From positions 1 through 64,000 of IMG/VR virus record IMGVR_UViG_3300028857_000005: a stretch of DNA of 64,000 nt. One strand, 5' to 3'. Positions 1 through 64,000 of the stretch are shown piece by piece. The stretch is from a virus (Duplodnaviria; Heunggongvirae; Uroviricota; Caudoviricetes). Positions within the stretch are counted from its first letter, which is position 1. Each line of letters starts with the position of its first letter. The position numbers were made by a program, and so were the translations under genes. The notes below the pieces were generated by a model. That model was not told where the DNA came from, made no database searches, and was given only the letters and a program-made list of their open reading frames with translations.

Positions 1-128
1 CGTCCGCAGGACTTCGCGGTCTACCGCACCATCGGTGCCGTGAGCATCACCCTCACCCTCAAGGCCCGTTCGCAGGAGGAGGCAGACAAGCAGGCCGACG
101 CTCTGCTGGTCAAGTAGTCCCAAGCATT

Positions 129-256
129 GGCACCCCTTCGGGGGTGCCTTTGCAGGGTCGGGCGAAGCCCGACCATCATACACCATAAACCAGTTTAAGT
201 CAAGGGCATATTTCTGCCAGTTTCGCTTGACCAGCCATGTCCAACCGTGCTACTCT
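129..256 (+). repeat. early intergenic cassette copy 1: hairpins ggcacccc-ttcg-ggggtgcc (129-148) and gggtcgggc-gaa-gcccgacc (155-174), ttaagtcaag box (194-203), -35 TTGACC (227-232), -10 TACTCT (251-256)
   Basis: Direct reading. One of 7 direct copies of a ~110-bp module. Sits between a stop codon and the aaggag RBS of the next gene. Confidence 0.7.
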
Positions 257-282
257 TTACCTAGTCAAACAAGGAGCACACA

Positions 283-585
283 ATGCACAAGCCCAGCACT
301 GATCGCAGCGGGATCAAGCAGACCATCAAGGCACTCAACGATGCCGGTTGGAAGCCCCTGTGGGTGCAGTACACTGGCGAGGATGAGATGGAACTCGTCA
401 ACTCTGTCACTGAGGCTCTTGAGGAAATCACGGCAGTGGATGACTGCTTCCTCATCGTGGAGAAGGATGGGGAGCGTGGCTGGGTCAGGTTCGTCATGGG
501 CAACGATCCTGATGAGGTTGTGTGCGACTACACGACCAAGCTGGACGATGCACTCGATCCCATGTTCGCAGTTTGGAACGCTTGA
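283..585 (+). CDS. hypothetical early protein (100 aa)
   Basis: ORF with RBS aaggag 7 nt upstream, preceded by cassette 1. Antisense ORFs 261..503 and 265..588 are treated as shadows. Confidence 0.7.
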   Translation: MHKPSTDRSGIKQTIKALNDAGWKPLWVQYTGEDEMELVNSVTEALEEITAVDDCFLIVEKDGERGWVRFVMGNDPDEVVCDYTTKLDDALDPMFAVWNA

Positions 586-589
586 CAAG

Positions 590-703
590 CAAGGCCCGCA
601 AGGGTCGGGCGAAGCCCGACCATTCTACATCACATTACACCTTAAGTCAAGTCCAAAAAATCCCCTGATATCGCTTGACAACTCATAGCAGAGCGAGTAG
701 AGT
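590..703 (+). repeat. early intergenic cassette copy 2: gggtcgggcgaagcccgacc 602-621, ttaagtcaag 641-650, -35 TTGACA 675-680, 17-nt spacer, -10 TAGAGT 698-703
   Basis: Direct reading. -35/-10 spacing matches sigma70/HrdB consensus. Confidence 0.7.
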
Positions 704-742
704 TCTTGTTGTCAGGGAAACTAACCAACCGAAAGGCATCCC

Positions 743-1186
743 ATGTCCGTCAAGGCAATCAACCTCCGCAACCGCTACCTCGGTCGCAACGTCTCTGTCT
801 ACAGCGTCGATGGCTTCTACGTGGGTGGAGGCATCCTGAGGACCACCAACGACCGCAAGGGCAAGACCATCATGCCGGGGAAGGACTACCGGTTCTCCAT
901 GTTCGCCACTGACAGCGTCGGATCGATCCGCATGAACGACATCGTCACCATCGCTCGCAAGCCTCGCGTCATCAAGCCCAAGGCTGTTGTCAAGCTGGCT
1001 TCCGAACTCACCACGGACGACATCGGCAAGCGGGTCTTCGTCACTCCCGGTGCCATCCTCGGCACCTTCAAGCCGTGGGAGGGAACCATCAAGCGCGAGG
1101 CCGGGTTCATCGCTCCCAGTCACTACGTCGGTTACTCCGCTGACGGCTTCCTGCTCGTCACGACCGACAAGGTCAAGTTCCTCTGA
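743..1186 (+). CDS. hypothetical early protein (147 aa)
   Basis: ORF with RBS gaaagg, downstream of cassette 2. Confidence 0.7.
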   Translation: MSVKAINLRNRYLGRNVSVYSVDGFYVGGGILRTTNDRKGKTIMPGKDYRFSMFATDSVGSIRMNDIVTIARKPRVIKPKAVVKLASELTTDDIGKRVFVTPGAILGTFKPWEGTIKREAGFIAPSHYVGYSADGFLLVTTDKVKFL

Positions 1187-1198
1187 CCAACAAGTCAA

Positions 1199-1336
1199 GG
1201 GCACCCTTCGGGGTGCCTTTGGCATGGGTCGGGCGAAGCCCGACCATCCTATCATGAATTATCCTTTAAGTCAAGCAGAAATTTCCCCTATTTTCGGGCT
1301 TCGCCCACTTGACACACGCCTAGGAACTGGTAAGCT
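1199..1336 (+). repeat. early intergenic cassette copy 3: hairpins 1199-1216 and 1226-1245, ttaagtcaag 1266-1275, -35 TTGACA 1309-1314, -10 TAAGCT 1331-1336
   Basis: Direct reading. Confidence 0.7.
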
Positions 1337-1342
1337 CTAGTC

Positions 1343-1480
1343 ATGAAGCAAACAGCAAACCTCAAGTGGTCCACCAAAGAACAGCATGAGCACAAGCGCT
1401 CCGTACTTCGTGCCGCTGGTCCCATGAAGCCCAAGGGTCAGTACGACCGTCACGACAAGTCTTGGAAGGATGAATACTGA
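1343..1480 (+). CDS. small basic protein (45 aa, MKQTANLKWSTKEQHEHKRSVLRAAGPMKPKGQYDRHDKSWKDEY)
   Basis: ATG 7 nt after -10. Its stop overlaps the next ATG (ATGA coupling). Below the 60-aa cutoff of the ORF track. Confidence 0.45.
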   Translation: MKQTANLKWSTKEQHEHKRSVLRAAGPMKPKGQYDRHDKSWKDEY

Positions 1481-1680
1481 TGGCTGCCGTTCTGGTCGAG
1501 GTCAGCATTAGCTGCAACCACTGGTGCATCTTCTGCGACATGGAAGCTTCCGTGTACAACTACTCCAACGGGCAGGAAATCATCGCCTGCTCCAACTGCA
1601 AGGATTACAAGGGCATCATCTCCCTTGACGAAGACCGAGAAGACCTCAGCGAAGACGACGAAGGGAGTGACGATGAGTGA
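1480..1680 (+). CDS. Cys-rich zinc-finger-like small protein with poly-acidic tail (66 aa)
   Basis: ORF track entry. CNHWCIFC...CSNC motif and a DEDREDLSEDDEGSDDE tail. Confidence 0.55.
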   Translation: MAAVLVEVSISCNHWCIFCDMEASVYNYSNGQEIIACSNCKDYKGIISLDEDREDLSEDDEGSDDE

Positions 1681-1685
1681 CCGCG

Positions 1686-1808
1686 CACCCCTTCGGGGGT
1701 CGGGCGAAGCCCGACCATGCTATCACACCTTTACTCATTAAGTCAAGACCAAATTTTCCGCAGTTTCTGGCTTCGCCGTATTGACACACACGCTCATACC
1801 TGATAGAT
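1686..1808 (+). repeat. early intergenic cassette copy 4: fused hairpins caccccttcgggggtcgggcgaagcccgacc 1686-1716, ttaagtcaag 1738-1747, -35 TTGACA ~1780-1785, -10 TAGATT ~1803-1808
   Basis: Direct reading. Confidence 0.7.
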
Positions 1809-1837
1809 TCGTACCAACGACAACGAAGGGCAACACA

Positions 1838-2488
1838 ATGGACGTTACCGTCACCAATCCCTACGGTTCATACCGCATGGTCCAACTCTCAGGCGTAGAG
1901 CTTGAGTTCGACCTCAGTGAGGTTCTGGACAACATGTCCGATGAGGCTCTGCTTGAGCAGGCCAAGGAGCGTGACCTGTACGTGTTCGAGGGTCAGGACG
2001 AGATGATTACCGCTCTCATCAACGATGACCAAGAGCGCAACATGCTCGAAGAGATGGACTTGGGTACCGTCATCGAAATCTTGGGCGAGGATGAAATCCT
2101 GACCGAGATGGACGACGACGATATTCTCAAGTACGCGCAGGAGAACAACATCGTCCCTGACGACATGTCCCTTGACGACGTGGCAACCACCGAACTCGTC
2201 AACGAACTCATGCAGCGCAACAAGTTGGACGCTCTGCTCGGTGAGATGGACAGTGAGATGATTCAGGCTCACTTGATCCACAAGCGCGGTGGGTTCACTC
2301 TTGAAGAGGTTCCCACCGAAGAGATGATTTCCTGCCTTGAGAATGAGCGGGGTGTCATCATCGGTGGATTCACCGTCACTGCGGGAGTTGCTCAGGCATT
2401 CCGTACCCTCGCTGAGTTCTGCCGTGTGATCGAGAACGGCAGCAAGGAAGGTCTGGAAGGAAAGAGGTTCATCCTCCCAACTGAGTGA
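1838..2488 (+). CDS. highly acidic early protein (about 217 aa from MDVTV; the ORF extends upstream to 1781 via TTG); candidate DNA-mimic / anti-restriction-like protein
   Basis: ORF track entry. The ATG is preceded by gaagggcaacacaATG. Extreme D/E content. Early-block position with its own promoter. Confidence 0.6.
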   Translation: MDVTVTNPYGSYRMVQLSGVELEFDLSEVLDNMSDEALLEQAKERDLYVFEGQDEMITALINDDQERNMLEEMDLGTVIEILGEDEILTEMDDDDILKYAQENNIVPDDMSLDDVATTELVNELMQRNKLDALLGEMDSEMIQAHLIHKRGGFTLEEVPTEEMISCLENERGVIIGGFTVTAGVAQAFRTLAEFCRVIENGSKEGLEGKRFILPTE

Positions 2489-2523
2489 TATACTCAAAAG
2501 TACTTACCCACAACTGAATAACG

Positions 2524-2681
2524 CGGTGGCCCCAGCGGTTGAATCCCGGTGGGGCTAACCTGCGTCTAGGGTCGGGCGAAGCCCGACCATTCTAACACAC
2601 ATTCGGGTTTAAGTCAAGGCCCAAAATCCCCCATTTTTCGTGCTTCGCCATCTTGACAACCACTGGCTTGAGGGTATAGGC
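2524..2681 (+). repeat. early intergenic cassette copy 5: imperfect hairpin 2530-2560, gggtcgggcgaagcccgacc 2569-2588, ttaagtcaag 2607-2616, -35 TTGACA 2653-2658, -10 TATAGG 2675-2680
   Basis: Direct reading. Confidence 0.65.
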
Positions 2682-2688
2682 TGGCGAC

Positions 2689-3393
2689 ATGCCACTAGAC
2701 CGAACGAACGACCGTAAGACTGCCAACCTCTCAACCAAGAATGGCCTGCAAAGCAAAATCAAGAATGCTTTCAGCCTGCCCGCTGGTAATGCATTCTCTT
2801 GCCCCGGTGCCACGTCATTTTGTCAGAAGATTTGCTATGCCGGTCAGCTTGAGAAAATGTACCCTAGTTTTCTCGCTCTGGCAATGCGCAACTGGGATAT
2901 CCTCAAGGATGCCAGTATTGATGTCATGTACGTGGAACTCACAAACATGATTGATGCATTCGAGGCAGAATGCGATAAGTGGAATGCGCCGAAGAAGTTC
3001 CGCATTCATGCTGACGGTGATTTCTTTAACATGTTCTATGTTGAGGCATGGTCTTGGGTTATTGCTGAGCACGAAAGCATTCAATTCTGGGCCTATACCC
3101 GTTCTGACTTTGCCGCCGATTTCCTGCACAAGGAAAACCTGCCTAACCTCGGACTTTACTTTAGCGGCGATCCCGTCAATGAGGCAATGGCGCACACAAT
3201 GGCGGATAAGGGTATTCGCGTTGCAATGGTAGCGAATACCTTTGATGACGCTAAGGCTGCATTCAAGGGTGCGCGTTGTCCCGAGCAAAACAAAGCCATT
3301 CCGCTTATCTCGGATAAGGGTGGCGCGTGCGTTGCTTGTGGCCTTTGCGTAATGGGACGCGCTAATGTCCTTTTCTCTGTGAGCAAGAAATGA
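2689..3393 (+). CDS. Cys-rich protein (234 aa), possibly gp88-family-like; function unknown
   Basis: ORF track entry. Motifs SCPGATSFCQKICYA and CPEQNK...GGACVACGLC. Family assignment is from memory only. Confidence 0.55.
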   Translation: MPLDRTNDRKTANLSTKNGLQSKIKNAFSLPAGNAFSCPGATSFCQKICYAGQLEKMYPSFLALAMRNWDILKDASIDVMYVELTNMIDAFEAECDKWNAPKKFRIHADGDFFNMFYVEAWSWVIAEHESIQFWAYTRSDFAADFLHKENLPNLGLYFSGDPVNEAMAHTMADKGIRVAMVANTFDDAKAAFKGARCPEQNKAIPLISDKGGACVACGLCVMGRANVLFSVSKK

Positions 3394-3500
3394 GTTGGCA
3401 GGAGGTCGTAATGTTTGTCATTCTTGTGTTGAATAGCATTCAGCTAAGGATACAGACAATGCGAATCCAACAATTGGAGCACCATCAAAACAAATAGGCT

Positions 3501-3627
3501 TCGGCCCCCTTCGGGGGTCGGGCGAAGCCCGACCATCCTACCACACTCTAGCCTTTAAGTCAAGCCCAAAAATCCCCTGTTTTCAGCCTTCGCCCTACTT
3601 GACAAACTAGCTAGGCAGGAGTAAGGT
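3501..3627 (+). repeat. early intergenic cassette copy 6: hairpins 3501-3520 and 3515-3534, ttaagtcaag 3553-3562, -35 TTGACA 3599-3604, 17-nt spacer, -10 TAAGGT 3622-3627
   Basis: Direct reading. Confidence 0.7.
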
Positions 3628-3661
3628 TACTCTTGTAATCAACCACAACGAAAGGCTTGAA

Positions 3662-4723
3662 ATGCGCGGCTACTGGAATCGTCTCGATCAGTTCGATCAC
3701 ACCCTCGCTGACCGTACCCCCGGCTCTTACAACGCTTACGCGAGCGCTGCCTCCCTGCGTGTCCCGCTCTACGGTGGTCTGGGCACTGTCGTGGACGAAG
3801 ATGTCTCGAAGGACACGGGCGCGATGCTCAAGGCTTCTGGTCTCGACTGGAATGTCCGCCTCGAAGAGGCAAACCTGCACGCTGGCTCTGACAAAAAGTG
3901 GTACGAGGTCATTCGTGACGGCTTCGGTGAGGCTGCCGATCAGGAGTGGGTCTTGGGCATGGTTGGCGGGCAGTACAAGGAACTGCAAAACCGCGACCTC
4001 TTCGACTTCGCTGATGGCCTTGTGCATGGTGGAGGCTACTGGGATGTTGCTGGTCAGTTCAACTACGGGCGCACGGTCTTCGGTGTCCTCAAGTTCGACC
4101 GCTCCCTCTTCATCGACCCCAACGGTGCCAACGATGAGATTGAGGACTCGATCATCGTCTCCACGTCTCACAACGGCTCAACCGCTATCGTGGCAGCGAA
4201 CACGGCAATGCGTCTGCGTTGCATGAACGCTCTGACCTCCTCGCTCAAGAACGCCAAGCGCGTTTTCAAGATTCGTCACACGACGAACCTCGCTGACAAG
4301 ATGACCGTTGCGCGTGAGGCTCTGAACCTCAACCGGCTCTACATGGATGAGTTCTCGAAGATGGCTAACGAAATGATCCAGCTTGAACTCACCAAGAACG
4401 CCGTCAACGAGATTTTCGAAACGCTCAACCCTGAGCCTGAGGCGAATACCCGTGGCGCACTGACCAAGTGGGAGACCAAGCGCGATCAGTTCCACGGCAT
4501 CTACAACGGTGCTACCCTCGAAAACCTCGACGGTGACAACGCTTGGAAGGTCTTCAATGCTCTGACCGAGCAGAAGGACTGGTTTGCCGCTCCTCGCAAG
4601 GGAACCGCTGAGCGTGTCATGGCTTCCGGCTCTGGCTTCATCGAAGCGGACAACGACGCTAAGGACAAGATGCGCGAGGTCTGCATGGCAGTTGCCAACG
4701 CTCACCGTCTGGTCCGCGTCTGA
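3662..4723 (+). CDS. hypothetical protein (353 aa), possibly DUF932-like phage/plasmid family
   Basis: ORF track entry with RBS gaaagg. Long antisense ORFs 3611..4171 and 4178..4705 are treated as shadows. Confidence 0.6.
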   Translation: MRGYWNRLDQFDHTLADRTPGSYNAYASAASLRVPLYGGLGTVVDEDVSKDTGAMLKASGLDWNVRLEEANLHAGSDKKWYEVIRDGFGEAADQEWVLGMVGGQYKELQNRDLFDFADGLVHGGGYWDVAGQFNYGRTVFGVLKFDRSLFIDPNGANDEIEDSIIVSTSHNGSTAIVAANTAMRLRCMNALTSSLKNAKRVFKIRHTTNLADKMTVAREALNLNRLYMDEFSKMANEMIQLELTKNAVNEIFETLNPEPEANTRGALTKWETKRDQFHGIYNGATLENLDGDNAWKVFNALTEQKDWFAAPRKGTAERVMASGSGFIEADNDAKDKMREVCMAVANAHRLVRV

Positions 4724-4733
4724 CAGTTAGTCA

Positions 4734-4753
4734 TGGGGGGAGGGAGACCTCCC
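4734..4753 (+). terminator. hairpin ggggggaggg-agac-ctccccc followed by TTT
   Basis: Inverted repeat directly after the stop codon of 3662..4723. Confidence 0.5.
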
Positions 4754-4756
4754 CCT

Positions 4757-4785
4757 TTGACATTCCTGTCTAGATCGGATAGAAT
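4757..4785 (+). promoter_or_regulatory. near-consensus promoter: -35 TTGACA (4757-4762), 17-nt spacer, -10 TAGAAT (4780-4785)
   Basis: Direct reading. Sits 6 nt upstream of ATG 4792. It lacks the reiterated cassette. Confidence 0.6.
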
Positions 4786-4791
4786 GCAAAC

Positions 4792-4965
4792 ATGAAGTCA
4801 TACACCGAAAAGCTGGCAATGAAGATCATTGCGCTATTCGACGTTGCTTCTCTTGACCATGACGACATTTCAAGGGTAGCTAGTTGGGTAAGGAATAGCG
4901 CCAATGTTGTTGTACTGGCAAAGATAGTCCACTTCTGCGAAAGGTTTCTCCATGACGATTTCTGA
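4792..4965 (+). CDS. small hypothetical protein (57 aa, MKSYTEKLAMKIIALFDVASLDHDDISRVASWVRNSANVVVLAKIVHFCERFLHDDF)
   Basis: ATG right after the promoter. Its 3' end overlaps the start of 4952..5299. Confidence 0.45.
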   Translation: MKSYTEKLAMKIIALFDVASLDHDDISRVASWVRNSANVVVLAKIVHFCERFLHDDF

Positions 4966-5299
4966 ACAGCGATTCCACTGCGTTTGTGGCAAAACGTGGA
5001 CGGGTCTCAAGATGGAGCATTGCAAGGGCTGTCATGAGACATTCAATAACACAAAGGCAGGCGATATGCATACGGCAGTCGCCTATCTCTACACGCTTAT
5101 GCGTGACCCATTCCAAGGCATTGTTCAGATTCTCCCTGCTGACGTTGCCTTTGCTCTAGGTGGGGGATGCAAGATCATTTCGGAAAACAATGAGCAGCGG
5201 TATTGTTTGACTGCCGCCGAAATGACGGCAAAGGGAATGCGGCAGGAAAAGAATGAGGCATGGAATATGGGAGGATGTGCATACATTCCGAAGGGCTAG
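4952..5299 (+). CDS. zinc-finger protein (115 aa; CVCGKTW...HCKGCH)
   Basis: ORF track entry, overlapping the previous small gene. Confidence 0.55.
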   Translation: MTISEQRFHCVCGKTWTGLKMEHCKGCHETFNNTKAGDMHTAVAYLYTLMRDPFQGIVQILPADVAFALGGGCKIISENNEQRYCLTAAEMTAKGMRQEKNEAWNMGGCAYIPKG

Positions 5300-5332
5300 G
5301 GCTTGACAACGCTTAGCTGGGCATGATACAAT

Positions 5333-5446
5333 GCCCCGCTTCGCGGGGTCGGGCGTAGCCCGACCATCCTACCACACATATCCGTTTAAGTCAACCCTAT
5401 ATTTCTGCCGGTATGGCTTGACAGACTACGCCCGACCGTATAAGCT
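5333..5446 (+). repeat. early intergenic cassette copy 7: hairpin ccccgc-ttcg-cgggg, gggtcgggcgtagcccgacc 5346-5365 (loop variant gta), ttaagtcaac 5384-5393, -35 TTGACA 5418-5423, -10 TAAGCT 5441-5446
   Basis: Direct reading. Confidence 0.65.
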
Positions 5447-5476
5447 TTAGCTAGGCAATCAACCAAGGAGACAACA

Positions 5477-5652
5477 TGACCACCGTGTTCACCGGACTTC
5501 ACACCACCGTCCTCATGTCGGCAGACGGCATGACCTTCACCGTCAAGCATGGTCCCAAGAAGGCCCATCGCAAGACCTTCAAGGGTGAGTCCGCTTGGTC
5601 CGCTGTCAACCGCTTCTGCTGGGATGCAGGCGACTTGACATGCAACGTGTGA
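5477..5652 (+). CDS. small hypothetical protein (58 aa, MTTVFTGLHTTVLMSADGMTFTVKHGPKKAHRKTFKGESAWSAVNRFCWDAGDLTCNV)
   Basis: ATG with RBS aaggag, downstream of cassette 7. Confidence 0.5.
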
Positions 5653-5669
5653 GGGTGTAGTCTTTAGTC

Positions 5670-5858
5670 ATGGAACTCACACAGGCAGAGAAAGACCTCA
5701 TCTTCACGATCTTCTTCTCACACGTTTCTGTCAACAGCGTGTGCGAGGTTGAGGTTCGCAGCATCGTTGACAAGTTCAAGGCAGACGGGGCAATCGCTCG
5801 TAACGTCAGCTTCCACAAGAATGTCCACGGACATATCCAAATCGATTTCTTCAACTGA
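5670..5858 (+). CDS. small hypothetical protein (62 aa)
   Basis: ORF track entry, same orientation as the early block. Confidence 0.4.
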   Translation: MELTQAEKDLIFTIFFSHVSVNSVCEVEVRSIVDKFKADGAIARNVSFHKNVHGHIQIDFFN

Positions 5859-5869
5859 GAGGCCACACC

Positions 5870-5998
5870 ATGATCACGCTCTACCTGTCCAACGCTGAGG
5901 CTGCTGCACTGCTGGCTTCCATTCCCGTTGGTGCTGTCGATGTCATGGCAGACCTCAAGGAATCCCTGACCTTCCGACTCGCTGCGGCGAAGTAAGGA
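5870..5998 (+). CDS. small Ala-rich hypothetical protein (42 aa, MITLYLSNAEAAALLASIPVGAVDVMADLKESLTFRLAAAK)
   Basis: ATG after gagaggccacacc. Followed by a terminator hairpin. Confidence 0.3.
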
Positions 5999-6007
5999 CC
6001 AAGTAAG

Positions 6008-6046
6008 CCCCTTCGGGGGCTTGCAAGGTCGGGCTTCGCCCGACCC
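6008..6046 (+). terminator. block-terminal hairpins gccccttcgggggc plus ggtcgggc-ttc-gcccgacc (inverted version of the cassette hairpin)
   Basis: Direct reading. Last element before the AT-rich region. Confidence 0.6.
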
Positions 6047-6059
6047 CCACAATTACTTG

Positions 6060-6640
6060 CTTTAAGAAGCTTCGAATAAATCCGCAGATGTTGAGACCCA
6101 AACAATTCATCATTCGCAACAAAAGCTGTTTTAAGAAGGCGAGATGTTTTCCTAGGATTTTTGAGCACTCATGCTGTTGCTAACCCATGTTAGCTTTAAG
6201 TGCCAATAATTCATCATTTGGGTGTTTTACGCTGTTTCTGTGCAAAACGGGGTAGATTTGTAGACAAATTGACATAGTTTGGGTCAGTTATCATGAAAAA
6301 CAAGTTAATTTCTGAGGGCCAAGGCTGATATTTGGCTGTCCAAGGATGATTCTCAGTGCTTTCAGGTGTTCCTGCTGTGTTCATGGCTCTAATCTAGCAC
6401 GTTCTAAGCCTCTTGTCAACTGTGACAAGGGGTTTTGCTGTGTTCTGAGGAAGATTAAGCATATGATTATGGATGGTATATGATCCATATACTCAGCACA
6501 AATACCTATGGCTTGTCAGTTTATTGACAAATCGATGATTCTATATGTGAAGTCACAAGCCTTAAATCTTAGATATTAAGTCATTTGGCTTAAGGCTCAT
6601 GCTTCATCCATAGATTTTTCAGTCCTTCAACCGTGCTCCG
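6060..6640. other. about 580-bp AT-rich non-coding region between convergent gene blocks. Contains palindromes cttgtca-actg-tgacaag (6412-6429) and ttgtca-gtttat-tgacaa (6513-6530), and gacaaattgaca (6263-6274)
   Basis: Sharp GC drop and no credible ORF. The only + ORFs are short and antisense to the DUF3310 gene. Confidence 0.6.
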
Positions 6641-6767
6641 CTACATCTACTTAGTTTGTCACTTAAGTCTTCCACCTTCTGTACCGCTGGGTGTTGGTCA
6701 TTGGACTGTACCCATACATCAAGTACATATACCAATAGGTCTAGCTCTTGTTCTGATAGCTTGTCGC

Positions 6768-7223
6768 TCATCCGACTACCCCCGGCAAAACGGGATGTGG
6801 TTCAACAGCATAAGGATTCATCGATACCGCTGGCACAGCAGGTTCCAGTACGTCAACGGAGTCAATACCCATGATGTCGGCATACCAATCCTTGATGACC
6901 AGCATTGCCTTGTCGTAGTATCCTTCATAGATGAACTCAATGGCCCACTTACGATACCCCTCGGGTTCCTCAGCGTCCCACATTGCATATGCTACCTTGC
7001 TTGCAAAGGGGTTGGCTTCCCAATTGTATTGTAGCTGTGCCTCCATGGAATGCTTTGTGTACCACATTGCCTTGGCTAGCTCTTGCAGGTCTGAGTCCTT
7101 CATGCCCAAGCGCCAAAGGTACTTGATGGCATTGCCTGCCCCATAGAATAGCGGATAGATGACTTGAATGCACTCAATGCCGCTGGGATGATTCTTGTAG
7201 TGTTCTGGGTTCTCTGCACCCAT
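6768..7223 (-). CDS. DUF3310-like phage protein (151 aa)
   Basis: ORF with RBS ggagg. Motif HPSGIECIQVI...GNAIKYLWR resembles the DUF3310 family (recalled from memory). Confidence 0.6.
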   Translation of the reverse strand: MGAENPEHYKNHPSGIECIQVIYPLFYGAGNAIKYLWRLGMKDSDLQELAKAMWYTKHSMEAQLQYNWEANPFASKVAYAMWDAEEPEGYRKWAIEFIYEGYYDKAMLVIKDWYADIMGIDSVDVLEPAVPAVSMNPYAVEPHPVLPGVVG

Positions 7224-7313
7224 GCTGTACCTCCGAAATGATAGTTAAGTCTTTTGCCTAAACCCAAAAATGAAAATCGAGTCTATTTACATCTTGGCAA
7301 ACGAAAGATGGTT

Positions 7314-7532
7314 CTATTTTTTGCCTAGCTCTTTGAAGAACGCCAACAGGATCACGTAGTTCCTCATGATGTCCATGTATTGTTTTCTGCCGATGTAGTA
7401 GCAGTAGCTTGTAGCTGCTACCCCAAACGCTACCGCCCAAGGTCTCAGATCAATGATTGCTTCGATGGACAGGGCAGCGTTGGCACCACCGATCAGGGTG
7501 GTGAAGATCAGGTCACGGAGCTTTGTTTCCAT
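7314..7532 (-). CDS. small membrane protein (start probably METKLRD; ORF extends to 7565)
   Basis: Hydrophobic ORF in the co-directional gene chain. Confidence 0.4.
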   Translation of the reverse strand: METKLRDLIFTTLIGGANAALSIEAIIDLRPWAVAFGVAATSYCYYIGRKQYMDIMRNYVILLAFFKELGKK

Positions 7533-7728
7533 GTTCCAACTTCCAGACACTGTACATCGTGCCAACGATCAAACCAGCACCGATGGAGCCGATGATGTTG
7601 AGCAGTAGTCCAAGGAAGAGTAGCTGAGTATCAGCCATGACGCTCATTCCAAGGATCGAGATTGCAACTGCGCCAACAAGGGCGACAGCCATCTTAAAGT
7701 ACTTCATTCTTTCTCTCTTCCAGTTCAT
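7513..7728 (-). CDS. small membrane protein (71 aa)
   Basis: Two predicted TM segments. Co-directional chain. Confidence 0.45.
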   Translation of the reverse strand: MNWKRERMKYFKMAVALVGAVAISILGMSVMADTQLLFLGLLLNIIGSIGAGLIVGTMYSVWKLEHGNKAP

Positions 7729-7933
7729 TGATCATGGTGGTGATTTCCTTATACCGGCGAATAATCACCATCACGATCCATGCAAGGATCACCAATGACA
7801 GGATAGCATCAATGTAATCCGCTTTAATCAATGCCTTGAATCCTGCATCCCACCATGTACCTGACCATGCAGACAGGAGGATGACGACGTAGACCTTGTT
7901 GATCAGTTTGTTCTTCATCGTCCACGGTTCCAA
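7694..7933 (-). CDS. membrane protein (79 aa)
   Basis: Hydrophobic ORF. Confidence 0.45.
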   Translation of the reverse strand: MEPWTMKNKLINKVYVVILLSAWSGTWWDAGFKALIKADYIDAILSLVILAWIVMVIIRRYKEITTMINELEERKNEVL

Positions 7934-8211
7934 TCATTGAGAGAGTACTGGTAGTAACCATCGTAGCGGTGAGCGTCCATCCATTTGTTGATCAGAATGT
8001 TAAGGTTGCCGCTGTACTTTCCGAGGGTATCTGAGTTCTCATAGTACAACTTAAGGCCAATCATGCAGCTAACCCAGTCGTACCAGCCGCCACTGTAGTT
8101 GATCGCTGGGATGTTGAGGAACCACCATCCGTCACGCTTCTGAATGCTTGGCTTCCTCATCGGTTGTACAACCAAGCAAGGAACTGTTCGGTGCAAGTCG
8201 GGCACAGCCAA
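7915..8211 (-). CDS. hypothetical protein (up to 98 aa)
   Basis: ORF track entry, W/Y-rich. True start uncertain. Confidence 0.4.
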   Translation of the reverse strand: MAVPDLHRTVPCLVVQPMRKPSIQKRDGWWFLNIPAINYSGGWYDWVSCMIGLKLYYENSDTLGKYSGNLNILINKWMDAHRYDGYYQYSLNDWNRGR

Positions 8212-8363
8212 ATCTTGTCAACGAATCCTTCACCCATGTACCCGTAAGGCACGCTGGTCTTCACCTTGAGAGTGGCATTGATGTCACCGTAGTTGAAATC
8301 AACAATGGCCCTGTCCACCTTGCAGTGGTCACAGATGGTGACGATGGTTGTCGTGGTTGCCAT
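8157..8363 (-). CDS. zinc-ribbon protein (68 aa; CDHC...CPTC)
   Basis: ORF with RBS aggag. Confidence 0.5.
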   Translation of the reverse strand: MATTTTIVTICDHCKVDRAIVDFNYGDINATLKVKTSVPYGYMGEGFVDKIWLCPTCTEQFLAWLYNR

Positions 8364-8371
8364 GCTAGCTC

Positions 8372-8545
8372 CTATTTGTCGGTCTTGTAGAATCCGTTAC
8401 CCTTGAAGTGTGTGGGGGTGGGAGTGAAGACCTTCTTCATGCCGCCGCCACACTTTGGGCATGTCTTCATGCTAGCATCATGGAAGCCGTGTGTCAACTC
8501 CGTGTAGGATTTGCACTGTAGGCACTTGTAATCATACTTGGGCAC
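8372..8545 (-). CDS. FmdB-family-like zinc-ribbon protein (57 aa, GTG start; PKYDYKCLQC...CPKCGGG)
   Basis: GTG directly after the TGA of the upstream thioredoxin gene. CxxC...CPxCG pattern. Confidence 0.4.
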   Translation of the reverse strand: MPKYDYKCLQCKSYTELTHGFHDASMKTCPKCGGGMKKVFTPTPTHFKGNGFYKTDK

Positions 8546-8803
8546 TCATGCACCTTCGTACAACTTGATCAGGTTGGGACGTGTCATTGCTCCGACTACC
8601 CTGCGCATTTCAGTTCCCATCTCATCGAACATAATGAAGGTAGGTGTACTCATGACACTAAAACCATCTGCTACGTCGGGGAATTTAAAGATATCGACTG
8701 ACTGAACGCTATACCCGCGCTCTTCGACCAACCTGTCCAGCGTTGGCTTGACCATCTTGCATGGCGCACATGTGGGGCTTGTGAACATTACAAGCTTCTT
8801 CAT
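8546..8803 (-). CDS. thioredoxin/glutaredoxin-like redox protein (85 aa, CAPC active site)
   Basis: ORF track entry. FTSPTCAPCK motif. Confidence 0.7.
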   Translation of the reverse strand: MKKLVMFTSPTCAPCKMVKPTLDRLVEERGYSVQSVDIFKFPDVADGFSVMSTPTFIMFDEMGTEMRRVVGAMTRPNLIKLYEGA

Positions 8804-9003
8804 TTAATCTCCAATTGGTTCGATGCTGTCCAGCTTCCACATGTCTTCGATGAAACGGTCTTCGTCAAGATAAACGCTCTCGTTCTCTTGTTCCGTCAAC
8901 TGCCATGCTTTGGCCTTCTCCCACGCCTCCTGTGCTGATTCGGCGCGAATCATAAGGTTAGCACATACCTGCGTCGAAACGCCAATGATGAACTGTTGGG
9001 TCA
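8804..9003 (-). CDS. hypothetical protein (start MTQQFII with RBS aggagg; ORF extends to 9064)
   Basis: An internal ATG with a strong SD is preferred. Confidence 0.45.
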
Positions 9004-9068
9004 TCCAAACCTCCTGTATAGTTCTGCTAGAACGAGCACAGCAACGATAGGGACCATGCCCCAAAGGG

Positions 9069-9572
9069 TCATTGATCCCATATCGTCACCGGAGCCACGT
9101 CATTGATGTAGGCAACCGTGAGCGTTTCGCTCTTTGCGTACTCCGTGATTTCTGCAATGTCTTGTGGATACAGGGTAGGGTTGAAACTACCCATATTCCA
9201 CCATTCAGCAAGGTTGATCGTCAAGCGCATGGCATGACGCCTGTGCTTGTCTGTGTCCGCCAATACAAAGTGACGGATGGTCCTTCTGTATGTGCGGATC
9301 AGTTCATTTTGGTCTGGTTCCATACCCGCGAACCAACCAGCATAGTCATCATGTACCCACTTGATAGGAGAGTAAAGTGCTTCCATAGCCTGCGGAACGC
9401 CTTTACCCACCTGTTGTACGAAGTTGGAGATGTGGAGCGTCACAACGTCAGACTTGCCAACGATAGATTGACCAGTCTTTGCTGTCGTGTCAACGATGTA
9501 CTCATCGAAGTCACTGTCAGCGTGTGCGAATCCGTACAGCCTAGAGCCTGTTATCGTTTTCAGAATCAACAT
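9069..9572 (-). CDS. nucleotidyltransferase-fold protein (minimal NTase motif GSRLYGFAHADSDFD)
   Basis: ORF track entry. GS-x9-DxD matches the Pol-beta superfamily signature. Confidence 0.5.
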   Translation of the reverse strand: MLILKTITGSRLYGFAHADSDFDEYIVDTTAKTGQSIVGKSDVVTLHISNFVQQVGKGVPQAMEALYSPIKWVHDDYAGWFAGMEPDQNELIRTYRRTIRHFVLADTDKHRRHAMRLTINLAEWWNMGSFNPTLYPQDIAEITEYAKSETLTVAYINDVAPVTIWDQ

Positions 9573-9704
9573 ATGCGGTTACCTTATCTATGTGCCATCC
9601 TTCTAGGATGAGGTCAAGAGCTTCTTCGGCAAAGAACTCCAAGTCCATTGTCGTAAATCCATCTCCCTGAGGGCAAGACCATTTGATTACAACTGATACA
9701 TCCA

Positions 9705-9917
9705 TTAGCTTTCCTTTTCATTCGTGTGCCAGAGGAATCCATCAACTGTCATCCTTGCACTACCGCCCTCAATAGCAAGCAGGTAAATACTGAATGCCAC
9801 TGACTCAGAGTATCCCTTGTAGAGGAATCCATTATTGGATGTAACTTCACAGTACGGACCAAACATTAGTCTTCCCATCCCGGCACGATTGTAGTTGGAA
9901 TGCCTTCTTCTGCCCAC
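9705..9917 (-). CDS. hypothetical protein (70 aa)
   Basis: ORF track entry in the chain. Weak. Confidence 0.35.
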   Translation of the reverse strand: MGRRRHSNYNRAGMGRLMFGPYCEVTSNNGFLYKGYSESVAFSIYLLAIEGGSARMTVDGFLWHTNEKES

Positions 9918-10300
9918 AATTGAATGACTGCGGGATTGTCGTCAAAGGCGTGAATCACGTTGTATCCGTGACCCCTGATTTGCTTAAGAATGTCCTTCTT
10001 GAGCACGTAGTCTGGGCGATCATCATCATTACCGCGCATCCACATACCGTCGCTAGGAATGTTATTGAGTGCAAGGAACCAAGCGGTGTGATTGCGCCAC
10101 TTGTGCTTCCGTGCTGTTACAATGAGAACAGCGATACCTAGGTCATGGAAGTCTCTCGCAAGTTCTGCCACCCACTCATGGGGAGGAACGTTTACGCCCT
10201 CTTCGTGGAACTTGTCGAAGTTCTTGTCTGGCTTTCCAGTTGCCCGAATGCCACGCAGGTAGTGACGGATGGAAGACACATCAGCTAGAGTGCCGTCCAT
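9866..10300 (-). CDS. HAD-superfamily phosphatase (DGTLADV motif I)
   Basis: ORF track entry. N-terminal MDGTL matches the HAD DxDGT motif. Confidence 0.6.
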   Translation of the reverse strand: MDGTLADVSSIRHYLRGIRATGKPDKNFDKFHEEGVNVPPHEWVAELARDFHDLGIAVLIVTARKHKWRNHTAWFLALNNIPSDGMWMRGNDDDRPDYVLKKDILKQIRGHGYNVIHAFDDNPAVIQLWAEEGIPTTIVPGWED

Positions 10301-10301
10301 G

Positions 10302-10757
10302 TCAATCGAAGATAACAGCGTCTTGCGTCATCATCTTCATTTTGATCACCCGTCTCTCTTTTGCTCTTAGCGCCGCGCACTTTCTACAGTGGCGCTGTTT
10401 CTTGGATACATACGTGTTTTCTTCGGTGAACTCATGCCCACGAACGCAATGTGTTTTGTTTATGTTCTGGTTCCTTGCTCTGAACCTTACCCTACGATCA
10501 TTGATGTTGTCAAGTTGGGTGCCGTCCAGAAGGTGATCTGGGTTCGTACAGATTGGGTTGTCGCATGTGTGCCTGACCACGGTAGGCCAATAGCCATGCT
10601 TAATGAAGTAAGAAACTCTGCTGGCTCTGAGCTTCGGTCCCTTTCTTCCTACTTGGAGATATGGATATCCGTTGCTATATGGCTTGTCTTTCCAGCCCCA
10701 ACAACCGTCACGAACAACAGCCTTCTGCCAGAACTTGTCTGCGTAGGCTGCGTCCAT
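10302..10757 (-). CDS. HNH homing endonuclease
   Basis: ORF track entry. HTCDNPICTNPDHL and HCVRGHEF motifs. Confidence 0.65.
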   Translation of the reverse strand: MDAAYADKFWQKAVVRDGCWGWKDKPYSNGYPYLQVGRKGPKLRASRVSYFIKHGYWPTVVRHTCDNPICTNPDHLLDGTQLDNINDRRVRFRARNQNINKTHCVRGHEFTEENTYVSKKQRHCRKCAALRAKERRVIKMKMMTQDAVIFD

Positions 10758-10770
10758 GTCTTCCTCCGTT

Positions 10771-11010
10771 CTACTTCTTAGTCTTGATAGCGGTGATCTT
10801 GTCCTTGCATACTTGGCTACCGCAGCAAGGTGCTGGGTGACCGTTCACTCGGAAGTAACCAGTAGCCATATCCTCGCACACTTTGCAAGGGATGTCAAGT
10901 TCGACACTGCGCCAAGTGAACAGGGTAGGGATGCCCTTACTAGACTTATCAAACATCGGTGGTAGCAGTGCCATGGTTCCTCCTAGACGTGTCGAATGAC
11001 CCTCAAGCAT
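10771..11010 (-). CDS. Cys-rich hypothetical protein (79 aa)
   Basis: ORF track entry. Confidence 0.4.
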   Translation of the reverse strand: MLEGHSTRLGGTMALLPPMFDKSSKGIPTLFTWRSVELDIPCKVCEDMATGYFRVNGHPAPCCGSQVCKDKITAIKTKK

Positions 11011-11294
11011 TCCCTGCCGGGGTCTACCTTACCGCACTGAGGACATCCCAGAGCAGCGTTGACCAATGTGTTCAGGCACTCTTGACAGAGCAGGTAGCGC
11101 GTGGTCATGCCACACTCACATACTACGTCAACGACCCATTCGGCCACACCCTCGAAACCAAACTCCTCATGGAACTTGGACTCACAAGGCAGGGCAATCT
11201 CAAAGTCGAGTGCGTTAAGAATGTCAATCTCATAATCCACTGCGGTTACTCCCATGGAATGCTCCCTAGTACTAGTGCGTCTGAGCGTAGCCAC
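10983..11294 (-). CDS. Cys-rich zinc-binding hypothetical protein (103 aa; CECG...CQEC...CPQCG)
   Basis: ORF track entry. Confidence 0.45.
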   Translation of the reverse strand: MATLRRTSTREHSMGVTAVDYEIDILNALDFEIALPCESKFHEEFGFEGVAEWVVDVVCECGMTTRYLLCQECLNTLVNAALGCPQCGKVDPGRECLRVIRHV

Positions 11295-11436
11295 ATTCTG
11301 AATTCAAGGACACATGGGATGTCCTTGCAGATTGAGAAGCCATGCTTGATTGATCCAAGTTGGACCATAATGTATCTCTCTGACTCTTCAAGGCAGACGA
11401 GACAGTAATGTGGTTCGGCATATAAGGTTGCGTACA

Positions 11437-11832
11437 TTACTCTCCTAGTTGCTTGACAGGGATACCAGCTTCAAGAGCCATCTTCATTGTGCCCCTCGTT
11501 CCTCTGGACTCACCCAAGGGGAATGCTAGCACGATGTCTGGCTTGCTGTCAACCATGACCCTGTTGCGCTTGGGACCAGCACTACGACCAAGAGACCAAT
11601 CAGCAGGGTAGCGCTCAATGTAGAGTCCACGGACGTAATCGTCCATCTTGTGCCAGTACCAATCTTCTGCCAGAGCGTCTGCGCCTGTTGGGCAGGCTCC
11701 ATGTACTAGGGTCATGCCATCGTTGCCGTGCATTGAACTATATTCAAGCTCGAACTCAAGGGCAGACCAGAGCACACGTCCCTGTCCATAGCCTCTGTCG
11801 AGGTTACGACTTCCTGTTACGAGAACTCTGTG
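11437..11832 (-). CDS. SLOG/DUF2493-like Rossmann-fold protein (start MHRVLVTGSRN with RBS ggaagga; ORF extends to 11952)
   Basis: Motifs VTGSR...HGACPTGADALAE...GPKRNRVM...AFPLGESRGT. Family recalled from memory. Confidence 0.4.
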   Translation of the reverse strand, partial: HRVLVTGSRNLDRGYGQGRVLWSALEFELEYSSMHGNDGMTLVHGACPTGADALAEDWYWHKMDDYVRGLYIERYPADWSLGRSAGPKRNRVMVDSKPDIVLAFPLGESRGTRGTMKMALEAGIPVKQLGE

Positions 11833-12070
11833 CATTCTGAACTCCTTCCACGATCTTCCAGATGCCAATACCGATGGCACACAAGATAACCAAAGGCCAG
11901 AACAGGACAGTAACAACGGCACCAAGACAAGCGAAACCAACAATGACTCCAATCATGTCCCAGCCAAAGTCATAGTTACTCTTCACCTTATTGATGGTGA
12001 TGGGAATGCCGATGGGCGGAACCAAGGCTCCAAGCAACATACCAATAGTGAAATAGATAGGTGGATTCAT
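11804..12070 (-). CDS. membrane protein (88 aa)
   Basis: ORF track entry with TM segments. Confidence 0.5.
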   Translation of the reverse strand: MNPPIYFTIGMLLGALVPPIGIPITINKVKSNYDFGWDMIGVIVGFACLGAVVTVLFWPLVILCAIGIGIWKIVEGVQNAQSSRNRKS

Positions 12071-12348
12071 TTTACTTCCTCGTAGGTGTTGATGAAATCG
12101 TAGTTGGAGAGGAACCAGACACGACCGTAGTTGATGACTGCCCAGTCACCCGAGACCGGGGTCATGAGGGAGGGGTCGAACTCGGACGCCTGATTGATCC
12201 ACTTGATACCGCTGTCTTCAACGATGGTGAACGTGAACGCATGACCGAACATGTCGTTCAGGAAATCAACGACCTCCTGCATGTTGTCGTAGTCGATCTG
12301 GAATGCCTTGAGAGTGTTCTCGATGGGAGTGACGGTTTTGATGTTCAT
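12067..12348 (-). CDS. hypothetical protein (93 aa)
   Basis: ORF track entry. Start/stop coupling with the neighbour. Confidence 0.55.
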   Translation of the reverse strand: MNIKTVTPIENTLKAFQIDYDNMQEVVDFLNDMFGHAFTFTIVEDSGIKWINQASEFDPSLMTPVSGDWAVINYGRVWFLSNYDFINTYEEVK

Positions 12349-12422
12349 GGTTCCTCCTGTAACACAAAGCCCCTGTGGCTTGTTAGTTATAACTTACCAC
12401 AGGGACTTCATGATGTCAAATC

Positions 12423-13118
12423 TTAGTGCTTGCGCTTGTATCCGAACTTAGACCAGATAACCAAGCCAGTACCACCGACGAGACCTAGAGCAATCAACCA
12501 CCATACCCATACCGGCCAGTCAAGACCAGTCTTGGCAAGCTGAGAACCTTCACCAACGATTGTCTTAATCTTGGTAGTCTCAACTGTTGCTGTCGAGAGA
12601 GCAGTCTCGGTTGCCGTTGCTGTTTCCGTCACAGCAGGCAACGTAGTTGTCTCTGTAGCAGTAGCAGTAGTTGTAGCAGTCACAGTCTCAGCAGGAAGAG
12701 TAGCAGTCTCAGTGACGAAAGACGTTGCCGTCTCTGTCGCTGTAGCAGTCTCAGTAGCTGTTACCGTCTGAGTTGGAGCAACTTCCGTAATGGTCGTTGT
12801 AGGACCGGGAGTTGTAACTGTCTTGGTTTCAGTAGCCGTAGCAGTTGCCCAAGATGTGGCAGTGACAGTTTCAGCAGGCTTTGTCACGGTGCTCGTAGGG
12901 CCGGGAACGGTAATCTTAACCGTTGCCGTCTGCGTAGGACCGGGAATAGTCTTTGTAGCTGTTGCTGTTACAGTCTTTGTCGGAGGGCAAGGTGGGCACT
13001 TATCCTTGCAATCCGTGTTCGAGCCTCCACCACCACCAGCAAAGGCGACATTCATTCCGAGAATGATCAGCCCAAGCGTGGCAAGCATGATGGAGAACGA
13101 CTGGATAATCTTTCTCAT
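12423..13118 (-). CDS. secreted cell-wall-anchored repeat protein: signal peptide, Cys/Pro hinge, T-A-T-E tandem repeats, C-terminal LAKTG sortase (class E, LAXTG) motif + TM + KRKH
   Basis: ORF track entry. N-term MRKIIQSFSIMLATLGLIILGMNVAFA. C-term LAKTG followed by a hydrophobic stretch and a basic tail. Confidence 0.65.
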   Translation of the reverse strand: MRKIIQSFSIMLATLGLIILGMNVAFAGGGGGSNTDCKDKCPPCPPTKTVTATATKTIPGPTQTATVKITVPGPTSTVTKPAETVTATSWATATATETKTVTTPGPTTTITEVAPTQTVTATETATATETATSFVTETATLPAETVTATTTATATETTTLPAVTETATATETALSTATVETTKIKTIVGEGSQLAKTGLDWPVWVWWLIALGLVGGTGLVIWSKFGYKRKH

Positions 13119-13226
13119 TGTTCCCCCTTTAGTTGTATGACACTTGTGTGGTAGCTACCTTACATGCTACCAATGCACCTACAGCTACCCCCGCCAAAAC
13201 GAGGGTAGCCATAAGAATGAACTTCA

Positions 13227-13643
13227 TTATACGGTACGTACAGTGAAGGTAGCGCGGTAGTCCATCTGTGCGAATGCCTTACGGAAACCTGCGATGTTTC
13301 GGTAAAGCTGCGTGGACGTAGCGGAGTCGAAATACTTCTTCACGATTGCATGGCGAAGATCACGGTTCTCATCACCGCGAGCATCTGCAATCTGCTTGCC
13401 AACGAAGTCAAGCAGTTCGAGGTCTTGGTAAGAAACCTTGATGCCGGTCTCCCACTCAGGCCAACCGCGAACGATGAACCTGCGGAAGAACGACAGGAGT
13501 TCCTTGTCGATGTCATGAAGCTCGGTGATAACCTTGCCTGTGGATCGCTTGGGGATGTCATAGCCGTATTCCTTGAGCAGTTCGATGGCGTCAAGCGCCT
13601 CCTGCGGAGTCTTTACGTCATTCTGGATGATCTGAAAAGTCAT
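13227..13643 (-). CDS. hypothetical protein (138 aa)
   Basis: ORF track entry. Confidence 0.5.
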   Translation of the reverse strand: MTFQIIQNDVKTPQEALDAIELLKEYGYDIPKRSTGKVITELHDIDKELLSFFRRFIVRGWPEWETGIKVSYQDLELLDFVGKQIADARGDENRDLRHAIVKKYFDSATSTQLYRNIAGFRKAFAQMDYRATFTVRTV

Positions 13644-13809
13644 TGTGTTTTCCTTTACTCTGTGTTGTTACCTGAGTCTAGCACGTCGAGGATGCTCTTG
13701 TCAAGAGTACCCCGACGCCTAGCCCTGTTGATGTTCTGCCTAACCATGCAGTACATCGCATCGTCATCTGTGATGAAGCCTAGCCATACTGCTAGTGAGA
13801 GAATGTAGC

Positions 13810-14112
13810 TCAACGGAAGTCTCGCTTGTCTTGACGTTCCTTCTCAAGCTTCTGGTTTTCTTCTCTCGCCTTCTTACGCTTTGCCTGCACCATGGCGTCA
13901 GACACCAGCGTTGCAAAGATGAAGGTAAGGAAGATGATGATTGCGATTGCAAGGAAGATTGCGAATCCGATCCAGAGCGGAGCGAATACCCAAATCCAAT
14001 CCCATGTTGCAAAGGGAGCTACACCGCTAACCTTGAGCCAGACGAAGAGTCCAGACAAGAGTACGGCAGCAATTCCTCCACCACTAACTGTCGTGCTCTG
14101 GGTCTGGTTCAT
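13810..14112 (-). CDS. membrane protein (100 aa)
   Basis: ORF track entry with TM helices and a basic C-term. Confidence 0.5.
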   Translation of the reverse strand: MNQTQSTTVSGGGIAAVLLSGLFVWLKVSGVAPFATWDWIWVFAPLWIGFAIFLAIAIIIFLTFIFATLVSDAMVQAKRKKAREENQKLEKERQDKRDFR

Positions 14113-14312
14113 CGCGGTGTTACCTTGTACTCCACTGTGGCACAGATATCATTGGAGTCAACCCTAATAACGTTTCCGCCGCGAGCGACACAGGCGTTGT
14201 TCAGGTTCTGCCAACCAATGTGGCCCATAACCATGCTGGTTGCTGCCATGCTAAGCAGAATGGTAGCAATTCCGGTGGCAACCCAAGCTGCCATCTTTTC
14301 TCCGTACGTCAT
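14109..14312 (-). CDS. small membrane protein (67 aa)
   Basis: ORF track entry. ATGA overlap with the phosphoesterase gene. Confidence 0.45.
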   Translation of the reverse strand: MTYGEKMAAWVATGIATILLSMAATSMVMGHIGWQNLNNACVARGGNVIRVDSNDICATVEYKVTPR

Positions 14313-15016
14313 TTCATTTCCTCCGTGTCGATGATTGTCATGTATTCCGACAGCGGGTTACCGCTGCAATTGAGACCTTGGATGGTCGTTTCTCCCCACG
14401 GCTCAGCGTGAACATCGATATAGGGAACGTGGAAGTGCCCATGGAATACGAACTTGGGCTTAGCTTCCTTGTAGACGATCTTGATGAGCGTCCTGTGTGC
14501 TGCACTGATAGCCAGATCAACCCTTGGGAAGGAAGACTTGGAGTCATCCATCATGGGAGGTAGATAAGGTGCGTCATGCATAAGCATAACACTAGTACCC
14601 GGTGCCTTGTCAAATGCGCTAGCAATCTCACCAAAAGTGAGTGCTTCCTGAGGCCACCAAGACCTACCAATATCACGATACTGGCGATCAACCGAAGTAG
14701 CTCCACCAACAAACATGAACTTAACTCCGTCGATTTCCTCAGTGGAACCGCGAGGATGGTACTTGAACTGCGGACCCAAATCAAAGCCAAGGCTCTGTAG
14801 TTTGTCGAAGTTCTCATGGTTGCCATCGATCCATTCGATGATCAGACCACATGCAGCACCAGCAATCGTGAGTTCATACACGAAGCTGTCTGTGAAGTTG
14901 TAGCCGAAGTCACCTAGGAAGATGATGCGCTCAGCGCCCATGTCAGCGGCATGGTAAATAGCTGTCAGAGCGTCGGTGGTTCCACCATGTACGTCTCCTA
15001 CCAGTGCAATCTTCAT
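14309..15016 (-). CDS. calcineurin-like metallophosphoesterase (Ser/Thr phosphatase family)
   Basis: Motifs GDVHG, GDFG, GNHE. Confidence 0.75.
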   Translation of the reverse strand: MKIALVGDVHGGTTDALTAIYHAADMGAERIIFLGDFGYNFTDSFVYELTIAGAACGLIIEWIDGNHENFDKLQSLGFDLGPQFKYHPRGSTEEIDGVKFMFVGGATSVDRQYRDIGRSWWPQEALTFGEIASAFDKAPGTSVMLMHDAPYLPPMMDDSKSSFPRVDLAISAAHRTLIKIVYKEAKPKFVFHGHFHVPYIDVHAEPWGETTIQGLNCSGNPLSEYMTIIDTEEMK

Positions 15017-15255
15017 CTAAGGTTCCCTCCTAGCTTTCTTACTTCAATGTACTTTACTGCTCGGTCGTTGATCGTGACATACTCGTCACGGGCTTCACTC
15101 GGGGTGGTGAAGAGTCTTGTGTAGTCGGTTCCACCCCGTACGTTGTACCCCTGAAATCTCTGGGTGCTCTCAGCATACGTGGTGGCATCTTTCCACTTGA
15201 CGTAGACCTCAATGGTCGGATTGGGCCTGACTGACGGCTGTTCAAAGTCTGTCAT
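15013..15255 (-). CDS. hypothetical protein (80 aa)
   Basis: ORF track entry. Confidence 0.45.
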   Translation of the reverse strand: MTDFEQPSVRPNPTIEVYVKWKDATTYAESTQRFQGYNVRGGTDYTRLFTTPSEARDEYVTINDRAVKYIEVRKLGGNLR

Positions 15256-15533
15256 TCGTTACAACTCCATCCGTCTCGTTCCAACCTTGTGAGACTAGAG
15301 TACACAACGATGACGTGCCTGTCAAGTTCACCATGGAAGTAGGTAACCACATAGTTTCCCATGCATACCTTCACGGTGTACTCACTGTCATCCCAGTCAC
15401 TCAACCAGAACTCATTATTGGCTGAGTCATACTGCCAATCAAGGCCAGACGCTTTAAGCCAATTGATGAATTCAATGTTGTTGTGACCTGTCCAGCGAGC
15501 ACACTCAGCTTCGAGCTTGCGTGAGACCTTCAC
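15252..15533 (-). CDS. hypothetical protein (93 aa)
   Basis: ORF track entry. Confidence 0.45.
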   Translation of the reverse strand: MKVSRKLEAECARWTGHNNIEFINWLKASGLDWQYDSANNEFWLSDWDDSEYTVKVCMGNYVVTYFHGELDRHVIVVYSSLTRLERDGWSCNE

Positions 15534-15724
15534 TCATTGTCCTCAGTATATGCCGCAAAGAGAGCGGTAAGTCCAGAGGCAACTGCCATGATGAGGAAGA
15601 AGACAAACATGGGCCAACCAACAGCGCCACCAAATCCGATTGCCGAAGCAATTGTTGCAACGAGCAGAGCAACCGCAATGATTGCTCCTGCTCCTGCCAT
15701 GTAGAAGAGCTTGTGTGCTGTCAT
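15530..15724 (-). CDS. small membrane protein (64 aa)
   Basis: ORF track entry. Confidence 0.45.
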   Translation of the reverse strand: MTAHKLFYMAGAGAIIAVALLVATIASAIGFGGAVGWPMFVFFLIMAVASGLTALFAAYTEDNE

Positions 15725-16113
15725 CGTGCGATCCTGTATCCAGACCCGTAGTCCTTGATCCGTGGCTTCGTAGTGAAGTTTGTTTCCTCAGAGCGAGAGA
15801 AGTTCTTCTCGTCCTTATTGAATGCTTCCTTGGCTACCCTTGCAGCTTCCTTGGCGATAGCATCTGCTGCCGCCTTCTTATCAGCCTTGACCTTCTCGAT
15901 TGCACCAATGACCCTATCAACGAGCCTATTGACGAACCATACAAGAAGAGCAATGATTTCAACTGGAATGACAATCCACCAGAAGGAGAACGACAGAACC
16001 TGAGCGATTGACGTGGGGAAGTAATCGTCAATCCTGCTGTCAGTCTTGACCCATACGGTAGTGACAATCAGACTAACGAATCCAATTGCCACATACCACA
16101 GGAAGATATCCAT
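15721..16113 (-). CDS. membrane protein (130 aa)
   Basis: ORF track entry. Confidence 0.5.
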   Translation of the reverse strand: MDIFLWYVAIGFVSLIVTTVWVKTDSRIDDYFPTSIAQVLSFSFWWIVIPVEIIALLVWFVNRLVDRVIGAIEKVKADKKAAADAIAKEAARVAKEAFNKDEKNFSRSEETNFTTKPRIKDYGSGYRIAR

Positions 16114-16115
16114 GA

Positions 16116-16625
16116 TCAGTCTTCCGATGCCTTGATGTCGATGGCAGAAGCGATCTGTTCTGCAACCTTCTTCTCAGCCTCATCCTTGGAACGGGCCTTC
16201 ATATTGATCGTGGCGTTGAGACCGTTGATCTTGGTGACAACCTTGAAGTTGCGCTCACGACCGGGGATACCAAGAGCAGATGCCATGGTGTCAAAGGTGG
16301 TGCAGTAGCCCTGTGCGGTTGCGTACTTGGCAACGTCCAGCCAAATCCAGTCGATACGAGGATCGTCAATGGCGATCATGCCCTCAGGAGTCTCACCATA
16401 CTTGCGAGCGCGGGGAGCGTTGGGGTCGGTGACAGTGATGTCACTCTTGGCAACCCAGTACGATCCTGCCCATCCACCACTCGGGCGAAGGTTGGTGACG
16501 TAAATCTTGTGCGTGGTGACGCGAGTAATGGTGCCAACTGCCTCAACACCCTGCTTGTCGTAGTAGCTGCCGTTCAGAGCAGTTCCAGCCGGAACGGTGA
16601 CCTTCTGACCAATTTCGAAATCCAT
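16116..16625 (-). CDS. hypothetical protein (169 aa)
   Basis: ORF track entry. Confidence 0.55.
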   Translation of the reverse strand: MDFEIGQKVTVPAGTALNGSYYDKQGVEAVGTITRVTTHKIYVTNLRPSGGWAGSYWVAKSDITVTDPNAPRARKYGETPEGMIAIDDPRIDWIWLDVAKYATAQGYCTTFDTMASALGIPGRERNFKVVTKINGLNATINMKARSKDEAEKKVAEQIASAIDIKASED

Positions 16626-16672
16626 TGTGTTTTCCTTTGTTCGTGGTTGTTTACAGAGTAAGCGTAGCAGCT

Positions 16673-16984
16673 TTAGGAGAGGCTGTCAAGTTCCTCTTTG
16701 TACCGGTCGATATCAGCCTGATTTCTGGCAATCATGGTTTCGAGCATGGCCTTCTGCTTTGCAACAGAATTAGACTTAACATCGTCCATGGTTTCCATGA
16801 CCTTCTCGCCATCCCAGTGATTGTGGTCGAAGTGGACTCGCATGAAGTTACGCATAAAGATGTCCTGAGACATATCCGTACCCACCAATTTGCCGTTGAG
16901 GTACCAAGCACTGGGGATGTAAACCTCTCCTCGGCCTGCCGGTGAATTTCCACGGAAGAAATGGATCGGGAGTTCATCACTCAT
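16673..16984 (-). CDS. hypothetical protein (start MSDELPIHFF; ORF extends to 17185)
   Basis: An internal start removes a 200-nt overlap with the upstream gene. Confidence 0.45.
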   Translation of the reverse strand: MSDELPIHFFRGNSPAGRGEVYIPSAWYLNGKLVGTDMSQDIFMRNFMRVHFDHNHWDGEKVMETMDDVKSNSVAKQKAMLETMIARNQADIDRYKEELDSLS

Positions 16985-17444
16985 TGTAGTAGCTACCCAG
17001 ATCGATGAAGTAAGCCGGATCATTAAGAATGTCGTCAAGATCAACCTCTCCGACAACCTTCTCGTCGTCGTACAACCTGAGGACATTCTTGTCAAGGTCG
17101 AAGACGTAGCCGTACTCTTGGAAACCAACGGTCTCAACCATGACACCAGCTTCAAGCTGCCGCTCGAAGTCACCCTGCAAGTCACGGAGCAGCGAGTACC
17201 AGTCCTTGCCGGTGCTCACATCATGCCAGAACTCACCATATGTTGCCTGCTCAGCGTCTGTTGGCTTGGCATCCTCACCAACCATGACGATTGCACGGAC
17301 GCGGTCCTTGAGTGTATTAAGGTCCGTCTTCCTGAATGCCTTCATCAGGTCCGAACCCAATCCCTCAGGATAGCTGTCGAAGTGATTGTAGGTGAACTTG
17401 TCCTGTCCATCAACTACGAATCCCCAAAATCCTCTGGTTCCCAT
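16977..17444 (-). CDS. hypothetical protein (155 aa)
   Basis: ORF track entry. Confidence 0.55.
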   Translation of the reverse strand: MGTRGFWGFVVDGQDKFTYNHFDSYPEGLGSDLMKAFRKTDLNTLKDRVRAIVMVGEDAKPTDAEQATYGEFWHDVSTGKDWYSLLRDLQGDFERQLEAGVMVETVGFQEYGYVFDLDKNVLRLYDDEKVVGEVDLDDILNDPAYFIDLGSYYNE

Positions 17445-17524
17445 TGTCGTACCTTTCGTCGTGTTGTTAGTAAGAGCATAGCAAAGAGCAGGACTCTTGT
17501 CAAGTCCTGCCCTAAGCTAGTCGC

Positions 17525-18463
17525 TCACTTGGAGACGATGACCGGAGCCTTACCGTCAGAGACGATGACAGTTCCTGCCTTGTTAATCGCATCGATGTAG
17601 CGAGACTGCAACACCTTGTCAGTCAGAGAGTCGTTCAGCAAACGGTTGGACTCTGCCTCACCCTTAGCAGTAGCAACTGCCGCGTCAGCTTCACCCTGAG
17701 CCTTGATGACTCGGGACTGTGCGTCTGCTGCTGCCGCCTGCTTGTTCTGGTTGGCAACCTCAACTGCTCGGAGAGCATCCTCAACAGGCTGGGAGTAGCG
17801 AACATCCTGAATGGTTACAGAAGTGATTTCAACTCCCATGCCACCGAGAGCACCGTTCAGACCATCCTGAATCTTCTGGACTGCCTCTGCACGCTTGGTG
17901 CCACGGAACTCAACTGCGGTGTACTGCGAAGGAACCTGACGAGTCAAGTTCAGAACCTGCTTCTCCACGATCATCTGCGTGAAGCGCTCCTGAGTCTTGT
18001 ACTGATCGTAGATGTCCTTGATCTTGTCAGGGTTGATGTTGTAGACAACCTGCATGTCCACATCACCCTGCGTAGAGCCACCATTGATACCGCCGACAGA
18101 TACGGTGACCTCAGCGCCGTTCACAGAACCCTTGGCATACTCGGGAGCCTTGCCGGGAGGACCAGCATAGGTGACATCCTGAGAGAACATGTCGAAGGTG
18201 ACGAAGTCTTCCCAAGGAGCCTTGAAGCCTGCACTGGGCTGCGTAATGGTGCGAACGACAGTTCGGTCAACGCTGTTGACAACAACCTGAGCCTCACCGA
18301 TGCTGTTCTGGTAGAACGATGCGAAGAAGAAGAAGAGTCCTGCGACTGCAAGAGCGATTCCACCAACGGTGAATCCGATCCCCTTCTCATCCATAATGGG
18401 GCCGAGGATGAATCCTGCGGCAGCGATCAGAAGCAAGATGATCGCAATTACAAACCAAACCAT
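17525..18463 (-). CDS. SPFH/band-7 (stomatin/prohibitin/HflK-like) membrane protein
   Basis: N-terminal TM, SPFH-like core and an Ala-rich coiled-coil tail. Confidence 0.7.
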   Translation of the reverse strand: MVWFVIAIILLLIAAAGFILGPIMDEKGIGFTVGGIALAVAGLFFFFASFYQNSIGEAQVVVNSVDRTVVRTITQPSAGFKAPWEDFVTFDMFSQDVTYAGPPGKAPEYAKGSVNGAEVTVSVGGINGGSTQGDVDMQVVYNINPDKIKDIYDQYKTQERFTQMIVEKQVLNLTRQVPSQYTAVEFRGTKRAEAVQKIQDGLNGALGGMGVEITSVTIQDVRYSQPVEDALRAVEVANQNKQAAAADAQSRVIKAQGEADAAVATAKGEAESNRLLNDSLTDKVLQSRYIDAINKAGTVIVSDGKAPVIVSK

Positions 18464-18513
18464 GTTAACCCTTTCGTGGTTGTTTTCGCCTTGTTGGCGT
18501 TACGGGTAGAACT

Positions 18514-18906
18514 TTACCAGCGTCCGAACTCGATGTCAAGTCGGGGTGTTGCCTCGAAGTTTGTTTCCTCACTTCGTTCGTACTTAGTTTCATCAGTGAT
18601 GTCAACCTCTTCCTTCACGGGGAGCCAAGCATCAGCGAAACCCTTCCTGATTCTCTTGCCAGTTTCTGGCAGAGCCTCACTGAGTTCCTTGACGATCCAT
18701 GGAATGCCCTTGAAGATAAAGAGAATGGCTGTGTAGACGGGCCATACAGGAGACAACCAGAGAAGCCTCAGGGTGTGCCTGCGTTCCTCTTGGGAGGCTC
18801 GGGGCCATGTACCTAGCTCATCAGCATTCCATCCAATCCAAATGCAGAGAACGATGAAATAGCCAACGATCCAACCAACGTATTCGTTCATCGGTAGTTC
18901 TCCCAT
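18514..18906 (-). CDS. membrane protein (130 aa)
   Basis: ORF track entry. Confidence 0.5.
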   Translation of the reverse strand: MGELPMNEYVGWIVGYFIVLCIWIGWNADELGTWPRASQEERRHTLRLLWLSPVWPVYTAILFIFKGIPWIVKELSEALPETGKRIRKGFADAWLPVKEEVDITDETKYERSEETNFEATPRLDIEFGRW

Positions 18907-19033
18907 TCTTCCTTTTCCTTAGCTGCCGCCTTGGCAACCGCATGGTCATGCTGAATCATCTTGATCCAGTAATAGATTCCCCAGCCTAGGCTGATAAGCA
19001 GTAGCACTAGCAGTGCTAGTGGGACAAAGAGTT

Positions 19034-19219
19034 TCATCGTTCACGCCCGCAGTCACATGTTGGAAAGCGAATGTTGCTGAGGTTGTCAGCTAGTTCCAAG
19101 ATTGCTAGGGAAAGGTACGACACGTCATAGAACGTGGCGACAGAATCGTCGTCAGTCCTGACTGCCGTTTGAAACATGTCCTGCATCTTTCGAAGCTGAT
19201 CAATCTTGCTTACACTCAT
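19034..19219 (-). CDS. small hypothetical protein
   Basis: ORF track entry. Confidence 0.35.
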   Translation of the reverse strand: MSVSKIDQLRKMQDMFQTAVRTDDDSVATFYDVSYLSLAILELADNLSNIRFPTCDCGRER

Positions 19220-19400
19220 TGAGACTCCTCACGTCGCTGATCTTGAATACCTGTTTGTATAGCCAGTTGTCGGCACTACGCTTTGTTACGAACACATTAA
19301 AATTCATCAAATGCTCTGTAACGAAGCCGTCGTGCTCATCAACACGGATCAACCATACAGCATGGGTGAGGAACTTGTCAAGTCTCTTATAGCGATACAT
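19200..19400 (-). CDS. small hypothetical protein
   Basis: ORF track entry. Confidence 0.35.
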   Translation of the reverse strand: MYRYKRLDKFLTHAVWLIRVDEHDGFVTEHLMNFNVFVTKRSADNWLYKQVFKISDVRSLNECKQD

Positions 19401-19635
19401 TTTTCACGTCCATGATAGGGTCAAGTGCCACCCTGTTACCATAGGCTTCGAGAGTTCGCTTGACTTTGTCCAAGTAATTAAGCAGACGCTGTTGCTCTGC
19501 CTCTGTGTAGGTCTTCCACTGCGAGTAGTAGAACTCGATAGTCAGAAAGCTATCGTAATTCACCAATTGCCACTTGAATCCCTCAACGGGAACAGCGATG
19601 CTATGCACCGCCATCTGTGCTTGCCTACTATACAT
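19387..19635 (-). CDS. small hypothetical protein
   Basis: ORF track entry. Confidence 0.4.
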   Translation of the reverse strand: MYSRQAQMAVHSIAVPVEGFKWQLVNYDSFLTIEFYYSQWKTYTEAEQQRLLNYLDKVKRTLEAYGNRVALDPIMDVKNVSL

Positions 19636-19924
19636 CGTTTGTCATCGATTCGTAGACGGCATTCCAATCCTTATGGACATTAAGTAGAGGGTCAATTTCC
19701 CCATCGGTGAAGTAAACTCCACCCCATACGCCCCATGTCTTGTTCCCGTTCTCATCGACAACGAATCCGTTACCGAAGCAAGTACGTTGGACAGGACATT
19801 GCATACACACAGCATCTACGAGCGGTCTGATATTCTCATCTTCTTCGTATCTTTCGAAGAACAGATCGAAAGGCAGACCGTCGCAACTACCTTCCTCCTG
19901 CCACCTATGCCTTCCTGTGGACAT
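19628..19924 (-). CDS. WhiB-family Fe-S transcription factor-like protein
   Basis: Four-Cys pattern C...CMQCPVQRTC plus the GVWGG motif. Confidence 0.65.
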   Translation of the reverse strand: MSTGRHRWQEEGSCDGLPFDLFFERYEEDENIRPLVDAVCMQCPVQRTCFGNGFVVDENGNKTWGVWGGVYFTDGEIDPLLNVHKDWNAVYESMTNDV

Positions 19925-20117
19925 TCGGGAGTTCCCAGCCTTGCCTTGTCAACGCAATGCGGTTCGTACGGAACCACTTGCCGTTGATAAATCTCGCGTC
20001 CTTATACACCACGGGGTTCGGGTGACGGACGAGAATGAGTACATCATAGCCATCCCAGACCAAATTCTTCTGGCGGCGGACGATCTTCTCCATTTTATCC
20101 AATGTATTAACCAACAT
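19905..20117 (-). CDS. hypothetical protein (70 aa)
   Basis: ORF track entry. Confidence 0.4.
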   Translation of the reverse strand: MLVNTLDKMEKIVRRQKNLVWDGYDVLILVRHPNPVVYKDARFINGKWFRTNRIALTRQGWELPNVHRKA

Positions 20118-20448
20118 CGTATTCTCCTGTCTCGGTGTACACGACTCTCTTGATTTGGGCCGTGTTGATCACTTGCTTACAATTATTGCACGGTTCGCTG
20201 TATCTGTCAAGTCCATCGCTATTTAGTCTGGCGACATAAAGCGTAGCCCCCTTGCACTTCTCCCCTGCCTGACGCAGTGCCAAGAATTCAGCATGATAGC
20301 TACAGTCGGTTTTGATGTGTTCGGGGGACACTTGGTCAGGGTTGTTGCGGTACTTGTTGAATCCGATGCCCACGATGTTACCATTCTTCACTACAACGGC
20401 TCCGTGGCGCTTACGCTCACGGGAGGACTCAGCTATGGTGCGAGCCAT
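20107..20448 (-). CDS. dCMP/CMP deaminase (zinc-dependent; HAE and PCxxC motifs)
   Basis: SYHAEFLAL and SEPCNNC motifs. Confidence 0.75.
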   Translation of the reverse strand: MARTIAESSRERKRHGAVVVKNGNIVGIGFNKYRNNPDQVSPEHIKTDCSYHAEFLALRQAGEKCKGATLYVARLNSDGLDRYSEPCNNCKQVINTAQIKRVVYTETGEYDVG

Positions 20449-20474
20449 CCCAAGGAAGTATACGTCCTTCTTCT

Positions 20475-20819
20475 TTAGAATCTGAACACCGCCGTTTCCA
20501 TATCGGTAGCCTGTGCAGCATAGTACAGCGGGCTTAGCTTCTCACCGGGCGTTGCGAAGAACGCAAAGTAAGCAAACTTATCTAGGGACTCTTCTACCGT
20601 CTGGACTGGGACACGATAGAACTTCACACGCTTGCCTCTGGCACGCATGGACGATTCAATCTTGTTCGAGAACTCAGCGGTGTAGTTGTTGATTGTCGCG
20701 GGACCAACGGTGTAAATGTTGAACTCATCTTCCTTGAGACCGGACATGGCTACACTCATTGCCCTGAGGAAAATGGAGTAATCCTTGAAATCCTTTGTGC
20801 CTTGGACGATTACATTCAT
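20475..20819 (-). CDS. hypothetical protein (114 aa)
   Basis: ORF track entry. Confidence 0.5.
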   Translation of the reverse strand: MNVIVQGTKDFKDYSIFLRAMSVAMSGLKEDEFNIYTVGPATINNYTAEFSNKIESSMRARGKRVKFYRVPVQTVEESLDKFAYFAFFATPGEKLSPLYYAAQATDMETAVFRF

Positions 20820-20851
20820 CGTCGTTCCTTTCGTTCAGATGACGCGATGCG

Positions 20852-21151
20852 TCATTCAAGACGAGACATGATTTCAAGAAGCATATGTAGGTCTTCTGTT
20901 GGCTCAGTCATCGGGTCCACTACTTTGATACCCTTGAAATTGACTGTGTCTGTGCCAACAATTGGTGCCTTAAAGAAACCATTCTCATTACGCCAGTAGG
21001 CAAAGCCATCGCTGTTGAACACAACGTTAGCGCCTTGCTCTGGCATTAAGGAGTCCCTGCGCATTGCCCTTGCGCCCCTTACATAGAAATACGTAAGTGT
21101 AGCCATGATCCCTGTGACGATACCGCCCAAGAATGTAAAGGTTGTTTGCAT
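20852..21151 (-). CDS. membrane-anchored hypothetical protein (99 aa)
   Basis: ORF track entry. Confidence 0.45.
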   Translation of the reverse strand: MQTTFTFLGGIVTGIMATLTYFYVRGARAMRRDSLMPEQGANVVFNSDGFAYWRNENGFFKAPIVGTDTVNFKGIKVVDPMTEPTEDLHMLLEIMSRLE

Positions 21152-21295
21152 AGTTCCTCCCTAAATAGGCTATGGCCTGCTCGTAAGCAGACCATTAACC
21201 AAAGCGGAGAGTTGAGTAATCGAAACCCACTGGTGTGAGACAGCGCACTTGTTAGCAGCAAGGCCGATGAACCTTCATCGTTAACTCTCCATGCG

Positions 21296-21366
21296 TTAAG
21301 GTATAGGGAATCGAACCCCAATACGGAGGGCCAAAACCTCCTACATTACCATTATGTTATACCTCA
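21296..21366 (-). tRNA. tRNA-Gln (anticodon TTG)
   Basis: Hand-folded cloverleaf. T-arm TGGGG/TTCGATT/CCCTA, anticodon stem GGAGG/CCTCC, loop TTTTGGC. Confidence 0.7.
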
Positions 21367-21367
21367 G

Positions 21368-21439
21368 CAGGCACAGAGGGATTCGAACCCCCGAATTACC
21401 GGGTCAGAGCCGGATGCATTACCGCTTTGCTATGCGCCA
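21368..21439 (-). tRNA. tRNA-Gln-like (anticodon CTG), 1-72 mismatch
   Basis: Hand-folded. T-arm GGGGG/TTCGAAT/CCCTC, loop CTCTGAC. Confidence 0.5.
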
Positions 21440-21477
21440 TCGTGCTTCCGAAGAAGCTGTACTAATTGTAGCATATG

Positions 21478-21735
21478 CTACGTGAACTCAATTACCTCTC
21501 CTGATTCTAGGTTTCGCTCAAAGAGCCTGAACATTGCAAGGTCATCCTGTTCCCCCACAAAGTCCACCATGTCTTCCATTGAAAAGAAGAAGTGTGTGCT
21601 GCGGGTGGAACCAAGAGACATGTAAGCTTCGTAGACCATGCTGTGCTCAAACACACAGGGCACGTCTTGTCTTACGCAGTAGTAGCATCTCATGGCCTTA
21701 GAATACCATGTCTGGCTACCGCTGTCAAATGGCAT
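21478..21735 (-). CDS. hypothetical protein (85 aa)
   Basis: ORF track entry. Confidence 0.4.
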   Translation of the reverse strand: MPFDSGSQTWYSKAMRCYYCVRQDVPCVFEHSMVYEAYMSLGSTRSTHFFFSMEDMVDFVGEQDDLAMFRLFERNLESGEVIEFT

Positions 21736-21739
21736 CCCG

Positions 21740-21815
21740 TCTGGGGGTCGAACCCAGCAAGATGGTTTAGGAAACCTTCTGGCAAATCCGTTGCACAGGA
21801 CATACCCGTCTTATT
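21740..21815 (-). tRNA. tRNA-like fragment (isolated T-arm CTGGG/TTCGACC/CCCAG with 3' GCCA); no acceptor partner found
   Basis: T-arm only. Overlaps ORF ends. Confidence 0.25.
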
Positions 21816-21901
21816 CATTAGAGTCTGAGTGACGGGACCGAATTCAGACTAGGAGTGGCGGGCCTTTTGCGATTGGCTCATCCCACGCTTATCACTCACC
21901 G

Positions 21902-21971
21902 CAGTCCGTATGGGAGTCGAACCCATTGCTTTGTGGTTAGAAGGCACTAATGCTTATCCGAAGCACGGACC
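21902..21971 (-). tRNA. tRNA (isotype undetermined)
   Basis: T-arm ATGGG/TTCGACT/CCCAT. Acceptor GGTCCGT/ACGGACT. Anticodon arm not resolved by hand. Confidence 0.45.
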
Positions 21972-21983
21972 AATTACAGTATA

Positions 21984-22355
21984 TCAGGAAACCCAGAACC
22001 CTAGATGATACTGAGGCTTGTAGTTGAGGCCAAGACCAAGGTCCATCAAGAATCTATCAAGCTTGATCTGCTTATCTACAGATGGGGTTGGGGCAGTTGT
22101 GCCGAACCCAAACGTATCCATGCTATCAATCTCATCATGGAAGGTGTTGAATCCGAACAGCCACTCTTGTTCAGGGCCGCTCATATGGTCACTGGCTTCT
22201 ACAGCTTCGAGACCATACTTCTCTGCAAGCTCATAGCATTCCCAGACATCAAACTCATGCCCGAGAATTTCCTCAATGCGTTCACGCAATGACTCAAGCT
22301 TGGTCTCAGTCAGGACAATGCCCCAACCACCAGCTACACCGAAATCTACGCCCAT
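21984..22355 (-). CDS. hypothetical protein, paralog family member 1 (MGVDFGVAGGWGIVLTE...)
   Basis: ORF track entry. N-terminus shared with 22666..23058. Confidence 0.5.
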   Translation of the reverse strand: MGVDFGVAGGWGIVLTETKLESLRERIEEILGHEFDVWECYELAEKYGLEAVEASDHMSGPEQEWLFGFNTFHDEIDSMDTFGFGTTAPTPSVDKQIKLDRFLMDLGLGLNYKPQYHLGFWVS

Positions 22356-22690
22356 CAGGACTCCATCAAGTAAGGGTTGGACATGGCTAGAGGCAAGTCA
22401 GGCTCGTCACTCATGTGTCGCATTGCCCTGCTCTTGCCAGAAGCAAATCCCTTATCCCATACCGGAGCAACCAGCCAAGGGTAGAGATAAGTCAGTCCAG
22501 CATAGAACGACTGGCTTGCAGCAATGAATTCATCCTTGGTGAACGTGTCACCGGGTTCAACCATCATTGAAGCTAGGACAGCCTCACCGTAATGGATGGT
22601 ACCCTCATCGTCATCAAGACCAATGGGTTCCAGAAGTGTTGCTACATCATCTTTCATTGTTTCTCCTAGTGCATGTACACGCCTGACCAA
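22355..22690 (-). CDS. hypothetical protein (111 aa)
   Basis: ORF track entry. ATGA coupling. Confidence 0.5.
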   Translation of the reverse strand: MVRRVHALGETMKDDVATLLEPIGLDDDEGTIHYGEAVLASMMVEPGDTFTKDEFIAASQSFYAGLTYLYPWLVAPVWDKGFASGKSRAMRHMSDEPDLPLAMSNPYLMES

Positions 22691-23058
22691 ATGGCAATTT
22701 CTGCCGCAAGGTCAAACTTGATCATGAATTGCTTAATGTCGTCTTCGGCATCTGCCATATCTGGCAAGGTGATCTTCTGTGCAACCTCATTCCAGTCAGC
22801 AGACCAGCACTTGCCGACAATGAAACCACCCTCACCACCGTAAGGCTCTGATCCAACAGCGACATAACTGAGATTGGTTTCCTTCAACAGGTATTCCATA
22901 ACCTCGTATGCGCCATCTTCCAGAAGCTCATCTACAGAGTCGTAGTAGGTGTTCTCAGGAAGGATGATCTTGTCCTTATGATTCTCGGCAATCTCCATTA
23001 CCTGCTCTGAGGTCAGGAAGATTCCATACCCGCCATTAGCGGAGTAGTCTACACCCAT
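22666..23058 (-). CDS. hypothetical protein, paralog family member 2 (MGVDYSANGGYGIFLTSE...)
   Basis: ORF track entry. Confidence 0.5.
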   Translation of the reverse strand: MGVDYSANGGYGIFLTSEQVMEIAENHKDKIILPENTYYDSVDELLEDGAYEVMEYLLKETNLSYVAVGSEPYGGEGGFIVGKCWSADWNEVAQKITLPDMADAEDDIKQFMIKFDLAAEIAIWSGVYMH

Positions 23059-23318
23059 GCGTCATCCTTGAGAAGAACGCTCATCATCTTCATTGAAGTT
23101 CCGTCGTAGGTCATGTAAGCCTTGTTGGCGTCTTCACCTACCTTGATGTCAACGAGAGTGCCACGCTCATAAGTCATGGAGTCACCAACGAGGTAAGCTC
23201 CGAAGCCGAACTTGACTTCGCCATCACGCTCTGACTTCCACTTGACGGTCTTACGCGGTCCACCCATCGAGATTTCGTCTCCGATGTGGACTTCCTCAAC
23301 TGCAACTGTAACGTTCAC
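23049..23318 (-). CDS. hypothetical protein (89 aa)
   Basis: ORF track entry. Confidence 0.45.
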   Translation of the reverse strand: MNVTVAVEEVHIGDEISMGGPRKTVKWKSERDGEVKFGFGAYLVGDSMTYERGTLVDIKVGEDANKAYMTYDGTSMKMMSVLLKDDAWV

Positions 23319-23623
23319 TTATCCTTCTTCCATGGTAGTTCGCTGACCATTGTGCCAGCTTTGATATCGTACAACAGGAACCACTGGTTGTCAACAATGG
23401 TGTAAATCTGTGCCTCTGGAACCCTATCTAAGTTGAAGGCTTCTCTGCGCCAGTCATTGTACTTCTGGGCCAGCACTGCTTTCTTGGCTTCGAACAAAGC
23501 CATATGGATTTTGACGGTCTGCATCCTACTGGGGATGACACTAATTGCTACCGTCCCAACATCAGGGAGCTTCATTGGCTGCCTTTCTCTTAGCTCTGGA
23601 CTCACGCATCTTGCGGGACGCAA
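23315..23623 (-). CDS. hypothetical protein (102 aa)
   Basis: ORF track entry. Confidence 0.45.
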   Translation of the reverse strand: MRPARCVSPELRERQPMKLPDVGTVAISVIPSRMQTVKIHMALFEAKKAVLAQKYNDWRREAFNLDRVPEAQIYTIVDNQWFLLYDIKAGTMVSELPWKKDK

Positions 23624-23948
23624 TGTCCTCGTACGGGAACGTAAGCTTACCGTTGACCTTGTACTGGAAGAGATACATGTCCCAGCTAGGCTGTTGCATG
23701 TTGTGGCTGTCTGGACAAAGACCCGCTTGCCAAAAACTCACATGTTCCTTCTTGGTTCCATCAACACTTGCCTGTTCCCAGCCAAGCTTAATTGTCTTGT
23801 GCAAACCGTTGGGGTATCCACAGCGGTCGCATAGTTCGTCATAACTGATCATACTTCCTCCAAAATTCATCCCAAGTCTCGAAGAGGTAACCCTTCGTAT
23901 CCTTGGAGTATGTGTTGATGTGGTCGATGATATCACTTCTGTCGTCAA
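23562..23948 (-). CDS. Cys-containing hypothetical protein (128 aa)
   Basis: ORF track entry. Confidence 0.4.
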   Translation of the reverse strand: MTTEVISSTTSTHTPRIRRVTSSRLGMNFGGSMISYDELCDRCGYPNGLHKTIKLGWEQASVDGTKKEHVSFWQAGLCPDSHNMQQPSWDMYLFQYKVNGKLTFPYEDIASRKMRESRAKRKAANEAP

Positions 23949-24246
23949 TCATCAAGTCCAGCTTCAAGTTGTCGCACACGACAGTCTTGTCTTCTCTGTG
24001 CAAGACAAAGAACTTGTTCCTGTCACTGATCCACATATTGAATCCATTAGCGTACAGCCAGTCCTTAGACTTGATCTGATTACGGGGGTAAGCCTTGGAG
24101 ACAATGAATAGCTCATGGCCGAGGTTATACAACCTGACTACCGCCTCATATCCACCCGTAACGATAGGAGCATTGAGGAAGTCAGAGCCAAACCATTCGG
24201 TGTCCCCACCAATGAGGACATTACCTAGGTCAATTCCGATTCTCAT
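23839..24246 (-). CDS. HAD-superfamily 5'(3')-nucleotidase-like protein (start MRIGIDLG; ORF extends to 24309)
   Basis: IGIDLGNVL DxD-type motif. The internal start has ATGA coupling to the upstream small ORF. Confidence 0.5.
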   Translation of the reverse strand: MRIGIDLGNVLIGGDTEWFGSDFLNAPIVTGGYEAVVRLYNLGHELFIVSKAYPRNQIKSKDWLYANGFNMWISDRNKFFVLHREDKTVVCDNLKLDLMIDDRSDIIDHINTYSKDTKGYLFETWDEFWRKYDQL

Positions 24247-24585
24247 TCTAGCTCCAACATGTGTGCGGGGTAGTAGCGGGTATTGTGGAAGTCGTCCCTG
24301 ATTTCCCAAGTGTCGAATTCGTGATCGTACTCGACCAACACGGCATGGAAGTCTCCCCTACCCCTTGCAAGGGTGACGTTACGGACAACTACGCGGTCAC
24401 CAATCTTCATCGGAGGTCATCTGGGTTAGCGAGTTCCTGAGATACTTCCAGAGCATCCCAGTTGAGCGTCAGGGTCTCAGTGTCGTAGTCAATACCGACA
24501 ATGGCAGTCAGTGGGAATGTTCCCAGAGCCATAATCAATTGAGCAACAGTGAAGGTCTTTACGTCCAGTTGTGCATCCACGTTCA

Positions 24586-24879
24586 TTACGCATCCTCTCC
24601 GTGGTAGACAATGTCAGCCTTGCCGAAGTTGGTGAAGACAAGGGTATCGCACTCACGATCCTGAGGAACGATGTCGGTCTTCAAGTCCCAAGGGTTGATG
24701 AACCGGAGGAAGCAGGCAGTCTCCCACAGTGCGGGAAGCTGAGCGATGTGATAGATCGTGTAGCCGTAGCTCTTGACCTCATCATACTCAGCGTGGTCAG
24801 CGAGCACGTAGAACTTGTGGCAACCATCGTAGGCAACAAAGTCGCCCAAGTCGTTGCGGTCAATGGTAAGCGTGTTCAT
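24586..24879 (-). CDS. hypothetical protein (97 aa)
   Basis: ORF track entry. Confidence 0.45.
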   Translation of the reverse strand: MNTLTIDRNDLGDFVAYDGCHKFYVLADHAEYDEVKSYGYTIYHIAQLPALWETACFLRFINPWDLKTDIVPQDRECDTLVFTNFGKADIVYHGEDA

Positions 24880-25343
24880 GTCTACTCCTTGTTCGTGTTT
24901 GGATATAGCAAGAGCCTACCATGTTTCAGGTAGGCTGTCAAGTGGACCATTGGAGTGCTTACCGAGGGCACCCACTGAACGTGGCGTCGAGTTGCTTATG
25001 TCTCGCTCACAACAGCCCTATTGTGTACTACTAGAAGACGTTAGCAACACTATCTTGCTTCGTAACTTGTAGGCTAGGGCAATGGGTGCGCCCAGAGAAT
25101 TACGATATCTCGACCCACTGATTAAAAGTCAGTTGCTCTTCCTCTGAGCTACGGGCGCATGGTCACGGCTTGTCACACCGTTGACTCTGCATATCTCTTG
25201 ACCCATGCAGTAGGTCTTTGATTGATCGGCAATCACCCGGCAGATTCTTTCTTATCCGCAAAATATCCAGACTTTTTCTGAGCCTGAAACAACATACCCA
25301 ATATGTGGTGTTGGGTTACCTTTGAGGGTGACGCCCTCAAGAC

Positions 25344-25700
25344 TTAGACATTAAGGAAGCCGTGCGAACCCGGCCAGTCAACGTCTTCGATGATTTCAAC
25401 GATCTTGGTACTAGCATACCATTCATCTTTACCGCTGATGAAAAGGTGCCTACCGACTACCGGCAGTGGTGCGTCTTCCCAACCATCAGGGAATGCCCAC
25501 GGCCATACAAGACTTTCAAGCTTGTCTGTGCTGATCTTCAATGCCCAGATACGATTGGTCTGGGACTCGGGGTATCCATTGCGCATCTTTACCCAGAAGC
25601 TGTTCTCACGATCAATCCTGTAAATTGCGCCTGTTGCTGTGACTGCATCAATAACCATTGTGTTCCTTGTCGTAGAAAGGGATGTGGGAGTTGAACCCAC
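25344..25700 (-). CDS. hypothetical protein (118 aa)
   Basis: ORF track entry. Confidence 0.45.
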   Translation of the reverse strand: MGSTPTSLSTTRNTMVIDAVTATGAIYRIDRENSFWVKMRNGYPESQTNRIWALKISTDKLESLVWPWAFPDGWEDAPLPVVGRHLFISGKDEWYASTKIVEIIEDVDWPGSHGFLNV

Positions 25701-25760
25701 TGTGCTCGTCTTAAGCTTTTCTAGCTAGCCTATATTATGCTACCGACTGGGAGCGACCCA
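25680..25760 (-). tRNA. tRNA-like locus (T-arm GTGGG/TTCAACT/CCCAC); possible acceptor partner GGGGGAT about 45 nt further 5' (intron-containing or degenerate)
   Basis: T-arm clear, rest unresolved. Confidence 0.3.
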
Positions 25761-25881
25761 GAGCATTGTCCGATAATCCCCCAGTGATGTTTCGTATGCC
25801 TGCCCAAGCCTGACAATTATGAGTCGTCACGCACCCACGGTTAGCCCAGTACATCACAACTGCCGTGTTTCCTTCGGGTAG

Positions 25882-25952
25882 TGGGTCCACAGGGAATCGA
25901 ACCCTGATCCACGGAGTAAGAGTCCGCTGTTCTACCGTTATACTATAGACCC
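25882..25952 (-). tRNA. tRNA-Lys (anticodon CTT), weak D-stem
   Basis: Hand-folded. Acceptor GGGTCTA/TGGACCC, loop CTCTTAC, T-arm CAGGG/TTCGATT/CCCTG. Confidence 0.6.
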
Positions 25953-26186
25953 AAGTGAGTTGATCGTATCCCCATTATTTTACGGTTGCTATCCAACCCT
26001 GTTCCCCAGCCGTTGCCTGCTTGGGCATCATTTAACTGGTTTATGGATGACGACGATTAAGCACAAAGCGACGTGCCGATCAACTCTTTGTTTGCCTTAT
26101 TTTGCATGAACAACTGGCAGGAAGTTCGTGCTTACCGCACCCTTAAGTACGGAGGAAAGGCATTACCCGTCTGACTGCCATCAGCG

Positions 26187-26259
26187 TACTCCCAAAGGGA
26201 CTCGAACCCTTGACCCGAACATTAAGAGTGTCCTGCTCTGCCAACTGAGCTACGGAAGC
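26187..26259 (-). tRNA. tRNA-Lys (anticodon CTT)
   Basis: Canonical D-arm TAGCTCAGTTGGCAGAGC, loop CTCTTAA, T-arm AAGGG/TTCGAGT/CCCTT. Confidence 0.7.
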
Positions 26260-26327
26260 ATAAGCTGGTAGGATGCTTGGGCTTTCTTGCCTGCCTTGTC
26301 CCACCAACAACATCTAGTATACACTAC

Positions 26328-26927
26328 TTAGAGGACTACGTCAACTCCAACACCGTGAAGCTGACAGATCGTTTCAGCATCGTTAGCTGGATCAACACTG
26401 GCAGTGTAGTGCTTGAGAACCTTGACATTGAAGCCTAGGTTAGCAAGATCAACTGCCGTTGCGATGACGCAGTAGTCGAACGCTAGTCCAACTACGTGAA
26501 CATCCTCTACATTATGCTCTTTCAACCATGTTACCAGACCGATACCGTACCCGTCAACTCCCTCTACACCACTGTAGCTTGCAGAGTAGTGACCCTTGTT
26601 GAACACAGCCACTTGGTACAGCATGTCTGCCAGCTTGTCAATGTACTTCACGAAGAAGCTCGCAACCAGTGCCATGTTAAGTCTTGCACCGGGAGTGTCT
26701 GCCTTGCAGTGTACGGGCCAACTATGCACGTAGTCAGGCTTGTCAGACCAATGCTCACCGGGATCGATGTGCCAGTCCTTCGTGATGCCGAACACGTCAT
26801 AGGTGTCAGAGTTAACAAGATACTTAGCGATCCTGTTAGCTACTGTAAGTCCACCTTGGACAGCCAGAGCACCGCCCTCACAGAAGTCATTCTGCACATC
26901 TACGATGACGAGAGCAGTCTTAGCCAT
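26328..26927 (-). CDS. isochorismatase-family cysteine hydrolase, nicotinamidase (PncA)-like
   Basis: LVIVDVQNDFC motif; 199 aa. Confidence 0.7.
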   Translation of the reverse strand: MAKTALVIVDVQNDFCEGGALAVQGGLTVANRIAKYLVNSDTYDVFGITKDWHIDPGEHWSDKPDYVHSWPVHCKADTPGARLNMALVASFFVKYIDKLADMLYQVAVFNKGHYSASYSGVEGVDGYGIGLVTWLKEHNVEDVHVVGLAFDYCVIATAVDLANLGFNVKVLKHYTASVDPANDAETICQLHGVGVDVVL

Positions 26928-26949
26928 GGTTCCCCCAAATTTTTGAAAT

Positions 26950-27030
26950 GAGCAGTCCCAGACGGAGTCGAGCCGTCCATCAGAGTTTCGTAGACTCCGT
27001 GCCTAATCCCTAGGTGAGACCATAGCGACA
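26950..27030 (-). tRNA. tRNA-like (anticodon-arm-like GGAGT/CTACGAA/ACTCT, ACG; atypical T-loop CTCGACT); possibly degenerate
   Basis: Partial fold only. Abuts the HNH gene. Confidence 0.3.
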
Positions 27031-35232: not shown

Positions 35233-36130
35233 TAGCGTCGGTTACCCGAACAGCGATTGCGTTTCCGACAGTTGCGGACAGATCAGCCTTGATGTCATCA
35301 ATGCTACGACCAAGATCGTAAGCGAAGAGACCGGCGATCATCTCAGGAATTGCCGAGACATCCTGAACGATAACCACATTGTCAGGTCCGAAGAGATTTC
35401 CGTAGAACTCTTCCGAACGCTGGTACTTGGCTGCGGAGTTGTTGATCAGGAGGATTGTGACATCCCACTTCTCTGTAGCTGCCGCTGCGATACCCTCGAA
35501 GGACAGGTCACCGAGAGGCTGCTCACCGATGTACTTCTCGATGTGTGCGGCTGTAATCGGAATCTGCTTCTCATCAGCGATGAGGTAGACCTTGCCCTTG
35601 ACACCACGCTTGTCGAAAGCGTCAGTGCGGGTGTGGTATGCGAGGTAGTAGAACAACAGGTTGGAGGTCTCTCCACTGTTTCCACCACCATGACCCTCAA
35701 GGAACAGAACGTCCAGCGCCTCATCGATCTTGATACCAGATTCGAACTGGCTCATCTGCAACGGAACACGCTCATCATTCGCAGCGTCACCGTAAGCGGC
35801 AACTGCGATCTGAACGTCCTCAACGCCCTTTGCAGTGGTCAGATCGAAGACAGTGTTGAGCTTCTTCTGCATCTCACCGGGAATCGAACCCATGGAGCCG
35901 GTCTGGTCAAAACCAATGACCATCGGCTTCGTGAAGGGATGCTCCACGGTGTCAAGGGACTCACGAATGTTCTCGCCAGCCTTGTTGAGCTTCTTTACGT
36001 CAACAAGCTCATGTGCCTCATAGCGACCAGTAGCCTTGACGGTCCTGTCGTATGCGAATGCACTTCCTGTTGCGGCTCGCGTTGCGCTCACTGCGCTGTA
36101 GGCCGCTGCCGACCAACTTCCACCACCCAT
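35192..36130 (-). CDS. vWA-domain protein (MIDAS DQTGSMGS)
   Basis: VIGFDQTGSMGS motif; 312 aa. Overlaps the PurA-like start. Confidence 0.6.
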   Translation of the reverse strand: MGGGSWSAAAYSAVSATRAATGSAFAYDRTVKATGRYEAHELVDVKKLNKAGENIRESLDTVEHPFTKPMVIGFDQTGSMGSIPGEMQKKLNTVFDLTTAKGVEDVQIAVAAYGDAANDERVPLQMSQFESGIKIDEALDVLFLEGHGGGNSGETSNLLFYYLAYHTRTDAFDKRGVKGKVYLIADEKQIPITAAHIEKYIGEQPLGDLSFEGIAAAATEKWDVTILLINNSAAKYQRSEEFYGNLFGPDNVVIVQDVSAIPEMIAGLFAYDLGRSIDDIKADLSATVGNAIAVRVTDAIVKRSGTKSAALR

Positions 36131-36141
36131 TATGTTTCTCC

Positions 36142-36975
36142 TTAAATCATCGGTACGGCTGGGACATCAAGTGGATGCCACTTCGCAGGTCCGTACAACT
36201 TGGTTGCTACATCATTAACTTCATTGAAGAAGTCTCTTGCATTGGCTACGCCAAACGAGTGCTTCTTGAACGTTTCTAAGAGGAGCTTATCAGGGACTGA
36301 GGTCTTTGTCAACATGGCTGCCAGTTGGGCAACCATCATCTTCTCATCTGCCCCCGCTCCACCGAAGTACCTTGCAGGAGTAGGTGCGTCAGGCTTCAAT
36401 GCCAGACGACTATCCAATTCAACGCTGTGCCACCATCCATCAAGCATGAGGCCATGCTCACTTGGGAGTAGTGCGACTGTTCGAGGGTTGATATCTCCAT
36501 GAACGATTCCAGACTCAGCAGCTTTCTTGATTGCCGCCGCTCCACGCTTAGCGATCCATACCGCAGTGCGGGAATCAAACTTGGGGAAGTCCTCGACAAA
36601 CCACCAACCTTCTCCGTAATTCAGGGTCAGGTGGTCAGGTCCAAAGGAATGAATCTTAGGAAAGAACCTATTGAATTCAGCAGGCAGCTTGGCAAGTTGC
36701 TCAAGCGCACGCACAGCGACGATCTTACGATCATCGAAATCTTTTTCCATGCTCCATGCGATTGCATGTGCTGTCGTTGCGGTGCCATTGGCTACACGCA
36801 GTTGGTAATCTGGACCTTCAAAGAGAGGTACCAGTTTCACGAATGCCTCATGAGCATTGGGATCGGTATTCACGTCAGGGTGAAATTCACGCTGTAAGTC
36901 CCTAAGAGCATCCTTGGTCTTGGGAATGTTCAATGCCCGCCAAGTTTTGGCAGTCATGATCTTGGTGATATCCAT
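36142..36975 (-). CDS. protein-kinase-fold / APH-like phosphotransferase (HGDINPRTV catalytic loop, LDGWW)
   Basis: HGDxNxxN catalytic-loop-like and D-containing DFG-equivalent motifs. Confidence 0.5.
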   Translation of the reverse strand: MDITKIMTAKTWRALNIPKTKDALRDLQREFHPDVNTDPNAHEAFVKLVPLFEGPDYQLRVANGTATTAHAIAWSMEKDFDDRKIVAVRALEQLAKLPAEFNRFFPKIHSFGPDHLTLNYGEGWWFVEDFPKFDSRTAVWIAKRGAAAIKKAAESGIVHGDINPRTVALLPSEHGLMLDGWWHSVELDSRLALKPDAPTPARYFGGAGADEKMMVAQLAAMLTKTSVPDKLLLETFKKHSFGVANARDFFNEVNDVATKLYGPAKWHPLDVPAVPMI

Positions 36976-37003
36976 AGTGATCCTTCGTCGTGGTGGAAGT
37001 TAA

Positions 37004-37112
37004 GAGCTAGAGAAAAGGGCGACCTAAGTGTTTACTGTCGGAATCGAACCGACTTTATCTCATTCATTATATGGGTGGCCCGCCATGGGCCGAAGTAACT
37101 CAAGTCTATCGC
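37004..37112 (-). ncRNA. structured spacer RNA D (terminal stem 5'-GAGCTAGA...TCTAGCTC-3'; GAUGCGAUAGA motif; T-arm mimic GTCGG/TTCGATT/CCGAC; CACUUAGGUCGCCCUUUUC motif)
   Basis: Direct reading. Abuts the 3' end of the tRNA at 37114. Confidence 0.5.
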
Positions 37113-37113
37113 A

Positions 37114-37186
37114 TCTAGCTCAGTGCGTCTGACGGGGGTCGAACCCGTGCTGTACACGTCCTCAACGTGTTTCCTCTGCCTTTGGG
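37114..37186 (-). tRNA. class I (short variable arm) tRNA with Leu anticodon GAG, A73
   Basis: Acceptor GCGTCTG/CAGACGC. Anticodon stem ACACG/CGTGT, loop TTGAGGA. T-arm ACGGG/TTCGACC/CCCGT. Confidence 0.55.
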
Positions 37187-37300
37187 ATACAGACGCATTG
37201 ATTGGGAGAGTCAGAAAGACAGATTTGAAAGTGTGGTATCTAAGCTTCGTGTACACTCAGCTTCGACCTGCAAAATCTTATAGTGTCAAGCACTTCCCAG

Positions 37301-37374
37301 TAGTCCATATGGGAGTCGAACCCACAACCTCTAGAACCTAAATCTAGCGCCTCTGCCAATTGGGCTAATGGACC
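37301..37374 (-). tRNA. class I tRNA with Leu anticodon TAG, A73
   Basis: Acceptor GGTCCAT/ATGGACT. Anticodon stem CTAGA/TCTAG, loop TTTAGGT. T-arm GTGGG/TTCGACT/CCCAT. Confidence 0.55.
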
Positions 37375-37424
37375 ATTAAGGAGTACTTTTCCACTAAGCT
37401 AATGTACACTCAACTAAATGGCCG

Positions 37425-37530
37425 CATACATACCGGATTCGAACCGGTGACTCTCCTGTTGAAGACGTTCTTCCGCTGAACTATCGACTTGCCTTGTGAG
37501 CCTGACGAATGGGATTCGAACCCATGACTT
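37425..37530 (-). tRNA. atypical tRNA-like region: canonical D-arm (TAGTTCAGCGGAAGAAC) and a T-arm (ACCGG/TTCGAAT/CCGGT) without matching acceptor, plus a stray T-arm hairpin CATGGG/TTCGAAT/CCCATT
   Basis: Hand-folding fails. Possibly permuted, intron-containing or degenerate. Confidence 0.3.
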
Positions 37531-37537
37531 TCTTCCG

Positions 37538-37608
37538 TAGTCCGTAACAGAATTGAACTGTTGTAGCCTCGGTGTAAACGAGGAAGTCTACCATTGACCT
37601 AACGGACC
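37538..37608 (-). tRNA. tRNA-Val (anticodon TAC)
   Basis: Acceptor GGTCCGT/ACGGACT. D GGTC/GACT. Anticodon stem CCTCG/CGAGG, loop TTTACAC. T-arm AACAG/TTCAATT/CTGTT. Confidence 0.7.
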
Positions 37609-38015
37609 ATGACCTCACTTGGTCTAGAACCGTGTGAGGGTTGTTAACGACTTTGCATGTCCACAACATTCATAGTGTTGTGCGCAAACTTTCACAGCGC
37701 TACCTGCGATAGCCATGGATCGATGGATAGCTAGTCCATCGCCTTGCTACTTATATTTGGTGACCAACAGGTTTGCTCCATCCCTGTTGCTGTGGCTAAT
37801 TGTTCACTTAGCAGCTTTCTTATGGGCTGCACCTTATTACAGGCTGGGGTTTACAATCACCAATACTAGTGATACACACAGGCGGAAATTCATGAACGGA
37901 GATTCTATCTCTTTGACGAACGACTTGCCATGTGTGTTTTGTCGGGGCGGATTGGATACCGCACAACACACTTCAAGTTCATCTTATTGCAGATTGCAAC
38001 CTGTATGCACCAGAG

Positions 38016-38090
38016 TAGTCCACACGGGGTTCGAACCCGTAACCTTCAATGTTTGAAACTGACGCCTCTACCGGATTGGGCTAGTGGACC
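38016..38090 (-). tRNA. class I tRNA with Leu anticodon CAA, A73
   Basis: Acceptor GGTCCAC/GTGGACT. Anticodon stem TCAGT/ATTGA, loop TTCAAAC. T-arm ACGGG/TTCGAAC/CCCGT. Confidence 0.55.
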
Positions 38091-38299
38091 ATCTGTGTTT
38101 TCGCTATTCACTTGTATGAGTAGCTTAGCAGACTATCCTCAGCGTGTCAAGCTACCAGACACGGCGATTCATTAGATTCAGGACGAGTCCCACGATGACC
38201 AAGGCTCCACCAACATACAGGAGCGTCTGACCACCGAGGCCAAAGACGAATCCCAGTACTAACAGGATGATTCCTAGTGCTACCATGTTACTTCCCTTC

Positions 38300-38395
38300 T
38301 AAGCACAAGTGTAGGGAATCGAACCCTAGCTGACAGAAGTTTTGGAGGCTTCCCGGCTTACCCACAGTGGCACTTGCTTGGGGGTAGTTTAGAGT
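38300..38395 (-). tRNA. tRNA (isotype undetermined)
   Basis: T-arm TAGGG/TTCGATT/CCCTA. Acceptor GCAAGTG/CACTTGT. Anticodon arm unresolved. Confidence 0.4.
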
Positions 38396-38562
38396 CTTCC
38401 CGAGACTGTAATCCAGTATAGCACATCATTCCCCGTAGATCAAGTAGAGGATGAAGCTCCATACCGTCCAGATTCCGAAGATTGCTAGTGCAATGAGCAT
38501 AGCAGAGATTCCGACGACAATCAAGATCACCCAAAACAAGATGAACAGGAATAAGGCGTCCA

Positions 38563-38835
38563 TCAGTAGAGAACGCTTACGTTGCGGTAGAACGTGTCTT
38601 CGAACTCTTCTGGATTGTAGACTACCACAGTACCGAACTGTGGGTCAACTACGAGCCAGTCTCCTACCTTCACGGGGAAATGAAGGCTTTCATCGCGGTA
38701 GAACATGATGTCATCACGGTCGCTGAACATGTACCACATATAGTCGGCATTTTCCAGCACCGAGCATACGGCATCATTATTCTTCCCTGTCACATGGATT
38801 GCGTGACAAGGTTCCTTGTAGCGAACGTCAATCAT
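38563..38835 (-). CDS. hypothetical protein (90 aa)
   Basis: ORF track entry. Confidence 0.45.
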   Translation of the reverse strand: MIDVRYKEPCHAIHVTGKNNDAVCSVLENADYMWYMFSDRDDIMFYRDESLHFPVKVGDWLVVDPQFGTVVVYNPEEFEDTFYRNVSVLY

Positions 38836-39209
38836 CCGTAGCTCACCGTAACCATGTGTCCTAGGTGCTTCTCACCATCAGGGTAGAAGTAGCCCAGAAC
38901 AGAAGATAGTGCAGCGATTTCATCCATGGTGGGAACACCAAACGTGTCAGTGCTGACTTCCATGGCTCCATCCCAAGAGTATCCCTCAGTGGAAGCTGCG
39001 TAGATCATGTAACCATAGCAGTAGTCATAGTGACCATAGCTGGCTACTTCAACACCGGGGAACTTCTTGATGATTGCGTAGTACGCCTCAGACGGATCGT
39101 CCTCATCGAATTCAATACCCATTGCCTCAAAGGCAAGGGAGTTGTCCTCTTCCTGAGGATCACCAGTGATGAATCCGAATCCGTAGTGCATGTCCAGACT
39201 AGCGCCCAT
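38832..39209 (-). CDS. hypothetical protein (start probably MGASLDMHYG with RBS ggagg; ORF extends to 39269)
   Basis: An internal start reduces the overlap. Confidence 0.45.
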   Translation of the reverse strand: MGASLDMHYGFGFITGDPQEEDNSLAFEAMGIEFDEDDPSEAYYAIIKKFPGVEVASYGHYDYCYGYMIYAASTEGYSWDGAMEVSTDTFGVPTMDEIAALSSVLGYFYPDGEKHLGHMVTVSYG

Positions 39210-39393
39210 TGCTGGCCTCCAATACGGATACGCGCTTTCCGATTTCATCAATCTCAAGCACAACCTCACCCATCATAGCCATCAATAGCTCAGTGTTGGA
39301 ACCCTTAGCATTAAGGACATCAACAACTGCCTTAGCCATGCGCTGAGCAAACTCGCTCACGATTACTCCGTCCATTGGCTCTACCGTGATCAT
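39199..39393 (-). CDS. small hypothetical protein (start MITVEPMDGV with RBS aaggag; ORF extends to 39465)
   Basis: Internal start with a strong SD. Confidence 0.4.
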   Translation of the reverse strand: MITVEPMDGVIVSEFAQRMAKAVVDVLNAKGSNTELLMAMMGEVVLEIDEIGKRVSVLEASNGR

Positions 39394-39549
39394 CGGTGCT
39401 CCTTGCAGACGTATCCCTTGTCTGTTGCGTAAAGAGCCTTGAACTCTCCACCGCAGACCTTGCATACCGTGATACCCGCGTCGTTGCGACGAATCAAATC
39501 GTCAAGCGTAACGACCTTAGTTCCGAACATGTTTTCCATTGTGATCCTT

Positions 39550-39978
39550 TCACGGACTCTTAGAGATTACTTTGCCTTTGATGCAGTAGTAGCTGTATAA
39601 ATTGCCATTGACGTTCCTTGCTGTGTACCCGCCTTGAGCGGTACAGGCAACGGTATCGAATGAACCCCACGTATCTGTCTTTGGCTGAGGAAGCACCTGA
39701 GTCTCAGACATGCAGTAGGTGACATCAGAAGTCATTCCGATGACCTGATTGCCTGCCTTGCGGCATTCCAGTGCCCAGTCTTCTGCTACCTTGGATTGTG
39801 ACGTACAGCTTGTGATGCCGAAAGCGATCAGTCCAATAATGCCTAGGATGACTCCTGTACCAGAAGCCCATCCGATGACAGAGCCGAATCCAATAGCAAA
39901 GTTCTCCCTGATCCGCTGCCAGTTGATCTTGGGCTTGGGTGCGGGCTGAGGGTAGCTGTCAAACTCTGCGGGCTTCAC
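39550..39978 (-). CDS. secreted/lipoprotein-like Cys-containing protein (142 aa)
   Basis: N-terminal TM/signal segment and six Cys. Confidence 0.5.
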   Translation of the reverse strand: MKPAEFDSYPQPAPKPKINWQRIRENFAIGFGSVIGWASGTGVILGIIGLIAFGITSCTSQSKVAEDWALECRKAGNQVIGMTSDVTYCMSETQVLPQPKTDTWGSFDTVACTAQGGYTARNVNGNLYSYYCIKGKVISKSP

Positions 39979-40181
39979 TTGGACCTCGTTGTGTAAGACT
40001 TGACGACGTTCATATTATCGCTGCAAATGACGCTTTCGTCATCCCATTCGTAGACGAGCCATCCATCAGCCTGAGTAACCCAGTTGACTTCCATCTCATC
40101 GGTGTGCTCGGGCCAGTGTGCTCGACTGTAAGCAGGAGCAACACGGGAGAACTGTTCCTTGTACGTGACTGCGAGAATCAT
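39975..40181 (-). CDS. hypothetical protein (68 aa)
   Basis: ORF track entry. Confidence 0.4.
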   Translation of the reverse strand: MILAVTYKEQFSRVAPAYSRAHWPEHTDEMEVNWVTQADGWLVYEWDDESVICSDNMNVVKSYTTRSK

Positions 40182-40449
40182 GTCTAACCTTTCCTTGTCG
40201 TGTAGGAAGACTCTATCAGGTCAGGTCTTCGTTGTCAACCCACCTACCGTTGACCTTGGTTTCTGTCTTGATGTTATTGGGGTCCATCTTTCTTGTCGCT
40301 CATGACAAAAGCCTACCATCTCTGATAGGCTCTGTCAAGTTAGGGATTGCTCAGCTAGTCGTCACCCAAGTCGTAAGCTTTATTGCACTCCCCCGCTTCG
40401 TCTCTCATCTGACGGACTTGGGGCAAACCCACCATGAGACTCTGCGTTT

Positions 40450-40535
40450 GTGGACCATGCGGGAGTCGAACCCGCGTCCAAATATGTTCCAGCTAAACAG
40501 TTATACGGCCATTGTAATACGGGGTAGCTTCCGCC
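40450..40535 (-). tRNA. tRNA-like (T-arm GCGGG/TTCGACT/CCCGC); acceptor partner not found
   Basis: T-arm only. Confidence 0.3.
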
Positions 40536-40903
40536 ACACTCCACCAGTCCATTTAGGTTGGACAACCTTTTACTGCACCTTAGACATTTGATTGACTAGG
40601 GCTGCCTTTACCCTTGGCTTGTCAGACGAGCGCTAGCTGGTCCGCACCGGAGAGTACTGACTCAATGAATGCGTCAACACCCTTCATAGCCTCTGTTACC
40701 TCATCGGTAGCATTTATTTGTTTGACCACTTTATAGAATGTGATCCGTTTCTGGCCGCTATTTAGATTTTCCATACCTGTCAAAACCGGGATGGCCCATT
40801 ATCGCATGTGGGGTACTGCTAGGCAATCCCACATACTTGTCACAGGGTATACCTACGCCCATTAAACACCCTAGCGCAATTCGTAGCGTAATCCTGCCGA
40901 CCG

Positions 40904-40974
40904 TACCCTATAGGGGAGTTGAACCCCTGTTGATGATCTGAGAAACCATCGTCCTGCCGTTGAACGAATAGGGC
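40904..40974 (-). tRNA. tRNA-Glu (anticodon CTC)
   Basis: Acceptor GCCCTAT/ATAGGGT. Anticodon stem ATGGT/ATCAT, loop TTCTCAG. T-arm AGGGG/TTCAACT/CCCCT. Confidence 0.7.
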
Positions 40975-41129
40975 ATATGAGGATCACTTTGGTAAGCGGA
41001 GCCTCGCAATTTCCTAGCATTGCTGCTATCACAGTAGAATCAGGATGTGAACCCTTGGCAAGCATCTGGTCCTTGCCATCACCGCATGATTAAGGAATCA
41101 TACTACCTGTGGGATTACCAGTCCCAACG

Positions 41130-41201
41130 TGACCTAGCGGAGAATCGAACTCCGATTAAGAGATTGAAAGCCTCTGTTCCTAACCATTGAAAGACTAGGC
41201 C
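41130..41201 (-). tRNA. tRNA-Glu (anticodon TTC)
   Basis: Acceptor GGCCTAG/CTAGGTC. Anticodon stem AGAGG/TCTCT, loop CTTTCAA. T-arm CGGAG/TTCGATT/CTCCG. Confidence 0.7.
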
Positions 41202-41277
41202 ATTGATCCGTTATCGTCCGTTGGTGGATCATTCCCTTGGAAAGCTATGGGGCGTCTTAGGTTTCCCTTAGCAGGAC

Positions 41278-41643
41278 TCAGGAGAAGTCGTCTAGACCAT
41301 CCACATCTATTGCAGTTACGCCCACCCGCGACGCATCTAGCGACTTCTTCTTACTGTAAGTATACACTACCTTTTCGTTCCTGTCAACCTCGTATACCGT
41401 TGAAGTATCAGGCTCGAACGTGTCGTCTTGGTCCTCTGTGAGTCCCCTTGACCACTCGATACCCCAGAGCTTACCACCATACTGAACGATTGTCAACATG
41501 TGGGTTGCCCAGCGTCCTTCGCCAAGCTCTTCTTCGTCCATGTAGATGATTCCGGTATCGGTGTAGTCTCCGTAATCTAGGTCTCTAGGGGTGAAGTAGG
41601 ACGATTCGTCCTTGAGCTTTTCAAGCTGATCAATCAGGTCCAT
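41278..41643 (-). CDS. hypothetical acidic protein (121 aa)
   Basis: ORF track entry. Confidence 0.45.
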   Translation of the reverse strand: MDLIDQLEKLKDESSYFTPRDLDYGDYTDTGIIYMDEEELGEGRWATHMLTIVQYGGKLWGIEWSRGLTEDQDDTFEPDTSTVYEVDRNEKVVYTYSKKKSLDASRVGVTAIDVDGLDDFS

Positions 41644-42056
41644 CGTGATACCGTCTTTCCATTGTGGTCTGTCTCTCCGTCAAAGCGGAGTTCCTTGTAA
41701 GAGGACCAGAAGCCATTCTGCCATGGTCCACGTCGTTCTACGATTGTTACCAAGCACTCGATTGTGCGGGAAGGTGTCTTACCCCATGCCCTCTTGTCTA
41801 GCCCGCAGAGCAGGCAGAAGACGTTGAAGTGATGGTAGACCTCTCGCTGATATGCGCTACGGTCTAGGTACTGAGTGATGCGCTTATTGCATACCCAGAA
41901 ATGAGGGCCGTGTTCGTTGTTGGGGCACCCTCTTGGTGCGTGAGGCTTCTTTGGCTTCTTGTGACGGATGCTGTGAATGTAACGGTCACCCATCATTGGG
42001 CGATCACCGTACTTATCTTCTTCATTCCAACGAGACATCGAGTAAACTTCTGGCAC
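41634..42056 (-). CDS. hypothetical Cys/His-containing protein (140 aa)
   Basis: ORF track entry. Confidence 0.45.
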   Translation of the reverse strand: MPEVYSMSRWNEEDKYGDRPMMGDRYIHSIRHKKPKKPHAPRGCPNNEHGPHFWVCNKRITQYLDRSAYQREVYHHFNVFCLLCGLDKRAWGKTPSRTIECLVTIVERRGPWQNGFWSSYKELRFDGETDHNGKTVSRWT

Positions 42057-42194
42057 GTATCCTCCGTTAAATGGATGATATCATCCGTTTAAGGGATGAT
42101 AGAAAGTGGTTTAGGCACAATGCGCCCGACGAAAGATCATGACTCTAACGCCGTCCCTGTCAGCCTAGGATCGAGGGTGGACATCCTACCTAAG

Positions 42195-42265
42195 TGCGGA
42201 TACGGGGAATCGAACCCCGGCCCCCTGCATGGCAAGCAGGGATTCTACCTCTGAACTACATCCAC
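42195..42265 (-). tRNA. tRNA-Gly (anticodon GCC)
   Basis: D-arm TAGTTCAGAGGTAGAAT. Anticodon stem CCTGC/GCAGG, loop TTGCCAT. T-arm CGGGG/TTCGATT/CCCCG. Confidence 0.7.
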
Positions 42266-42428
42266 ATGTTGCTGCAATGGAGCATCCGTTGACGCCTCCC
42301 TATTCCGGTATGGCGCAGGTTCAAGGTTTAAGCCCTGACCTTTCGGCATTACAGCAGTGCATTCTGTATTTGTGCAGGATGGAGAGATTGCTCTTTCCTC
42401 TCGTCGTACACAGGTCACAGACCCTTAG

Positions 42429-42815
42429 CTATATCTTACCATATCTGAACCCTCTTGCAGACGTGTGGCCTGCATTTCCGAAGTTCCAAGTAAGAGAGTG
42501 ACAGTTTGGACAAAGAAGCCTTAAGTTGTCAACGGCGTTGTTAGAAGAGTCCCCATCGATATGGTCAATTTGCACTGGCACGTCTCCGGTCCTTAGGTTC
42601 TTCCCAGACCAGCCGCATTGCCAACACATCTTTCCTCGTACCGAATAGATGTACCTTCTCACAAACTCAGAAATGTCTCTCTCTGTACCACCAGTCTCAG
42701 CACCAACTAACCATCTTGCGATGTATTTGTCGTACTGACTAACCTGCTGACACGCATGACTACAAAACTTGGCTCTGTTTCTTCCAAGCTTCTCACCACA
42801 CACTAGGCATTTCAT
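42429..42815 (-). CDS. HNH endonuclease
   Basis: CLVCGEKL...IDHIDGDSSNNAVDNLRLLCPNCH motifs. Confidence 0.65.
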   Translation of the reverse strand: MKCLVCGEKLGRNRAKFCSHACQQVSQYDKYIARWLVGAETGGTERDISEFVRRYIYSVRGKMCWQCGWSGKNLRTGDVPVQIDHIDGDSSNNAVDNLRLLCPNCHSLTWNFGNAGHTSARGFRYGKI

Positions 42816-42819
42816 TTCG

Positions 42820-42891
42820 ATCCTCCAAAGGGAATTGAACCCTTACCAATACCATACCAAGGTACCGTGCTGCCGTTATCACTATAGAGGA
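42820..42891 (-). tRNA. tRNA-Thr (anticodon GGT)
   Basis: Acceptor TCCTCTA/TGGAGGA. Anticodon stem GTACC/GGTAT, loop TTGGTAT. T-arm AAGGG/TTCAATT/CCCTT. Confidence 0.6.
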
Positions 42892-42904
42892 ATGTTTAAA
42901 GGGA

Positions 42905-42990
42905 ACGGAGGCGGGATTTGAACCACTTATGCGCGTATGAAAGCCTTCACCTTATGAGGGTGCTGAGATGCCAACTTCTCTACTCCGAAG
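42905..42990 (-). tRNA. probable class II tRNA (undetermined)
   Basis: T-loop TTCAAAT region. About 85 nt. Unresolved by hand. Confidence 0.3.
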
Positions 42991-43061
42991 TCGAGATACC
43001 CAGAATCGAACTGGTTTGGTGACATTATGAGTGTCGTCAGGAACCATTCCTGCCTACCTCG
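42991..43061 (-). tRNA. tRNA with CAT anticodon (elongator Met or Ile-lysidine; C1-G72 paired)
   Basis: Acceptor CGAGGTA/TATCTCG. D CAGG/CCTG. Loop CTCATAA. Confidence 0.65.
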
Positions 43062-43179
43062 TTAAATGACAGAATCCATGCTGCCCTGTGCCCATGCCCC
43101 GCTATTTCGCTGTGGGAAGCTCTTAAAAGACTCACACCCATGCTAACCGGAAGACCGTGTACTTTGGTGATCAATAGTT

Positions 43180-43255
43180 TTTTCAAGTAGGATTAGAACC
43201 TACACTTTAGGGCTTTCGACCCCGCCTCTGCCGTTGGGCTACCGAAAAACTAAGC
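43180..43255 (-). tRNA. tRNA (undetermined; D-arm TAGCCCAACGGCAGAGGC, T-arm GTAGG/TTCTAAT/CCTAC)
   Basis: Anticodon arm unresolved. Confidence 0.4.
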
Positions 43256-43325
43256 TCTCATAGCTGGATTTGAACCAACATTGAACGGGTAACAACCGTT
43301 TGTCCTGCCATTGAACGATACGAGA
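43255..43325 (-). tRNA. tRNA-Asn (anticodon GTT)
   Basis: Acceptor TCTCGTA/TATGAGA. D GTTC/GGAC. Anticodon stem AACGG/CCGTT, loop TTGTTAC. Confidence 0.7.
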
Positions 43326-43439
43326 TTAAACAATCCTGCTTTCGTATGCCAACTAAAGCCCAGATTGCGGTCAAGATGTGGAGCTACAGGATGGTATTAC
43401 AACCAATGACCATGCACAGTCTTAGTTTTCCTGCTTGCG

Positions 43440-43521
43440 TGAGCCGTGAAAGAATCGAACTTCCAATGTACATAATGACGAGAGTTTTACAGACTCCCTG
43501 CTCTACCAAGAGCGACGACCC
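43440..43521 (-). tRNA. tRNA-Tyr (anticodon GTA), class II
   Basis: Loop CTGTAAA. Variable arm CGTCATTATGTACA resembles bacterial tRNA-Tyr. T-arm GGAAG/TTCGATT/CTTTC. Confidence 0.65.
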
Positions 43522-43758
43522 ATTGTCGGGGTTCTTTCCCTTGATCTATCCCGAACCCCAAACTCGGATAGAGGGTGAATAAGTGGATTGGTCTTTACCA
43601 CTACTGCCTAGGGAAAGTGTCTCATTGTACACCTTTGAGCAGACCAAGTGTTGACTCTCAATCGGGCGTTACCCCCACCTGTGCGTTACCAGACTCTCCC
43701 GAACTGGTGTTCCGCCATATTCTGGAAATCTTGCATGGATTTCCATTGTGGACAATAG

Positions 43759-43830
43759 GGGATTCGAACCCCTACGAACTGCGTGCAAGGCAGTCATGCT
43801 CCCATTAACATCAATCGCCCATTCGTGATC
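43759..43830 (-). tRNA. tRNA-Ala (anticodon TGC)
   Basis: Acceptor GGGCGAT/ATTGTCC. Anticodon stem ACTGC/GCAGT, loop CTTGCAC. T-arm AGGGG/TTCGAAT/CCCCT. Confidence 0.7.
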
Positions 43831-43868
43831 CTCATACTATCACGACTGTTACTACTTGTCAAGCTGCG

Positions 43869-43940
43869 TTGGGTGACTGGGAATCGAACCCAGTTTAGTT
43901 CCGTATCAGAGAACTGTTCTAACCAGTCTACTATCACCCA
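43869..43940 (-). tRNA. tRNA-Ile (anticodon GAT)
   Basis: Acceptor TGGGTGA/TCACCCA. Anticodon stem GTTCT/GGAAC, loop CTGATAC. T-arm CTGGG/TTCGATT/CCCAG. Confidence 0.65.
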
Positions 43941-43976
43941 TTGATAAGTGACAAGTCTTTAAGTCCCTGTCACTAG

Positions 43977-44052
43977 TCGGGATAGTGGGACTCGAACCCA
44001 CGAAGATGTCCTGTCCCCAAAACAGGCGGCCTAGCCACTGGCCCATATCCCG
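43977..44052 (-). tRNA. tRNA-Pro (anticodon TGG), unusually long (8-nt) variable region
   Basis: Acceptor CGGGATA/TATCCCG. D GGCC/GGCC. Anticodon stem CCTGT/ACAGG, loop TTTGGGG. Confidence 0.65.
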
Positions 44053-44146
44053 AAGCTACGCTGGTGGATGAACTTACGACCTATGTGTGCTCATACGCAC
44101 TAGGATCATCTCTTGTCGGTCAACTGACCAGCGTTATACCATTGTA

Positions 44147-44335
44147 TCATACAGTCTGATACGTGTCAAGCACCACGTACTCATCAACTGAGTAGCGAGG
44201 CCAAGGCTCATACTCGGGGCGTGTTGGGTACATACCCCCAGCCTTCTGATGTTCCAGAGCAGCAACCTCATTGGAGTAAACTCCATGGATGATGTCTCCG
44301 TCGTAGTCACGTTCCGTTACCAAGTAAATGTTCAT
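44147..44335 (-). CDS. small hypothetical protein (62 aa)
   Basis: ORF track entry. Confidence 0.4.
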   Translation of the reverse strand: MNIYLVTERDYDGDIIHGVYSNEVAALEHQKAGGMYPTRPEYEPWPRYSVDEYVVLDTYQTV

Positions 44336-44373
44336 GGCTAGAGACTAGCACGTCTTGGATTATCTGTCAACCG

Positions 44374-44447
44374 AGGTACCTGTGAGGCTCGAACTCACAA
44401 CATCGACGTTACAAAGGTCGCGCTCTACCAATTGGAGCTAAGGTACC
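44374..44447 (-). tRNA. tRNA-Thr (anticodon TGT)
   Basis: Acceptor GGTACCT/AGGTACC. D GCTC/GAGC. Loop TTTGTAA. T-arm GTGAG/TTCGAGC/CTCAC. Confidence 0.7.
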
Positions 44448-44525
44448 ATTGCAGTCACGTCCAAATACCACCGACTGGACTACCTGCTCTATAGGGCCGG
44501 ATTGTGGCTTTTTCCCTACAGCTAG

Positions 44526-44596
44526 ATCCTCCTAAGGGAATCGAACCCTCATCACTGCATTACGAAAGCAGCATCTTACCATTAGACCAAAGAGGC
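44526..44596 (-). tRNA. tRNA-Thr (anticodon CGT), G1-A72 mismatch
   Basis: D GTCT/AGAT. Anticodon stem CTGCT/TGCAG, loop TTCGTAA. T-arm GAGGG/TTCGATT/CCCTT. Confidence 0.55.
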
Positions 44597-44636
44597 ATTG
44601 TGGTAGAGCGGAGTCGTGCCCTACCAACAACTACGA

Positions 44637-44879
44637 TTATACACTATCCTGTGAGTTTGTCAACTCGGTATCTTGTACCGGCGTATACTTGACCAACCTG
44701 AATGTGATTGTTCCATCGCAGAGCGTCTTCCGTGCCGCTGCAATTGCGGCCTTGGGAGATGTAAACATCCAAGGAACTCCTGTGACTTTACCATCTCTTG
44801 TCCATACATGCTCGTATCTGAAACTAGAGTCTGGACGAGCCTTGCTCCAAACTACAACCCAGTATTCATCTAAGGTCAT
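44637..44879 (-). CDS. hypothetical protein (80 aa)
   Basis: ORF track entry. Confidence 0.45.
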   Translation of the reverse strand: MTLDEYWVVVWSKARPDSSFRYEHVWTRDGKVTGVPWMFTSPKAAIAAARKTLCDGTITFRLVKYTPVQDTELTNSQDSV

Positions 44880-45219
44880 CTGGATTCCTAGAGCTTGGTG
44901 GGGTCCATCCTTCTGTATCAGCTACACCCTTGGCATAAGCTGCGTCTACAGCTTTCTGGATTGAAGCCTTGAGAGCCTTTAGGTCAGGAACAATATAAGT
45001 CCATGCCCTGAATTCAACAGTGTTGGTGATGAAATCATTCGGCCCTTTACTGGTGCCCATGTGCCTTTGAAGTTCTTGTCCAATAGCCAAAGCCATATCC
45101 TTGTAGATATATTCCTCAGCATCCAAATTAGTAAACTCAAGCATTTCTTCGCTTACAACATACCTGCTGGAAACACGAACGATGCCGTCCATGATTTCAT
45201 TTTTGTTCGGAATATCCAT
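44866..45219 (-). CDS. hypothetical protein (117 aa)
   Basis: ORF track entry. Immediately downstream of the terminase gene. Confidence 0.5.
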   Translation of the reverse strand: MDIPNKNEIMDGIVRVSSRYVVSEEMLEFTNLDAEEYIYKDMALAIGQELQRHMGTSKGPNDFITNTVEFRAWTYIVPDLKALKASIQKAVDAAYAKGVADTEGWTPPSSRNPDDLR

Positions 45220-45235
45220 AGTCCTCCTTAATTAG

Positions 45236-47026
45236 TTAAAGAGCACCAATACTCGATAGATACTCTTCAATTTCAGAAGGCATTGGAGGTTTTGTTTGAA
45301 TACTATCATTCCCCCCAACCCCCATCTTTCGCTTCAAGCGTACATCATCATAGTCCACGATGTCAACTGTGTCGTTAACCTGCTTCGGACTACGGGTAAT
45401 GCAGTTGTAGACTGCACCAGCCACGGCGTCAGCCAAGTCCTTGCTTCCCTTGCGAGGGTGGTCAACCTGTGTGTTCGACACAATACGTAGTTGACTAAGC
45501 TCATCGAAGAGGATGTCGTTGGCTGGCATCTTGACACGATGCTCATAGACCAGCATAGCAAGATCGTCGTAATGTTTCAAGGCGACACTCAAGGTCTCAG
45601 TATTGACTCCAAGTCTGTTGAGTTCCATCTGCGTATCGAGAGAGTTCCAACGGTCGAAGGTGACAATTCCGATGTTCACCCCACGTCTACGTAGGCCCAC
45701 GATCCAACTACGTACTTGCTTCAAATCGATTGGCTGCCCCGGCTTAGGCTCCCAGTAAGCAACCATGTCTACGACAACCTCAGGGACAACCTGTTCGTAG
45801 TCATTGAACTGTCCAGTCTTGACCCACTTGTTCACATGGGCTACCGCCACCGCTGCACGGTCCTGCTTCTGGGCAAGGTCGGCATGGAGGAAGTACTTGA
45901 TATCTGGATTAGGTACCCATGACTGGTCAACACGATTGACGCCGTCAATTGGATTACGAATGACCATAGAATCTCGCAGGGCTGGGATGTTCTTGATGAA
46001 CGCATCCGTGTAGGACTGTCCCATACAAGCGAAACGCTGTAGCGCGTCACCGGGGTCTTCTAGGAAGTTACGCTTGTACGAATTGATCGTCTTGGTGGGG
46101 TTAACCTTCCACGAAGGTGCCTTCAATGCGAACACTCCGTCAATGGCGTAGCTGACTACCTCATCCTCTTCCCACGCAATTGTGAAGGTGTTTCCCTCAG
46201 TGTCGTCTGGCAGTTCCTCATTGACCTTAAATGTGTGTGTGAATTCGTAAGTCTTCTTCTCACGCACTACCTTGTCGTAACGCTCGGAAATGAAGTCACC
46301 CTTGTAACGAGGGAAGGAAAGTAGAATGACCTTTCCAATCTCATCGAAACGGGAGTCTACAGAAGCGCGGAACATCTTGTAGATAGCATCACCAGTCTTG
46401 GCCTGCTCATTGCCTGTATTGGATGTCTGGGCGAAACCAGAAATCTCGTCAAGGATTGCGAGGATGAGGTTCAGTCCCTCATGGCTCTCACGCTCGGAGT
46501 GTCCAGAGTATACCGTGACATTCTTGATGAATTCAACAGCGATGATGGTGGGGTTGTACTTGCCAGCGAACCATGGACAACGCTTGATCAAGTCCTTGAA
46601 GCGCTTGAAGAAAACGTTCTTCGCCTGCTCTGCATTGATAGCGATGTTGATAAGGTCAATGGCGTCACCGGGAGGCTTGCCGAAGTACTTTGCTGGGTCT
46701 TTCAGACACAACAGCTTGTATACCATGTAAGCACAGCCAATTGTGGACGTATAGTCCTTACCGCTACCCTTGCCCAATGCGAGGACGATTTCGTTCTTGG
46801 TGTACTTCTTGTAGTGTGCCCTGCCTCTTTCACGTCCCATAAGGCGCTCTAGGTCTTGGACACGATAAATCTGGGACATGGCCTCAACCATATCTCGTTG
46901 AATTTCTGACAGGGGTGGTTGGTTCAGGAAGTTCGGTCCCAAGAACGTATCTAGTTCTACGGGGTCTTCCTCAAAAGGGTTGTCGTCAAGAGCGACAAAG
47001 AACTCTGAGAAGTCCATGTCACTCAT
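45236..47026 (-). CDS. terminase large subunit (596 aa)
   Basis: Walker A LGKGSGKDYT in the N-terminal ATPase domain. Size and composition typical of TerL. Confidence 0.8.
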   Translation of the reverse strand: MSDMDFSEFFVALDDNPFEEDPVELDTFLGPNFLNQPPLSEIQRDMVEAMSQIYRVQDLERLMGRERGRAHYKKYTKNEIVLALGKGSGKDYTSTIGCAYMVYKLLCLKDPAKYFGKPPGDAIDLINIAINAEQAKNVFFKRFKDLIKRCPWFAGKYNPTIIAVEFIKNVTVYSGHSERESHEGLNLILAILDEISGFAQTSNTGNEQAKTGDAIYKMFRASVDSRFDEIGKVILLSFPRYKGDFISERYDKVVREKKTYEFTHTFKVNEELPDDTEGNTFTIAWEEDEVVSYAIDGVFALKAPSWKVNPTKTINSYKRNFLEDPGDALQRFACMGQSYTDAFIKNIPALRDSMVIRNPIDGVNRVDQSWVPNPDIKYFLHADLAQKQDRAAVAVAHVNKWVKTGQFNDYEQVVPEVVVDMVAYWEPKPGQPIDLKQVRSWIVGLRRRGVNIGIVTFDRWNSLDTQMELNRLGVNTETLSVALKHYDDLAMLVYEHRVKMPANDILFDELSQLRIVSNTQVDHPRKGSKDLADAVAGAVYNCITRSPKQVNDTVDIVDYDDVRLKRKMGVGGNDSIQTKPPMPSEIEEYLSSIGAL

Positions 47027-47531
47027 CGATGATCACAGCTTCCTTACCGATACCCGCCATGCGCTGCAATACCTTTGGCTTACAGTGAGCACACTCGCTA
47101 ACGACCTCTGTGATGATCCTCATGATGGCTGCCTGCTTGGCTTCCGTTTCCAGCATCTTCTCAGCTAGCTCACGGTTCTCAAGTAGTCCTGCCTTCTGCA
47201 ACATCTCAATACGAGACTTCTCAATGTCAAGGATCAGTTTCAATGCACCAGTACGGGCACCAAGGGCGTCTGCATTCTTAGCATCCTCCATGATGTCGTA
47301 TGCTTCCTTGATCAACTGGGAGTAGTGCTGATCGGCACCAGCCAGTGCTTCTCTTGCCCTGACCCGTACAGCATCAGAGTTGGAAGCCATGACCTTCCAT
47401 TCCTTGACGAGGGTGACAACCCTGTGCCTTGGAATATCTAGTTCAGTGGAAATCTGTGTCTCACTCTTTCCCTTGAGGTATTCTGCGGCAACTGTGTTGA
47501 CTTCATCCAAGTGTTCTGCGAGGTCTGTCAT
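47019..47531 (-). CDS. putative terminase small subunit / DNA-binding protein (170 aa)
   Basis: HTH-like segment TQISTELDIPRHRVVTLVKEW. Position immediately upstream of TerL. Confidence 0.45.
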   Translation of the reverse strand: MTDLAEHLDEVNTVAAEYLKGKSETQISTELDIPRHRVVTLVKEWKVMASNSDAVRVRAREALAGADQHYSQLIKEAYDIMEDAKNADALGARTGALKLILDIEKSRIEMLQKAGLLENRELAEKMLETEAKQAAIMRIITEVVSECAHCKPKVLQRMAGIGKEAVIIDE

Positions 47532-47672
47532 CGTAGCCCTGCTTCCTTGAGCTTGCGACTAATCGTCTGAATGCTTGTGTCGCATTCCTCAGCAATATCC
47601 TTCAACGTACGACGCTCCATTACATAGCGACGACGGAGGAACGCTGGGCTGTCATATAGCTTTGCTACCATC
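47529..47672 (-). CDS. small HTH protein (47 aa, MVAKLYDSPAFLRRRYVMERRTLKDIAEECDTSIQTISRKLKEAGLR)
   Basis: ATG with RBS aaggagaag. Sigma-region-4-like HTH. Confidence 0.4.
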
Positions 47673-48261
47673 ACTTCTCCTTGATTACCTTGCCCCAATT
47701 GCTTGCGGCGAATGTTGCGATTCCCATTGCATCAGCAACGTCATCGTCATCCACGTTAGTCCCGTAGGTCTTGTTCATGGTGTCGATTGTCCTGTGCTTA
47801 CGAATGTCACGTTCCTTGGCCTTGTACCAAGCGGCAGACTTATTGGGAGTTGCCTTCTTGATGGCTGCTTTCTCTGCCGCTGTCAAAAGGCGTGTACCAA
47901 TGAATGACTGCCACGCAATAGGGCTAACGCAATGCGATTCCTTGGCCCCACCCAAGAATGCTCCACCCAGCAATGCTCCCTGAGCCTTTGCCAATTGTGC
48001 AGCAGTATTGTGTGAGTTCGTATAAATCGTATCTTCGATCACAATAATTGTACCATTAGGCAGCTTGTCAAAGAATGCCTTTGTTTTGTTCGAGATGTCT
48101 TTCATCTTCTCGTTGATGTTATTGCCATTGAACTTGATCTTGCCGTAGCGAATGATCTTACCGTCCGTATAAATAGCAAATGCCATCGAGTTAGTGCTAG
48201 CGTCAATACTAACAAAACTCGATGGCGGTGCTACGTTGAGAATCTTTGTGATTCTAGGCAT
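47671..48261 (-). CDS. RuvC-family Holliday-junction resolvase-like protein
   Basis: N-terminal VSIDASTNSMAFAIYT (catalytic Asp region) and C-terminal DVADAMGIA. Confidence 0.55.
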   Translation of the reverse strand: MPRITKILNVAPPSSFVSIDASTNSMAFAIYTDGKIIRYGKIKFNGNNINEKMKDISNKTKAFFDKLPNGTIIVIEDTIYTNSHNTAAQLAKAQGALLGGAFLGGAKESHCVSPIAWQSFIGTRLLTAAEKAAIKKATPNKSAAWYKAKERDIRKHRTIDTMNKTYGTNVDDDDVADAMGIATFAASNWGKVIKEK

Positions 48262-48622
48262 TGTGTCTCCTCTTTAGGTTCTCTACTTCACGGAGGACGA
48301 CATGCTCTGAGAAATAGCAAGAAGCGCAATACTTAGATTCGTTGTAGACAGAAAGCACATTTGTACAATCGCTATTTGCACAAATGCGTTTCTTTGTCTT
48401 ACGTCGATTAAGCTTGCGCTCTTTGCTCTTTATAGCTTGGTTGTGTTTGGTTGCCGCTGTACGGCATTCTTCCGAACAATAAATTTGAAAGCTCACTGTC
48501 GGGGAGAATGGGGTGTGGCACCAATCACATTGCTTCATCCAAGCTTCTCCAAAGCTGGCAGTGCGATATCGCCTTCGAGGGGCAATGTTGCACATACCTT
48601 TGATAGAGGACATGACTTGCAA
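48254..48622 (-). CDS. zinc-finger protein (122 aa; CDWCHTPF...CSEEC...CANSDC...CASC)
   Basis: ORF track entry. Confidence 0.45.
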   Translation of the reverse strand: MQVMSSIKGMCNIAPRRRYRTASFGEAWMKQCDWCHTPFSPTVSFQIYCSEECRTAATKHNQAIKSKERKLNRRKTKKRICANSDCTNVLSVYNESKYCASCYFSEHVVLREVENLKRRHNA

Positions 48623-49314
48623 ATCTTGGAATTGGCACGGTAATTCTTCTTGGGCAACTTGCGGTCAACCCAAGCCTTATGCACAGTACGCATCCATCCA
48701 AATGCACTCTCGACCCACGCCTTGTTCTCTGGGGTCATTTCCAGAGGAATAGCGAGGAGTTCATGAGTATCCTTGTTCTCATAAAGGATTACACCAAGGT
48801 CAAAGCCTTGAATGTACATGTAGATCAATAGCTGCGAACGGTGATAAGGGAGCGCATTACCTGCGTCCTTCCTTCGCTGAAAGGCGATATCTCTTGTCGT
48901 CTTAATCTCGACAGGGAGGTTGCCATCATTCCAGAACAGTTCAAGGTCTTGGTAACCGAAGATAGGAGGATCACTGTTGATGATCTTCTTCTCAATGGAA
49001 GCGACAATTGCCGTCTTCGCTACTGCCTTCTGGATTCTCTCATGGCTGTAAGAGCCATTTTGCATGTTAGCAATTTCCTGCGGAGAATTATCCGATTCGA
49101 ACTCTCCACCATCAAATGCTAGGTACCAATAACGGGGGCATTCACCTGAACCGTATACTAGCGATGATGGAGCGAACGTCTTCTTCTTCTTGTACTCGAT
49201 GGGATTCTCTGGGAGATATCCCTGTTCGATTGCTGCGATCAGAGCCTTGGTATCAACCAGACCCTTTGCAGTTCTTGCTTCCCCAATTAGATTCTTGAGT
49301 AAGTTCTTAGCCAT
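48535..49314 (-). CDS. PD-(D/E)XK nuclease, Cas4/RecB-like exonuclease with Fe-S Cys cluster
   Basis: N-terminal GECPRYWY. ...D-x-ILYENK core. C-terminal CKSCPLSKVC. Confidence 0.6.
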   Translation of the reverse strand: MAKNLLKNLIGEARTAKGLVDTKALIAAIEQGYLPENPIEYKKKKTFAPSSLVYGSGECPRYWYLAFDGGEFESDNSPQEIANMQNGSYSHERIQKAVAKTAIVASIEKKIINSDPPIFGYQDLELFWNDGNLPVEIKTTRDIAFQRRKDAGNALPYHRSQLLIYMYIQGFDLGVILYENKDTHELLAIPLEMTPENKAWVESAFGWMRTVHKAWVDRKLPKKNYRANSKICKSCPLSKVCATLPLEGDIALPALEKLG

Positions 49315-49627
49315 ATACCTTATCTTTCGCCATGTATTTCAGTGCATCACAAAGTCTACGAGTAGCTTCGGTCAGGCTGTAATACAGATTCTTTTTGTCT
49401 CGCTTCGTCTTATCGACGTTGGTGTAGTAGCTGGCAAGCATCGAGAACTTAGCTGCGAATGCTTCCAAGCGAACAATCGTTGTCGCCACCTTGTTCGGTG
49501 GGATATCGGGATTCACCATCATCTTGACGATCACTGCGAGAACTTCGTTCAGGTCATCGTCTACCATCAGATCACTGATCTTCTGGAATTCGTCTACCTG
49601 TTGCACCAGTTCAAGAGTGGTGGACAT
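49307..49627 (-). CDS. hypothetical protein (106 aa)
   Basis: ORF track entry. Confidence 0.45.
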   Translation of the reverse strand: MSTTLELVQQVDEFQKISDLMVDDDLNEVLAVIVKMMVNPDIPPNKVATTIVRLEAFAAKFSMLASYYTNVDKTKRDKKNLYYSLTEATRRLCDALKYMAKDKVYG

Positions 49628-49986
49628 TATTTGTTTCCTTCTAGTAGATATTCTAGCATATCGTACTCTATCACCGCTAGTCGGACCTTTCTGTCCCCTT
49701 CACCGATGATGAGGTACAACAGGGGAGACTTACCCTTGTCTACCCTCATGGTATCTGTGCAAAGCTTGGCCCAGATATCTTGGTTGAGCGTGAATGACTT
49801 CTTGGCGAACTTGGCATCGATGACGAACTCTTCTGTGGACATATCTGCCTTTTCCAAGTTTCTACCGCTGTTCTTGTGCTGCCGTGCGCCAATGCGCTTT
49901 GCCTCAGCCTTTTCCAGCTTGTTATAGTCAGCCCCCTGCATATCTGGCCTTAACCTCTGCCTTGGTTGGCTTACGCAAAGACACAC
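49627..49986 (-). CDS. hypothetical protein, possibly VRR-NUC-like nuclease (119 aa)
   Basis: EEFVIDAKF pattern. Weak. Confidence 0.3.
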   Translation of the reverse strand: MCLCVSQPRQRLRPDMQGADYNKLEKAEAKRIGARQHKNSGRNLEKADMSTEEFVIDAKFAKKSFTLNQDIWAKLCTDTMRVDKGKSPLLYLIIGEGDRKVRLAVIEYDMLEYLLEGNK

Positions 49987-50122
49987 TGGACGTATGTCCG
50001 CACGAACAGCGCCAAGTCATTTCCTTGATGTCGTTGTACCAGAACCTAGCCTTACGAACCTCAAGTCCGCATTCTTGGCAAATGTACTTACCTGAATACT
50101 CTGCGTACTCTGGCTTAGACAA
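49928..50122 (-). CDS. zinc-ribbon protein (64 aa; CQEC...CSC)
   Basis: ORF track entry. Confidence 0.4.
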   Translation of the reverse strand: MSKPEYAEYSGKYICQECGLEVRKARFWYNDIKEMTWRCSCGHTSSVSLRKPTKAEVKARYAGG

Positions 50123-51113
50123 GACGCGCCTCTAGTTCCTTGAGCCTGTCAGGACTTTCCCTGAACCACTTGACCACATTATCCTTTCCCTGAATCTTCA
50201 ATTCATCTCCATAGTAGTACCAGCCCTTGCCGGTGATGATTCCTTCTTCAATCGCAAGGTCCACTGCGTCATTCACTGTATCTACACCAATGTGGCTACC
50301 GTCGAAGTAGAAGTGGTATTCCCCAGACCTGAACCCTGCGCCCGTCTTATTGAAAGTGATGTCCCAGTTGACCTTTCGACCAATGGTACGCTGCACGATC
50401 TTGTCTCCGATGAAGGTGTCACCCTTAATAGCTTGGTTTTCAGACTCGGAGCTAAACAACTTGATGATTGTGGAACTGTAGAACTGGACAGCCTTTCCAC
50501 CTGTTGGGATGAGGCTTGCGTGCATGGAACCGAAACTGTTTCGAGTCTGGCTAATTAGGATCAGGAGCGTGTGTCCCTGATTCGCATAGTTCAGCATCTT
50601 GACAGCGTTCGTCATATCCCTTGCCTCAGCACCAATCTGCTTGGTATCGACAAGGTCTTTCAGATCGTTGCTATCCTTGTCGAAGTACACTGCGGGTAGT
50701 AGCGAGGAGATTGAGTCCACTACGATGATGTCTACACCAGCCTGCATTAGGTGAGTGCCAACGTCCACCATATTGTTGACTGTTTGCGCCTTCGAAACGA
50801 TCAATTTGGTCGTATCCACACCTAGGGTTGTAGCCCACTTTGGGTCGAAACTCGACTCCGCATCGATCCATGCACACACCTTTCCTACTGCCTGTGCCAG
50901 TGCAATCAATTGAAGCATTGTGCTGGACTTGCTTGCTGACTTGTTTCCCCAGATCAAAACCTGACGACCGTAAACCAATCCTCCACCTAGCGCCTTGTTC
51001 AGGCTAGGGCTTGGGGTCTTTGCGTATTCAGGCTCTGGGAAGTCTGAACCCATGATGATCTGCTTGCGTAGTGCTGGACTGAGTCCTGCGATAATCTGTT
51101 CTAGCTCCATCAT
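50115..51113 (-). CDS. RecA-superfamily recombination ATPase (RecA/RadA/Sak4-like)
   Basis: Walker A GNKSASKS and Walker B IIVVDSIS; 332 aa. Confidence 0.6.
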   Translation of the reverse strand: MMELEQIIAGLSPALRKQIIMGSDFPEPEYAKTPSPSLNKALGGGLVYGRQVLIWGNKSASKSSTMLQLIALAQAVGKVCAWIDAESSFDPKWATTLGVDTTKLIVSKAQTVNNMVDVGTHLMQAGVDIIVVDSISSLLPAVYFDKDSNDLKDLVDTKQIGAEARDMTNAVKMLNYANQGHTLLILISQTRNSFGSMHASLIPTGGKAVQFYSSTIIKLFSSESENQAIKGDTFIGDKIVQRTIGRKVNWDITFNKTGAGFRSGEYHFYFDGSHIGVDTVNDAVDLAIEEGIITGKGWYYYGDELKIQGKDNVVKWFRESPDRLKELEARLV

Positions 51114-51550
51114 AGACCTGTCGATCCCAGTCCCATTTCACCACGAAGGGTTTCAGGGATTTCTGACACTGTAATCAGGTTGGCCTTTGTGTAACGCTGG
51201 ATTACCAGTTGAGCAATCCTGTCACCAGCTTCCCATGAATAGTACTTGCCATTGGCATTGTACAGGATTACCTTGAGTTCTCCACGATACCCGCTGTCAA
51301 TGGTACCCGGCGCGTTGAGCACGGTGATTCCGTACTTTGCAGCGAGTCCTGACCTTGGGTGTACAAGTCCTACATAGCCCTCAGGAATTGCAATGGAAAT
51401 CCCAGTGCCGACAACGGCAACGCTGCCAGCACCGAGACCACCACGTTCCAGAGCATGTAGGTCCATGCCTGCATCATCTTCATGTGCGTACAGTGGAGTC
51501 CAAGCTCGTTCATCCAAATACGCAATCATCACATCTACTTTGTCAATCAT
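51110..51550 (-). CDS. dut: dUTP diphosphatase (dUTPase)
   Basis: Five dUTPase motifs including AGMDL, PRSGL, GTIDSGYRGE, DRIAQL and RGEMGLGSTG. Confidence 0.85.
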   Translation of the reverse strand: MIDKVDVMIAYLDERAWTPLYAHEDDAGMDLHALERGGLGAGSVAVVGTGISIAIPEGYVGLVHPRSGLAAKYGITVLNAPGTIDSGYRGELKVILYNANGKYYSWEAGDRIAQLVIQRYTKANLITVSEIPETLRGEMGLGSTGL

Positions 51551-54500
51551 CGTTCAACACTCCTATAGATCATTTCGCCACCGCGTCCCTCAGACCATTC
51601 GATCTTCTTGGCTCTACCCGGCTGTAGACGGATAAAGGCTTGGCTGTAATTGCTGGGGAATACGATCATGGAATCCAATTCCCTAGCGCTGTTCGCAACA
51701 ATGACTGTTGCCATACGCTCACGCTTCTTTGTCCATCTGGACGAGAAGTCGATAACGAATAGCTCGTCATCTTCACAAAGCTTACCCTCATGGTTCAGGA
51801 ACTCCACAATGGGAGACTCGGAGAACTGAGTGGTCAAGTCGAATGGGACAAAGTCCACGATCCTGTTGTTGCCAATCAGGAGAACGTAGGCGTGACCCTT
51901 TTCGATTGTTGTATCTGGCGAGCAGAATACCGACGCAGCACCGTGCTTGTCCATGAAGGTAGCACGCGCCCATGTTGGCTTCTTGGCAACCTCAGTAACG
52001 ATTCCAAGAATGATGTACGCACCAGTCTCATCAACGTCCTGTGTAGTTGACAGGAATGCAGGCCAATGGTCAGGAACCCTAGCAGACATCTCAGGAAGAT
52101 TAAGGAACTCGTAAAGATTCGCCTTGATCCTCGCCATTGTGGTTGGGTTGTCATCGAACAGGCAAGCACCGATGTTATTCAATGCTCCCAAGGAACGAAC
52201 GTTCACACCGCTGCCCTTGGTTCCTACGAACTCCTCAACCTGCTTGTATGACAAGAATGGACGCTGATCGATGTACTTCTGTGCAGAAGTATCCGACAGG
52301 AACTTCACAGGAGAAAGACCGATGCGAATTGCATCACCCTCAATCGTGAAGCTGACACCAGACTCATTGACGTGCGGGAGCTTGATCTGGATACCCAGAC
52401 GCTTTGCCTCAATGAGGTACTGCGTACGAATGTCCTTGTCATTCTCATTGCAGAGAATTGCCCACATGAACTCCAATGGGTAGTGCAGCTTCAAGTAGGC
52501 TGTCCAGTATCCGATCAACGAGTATGCGTAAGCGTGTGACTTGTTGAAGGAATATCCTGCGTGAGCCTCGAAGTCGTGCCAAAGCTTCCAAGCTGTCTCT
52601 TCGCCTACGAACTCTGTCGCATTCTTGATGAACTTGTCTTCGAAAGGCTTAAACTCTTTCGAGTCCTTCTTCTTACCGATGATTCGACGGACCTTGTCTG
52701 CTTCTGCCATTGACATACCGCCGATGGTGAAGCAGGTACGCATAACCTGTTCCTGATAGAGAACACAACCGTAGGTGTCGGAGAGGTAAGGCTGTAGCTC
52801 CACACAGGGATACTCAGTCATCTCTTCGCCATGCATCCTAGCGATGTACGATTTACCAATCGTATTTGCAGCACCGGGCCTAACGAGGGCGTTGGTGGCC
52901 GCTAGCTCCTCGAAGGTCTTTACCTTGATCTTACGCAACAATGATGTGTAAGGGGCAGCCTCACACTGGAACACGCCCAGAGTGTGACCATCTGACAGCA
53001 TCTTATAGACATCCCTGTCGTCAAGCCTGAGCCTGTCCAAATCAAGTTTGATTCCGCGTAGCTCCGCAATCTTATCAACCGCATCGTGCAATACCGACAA
53101 CGCCTTGAGTCCGAGGAAGTCGAGCTTGATCAATCCGATGTCGGCAGCTTCGTCCATGTCAACAGCTACGATGTGTAGCTCTTCCTTGGTCGCTGCAATC
53201 TTGCGCATCTCGATTGGTGCAACACGGTTCAACGGGATATTGGATGCAACAATACCAGAAGCGTGAACTCCCGTACCCTTGATCCTACCGCGAAGCTGTT
53301 CACCGTACTTGATGACCTCAGGGTAATTGTCCCTGAACTCGACTACGTTCTTGATATCGGACAACAAGAAGTCTTCCCAGCCATCAATCTGCTTGTTGAC
53401 ACGGTTGACCTCTACCAGAGGAATACCGAATACACGGGAAACATCCTTGATGATGTTCTTGCCGCTGAACTCTTGGAACGTCGCAATGGACGCAACGTGC
53501 TTGTACTCCTCAGCGAAGTAAGCCTTTACCTCCGCACGACGCTTATCCTCAATGTCGATATCGAAGTCGGGGAATCCATCACGCTCAGGGTTGATGAATC
53601 GGAAGAACTCAAGCTTGTCCTTGATAGGATCAAGGTTCGTGATGCCCATTCCGAAAGCGATCAAACAGCCTGCACCAGAACCACGACCGGGTCCAACCCA
53701 GATGTTGTTCTTGTGGCAGAAGTCGATTGCGTTACCAACCAATAGGAAGTACGGGGAGAAGTGCTTGCTAGAAATTACAGGCATTTCCTCTTCAAGGATT
53801 CGTGCCTGATATTCTGGGTGGTTGTCCCACAATCCCTTTGCCCTCAGTCCAGCAATGGTACGTTCCAGAACTACCTCATCTGGGTTATCGAACCGTACCG
53901 GCAAAAGGTCGAGACCCTTGGGCACAACGTAATCACCGATCTGTTCGTAAACCTTGAAGGTGTTGTCGAACATATCCTCGCGGGCGTCATCGCCCATTGC
54001 ATCCCACATCTCCTGACCCGAAAGCAAATGGATGTCGAACTTATTGAAGGTCAGCATACGATCCTCAGCGTAAAGGTGGTCCAGACGCTTCATCGGGTCT
54101 TCAATCTGAATCGAAGACTCGTAGTCCGTATCCTTTACCTGCTTGGGATGCGTGTTGGCAATCAGCATGATTTCCTGAATTACCTTCTGGTCCTTCGTTG
54201 CATGGTGGCAGTCAGGAGTTACTAGAGTAGGAATACCCATGGAATCAGCAAGCTCGATAAGCTTCCTATTCATACCGGGAACGTTGTGAGGCATTACCTC
54301 GATGAAGTAGTCATCACCCTTGAGTTCCTTGAAGTAGGAAGCGACTTCCTTTGCCCTTGCAAAGTCGCCATTCTCGATAGCCTGATTGATCAGACCACCC
54401 ATGCAGCCAGAACCGATGATGATTCCCTCATGGTATTGCTCTAGGAGGTCGTAGTCCATACGAGGCTTGTAGTGGAACCCTGTGGTCCATGCAAGCTCGT

Positions 54501-54831
54501 TCATCTTGTTCAAGTTGTCGTAGCCAGCCTGATCCTTGGCAACCATCAGCAAGTGGTGGTAAATCTTGTCAAGGGGACCAACGCGCTCTTCCTTCTTGCG
54601 CCTGTCAGTCCTGTCAGCAGTGAAATAAGCTTCGATTGCAAAGATTGGCTTGATACCGCCAGCTAGCGCTGCACGATGGAAGTCACGGTGACCTGTCAAC
54701 GTGCCATGGTCGGAGACAGCAAGTCCCGGCATTTCAAGCTCCACTGCGCGTTCTACATATTCGGTCGGTGTTGCTACACCATCCATAAGACTAAAGTGTG
54801 TGTGGACGTGCAGAGGTACGTAGTTAATCAA
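51547..54831 (-). CDS. dnaE: DNA polymerase III alpha subunit (C-family, DnaE-like) with N-terminal PHP domain
   Basis: YVPLHVHTHFSLMDG PHP motif; 1094 aa. Multiple antisense shadow ORFs on +. Confidence 0.85.
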   Translation of the reverse strand: MINYVPLHVHTHFSLMDGVATPTEYVERAVELEMPGLAVSDHGTLTGHRDFHRAALAGGIKPIFAIEAYFTADRTDRRKKEERVGPLDKIYHHLLMVAKDQAGYDNLNKMNELAWTTGFHYKPRMDYDLLEQYHEGIIIGSGCMGGLINQAIENGDFARAKEVASYFKELKGDDYFIEVMPHNVPGMNRKLIELADSMGIPTLVTPDCHHATKDQKVIQEIMLIANTHPKQVKDTDYESSIQIEDPMKRLDHLYAEDRMLTFNKFDIHLLSGQEMWDAMGDDAREDMFDNTFKVYEQIGDYVVPKGLDLLPVRFDNPDEVVLERTIAGLRAKGLWDNHPEYQARILEEEMPVISSKHFSPYFLLVGNAIDFCHKNNIWVGPGRGSGAGCLIAFGMGITNLDPIKDKLEFFRFINPERDGFPDFDIDIEDKRRAEVKAYFAEEYKHVASIATFQEFSGKNIIKDVSRVFGIPLVEVNRVNKQIDGWEDFLLSDIKNVVEFRDNYPEVIKYGEQLRGRIKGTGVHASGIVASNIPLNRVAPIEMRKIAATKEELHIVAVDMDEAADIGLIKLDFLGLKALSVLHDAVDKIAELRGIKLDLDRLRLDDRDVYKMLSDGHTLGVFQCEAAPYTSLLRKIKVKTFEELAATNALVRPGAANTIGKSYIARMHGEEMTEYPCVELQPYLSDTYGCVLYQEQVMRTCFTIGGMSMAEADKVRRIIGKKKDSKEFKPFEDKFIKNATEFVGEETAWKLWHDFEAHAGYSFNKSHAYAYSLIGYWTAYLKLHYPLEFMWAILCNENDKDIRTQYLIEAKRLGIQIKLPHVNESGVSFTIEGDAIRIGLSPVKFLSDTSAQKYIDQRPFLSYKQVEEFVGTKGSGVNVRSLGALNNIGACLFDDNPTTMARIKANLYEFLNLPEMSARVPDHWPAFLSTTQDVDETGAYIILGIVTEVAKKPTWARATFMDKHGAASVFCSPDTTIEKGHAYVLLIGNNRIVDFVPFDLTTQFSESPIVEFLNHEGKLCEDDELFVIDFSSRWTKKRERMATVIVANSARELDSMIVFPSNYSQAFIRLQPGRAKKIEWSEGRGGEMIYRSVER

Positions 54832-54891
54832 GATTTGGTTTCCTTAGAAGTTAGAAGGGCTGGGGACCGAAGCCCCCAGCCACTTAGTTTG

Positions 54892-55560
54892 TTACCACTC
54901 TACGTTAGCAGAACCCTTGAGTTCGCCTTCCGGTGCTACGGAATTCGAGAATCCATAGAAGCGAGACTGCTCAGCGTAAGGCACGTCACGAAGGACTGCC
55001 TCGATATCAAATGGCTCTACTGCGGGCCACTTGAAAGGCTTTGCGTCAACAGCCTTTGGGTAGAACTGGTAGGTTGTGTTGTCCTTGCCAGTACCCGTAC
55101 GCTTGAGGCGGAAGGTCAGGTTCGAAATGGAATCATTCTCGATGAAGTGATCCTTGATCATTGCGAACTTGTCGTTGCGGTAAACACCCATGGACCAAAG
55201 AGCCACATAGGGATCGTTCTTGCCATCGTCAACGAGGACATTGATGTAGAACTTCTGCTTGGAGCGCCAAGCCTTATCGAATTCTACCTGCTCACATGCC
55301 CAGCACTTTCCCTGAGAATCCATGGAGCACAGAGCGTGACGCTTGTATCCTTCTGGTCCCGGTGGCTGGTGCTCGTCAACTACAGCGGCTGTACCACGAC
55401 CAAGATCGTAGTTGGGGGAGTTAACGTCAAGCTCATTGACGAAACGGAGAGTAACGTCATCTCCGTCCTTGAGTGAAAGCCACTTCGCCTTCACATAATC
55501 TACCGTCTCGCGTGGAGCGGTCTTCTCTTGAATTGCCTTGATACCTCTTGCAATACCCAT
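54892..55560 (-). CDS. putative ssDNA-binding protein (T4 gp32-like zinc motif H-x3-C-x8-C-x2-C)
   Basis: KRHALCSMDSQGKCWACEQ motif. Position between primase and polymerase. Tentative. Confidence 0.35.
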   Translation of the reverse strand: MGIARGIKAIQEKTAPRETVDYVKAKWLSLKDGDDVTLRFVNELDVNSPNYDLGRGTAAVVDEHQPPGPEGYKRHALCSMDSQGKCWACEQVEFDKAWRSKQKFYINVLVDDGKNDPYVALWSMGVYRNDKFAMIKDHFIENDSISNLTFRLKRTGTGKDNTTYQFYPKAVDAKPFKWPAVEPFDIEAVLRDVPYAEQSRFYGFSNSVAPEGELKGSANVEW

Positions 55561-56490
55561 TTACTTTTCTCCTAATAGTATATTCACTGGATTCTTCACA
55601 TAGTCAGCCCACTGAGGAATGTCACTGTACGGCATCTCACCGATGTCCTTGTAACCCTCGGGCGGTACTACCATTATACCACGTCCCTCTAGCTTTTCGC
55701 AAAGCTTGAACGCTGCTGCCTTACCGGGAGAGTCATTGTCAGCTACCACGAAGATAGACTTATAATGGCTAGTCAGCAAGGTAATTTGCGTCTTTGAAGG
55801 GTTGGCTCCCATGGTTGAAATCGCTGGGATTCCGTGCTGGTGAGCCAAGATGGAATCGATTGGAGACTCGAACAAAAAGATGTCTGAGTCCCACTTGTGA
55901 AGGTTGATTCCAAACAACGTCTGGGACTTCTTGGTTCCCGTTGAGTTCTTGAATTCCTTGCCTTCGATACTACGTGCCTGAAAGCCGACGATAAATCGAC
56001 CATCAGGTTCGTAGTAGGGGAAGATGACCATGTCCATGTTGCGACTGTAGCCAAGGTTGTATTCCAAGATACTCTTGCCATTGATACCGCGACTGTCGAG
56101 ATAGCTCTGTGCCCTACCGCTGGTGAGCAGTTCGGATGTGAGCTTGTCTGTGACAACAGAATCAAATGGCTCGTACTTGTTTTCCTGATCAAGTTTCGAC
56201 CTGATCGATTCAACGATGCTGGTCTCTGACTTGTAGGTGTCAATGAGACGGAGAGCTTCGAAGAAGGTCATGCCAGTCTCATGTCGAACCAAGTCTACCA
56301 GACTTGCGTGCTTAGTGCAAGCGAAGCAGTAGAACACTCCCGTGTCCTTACTTACCTCTGCCGCAGGAGTACGGTGGTTGGAGTGGTAAGGGCAGAAAAC
56401 GATCACGTCATTAGGAGCCTCAGCCGCAGCATCAAGTCCGATAACTTCGAGAACCTTCTCTACCTGTCCCTCAGAGTACTCAATCACCAT
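55561..56490 (-). CDS. dnaG: DnaG-type DNA primase (zinc-binding CHC2 + TOPRIM); start probably MVIEYSEGQ (ORF extends to 56595)
   Basis: CPYHSNHRTP...CFAC zinc finger. TOPRIM E...DNDSPG. Confidence 0.75.
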   Translation of the reverse strand: MVIEYSEGQVEKVLEVIGLDAAAEAPNDVIVFCPYHSNHRTPAAEVSKDTGVFYCFACTKHASLVDLVRHETGMTFFEALRLIDTYKSETSIVESIRSKLDQENKYEPFDSVVTDKLTSELLTSGRAQSYLDSRGINGKSILEYNLGYSRNMDMVIFPYYEPDGRFIVGFQARSIEGKEFKNSTGTKKSQTLFGINLHKWDSDIFLFESPIDSILAHQHGIPAISTMGANPSKTQITLLTSHYKSIFVVADNDSPGKAAAFKLCEKLEGRGIMVVPPEGYKDIGEMPYSDIPQWADYVKNPVNILLGEK

Positions 56491-57697
56491 ATTCCTTGTA
56501 GATAAACATGCCCTTGTCAAAGTCAACAACCAACAGGAACTCTCCCAAGAATCCATTGCGGTTCTTACGGAATACACATTCCATGATGTTGTCACCGGGC
56601 TGCCTACCGAATGCGATCAGCCAGTCAGCATCATACGCGATCTGCTTCGACCATGCAACTTGACCAAGCTGAGGAACAGAGTTCATGTCAGTAGCGTCGT
56701 CAGGTGTTGCAGACGAGATAGCCACAATGGCAATGTTCTTGTTGAGAGCAAGCTGCTTGAGTTCCCTCGACAATGCCTTCATCTTCTGGGTTTCCCCCTC
56801 AACCTTTGCGTTGGGGTCCATAAGGTTCAAGTAGTCGATGAACACAATGTCAGGTCGATACTGGTCAATCTTTGCACTGACTGTTGATGGCTTAACCGTT
56901 CCATCCATGCCGTCCGTTGAGACGATGTGAATAGGAGGGCGTCCATCAAACTTCTTGCCAGCCCAAAGTGTGAAATCTTCTGGCTCGACATATCCGCCAG
57001 AAAGCTTACGGTGAGACCATACGCCTTCGCCTTGGATTGTGAAGAGCCTTGTCCTTACCTCAGCCTCAGTCATTTCCAGACTAATGATGAGAGGAGTCTT
57101 GCCATTCTTCCATGCCTGTACCGCGAAGTACTGCATCATCCAAGACTTACCGATGGATGGGTAGGCAAGGAATACACCGAACTGTCCCGGTGTGATACCG
57201 GACGGCAGGCAAGCGTCGAAACCCTTGAGACCTGTCGTGATGCCGTAGGAACCACTGTCACGCAAGTCACGTACTTGCTTGAAATGGGCTAGGGCGCTGT
57301 CGATGTTGGTAGCGTCTAGGTCACGTACTGTAGACGTTGCACGGGTAATCTCCGATGCTGCCACTGTCATAGTTGTCAGGGCGTCACCAGCCTTACCGTC
57401 CTGTACCTGTTCTGCTGCCTTACGCAGCGTTGAGCGAACAGAGTCGTTCAGGAATTCGTTGCGGAGTTCGTCAAGATGATACTTGGTCGCTCCTGTATCT
57501 GTCGTGTATTCAAAACTGGGATATCTTTCCTTCACCAAGCCTACAGCCGGAACGCTCTGGTTCTGGTCGTAGTAGTTCCTGATGAAGTCCCAGATATCGG
57601 TGTGCGTCTTGAGTAGCGAAGAAACGTTTGCCTGCATGAGGACGTGCATCTGCTTGTCATTCAATACTGCGGAAAGCGTTCTAGCTTCAAGATTCAT
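56480..57697 (-). CDS. dnaB: DnaB-family replicative helicase
   Basis: Walker A AYPSIGKS and helicase C-terminal domain; 405 aa. Confidence 0.8.
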   Translation of the reverse strand: MNLEARTLSAVLNDKQMHVLMQANVSSLLKTHTDIWDFIRNYYDQNQSVPAVGLVKERYPSFEYTTDTGATKYHLDELRNEFLNDSVRSTLRKAAEQVQDGKAGDALTTMTVAASEITRATSTVRDLDATNIDSALAHFKQVRDLRDSGSYGITTGLKGFDACLPSGITPGQFGVFLAYPSIGKSWMMQYFAVQAWKNGKTPLIISLEMTEAEVRTRLFTIQGEGVWSHRKLSGGYVEPEDFTLWAGKKFDGRPPIHIVSTDGMDGTVKPSTVSAKIDQYRPDIVFIDYLNLMDPNAKVEGETQKMKALSRELKQLALNKNIAIVAISSATPDDATDMNSVPQLGQVAWSKQIAYDADWLIAFGRQPGDNIMECVFRKNRNGFLGEFLLVVDFDKGMFIYKEYGD

Positions 57698-58001
57698 CTA
57701 GTAGCTCCTTCATTTTGGCTCGCTGCGCTTTGCGAAACTCGTCGTCTTGCTGCTTCATGAGCATCGCCATATGGATATCAGTAGCCTTGAAGGCAAAGTT
57801 CTTCCATTGTGGATTGGTTTGGATTGAGAAGTAATAGTCCATCATCTCGTAAATGCGGTTCAAACCGAATGATTGAATTAACGCATCTGCCGCCCATTGT
57901 TCGGCATACTTATTGAGAGGAGGACGAACAAAGCCGTGGGACTTAGTTAGGTTCTCAAACTTTGAGATGACCGCGTACTTGTCTTTGTTCGTAGCTGCCA
58001 T
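57687..58001 (-). CDS. hypothetical protein (104 aa)
   Basis: ORF track entry. Confidence 0.5.
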   Translation of the reverse strand: MAATNKDKYAVISKFENLTKSHGFVRPPLNKYAEQWAADALIQSFGLNRIYEMMDYYFSIQTNPQWKNFAFKATDIHMAMLMKQQDDEFRKAQRAKMKELLDES

Positions 58002-58243
58002 TACTTGCCTGAGAGGCGCTTTGCCATATCAGTAGTTTCCTTGATCGCATTCGAGAGGTCTTCCTTTGTTTCAGTGATCTTCTCGTCTAGCTGATCCTCG
58101 GCAAACTTCGCAACTCGCGTGCTTGCTGCTTCCTTCGACTCACCTTCGCGGGAGTCGTCTGAGATTTCTACCTCGTACTTGACATTGCTGAAATCACCAA
58201 TGTTGATCGTGGTACCAACTCTCCATGTTACCTTCATAAGCAT
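58001..58243 (-). CDS. hypothetical acidic protein (80 aa)
   Basis: ORF track entry. Confidence 0.45.
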   Translation of the reverse strand: MLMKVTWRVGTTINIGDFSNVKYEVEISDDSREGESKEAASTRVAKFAEDQLDEKITETKEDLSNAIKETTDMAKRLSGK

Positions 58244-58304
58244 ACCTTTCTAGTAGGCACGAACGTGCCGCTGCATCATAATATAGCACCAAAAGTGCCC
58301 TGTG

Positions 58305-58805
58305 TCAAATCGTTTCGGGGAAAGTAGGCACGAACGTGCCGTCTTCTGTCTTCAAATAAACTACATATGCCTTGTTCAATTTTGCCGATAGCTCTGACTC
58401 TGTGGGCACTTGGTTGTTGATTTTGAGTCCATCCTTGCGAGGTCTACCCCTGTGAATTCCTGCCAAGATTTCACGCATTGTATAGATGGTCTCTTCTTTG
58501 TAATATGTACAAATCCCATTTGGGTCTTCATTAACTGGCATCCTTGGAATTGGGCGAGGCAATAATCCCTTGCGGGTCAAATTGCCCAAGGATTCCCTTG
58601 AGTAATTCAAGAGTTCCCCAGCCTCTGTTCTGGTGAATGCCTTCTTACGAACACGCTTAAATTCAGGAATTGACATAAACATGAACTTGTCCTTCGACCA
58701 ATTCTTGATCTTTACAATTCCCTGCGTTGGAACCTTTACTTCAACCGATACAAGATCGTCGCCAAGAAAATACACCTTGCGCTTCTTGTAAAGATAGGCG
58801 GTCAT
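58305..58805 (-). CDS. hypothetical protein (166 aa)
   Basis: ORF track entry. Confidence 0.5.
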   Translation of the reverse strand: MTAYLYKKRKVYFLGDDLVSVEVKVPTQGIVKIKNWSKDKFMFMSIPEFKRVRKKAFTRTEAGELLNYSRESLGNLTRKGLLPRPIPRMPVNEDPNGICTYYKEETIYTMREILAGIHRGRPRKDGLKINNQVPTESELSAKLNKAYVVYLKTEDGTFVPTFPETI

Positions 58806-59260
58806 CCTGCTGCTCCGATTGCAATAACGGATACGAGCAAGGTGACGTTCTCACCTTCCTTTGGGAAGTTGATTGTACCTGATGCTCCTGTAGCCGATAC
58901 GGAGGTAATGATAACATTGGCTTCCTGTGCTGCCGCTGGACTTGCTGCATCCTGAGGAATCATCAGAGTTGCCGTTACTGCTGGGATTGTACCAGACGCG
59001 AAGACAGGGTTGAACAACACACTCCACTTCTCGGGAGTAGCCGTTGATACCTTGGAGTTTGTGAGAACAGCAACCGTCTCGCCGTAGAACTGTCCCTGAG
59101 TCACACGTACGGGAGTCTGCTTGATTCCCTTGGTGACAACCGTGACGCCTGCTGCTTGACTGAAAATCTGTTCGTGCATTTCGTTGATTGCAGCGGCGTG
59201 CTCCTGCAAAACCTCCGATGAAATCGGGGTTCCCTGTGAGATAGTTCTTACCTTAGCCAT
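58802..59260 (-). CDS. hypothetical protein, possibly virion-associated (152 aa)
   Basis: ORF track entry. Ala/Thr/Val-rich, no Cys. Confidence 0.45.
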   Translation of the reverse strand: MAKVRTISQGTPISSEVLQEHAAAINEMHEQIFSQAAGVTVVTKGIKQTPVRVTQGQFYGETVAVLTNSKVSTATPEKWSVLFNPVFASGTIPAVTATLMIPQDAASPAAAQEANVIITSVSATGASGTINFPKEGENVTLLVSVIAIGAAG

Positions 59261-59267
59261 AGTCTAA

Positions 59268-59819
59268 TTATACCATTGTCAGATCGTGTTCGTGACCAAC
59301 AGTGTTGAAAACTGTCAGTGGCGTCTTGGTAAGAGGTAGCTCAGGCAAGACGTAGCGCTTGATGTAAGTTGATCTTGTTACTGCGATGTCTACCGCTGTC
59401 GGTACCGTCTGGATCAAGCCAGTCACATCATACACCATCGGAGAGTCGAACGCATACGACTTGGTTGCGAGGGAGTCCATGAAAGTCCAGTCTGTTACTG
59501 TTGCTCCGAAGTACCATCTCACGTAGAGGTCATACTGGGGGAGTCCGTAGCTGTCTTGCCAGTTGAGAGCGATGTTCCAACGTACGGGATCATCAGCTAC
59601 TCTAGCAGACACGATAGACATGGATGAAACCTCACCCTGATCGTAGAAGCTGTTTCCATCATAGTCTTCTGGATCATACACGGGTGGATAGATGTGGAAC
59701 GCAGGAGACCATTCCGACATGGAGTTACGGCTGTTGGATACAATCTTGAATCTAACAACAAGTGCTCCGTCTAGAGTAGCTGCTGGAAGATCAGCTTGCT
59801 TGACTACAATCCTTGGCAT
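59268..59819 (-). CDS. hypothetical protein, possibly structural (183 aa)
   Basis: ORF track entry. Confidence 0.5.
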   Translation of the reverse strand: MPRIVVKQADLPAATLDGALVVRFKIVSNSRNSMSEWSPAFHIYPPVYDPEDYDGNSFYDQGEVSSMSIVSARVADDPVRWNIALNWQDSYGLPQYDLYVRWYFGATVTDWTFMDSLATKSYAFDSPMVYDVTGLIQTVPTAVDIAVTRSTYIKRYVLPELPLTKTPLTVFNTVGHEHDLTMV

Positions 59820-61174
59820 TAAAGAACCTCGACATTAAGACGGAACTCAATGTATCCCGGCTCACCCTCATCGCTTACGATTGGCATTGGTGGAGCAAGA
59901 GAACCGTTACGCACGATACTATAACCAGTCATTCCATAGAGAGGATTGTTACTGGACAAGTTCTCGAACCTCATGCCGTCCAAGAATACGAAGTAGTCTT
60001 CTGCGAGCAGTCCTGAAATCACGGTTGGCTCAACCTGCACGGAAATCTTTACGGTCCTTACGTTGGACCATGAGAAGTTGGACGAATATGCTAGGTTGGA
60101 TAGGGGAACGGAGACAACCTTATATCTGTTGCCACCTAGCTCTGTGTCTGGGATTTCTGTATACAGCTTTGCATACCCGCTGGAATCAGACTCGGAGTAA
60201 AGGAACTCAACGAGAAGCTTAACGTTCTGGGGAGCTACGGTAATACTGTCGCTAGGTGCGGTAGACACTGACAGAGCAAGACGTAGCTCGTCTCCTGTGG
60301 AGTTGGCAGAGAAGTCCATGGCTCTTGTGTCAATGTGGATATGGGATGATCCTGCGTTGGCAGAACCATAATTTCCCACCCTTGTGATTGTAGCTGTATC
60401 TCCACGCATACCGATTGAAGTCTTTCCTAGCCTACCGCCCTCATATTGATTCTGGCGTGGCAGGGACTGGAACAATGAGTTGTTTGTCTCTACGGCAAAG
60501 ATAGGATCGATAATGGCCTTATCAATTGACAGGGTTCCTTCCGACAAAGCGGATACCGTTTCTACAGAGGACATTCCTGTGGAGCTATGCACCACCCATC
60601 CCTCTTCGGGAGACATGCCGAATAGCAAACGGCTTTGGCTGCCAAGAGCATTGGGGTCTGATGCTGCTGTCCATAGCGAAGCTTCGGAGATTACGAGTCG
60701 TTCATTGGACGGAATCTCTGCGGTGAATACCAGTTGGGTCTGATCCTCGTTGGCAAATCCTCTGGATACGATTGGGAGGCGCTTGGTCTCAAATGTCATT
60801 GCTGGATTGGAAGCATAGATGTTTCCTACGATCTGGGACACAAGTCCTTCAACGGCTGTTGCCGTGAGGTTAGCGTGTGTGAAGTCGAACGTGACAGTTG
60901 ATCCTGTTACTGAGTACACAAGATATTCTCCGCTGATGTCTGGTGTTCCTGCTGGAATGATTGTCTGAACGACCCTGATATCCATACCCGGCACGAACGT
61001 GTGTGATCCAAGATTAATAGTCGCACGATTGGACGTGATTGTCAGTTCGGTGAAGAACCTTCTGTAGCCCGTGTCTGGACTGGCACCACAGCCAAGTCCG
61101 ATGTGTGTTGCATATGCGGAAGTGTGACCAAGCATATACTTGGCAATAATTTCCCTACCTGCACCTGTGATCAT
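59819..61174 (-). CDS. putative virion structural protein (451 aa)
   Basis: Large Cys-free Ser/Thr/Gly-rich protein, co-transcribed with neighbours. Confidence 0.5.
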   Translation of the reverse strand: MITGAGREIIAKYMLGHTSAYATHIGLGCGASPDTGYRRFFTELTITSNRATINLGSHTFVPGMDIRVVQTIIPAGTPDISGEYLVYSVTGSTVTFDFTHANLTATAVEGLVSQIVGNIYASNPAMTFETKRLPIVSRGFANEDQTQLVFTAEIPSNERLVISEASLWTAASDPNALGSQSRLLFGMSPEEGWVVHSSTGMSSVETVSALSEGTLSIDKAIIDPIFAVETNNSLFQSLPRQNQYEGGRLGKTSIGMRGDTATITRVGNYGSANAGSSHIHIDTRAMDFSANSTGDELRLALSVSTAPSDSITVAPQNVKLLVEFLYSESDSSGYAKLYTEIPDTELGGNRYKVVSVPLSNLAYSSNFSWSNVRTVKISVQVEPTVISGLLAEDYFVFLDGMRFENLSSNNPLYGMTGYSIVRNGSLAPPMPIVSDEGEPGYIEFRLNVEVL

Positions 61175-61657
61175 TCATTCCTCCATGCCATATGTCACTC
61201 TTACCATTGTTCCACCCGAAAGGGCTTGAACGTCTACCCCCTCATCCCCCTCAAGCTTAATGAGGTTGATGATCAAATCTCCGTTCTCATCGATCAGGAT
61301 ACCGGGAAGGGATGGGTCTGTCAAATCTACAGCCGAGATGTACTTCGAAATATCAATCGTCGTGACGCCCGCTGACCTTGGCGCACCGACCTTGAGGAAC
61401 TTCGCTGTGATGTCCTTGGTGATGTCGTCAATCTCAGACGTGAGTTCGTAGTTGAGTCCGACTCCACCAACTGTATCATGCCTTGCGATGGAGGCTAGCT
61501 CAGCGCTGCCGAAGACTTCGAACAGAGGAGTGATTGTAGCACTCGCATCTTCGATTGTCAAATTCTCTGCTGCGAACGTATTAGCCTTCAGTTTCACGGC
61601 AAGGGTGTTCTTAACTGGCTTGAAAAAGATAGTGTCGTATGGAACGGAATTAACCAT
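61175..61657 (-). CDS. putative structural protein (160 aa)
   Basis: ORF track entry. Confidence 0.45.
   Translation of the reverse strand: MVNSVPYDTIFFKPVKNTLAVKLKANTFAAENLTIEDASATITPLFEVFGSAELASIARHDTVGGVGLNYELTSEIDDITKDITAKFLKVGAPRSAGVTTIDISKYISAVDLTDPSLPGILIDENGDLIINLIKLEGDEGVDVQALSGGTMVRVTYGMEE

Positions 61658-64000: not shown

Follow-up and report, generated by a model that had tools for sequence, protein, structure and literature searches.

The question raised by this locus is what a module of about 110 bp, repeated between the small genes of a phage gene block, does for their transcription. The window, i.e., the whole stretch of 64,000 nucleotides that was analysed, belongs by sequence comparison to an uncultured Streptomyces-type phage, a relative of the ~131-kb Streptomyces phages of cluster BE. 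A repeat search recovered seven direct copies of the module, starting at 155, 602, 1226, 1697, 2569, 3515 and 5346. The 20-mer GGGTCGGGCGAAGCCCGACC is exact at six of these seven starts and carries one loop mismatch at 5346; it recurs in inverted orientation at 6027-6046 and nowhere else in the 64 kb, and shuffled sequences are expected to contain no match. All seven copies continue with TTAAGTCAAG, which takes the form TTAAGTCAAC in copy 7. An earlier note on this DNA had described the same seven copies and inverted terminal hairpin, which were found where it had placed them and only there. The array runs beyond the start of the window: contigs that match it at 99.3% identity carry a further copy ~500 nt upstream, and relatives hold four upstream copies in total; near-identical contigs and relatives together thus show at least four copies more, all upstream of the window start. 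At the level of sequence it is established how the cassette is built (Table 1), that relatives conserve it and that it is unique to this block in the window. On balance, the cassette is probably a composite transcription punctuation unit of an early-gene array in a lytic, BE-like actinophage, in which two start signals lying back to back would be combined with a stop signal in one repeated unit.

Each module opens with two tandem GC hairpins, A and B, located at the 3' end of the preceding gene and confirmed by RNA folds at each site. Hairpin A varies in sequence, most copies carrying a C(UUCG)G tetraloop in sense orientation, and hairpin B is an invariant palindrome with 8-bp arms, GGTCGGGC-G(A/T)A-GCCCGACC. 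Because the consensus scan and the folds found no U-tract at the module hairpins, termination there is an assumption. The 19-mer of hairpin B also tips unrelated palindromic repeats in many bacterial MAGs and is a generically favoured hairpin. Downstream lies the forward promoter (TTGACA, 16-18 nt, TAnnnT), of the host sigma70/HrdB type. The forward elements listed in the earlier note agree with ours, to which two variants are added, TTGACC-18-TACTCT in copy 1 and TTGACA-18-TAGGCT in copy 5, and its proposal that 3' hairpins and such a promoter are combined in each module is supported at both the sequence and the comparative level. In many units the ATG lies exactly 6 nt past the forward -10, which predicts leaderless mRNAs and fixes the expected start-site distance. 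Three further forward promoters of the block, at 4757, 5303 and 5635, lie outside the modules.

Table 1. Features of the cassette array and of its right flank, in window coordinates; promoters are given as -35 / spacer (nt) / -10, and target genes are predicted.
Feature	Position (strand)	Elements	Target or remark
Module 1	129..256 (+)	Hairpin A 129-148, GGCACCCC-UUCG-GGGGUGCC; hairpin B 155-174	
Module 1 forward promoter	227-256 (+)	TTGACC 227-232 / 18 / TACTCT 251-256	Gene 283-585
Module 1 reverse promoter	175..203 (-)	TTGACT (203-198) / 17 / TATGAT (180-175)	-10 adjoins hairpin B
Module 2	594..703 (+)	Hairpin A weak; hairpin B 602-621	
Module 2 forward promoter	675-703 (+)	TTGACA 675-680 / 17 / TAGAGT 698-703	Gene 743-1186
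Module 2 reverse promoter	622..650 (-)	TTGACT / 17 / TAGAAT	
Module 3	1194..1336 (+)	Hairpin A 1194-1223; hairpin B 1226-1245; mini-B GGGCTTCGCCC 1296-1306	
Module 3 forward promoter	1309-1336 (+)	TTGACA 1309-1314 / 16 / TAAGCT 1331-1336	Leaderless ATG 1343; genes 1343-1480, 1480-1680
Module 3 reverse promoter	1246..1274 (-)	TTGACT / 17 / TGa-TAGGAT	
Module 4	1688..1809 (+)	Short hairpin A (CCC-UUCG-GGG) adjoining hairpin B 1697-1716; mini-B 1769-1777	
Module 4 forward promoter	1781-1809 (+)	TTGACA 1781-1786 / 17 / TAGATT 1804-1809	Acidic gene 1838-2488
Module 4 reverse promoter	1717..1746 (-)	TTGACT / 18 / TGa-TAGCAT	
Module 5	2521..2682 (+)	Long hairpin A 2521-2565; hairpin B 2569-2588; mini-B 2641-2649	
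Module 5 forward promoter	2653-2682 (+)	TTGACA 2653-2658 / 18 / TAGGCT 2677-2682	Leaderless ATG 2689; GP88-family gene 2689-3393
Module 5 reverse promoter	2589..2617 (-)	TTGACT / 17 / TGt-TAGAAT	L104 orthologue TAAAAT, spacer diverged
Module 6	3497..3627 (+)	Small hairpins 3497-3518; hairpin B 3515-3534; mini-B 3586-3596	
Module 6 forward promoter	3599-3627 (+)	TTGACA 3599-3604 / 17 / TAAGGT 3622-3627	DUF932 gene 3662-4723
Module 6 reverse promoter	3535..3563 (-)	TTGACT / 17 / TGg-TAGGAT	L204, L206, L207 orthologues TAGGGT
Compact terminator-promoter	4735..4785 (+)	Hairpin 4735-4754; TTGACA 4757-4762 / 17 / TAGAAT 4780-4785	Lacks hairpin B and reverse promoter; leaderless ATG 4792; genes 4792-4965, 4952-5299; kept in L204, L206, L207
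Extra forward promoter	5303..5332 (+)	TTGACA / 18 / TACAAT	Directed into module 7 hairpins; kept in L204, L205, L206, L207
Module 7	5334..5446 (+)	Hairpin A' about 5334-5346; hairpin B, GTA loop, 5346-5365	
Module 7 forward promoter	5418-5446 (+)	TTGACA 5418-5423 / 17 / TAAGCT 5441-5446	Gene 5476-5652
Module 7 forward spacer	5426-5437	CTACGCCCGACC	Reverse complement of own hairpin B 5' arm and loop
Module 7 reverse promoter	5366..5394 (-)	TTGACT / 17 / TGg-TAGGAT	Faces promoter 5303-5332 across hairpin B
Forward promoter	5635..5663 (+)	TTGACA / 17 / TAGTCT	Within 3' end of gene 5476-5652; leaderless ATG 5670; genes 5670-5858, 5870-5995
Terminal hairpin pair	6003..6046 (.)	Hairpin A 6003-6024; hairpin B, flipped loop TTC, 6027-6046	No promoter on either side
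A/T-richer non-coding stretch	6047..6620 (.)	GC 0.44	Between array and convergent minus-strand genes
Minus-strand promoter and ORF	6214..6419 (-)	TTGACA (6419-6414) / 17 / TAGATT (6396-6391)	ATG 6384 after 6 nt

The boxes between hairpin B and the forward promoter had been taken for accessory sites of a one-way promoter. Read on the opposite strand, TTTAAGTCAAG and ATnnTA-CACAC are better explained as the -35 (TTGACT) and, 17 nt away, the -10 (TAnnnT, often extended by TGn) of a second, putative promoter that is preceded by an A/T tract and points into the preceding gene. Its -10 adjoins hairpin B with zero gap in every module and its predicted start falls inside the 5' arm. Counted from the reverse promoter, hairpin B spans about +1 to +20; counted from the conserved promoter at 5303, the module 7 copy spans about +7 to +27. 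Two other boxes were thought to be present in each copy. GCTTCGCC is in fact confined to copies 3-6 (as GCCTTCGCC in copy 6), is missing in copies 1, 2 and 7, and repeats the centre of hairpin B in flipped orientation (mini-B); AAAATCCCC has its exact form in copies 2, 5 and 6 alone, the remaining copies having A/T-rich variants. The interpretation of the earlier note thus holds for the terminator-promoter modules, their genes and their conservation, and gives way for the accessory boxes and for GCTTCGCC in all copies.

An independent consensus scan called a minus-strand promoter in 7/7 modules, with TGn in 5/7; only 2/7 of the forward module promoters scored above the same threshold. The comparison set comprised 24 distinct segments anchored on hairpin B, taken from the window and eight related contigs, 20 of them internal modules. 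The reverse promoter is present in all 20 (relatives at 65-100% protein identity), with TTGACT in 19, a 17-nt spacer in 18, TAnnnT in 20 and TGn in 16. Information content peaks exactly at the positions of the reverse-promoter boxes and is low in the spacer. Orthologous modules of relatives at 65-73% identity retain boxes and spacing around a diverged spacer (5 matches at 14 positions, w5 vs L104), and changes of the reverse -10 between orthologues stay within TAnnnT (TAGGAT/TAGGGT, TAGGAT/TAAAAT). The earlier note had staked its proposal on the copies being neither absent nor unconserved in related genomes, and they are conserved there. Window-wide, 56 TTGACN-16/18-TAnnnT sites were counted vs 5.8 +/- 2.4 in shuffles. 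All 39 promoter-like sites outside the array lie on the gene-sense strand; the seven reverse sites are the sole antisense ones in the window and the sole ones with TTGACT.

The ~12 genes punctuated by the modules are small and mostly ORFans (Pfam, PHROGs), and among their products are, as described before, Cys-rich proteins, a zinc-finger protein and an acidic protein with a pI of 4.05. The block has genes in common with the cluster BE terminal repeat: homologues of its DUF932/DUF945 and GP88 genes lie within that repeat and occur twice per BE record, which makes the likeness to SPO1 and T5 drawn in the earlier note a reasonable one. The early modules of these two phages and the PeSL cassettes of T4-type phages are the nearest analogues of the array cassettes. 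BE phages have analogous cassettes but lack any reverse promoter, unlike those of the window. At the hairpin-B position they carry a second, different palindrome that is conserved within each genome, e.g., GTCCG-N3-CGGAC in LilMartin, which would fold poorly as an RNA hairpin, and GCCGCCCCGGC in StarPlatinum.

Along the gene strand, 5' to 3', the proposed unit would consist of hairpins A and B, the opposite-strand promoter and the forward promoter, the distance between the two -35 boxes falling into two classes (23-24 or 34-35 nt). Both promoters would be bound by host HrdB-type RNA polymerase, so that each array gene would be bracketed by convergent promoters. The reverse promoter would most likely act as an insulator or attenuator: polymerases parked at it or leaving it would collide head-on with sense polymerases at hairpins lacking a U-tract and would enforce termination there, a short antisense RNA over the 3' end would curb early-gene output, and divergent firing may provide the forward promoter with local negative supercoiling. 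There is precedent for a divergent promoter as insulator (bioRxiv 10.1101/2024.03.27.586983), and in phages both antisense promoters and antisense RNAs are known from experimental mapping (PMC10914365). The predicted antisense transcript had neither a consistent terminator nor a conserved product. Insulation of the array genes is plausible; possible roles of the reverse promoter include insulation, antisense control and operator-based regulation, since hairpin B, by its +1 to +20 position and invariant sequence, may also be its operator. The cassettes may in addition offer homology patches for gene exchange among related phages, in line with an allele swap of the acidic gene in L064/L213 that the cassette bounds and with the different gene content between modules in L104.

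That last possibility can be taken further, with recombination as the primary cause of conservation: the modules would be ~100-bp portable linkers for swapping self-expressing ORFan cassettes in a PeSL-like manner, and the boxes would owe their uniformity to homogenisation and to selection for exchangeability as much as to regulation. T4-type phages have a documented PeSL mechanism (PMC2839356, PMC4122927), and several observations fit it: the block genes are mostly ORFans, the GP88 gene has a lower GC and its best matches in mycobacteriophages, gene content between modules differs (in L104 a different small gene stands where the acidic gene and module 4 are missing), and in L064/L213 a 31%-identical allele takes the place of the acidic gene between flanks 98-99.9% identical, both alleles being found in related samples. 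We nevertheless regard this account as unlikely. The left breakpoint of the swap is the start codon but the right one lies ~10 codons before the stop, inside the gene and not in the cassette; within-genome homogenisation cannot account for boxes that stay the same between genomes of 65-73% identity, and position-specific conservation of promoter residues beside a free spacer is left unexplained. The one-way terminator-promoter, in which TTTAAGTCAAG, CTA-CACAC, AAAATCCCC and GCTTCGCC would be regulator sites or an UP element of the forward promoter, and in which the likeness to a reverse promoter would be incidental and reverse transcription would not occur, appears quite unlikely. It leaves unexplained the invariant TAnnnT exactly 17 nt from TTGACT, the TGn and the diverging spacer, as well as the antisense orientation of these sites alone, and its boxes, at about -60 to -110 of the forward promoter, are far for an UP element or a class I/II activator, despite A/T tracts at UP-element distances. 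It does accommodate the distant AT-rich relatives L002-L005, which carry a TTAAG(N8-10)AAAA(A)TC(C/G)C box pair upstream of forward promoters and no reverse promoter, the TTAAGAAG boxes that recur, in the window and in L204/L207, within a terminal non-coding region that lacks promoters, and U1, where TTAAG persists beside a degenerate reverse -35; some of this box may therefore serve a different, older function.

Hairpin B itself could be a double-stranded DNA operator, its 8-bp half-sites spaced by one turn of the helix, for a lineage-specific dimeric phage protein that represses promoters starting across it and/or blocks elongating polymerase, as at the stoperators of mycobacteriophages (PMC9283540) or the conserved inverted repeats of phiC31. 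This reading, compatible with a real reverse promoter, is somewhat unlikely as a whole. The two arms of hairpin B are identical in all copies, including those of L204-L207, found via protein and not hairpin, and hairpin A varies freely; the location of B relative to the reverse and 5303 promoters is the classic operator position, the genome-specific palindromes of BE phages are the pattern expected of co-evolving operator/protein pairs, and the terminal loop is flipped in some relatives, so that orientation is not critical there. Against this, no candidate repressor was found, a single zinc-finger domain being the only DNA-binding annotation of the block in Pfam and PHROGs, the 19-mer is favoured as a hairpin generically, and covariation of the loop with mini-B is unexpected for a protein site. 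Stable GNA triloop hairpins are of the d(GCGNAGC) type; the GAA and GTA loops both fit, which points to a single-stranded hairpin. The module as a structured single-stranded element, whether RNA (processing or stability) or ssDNA (a priming or recombination hairpin), is all the same improbable, and equally so the corollary that the -35 boxes and B/mini-B are arms of a large imperfect palindrome with the reverse promoter as a by-product. TTAAGTCAAG is complementary to CTTGACA, mini-B matches the centre of B exactly in reverse complement and lies at a constant 65-66 bp or 71-73 bp from it, its central base covaries with the B loop (GAA~CTTCG, GTA~CTACG; one switch between orthologues), and in modules 3 and 7 the minimum-energy fold of the read-through RNA pairs the 5' half of B with mini-B. 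Yet the fold z-scores are modest (-1.1 to -3.1), the two pairings would cross in long-class modules, Rfam gave no match, and the reverse -10 and TGn, the best-conserved positions, have no symmetric partner; the covariation is probably one evolutionary event, which template-switch correction could also yield.

A few features of the right part of the block deserve mention beside the composite unit. The strong conserved forward promoter that precedes the module 7 hairpins by ~10 nt would be odd if hairpin B terminates efficiently. The loop orientation of the terminal hairpin B varies among relatives, being GAA in L204/L205. The non-coding stretch beyond it has inverted repeats, two TTTAAGAAG boxes (6060, 6129) and a copy of TTTAAGTG (6196), and the predicted leaderless ORF 6384-6214 (56 aa), only weakly conserved in relatives, heads toward the terminal hairpins.

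The seven direct copies of the module reported in the earlier note were recovered by a repeat search as a single family, and the inverted hairpin that it placed at the end of the array was likewise found (see table). The 20-mer GGGTCGGGCGAAGCCCGACC is exact at 6/7 direct copies, with one loop change (GTA) in the copy starting at 5346, and returns inverted at the array end; it occurs nowhere else in the 64 kb, with 0 occurrences expected in shuffled sequences. The only repeats found elsewhere in the window are tRNA-derived. Among the boxes first taken to be constant, TTAAGTCAAG does follow each of the seven direct copies, whereas GCTTCGCC is confined to copies 3-6 and only copies 2, 5, and 6 have an exact AAAATCCCC. 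With three further forward promoters lying outside the modules, the block holds ~12 genes, 10 forward promoters and hairpins at the unit ends, all inside 6 kb. The array itself is longer than the window reveals: contigs of a 99.3%-identical phage carry an extra module ~500 nt upstream of the window start, and two relatives (L108 and L116) bear four upstream copies (U1-U4), which brings the array to 11 direct copies plus the terminal one over ~8.2 kb. The 99.3%-identical phage is present in many metagenome samples and its contigs end at modules, as expected of repeats. No DNA match for the block or the module was found among sequenced phages (megablast of positions 1-8000; blastn with one module), exact hairpin B and the hairpin-plus-10 pattern are absent from IMG/VR, and Rfam gave no match for window positions 1-7000 at a permissive threshold.

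Read on the gene strand, the module consists of a variable GC hairpin (hairpin A), an invariant palindrome (hairpin B), ATnnTA, ~14 variable nucleotides, TTAAGTCAAG, an A/T tract, in some copies GCTTCGCC, TTGACA, 16-18 nt and TAnnnT. The forward host-type promoter proposed earlier is borne out at the sequence level in all seven modules (TTGACA, or TTGACC in module 1, then 16-18 nt and TAnnnT, with A/T tracts upstream). On the opposite strand, beside hairpin B, lie an A/T tract, cTTGACTtaa, 17 nt and (TGn)TAnnAT, directly followed by GGTCGGGC, i.e., a predicted near-consensus extended -10 promoter aimed back at the preceding gene. The accessory boxes, for some of which the earlier note had envisaged a phage regulator or an UP element, are reassigned accordingly: TTTAAGTCAAG would be the reverse -35, CTA-CACAC with the preceding AT would be the reverse -10 with its TGn, and AAAATCCCC would be the A/T tract immediately upstream of the reverse -35. 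Between the back-to-back -35 hexamers lie either 23-24 or 34-35 nt, two spacing classes that differ by about one helical turn, and the predicted forward and reverse starts lie ~95-106 bp from each other in this geometry. An ATG stands exactly 6 nt past the -10 at several window positions (see table), and exactly 6 nt past the forward -10 in U2, U3, L104, and L206 as well; genes with this gap would be transcribed as leaderless mRNAs, which fits an actinobacterial host. When the same 6-nt distance is applied to the reverse promoter, its start is predicted at the seventh base after the -10, inside the 5′ arm of hairpin B.

Coordinates of the array, its elements and other features discussed (window positions unless a contig is named)
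Feature	Position (nt)	Strand	Remark
Direct module copies (starts)	155, 602, 1226, 1697, 2569, 3515, 5346		modules 1-7
Inverted copy of GGGTCGGGCGAAGCCCGACC	6027-6046		inverted terminal hairpin
Forward promoters of the block outside modules	4757, 5303, 5635		
Forward promoter TTGACA-18-TACAAT	5303-5332	+	immediately upstream of module 7 hairpins
Predicted reverse promoter of module 7	5394-5366	-	faces the promoter at 5303-5332
Mini-B boxes	1296-1306, 1769-1777, 2641-2649, 3586-3596, 5426-5437		flipped copy of B centre
ATG exactly 6 nt past a -10	1343, 2689, 4792, 5670, 6384(-), 8497(-), 21728(-), 34166(-), 40338(-), 44370(-)		predicted leaderless starts
Acidic gene	1838-2488		216 aa
Alternative acidic allele	L064 207-782; L213 2725-3300		191 aa
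GP88-family gene	2689-3393		
DUF932/DUF945 gene	3662-4723		
Non-coding stretch after the array	6047-6620		compare L204 2630-2950; L207 3010-3290
Inverted repeat of 32 nt	6096-6127 / 6192-6223		inside the non-coding stretch
29 tRNA genes and tmRNA	21295-44596	-	
tmRNA	40450-40797	-	ARAGORN
Cassette array of LilMartin (L209)	1144-9753		Streptomyces cluster BE
Cassette array of StarPlatinum (L001)	1300-9750		Streptomyces cluster BE
ACATTAAGAAGGC...AAAAAATC(C/G)C boxes	L002 15966-16040; L003 1900-1970, 5030-5060; L004 6031-6160; L005 6138-6260		distant relatives

A blind consensus scan of both strands called a reverse promoter in 7/7 modules (with TGn in 5/7), and the same scan called the forward module promoters in only 2/7. 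Three controls, on conservation, background and phyletic contrast, indicate at the level of sequence that the reverse promoter is more than a resemblance. Conservation was followed in 24 distinct segments anchored on hairpin B, drawn from the window, from L064, L104, L108, and L116, which were found via the hairpin, and from L204-L207, which were found independently of it via DUF932 homologues of 65-72% identity. The earlier note had held that copies absent or unconserved in related genomes would speak against its reading; the modules are conserved in these relatives. The reverse element is present in 20/20 internal modules (TTGACT in 19, a 17-nt spacer in 18, TAnnnT in 20, and TGn in 16), with an information content that is high at the reverse-promoter boxes and low across the spacer. 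Between module 5 and its orthologue in L104, 5/14 positions of the reverse spacer are identical, and the changes observed between orthologues in the reverse hexamers stay in pattern (TAGAAT/TAAAAT, TAGGAT/TAGGGT, TAGGAT/TAAAAT). The element thereby displays the attributes of a σ70/HrdB-type promoter, i.e., TTGACN, 16-18 nt, TAnnnT and an optional TGn, conserved against a variable spacer. Across the window, 56 TTGACN-16/18-TAnnnT sites were counted vs. 5.8 ± 2.4 in shuffled sequences (~10-fold excess), and outside the array all 39 promoter-like sites, those of the tRNA region included, are oriented with the genes, with no antisense site among them. This excess and this co-orientation suggest that unmodified host polymerase transcribes much of the phage. 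Antisense promoter-like sites of the window are limited to the seven reverse sites, which are also alone in having TTGACT. No antisense promoter-like site was found in the analogous cassettes of the Streptomyces phages StarPlatinum and LilMartin, even with a relaxed -35.

Exceptions are found at the array edges. U1, the leftmost copy, has TACAAT with a degenerate -35 and faces a divergent minus-strand gene, and the three terminal copies lack flanking promoters altogether. The possibility that the reverse promoters jointly drive minus-strand genes left of the array was rejected, as plus-strand genes intervene; U1 alone, at the left edge, might serve a divergent gene. Minus-strand open reading frames that begin with MVGLRPT... 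or MIGWSGFARP... were rejected as genes: they are backward translations of hairpin B, have their ATG upstream of the predicted start, vary in length and show no conservation. A search for a short antisense RNA with its own terminator gave no consistent hairpin with a U-tract downstream of the reverse promoters, a U-rich tail being found in module 6 only.

RNA folding gives tandem hairpins at every site, A upstream and variable, B invariant, and the hairpins fold stably (z down to -7.4). Hairpin A varies in sequence and length while its pairing is kept, carries an extra-stable C(UUCG)G loop in most copies and only in the sense orientation, and would, by these features, behave like an ordinary RNA terminator stem. 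Hairpin B has both 8-nt arms identical in every copy, including those of relatives found without using the hairpin; no compensatory changes in its arms occur among the collected copies, and its variation is confined to the central loop base (GAA or GTA). Neither hairpin is followed by a U-tract, and a terminator scan finds nothing at the modules, so termination at the hairpins is something that we infer. The sequence after hairpin B reads AUCAUA, AUUCUA and similar, and UUUG follows hairpin A only in modules 1 and 3; the modules thus lack the GC hairpin with an immediate U-tract of canonical intrinsic terminators. Hairpin-only termination has been discussed for actinobacteria and may operate at these hairpins. 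At module 7, hairpin B is flanked by two strong predicted promoters that point toward each other, one on the plus strand (5303-5332) and one on the minus strand (5394-5366), with predicted starts ~20 nt apart. This arrangement is conserved in the four relatives L204-L207. Between the two, B stands where an operator might well be expected, a placement that would be odd for an efficient terminator. Loop orientation (GAA vs. TTC) was set aside as a sign of an RNA-level role for B, because L204/L205 have a direct terminal copy whereas that of the window and L207 is flipped.

The 19-nt hairpin B was also tried as a marker of relatives and discarded, with >118 metagenome contigs and 80 genome contigs matching it. 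The 19-mer caps longer, unrelated palindromic repeats in metagenome-assembled genomes (MAGs) of Solirubrobacteraceae, Anaerolineae and others, and is, taken alone, generic and uninformative on host or homology. It forms the apex of multi-copy REP/MITE-like palindromes in L133, L135, L137, L140, L171, L185, L198, and L202, and in L132, L138, L144, L150, L152, and L168; these repeats, from one Solirubrobacteraceae MAG and from Anaerolineae MAGs, have flanks unrelated to the phage module.

The GCTTCGCC box, called mini-B here, has the sequence (G)GGCTTCGCC(C) and corresponds to the centre of hairpin B in reverse complement. Its distance to B is fixed at 65-66 bp centre to centre in modules of the long spacing class and is 71-73 bp in module 7 and U3, where the box falls within the spacer of the forward promoter; the interval between the box and the forward -35 varies. 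The central base of mini-B tracks the B loop of its own module: GAA is paired with CTTCG, and in the window, L204 and L207 GTA is paired with CTACG. In L206, the orthologue of module 7 combines GAA and CTTCG. In minimum-energy folds of the read-through sense RNA, the 5′ half of B pairs with mini-B in modules 3 and 7, with modest z-scores. This covariation may come from RNA or ssDNA pairing, or from template-switch correction between inverted repeats, and it probably goes back to one evolutionary event.

The anatomy of the module, its conservation and its uniqueness within the window are observations; the mechanism that we favor is a construction upon them. Host HrdB-type polymerase would recognize both promoters, the forward one expressing the next early gene or genes and the reverse one, fused to the terminator, opposing sense transcription. 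In our preferred reading, the reverse promoter would act as an insulator or attenuator, a role for which a divergent promoter has precedent (bioRxiv 10.1101/2024.03.27.586983). Polymerase at or leaving the reverse promoter would cover hairpins A and B and run head-on into sense polymerases as the hairpins emerge, and this meeting might give the pause otherwise given by a U-tract. Antisense RNA over the 3′ end of the gene may in addition limit early-gene output, and, on newly injected DNA, divergent firing could supply the forward promoter with negative supercoiling. Owing to its invariance and position, hairpin B is a good candidate for an operator of both the reverse promoter and the promoter at 5303, a role compatible with the insulator reading.

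The assignment of the accessory boxes to a reverse promoter was drawn from the opposite-strand reading and the blind consensus scan. The alternative, that the boxes are solely regulator or UP sites with no second promoter among them, keeps some weight: a TTAAG...AAAATC(C/G)C pair stands upstream of forward promoters in distant relatives that have no reverse promoter, and TTAAGAAG boxes are present in the promoter-less terminal region. Another scheme, which we consider rather unlikely, is one in which every takeover-type early gene is bracketed by convergent host-type promoters and the reverse promoter is gated through B and mini-B by a phage or host factor, so as to form a self-limiting switch acting on the whole array by collision termination and antisense silencing. 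If true, this scheme would constitute a modular device for the shut-off and insulation of early genes, described for no phage.

Several known systems resemble the cassette in part. Lambda oop, P22 sar and phi29 A2c/A3 are single antisense or back-to-back phage promoters. A conserved antisense promoter also lies in the early region of Phikmvvirus, and antisense RNAs are known in PAK_P3 (PMC10914365). Like the reverse promoters of the array, these promoters are oriented against their neighbors and are known or proposed to limit read-through or early expression; however, they number one or a few per genome, whereas here an antisense promoter is reiterated in every cassette of the array, a situation for which no description was found in the literature searched. 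The promoter-early stem-loop (PeSL) cassettes of T4-type phages (Arbiol et al., 2010, PMC2839356; Comeau et al., 2014, PMC4122927), which organize and shuffle early genes and form mini-circles, are likewise ~100-bp repeated intergenic units; they join a strong σ70-type early promoter, preceded by A/T-rich sequence, to a GC stem-loop, and flank small ORFans in a plastic region where close relatives differ by replacements or indels beside the cassettes. On the other hand, there is neither sequence nor phyletic kinship between the actinophage siphovirus lineage studied here and T4-like myoviruses, the stem-loops of the array always precede the promoter, are paired and include an invariant one, and each cassette has a second promoter pointing backward. 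The cassette is therefore, by analogy, best regarded as PeSL-like in its presumed working and not as a PeSL member.

In Streptomyces phage phiC31, conserved inverted repeats of palindromic sequence reportedly occur close to early promoters and terminators (Ingham et al., 1994). Stoperators of cluster A mycobacteriophages are asymmetric, measure 13-14 bp and are recognized by the monomeric immunity repressor of temperate phages (PMC9283540). These systems share with the array many identical short intergenic sites, in principle able to stop polymerases, and hairpin B is present in just such copies, apart from its central loop base; it differs from stoperators in being a 19-bp palindrome in an apparently lytic BE-like phage. 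No cognate protein for B was identified, and no repressor or integrase was seen in the block.

The likeness to the host-takeover modules of SPO1, with 24 genes in a 13.2-kb redundancy (PMC10531801), and T5 (PMC13250531) lies in a dense set of small early genes, mostly of unknown function, and many host-polymerase promoters. In SPO1 and T5, such takeover genes fill long terminal repeats. Part of the ~11-kb terminal repeat of BE phages is homologous to the gene set of the block. The comparison with SPO1 and T5 made in the earlier note holds for a small-gene cluster with multiple host-type promoters; no gene of the block is homologous to SPO1 or T5 takeover genes, and the array is akin to those modules in its presumed function and its evolution without belonging to their family. 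To our knowledge, the SPO1 and T5 modules have not been described as having an antisense promoter in each unit.

The same design is found in the BE cassettes (StarPlatinum, NC_048721; LilMartin, MT684590), which share the gene neighborhood and stand between ~20-25 small genes. Their order is a variable GC hairpin (often CCCTTCGGGG), a short palindrome conserved within the genome, an A-tract, a weak -35 and the -10 TAGACT. The second palindrome, GTCCG-N3-CGGAC in LilMartin and GCCGCCCCGGC in StarPlatinum, occupies the same position as B; it differs from B, the BE -35 is weak, and there is no DNA similarity to the module. A second palindrome that differs between genomes and is conserved within each is no less compatible with a lineage-specific protein site than with an RNA hairpin. 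No description of the BE-family cassettes or of their grammar was found in the literature searched. The present analysis supplies such a regulatory grammar (a variable hairpin, a genome-conserved second palindrome and a promoter) for one uncultured lineage and, in outline, for the BE phages, with the unusual addition of a strong predicted antisense promoter fused to the terminator in each unit. If active, the reverse promoter would provide a natural setting for studying how roadblocks or collisions assist termination at hairpins without a U-tract, could inform how lytic phages turn off toxic early genes, and could provide compact bidirectional parts for Streptomyces synthetic biology.

The window has a GC content of ~0.50 and, on its minus strand, a large set of tRNA genes and a tmRNA (see table), the latter with an unusually long predicted tag peptide, ATDEVTEAMKGVDAFIESVLSGADQLALV. 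No near-identical relative exists among 50,697 phage records. The DnaE region is ~75% identical in DNA to Streptomyces cluster BE phages, and the DUF932/DUF945 protein shares 38% identity with gene 2 of StarPlatinum and its relatives, which sits in the ~11-kb direct terminal repeat and hence occurs twice per record; homologues of the GP88-family gene are likewise duplicated in Streptomyces phage records. On these grounds, the window belongs to an uncultured, distant relative of the Stanwilliamsviridae siphoviruses, and the block has genes in common with their terminal repeat. The BE1 genome paper reports a terminal repeat with 20-25 ORFs of unknown function, likened to T5 and SPO1, and makes no mention of promoters or repeats within it (PMC5764925). 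The orientation of the array relative to neighboring genes differs from that of BE phages. The first gene past the array (151 aa, DUF3310-like) was tried as a syntenic marker of the repeat boundary and abandoned, its matches being scattered in unrelated phages. The non-coding stretch after the array, which might be an origin, a packaging region or a repeat boundary, contains TTTAAGAAG boxes, TTGTCGATAAAT-like repeats, the 32-nt inverted repeat and a weakly conserved leaderless minus-strand ORF of 45-56 aa. More distant relatives in IMG/VR (L002-L005; DUF932 ~44% identical, GC 0.40) have cassettes of their own without a reverse promoter. The repeated boxes found in them (see table) lie upstream of TATAAT-type promoters and resemble the TTAAG...AAAATCCC part of the module.

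Gene content varies beside the cassettes. Family matches in the block are limited to GP88, DUF932 and an FDXHR zinc domain, the latter in the protein encoded at 4952-5299, and the remaining genes are mostly ORFans; a CxxC protein is encoded at 1480-1680. Around the acidic gene (pI 4.05, 51 D+E), L064 and L213 match the window at 98-99.9% identity on either side, and they carry in its place an alternative allele, 31% identical and equally acidic; both alleles are found in related samples. The left breakpoint of the swap lies at the start codon right after module 4 and the right one ~10 codons before the stop, so that only the left one is at a cassette. This allele pair could reflect a diversifying exchange of a DNA-mimic or anti-defence-type protein, and the cassette-bounded swap suggests a site of anti-defence-type gene exchange. 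L104 (73% identical) lacks both the acidic gene and module 4 and has another small gene instead. Such gene replacement at cassettes is the pattern described for PeSL cassettes. The GP88-family gene has a GC content of 0.49 vs. 0.54-0.60 in its neighbors and finds its best matches in cluster A mycobacteriophages (58%), not in Streptomyces phages, which suggests that it was acquired horizontally into the array.
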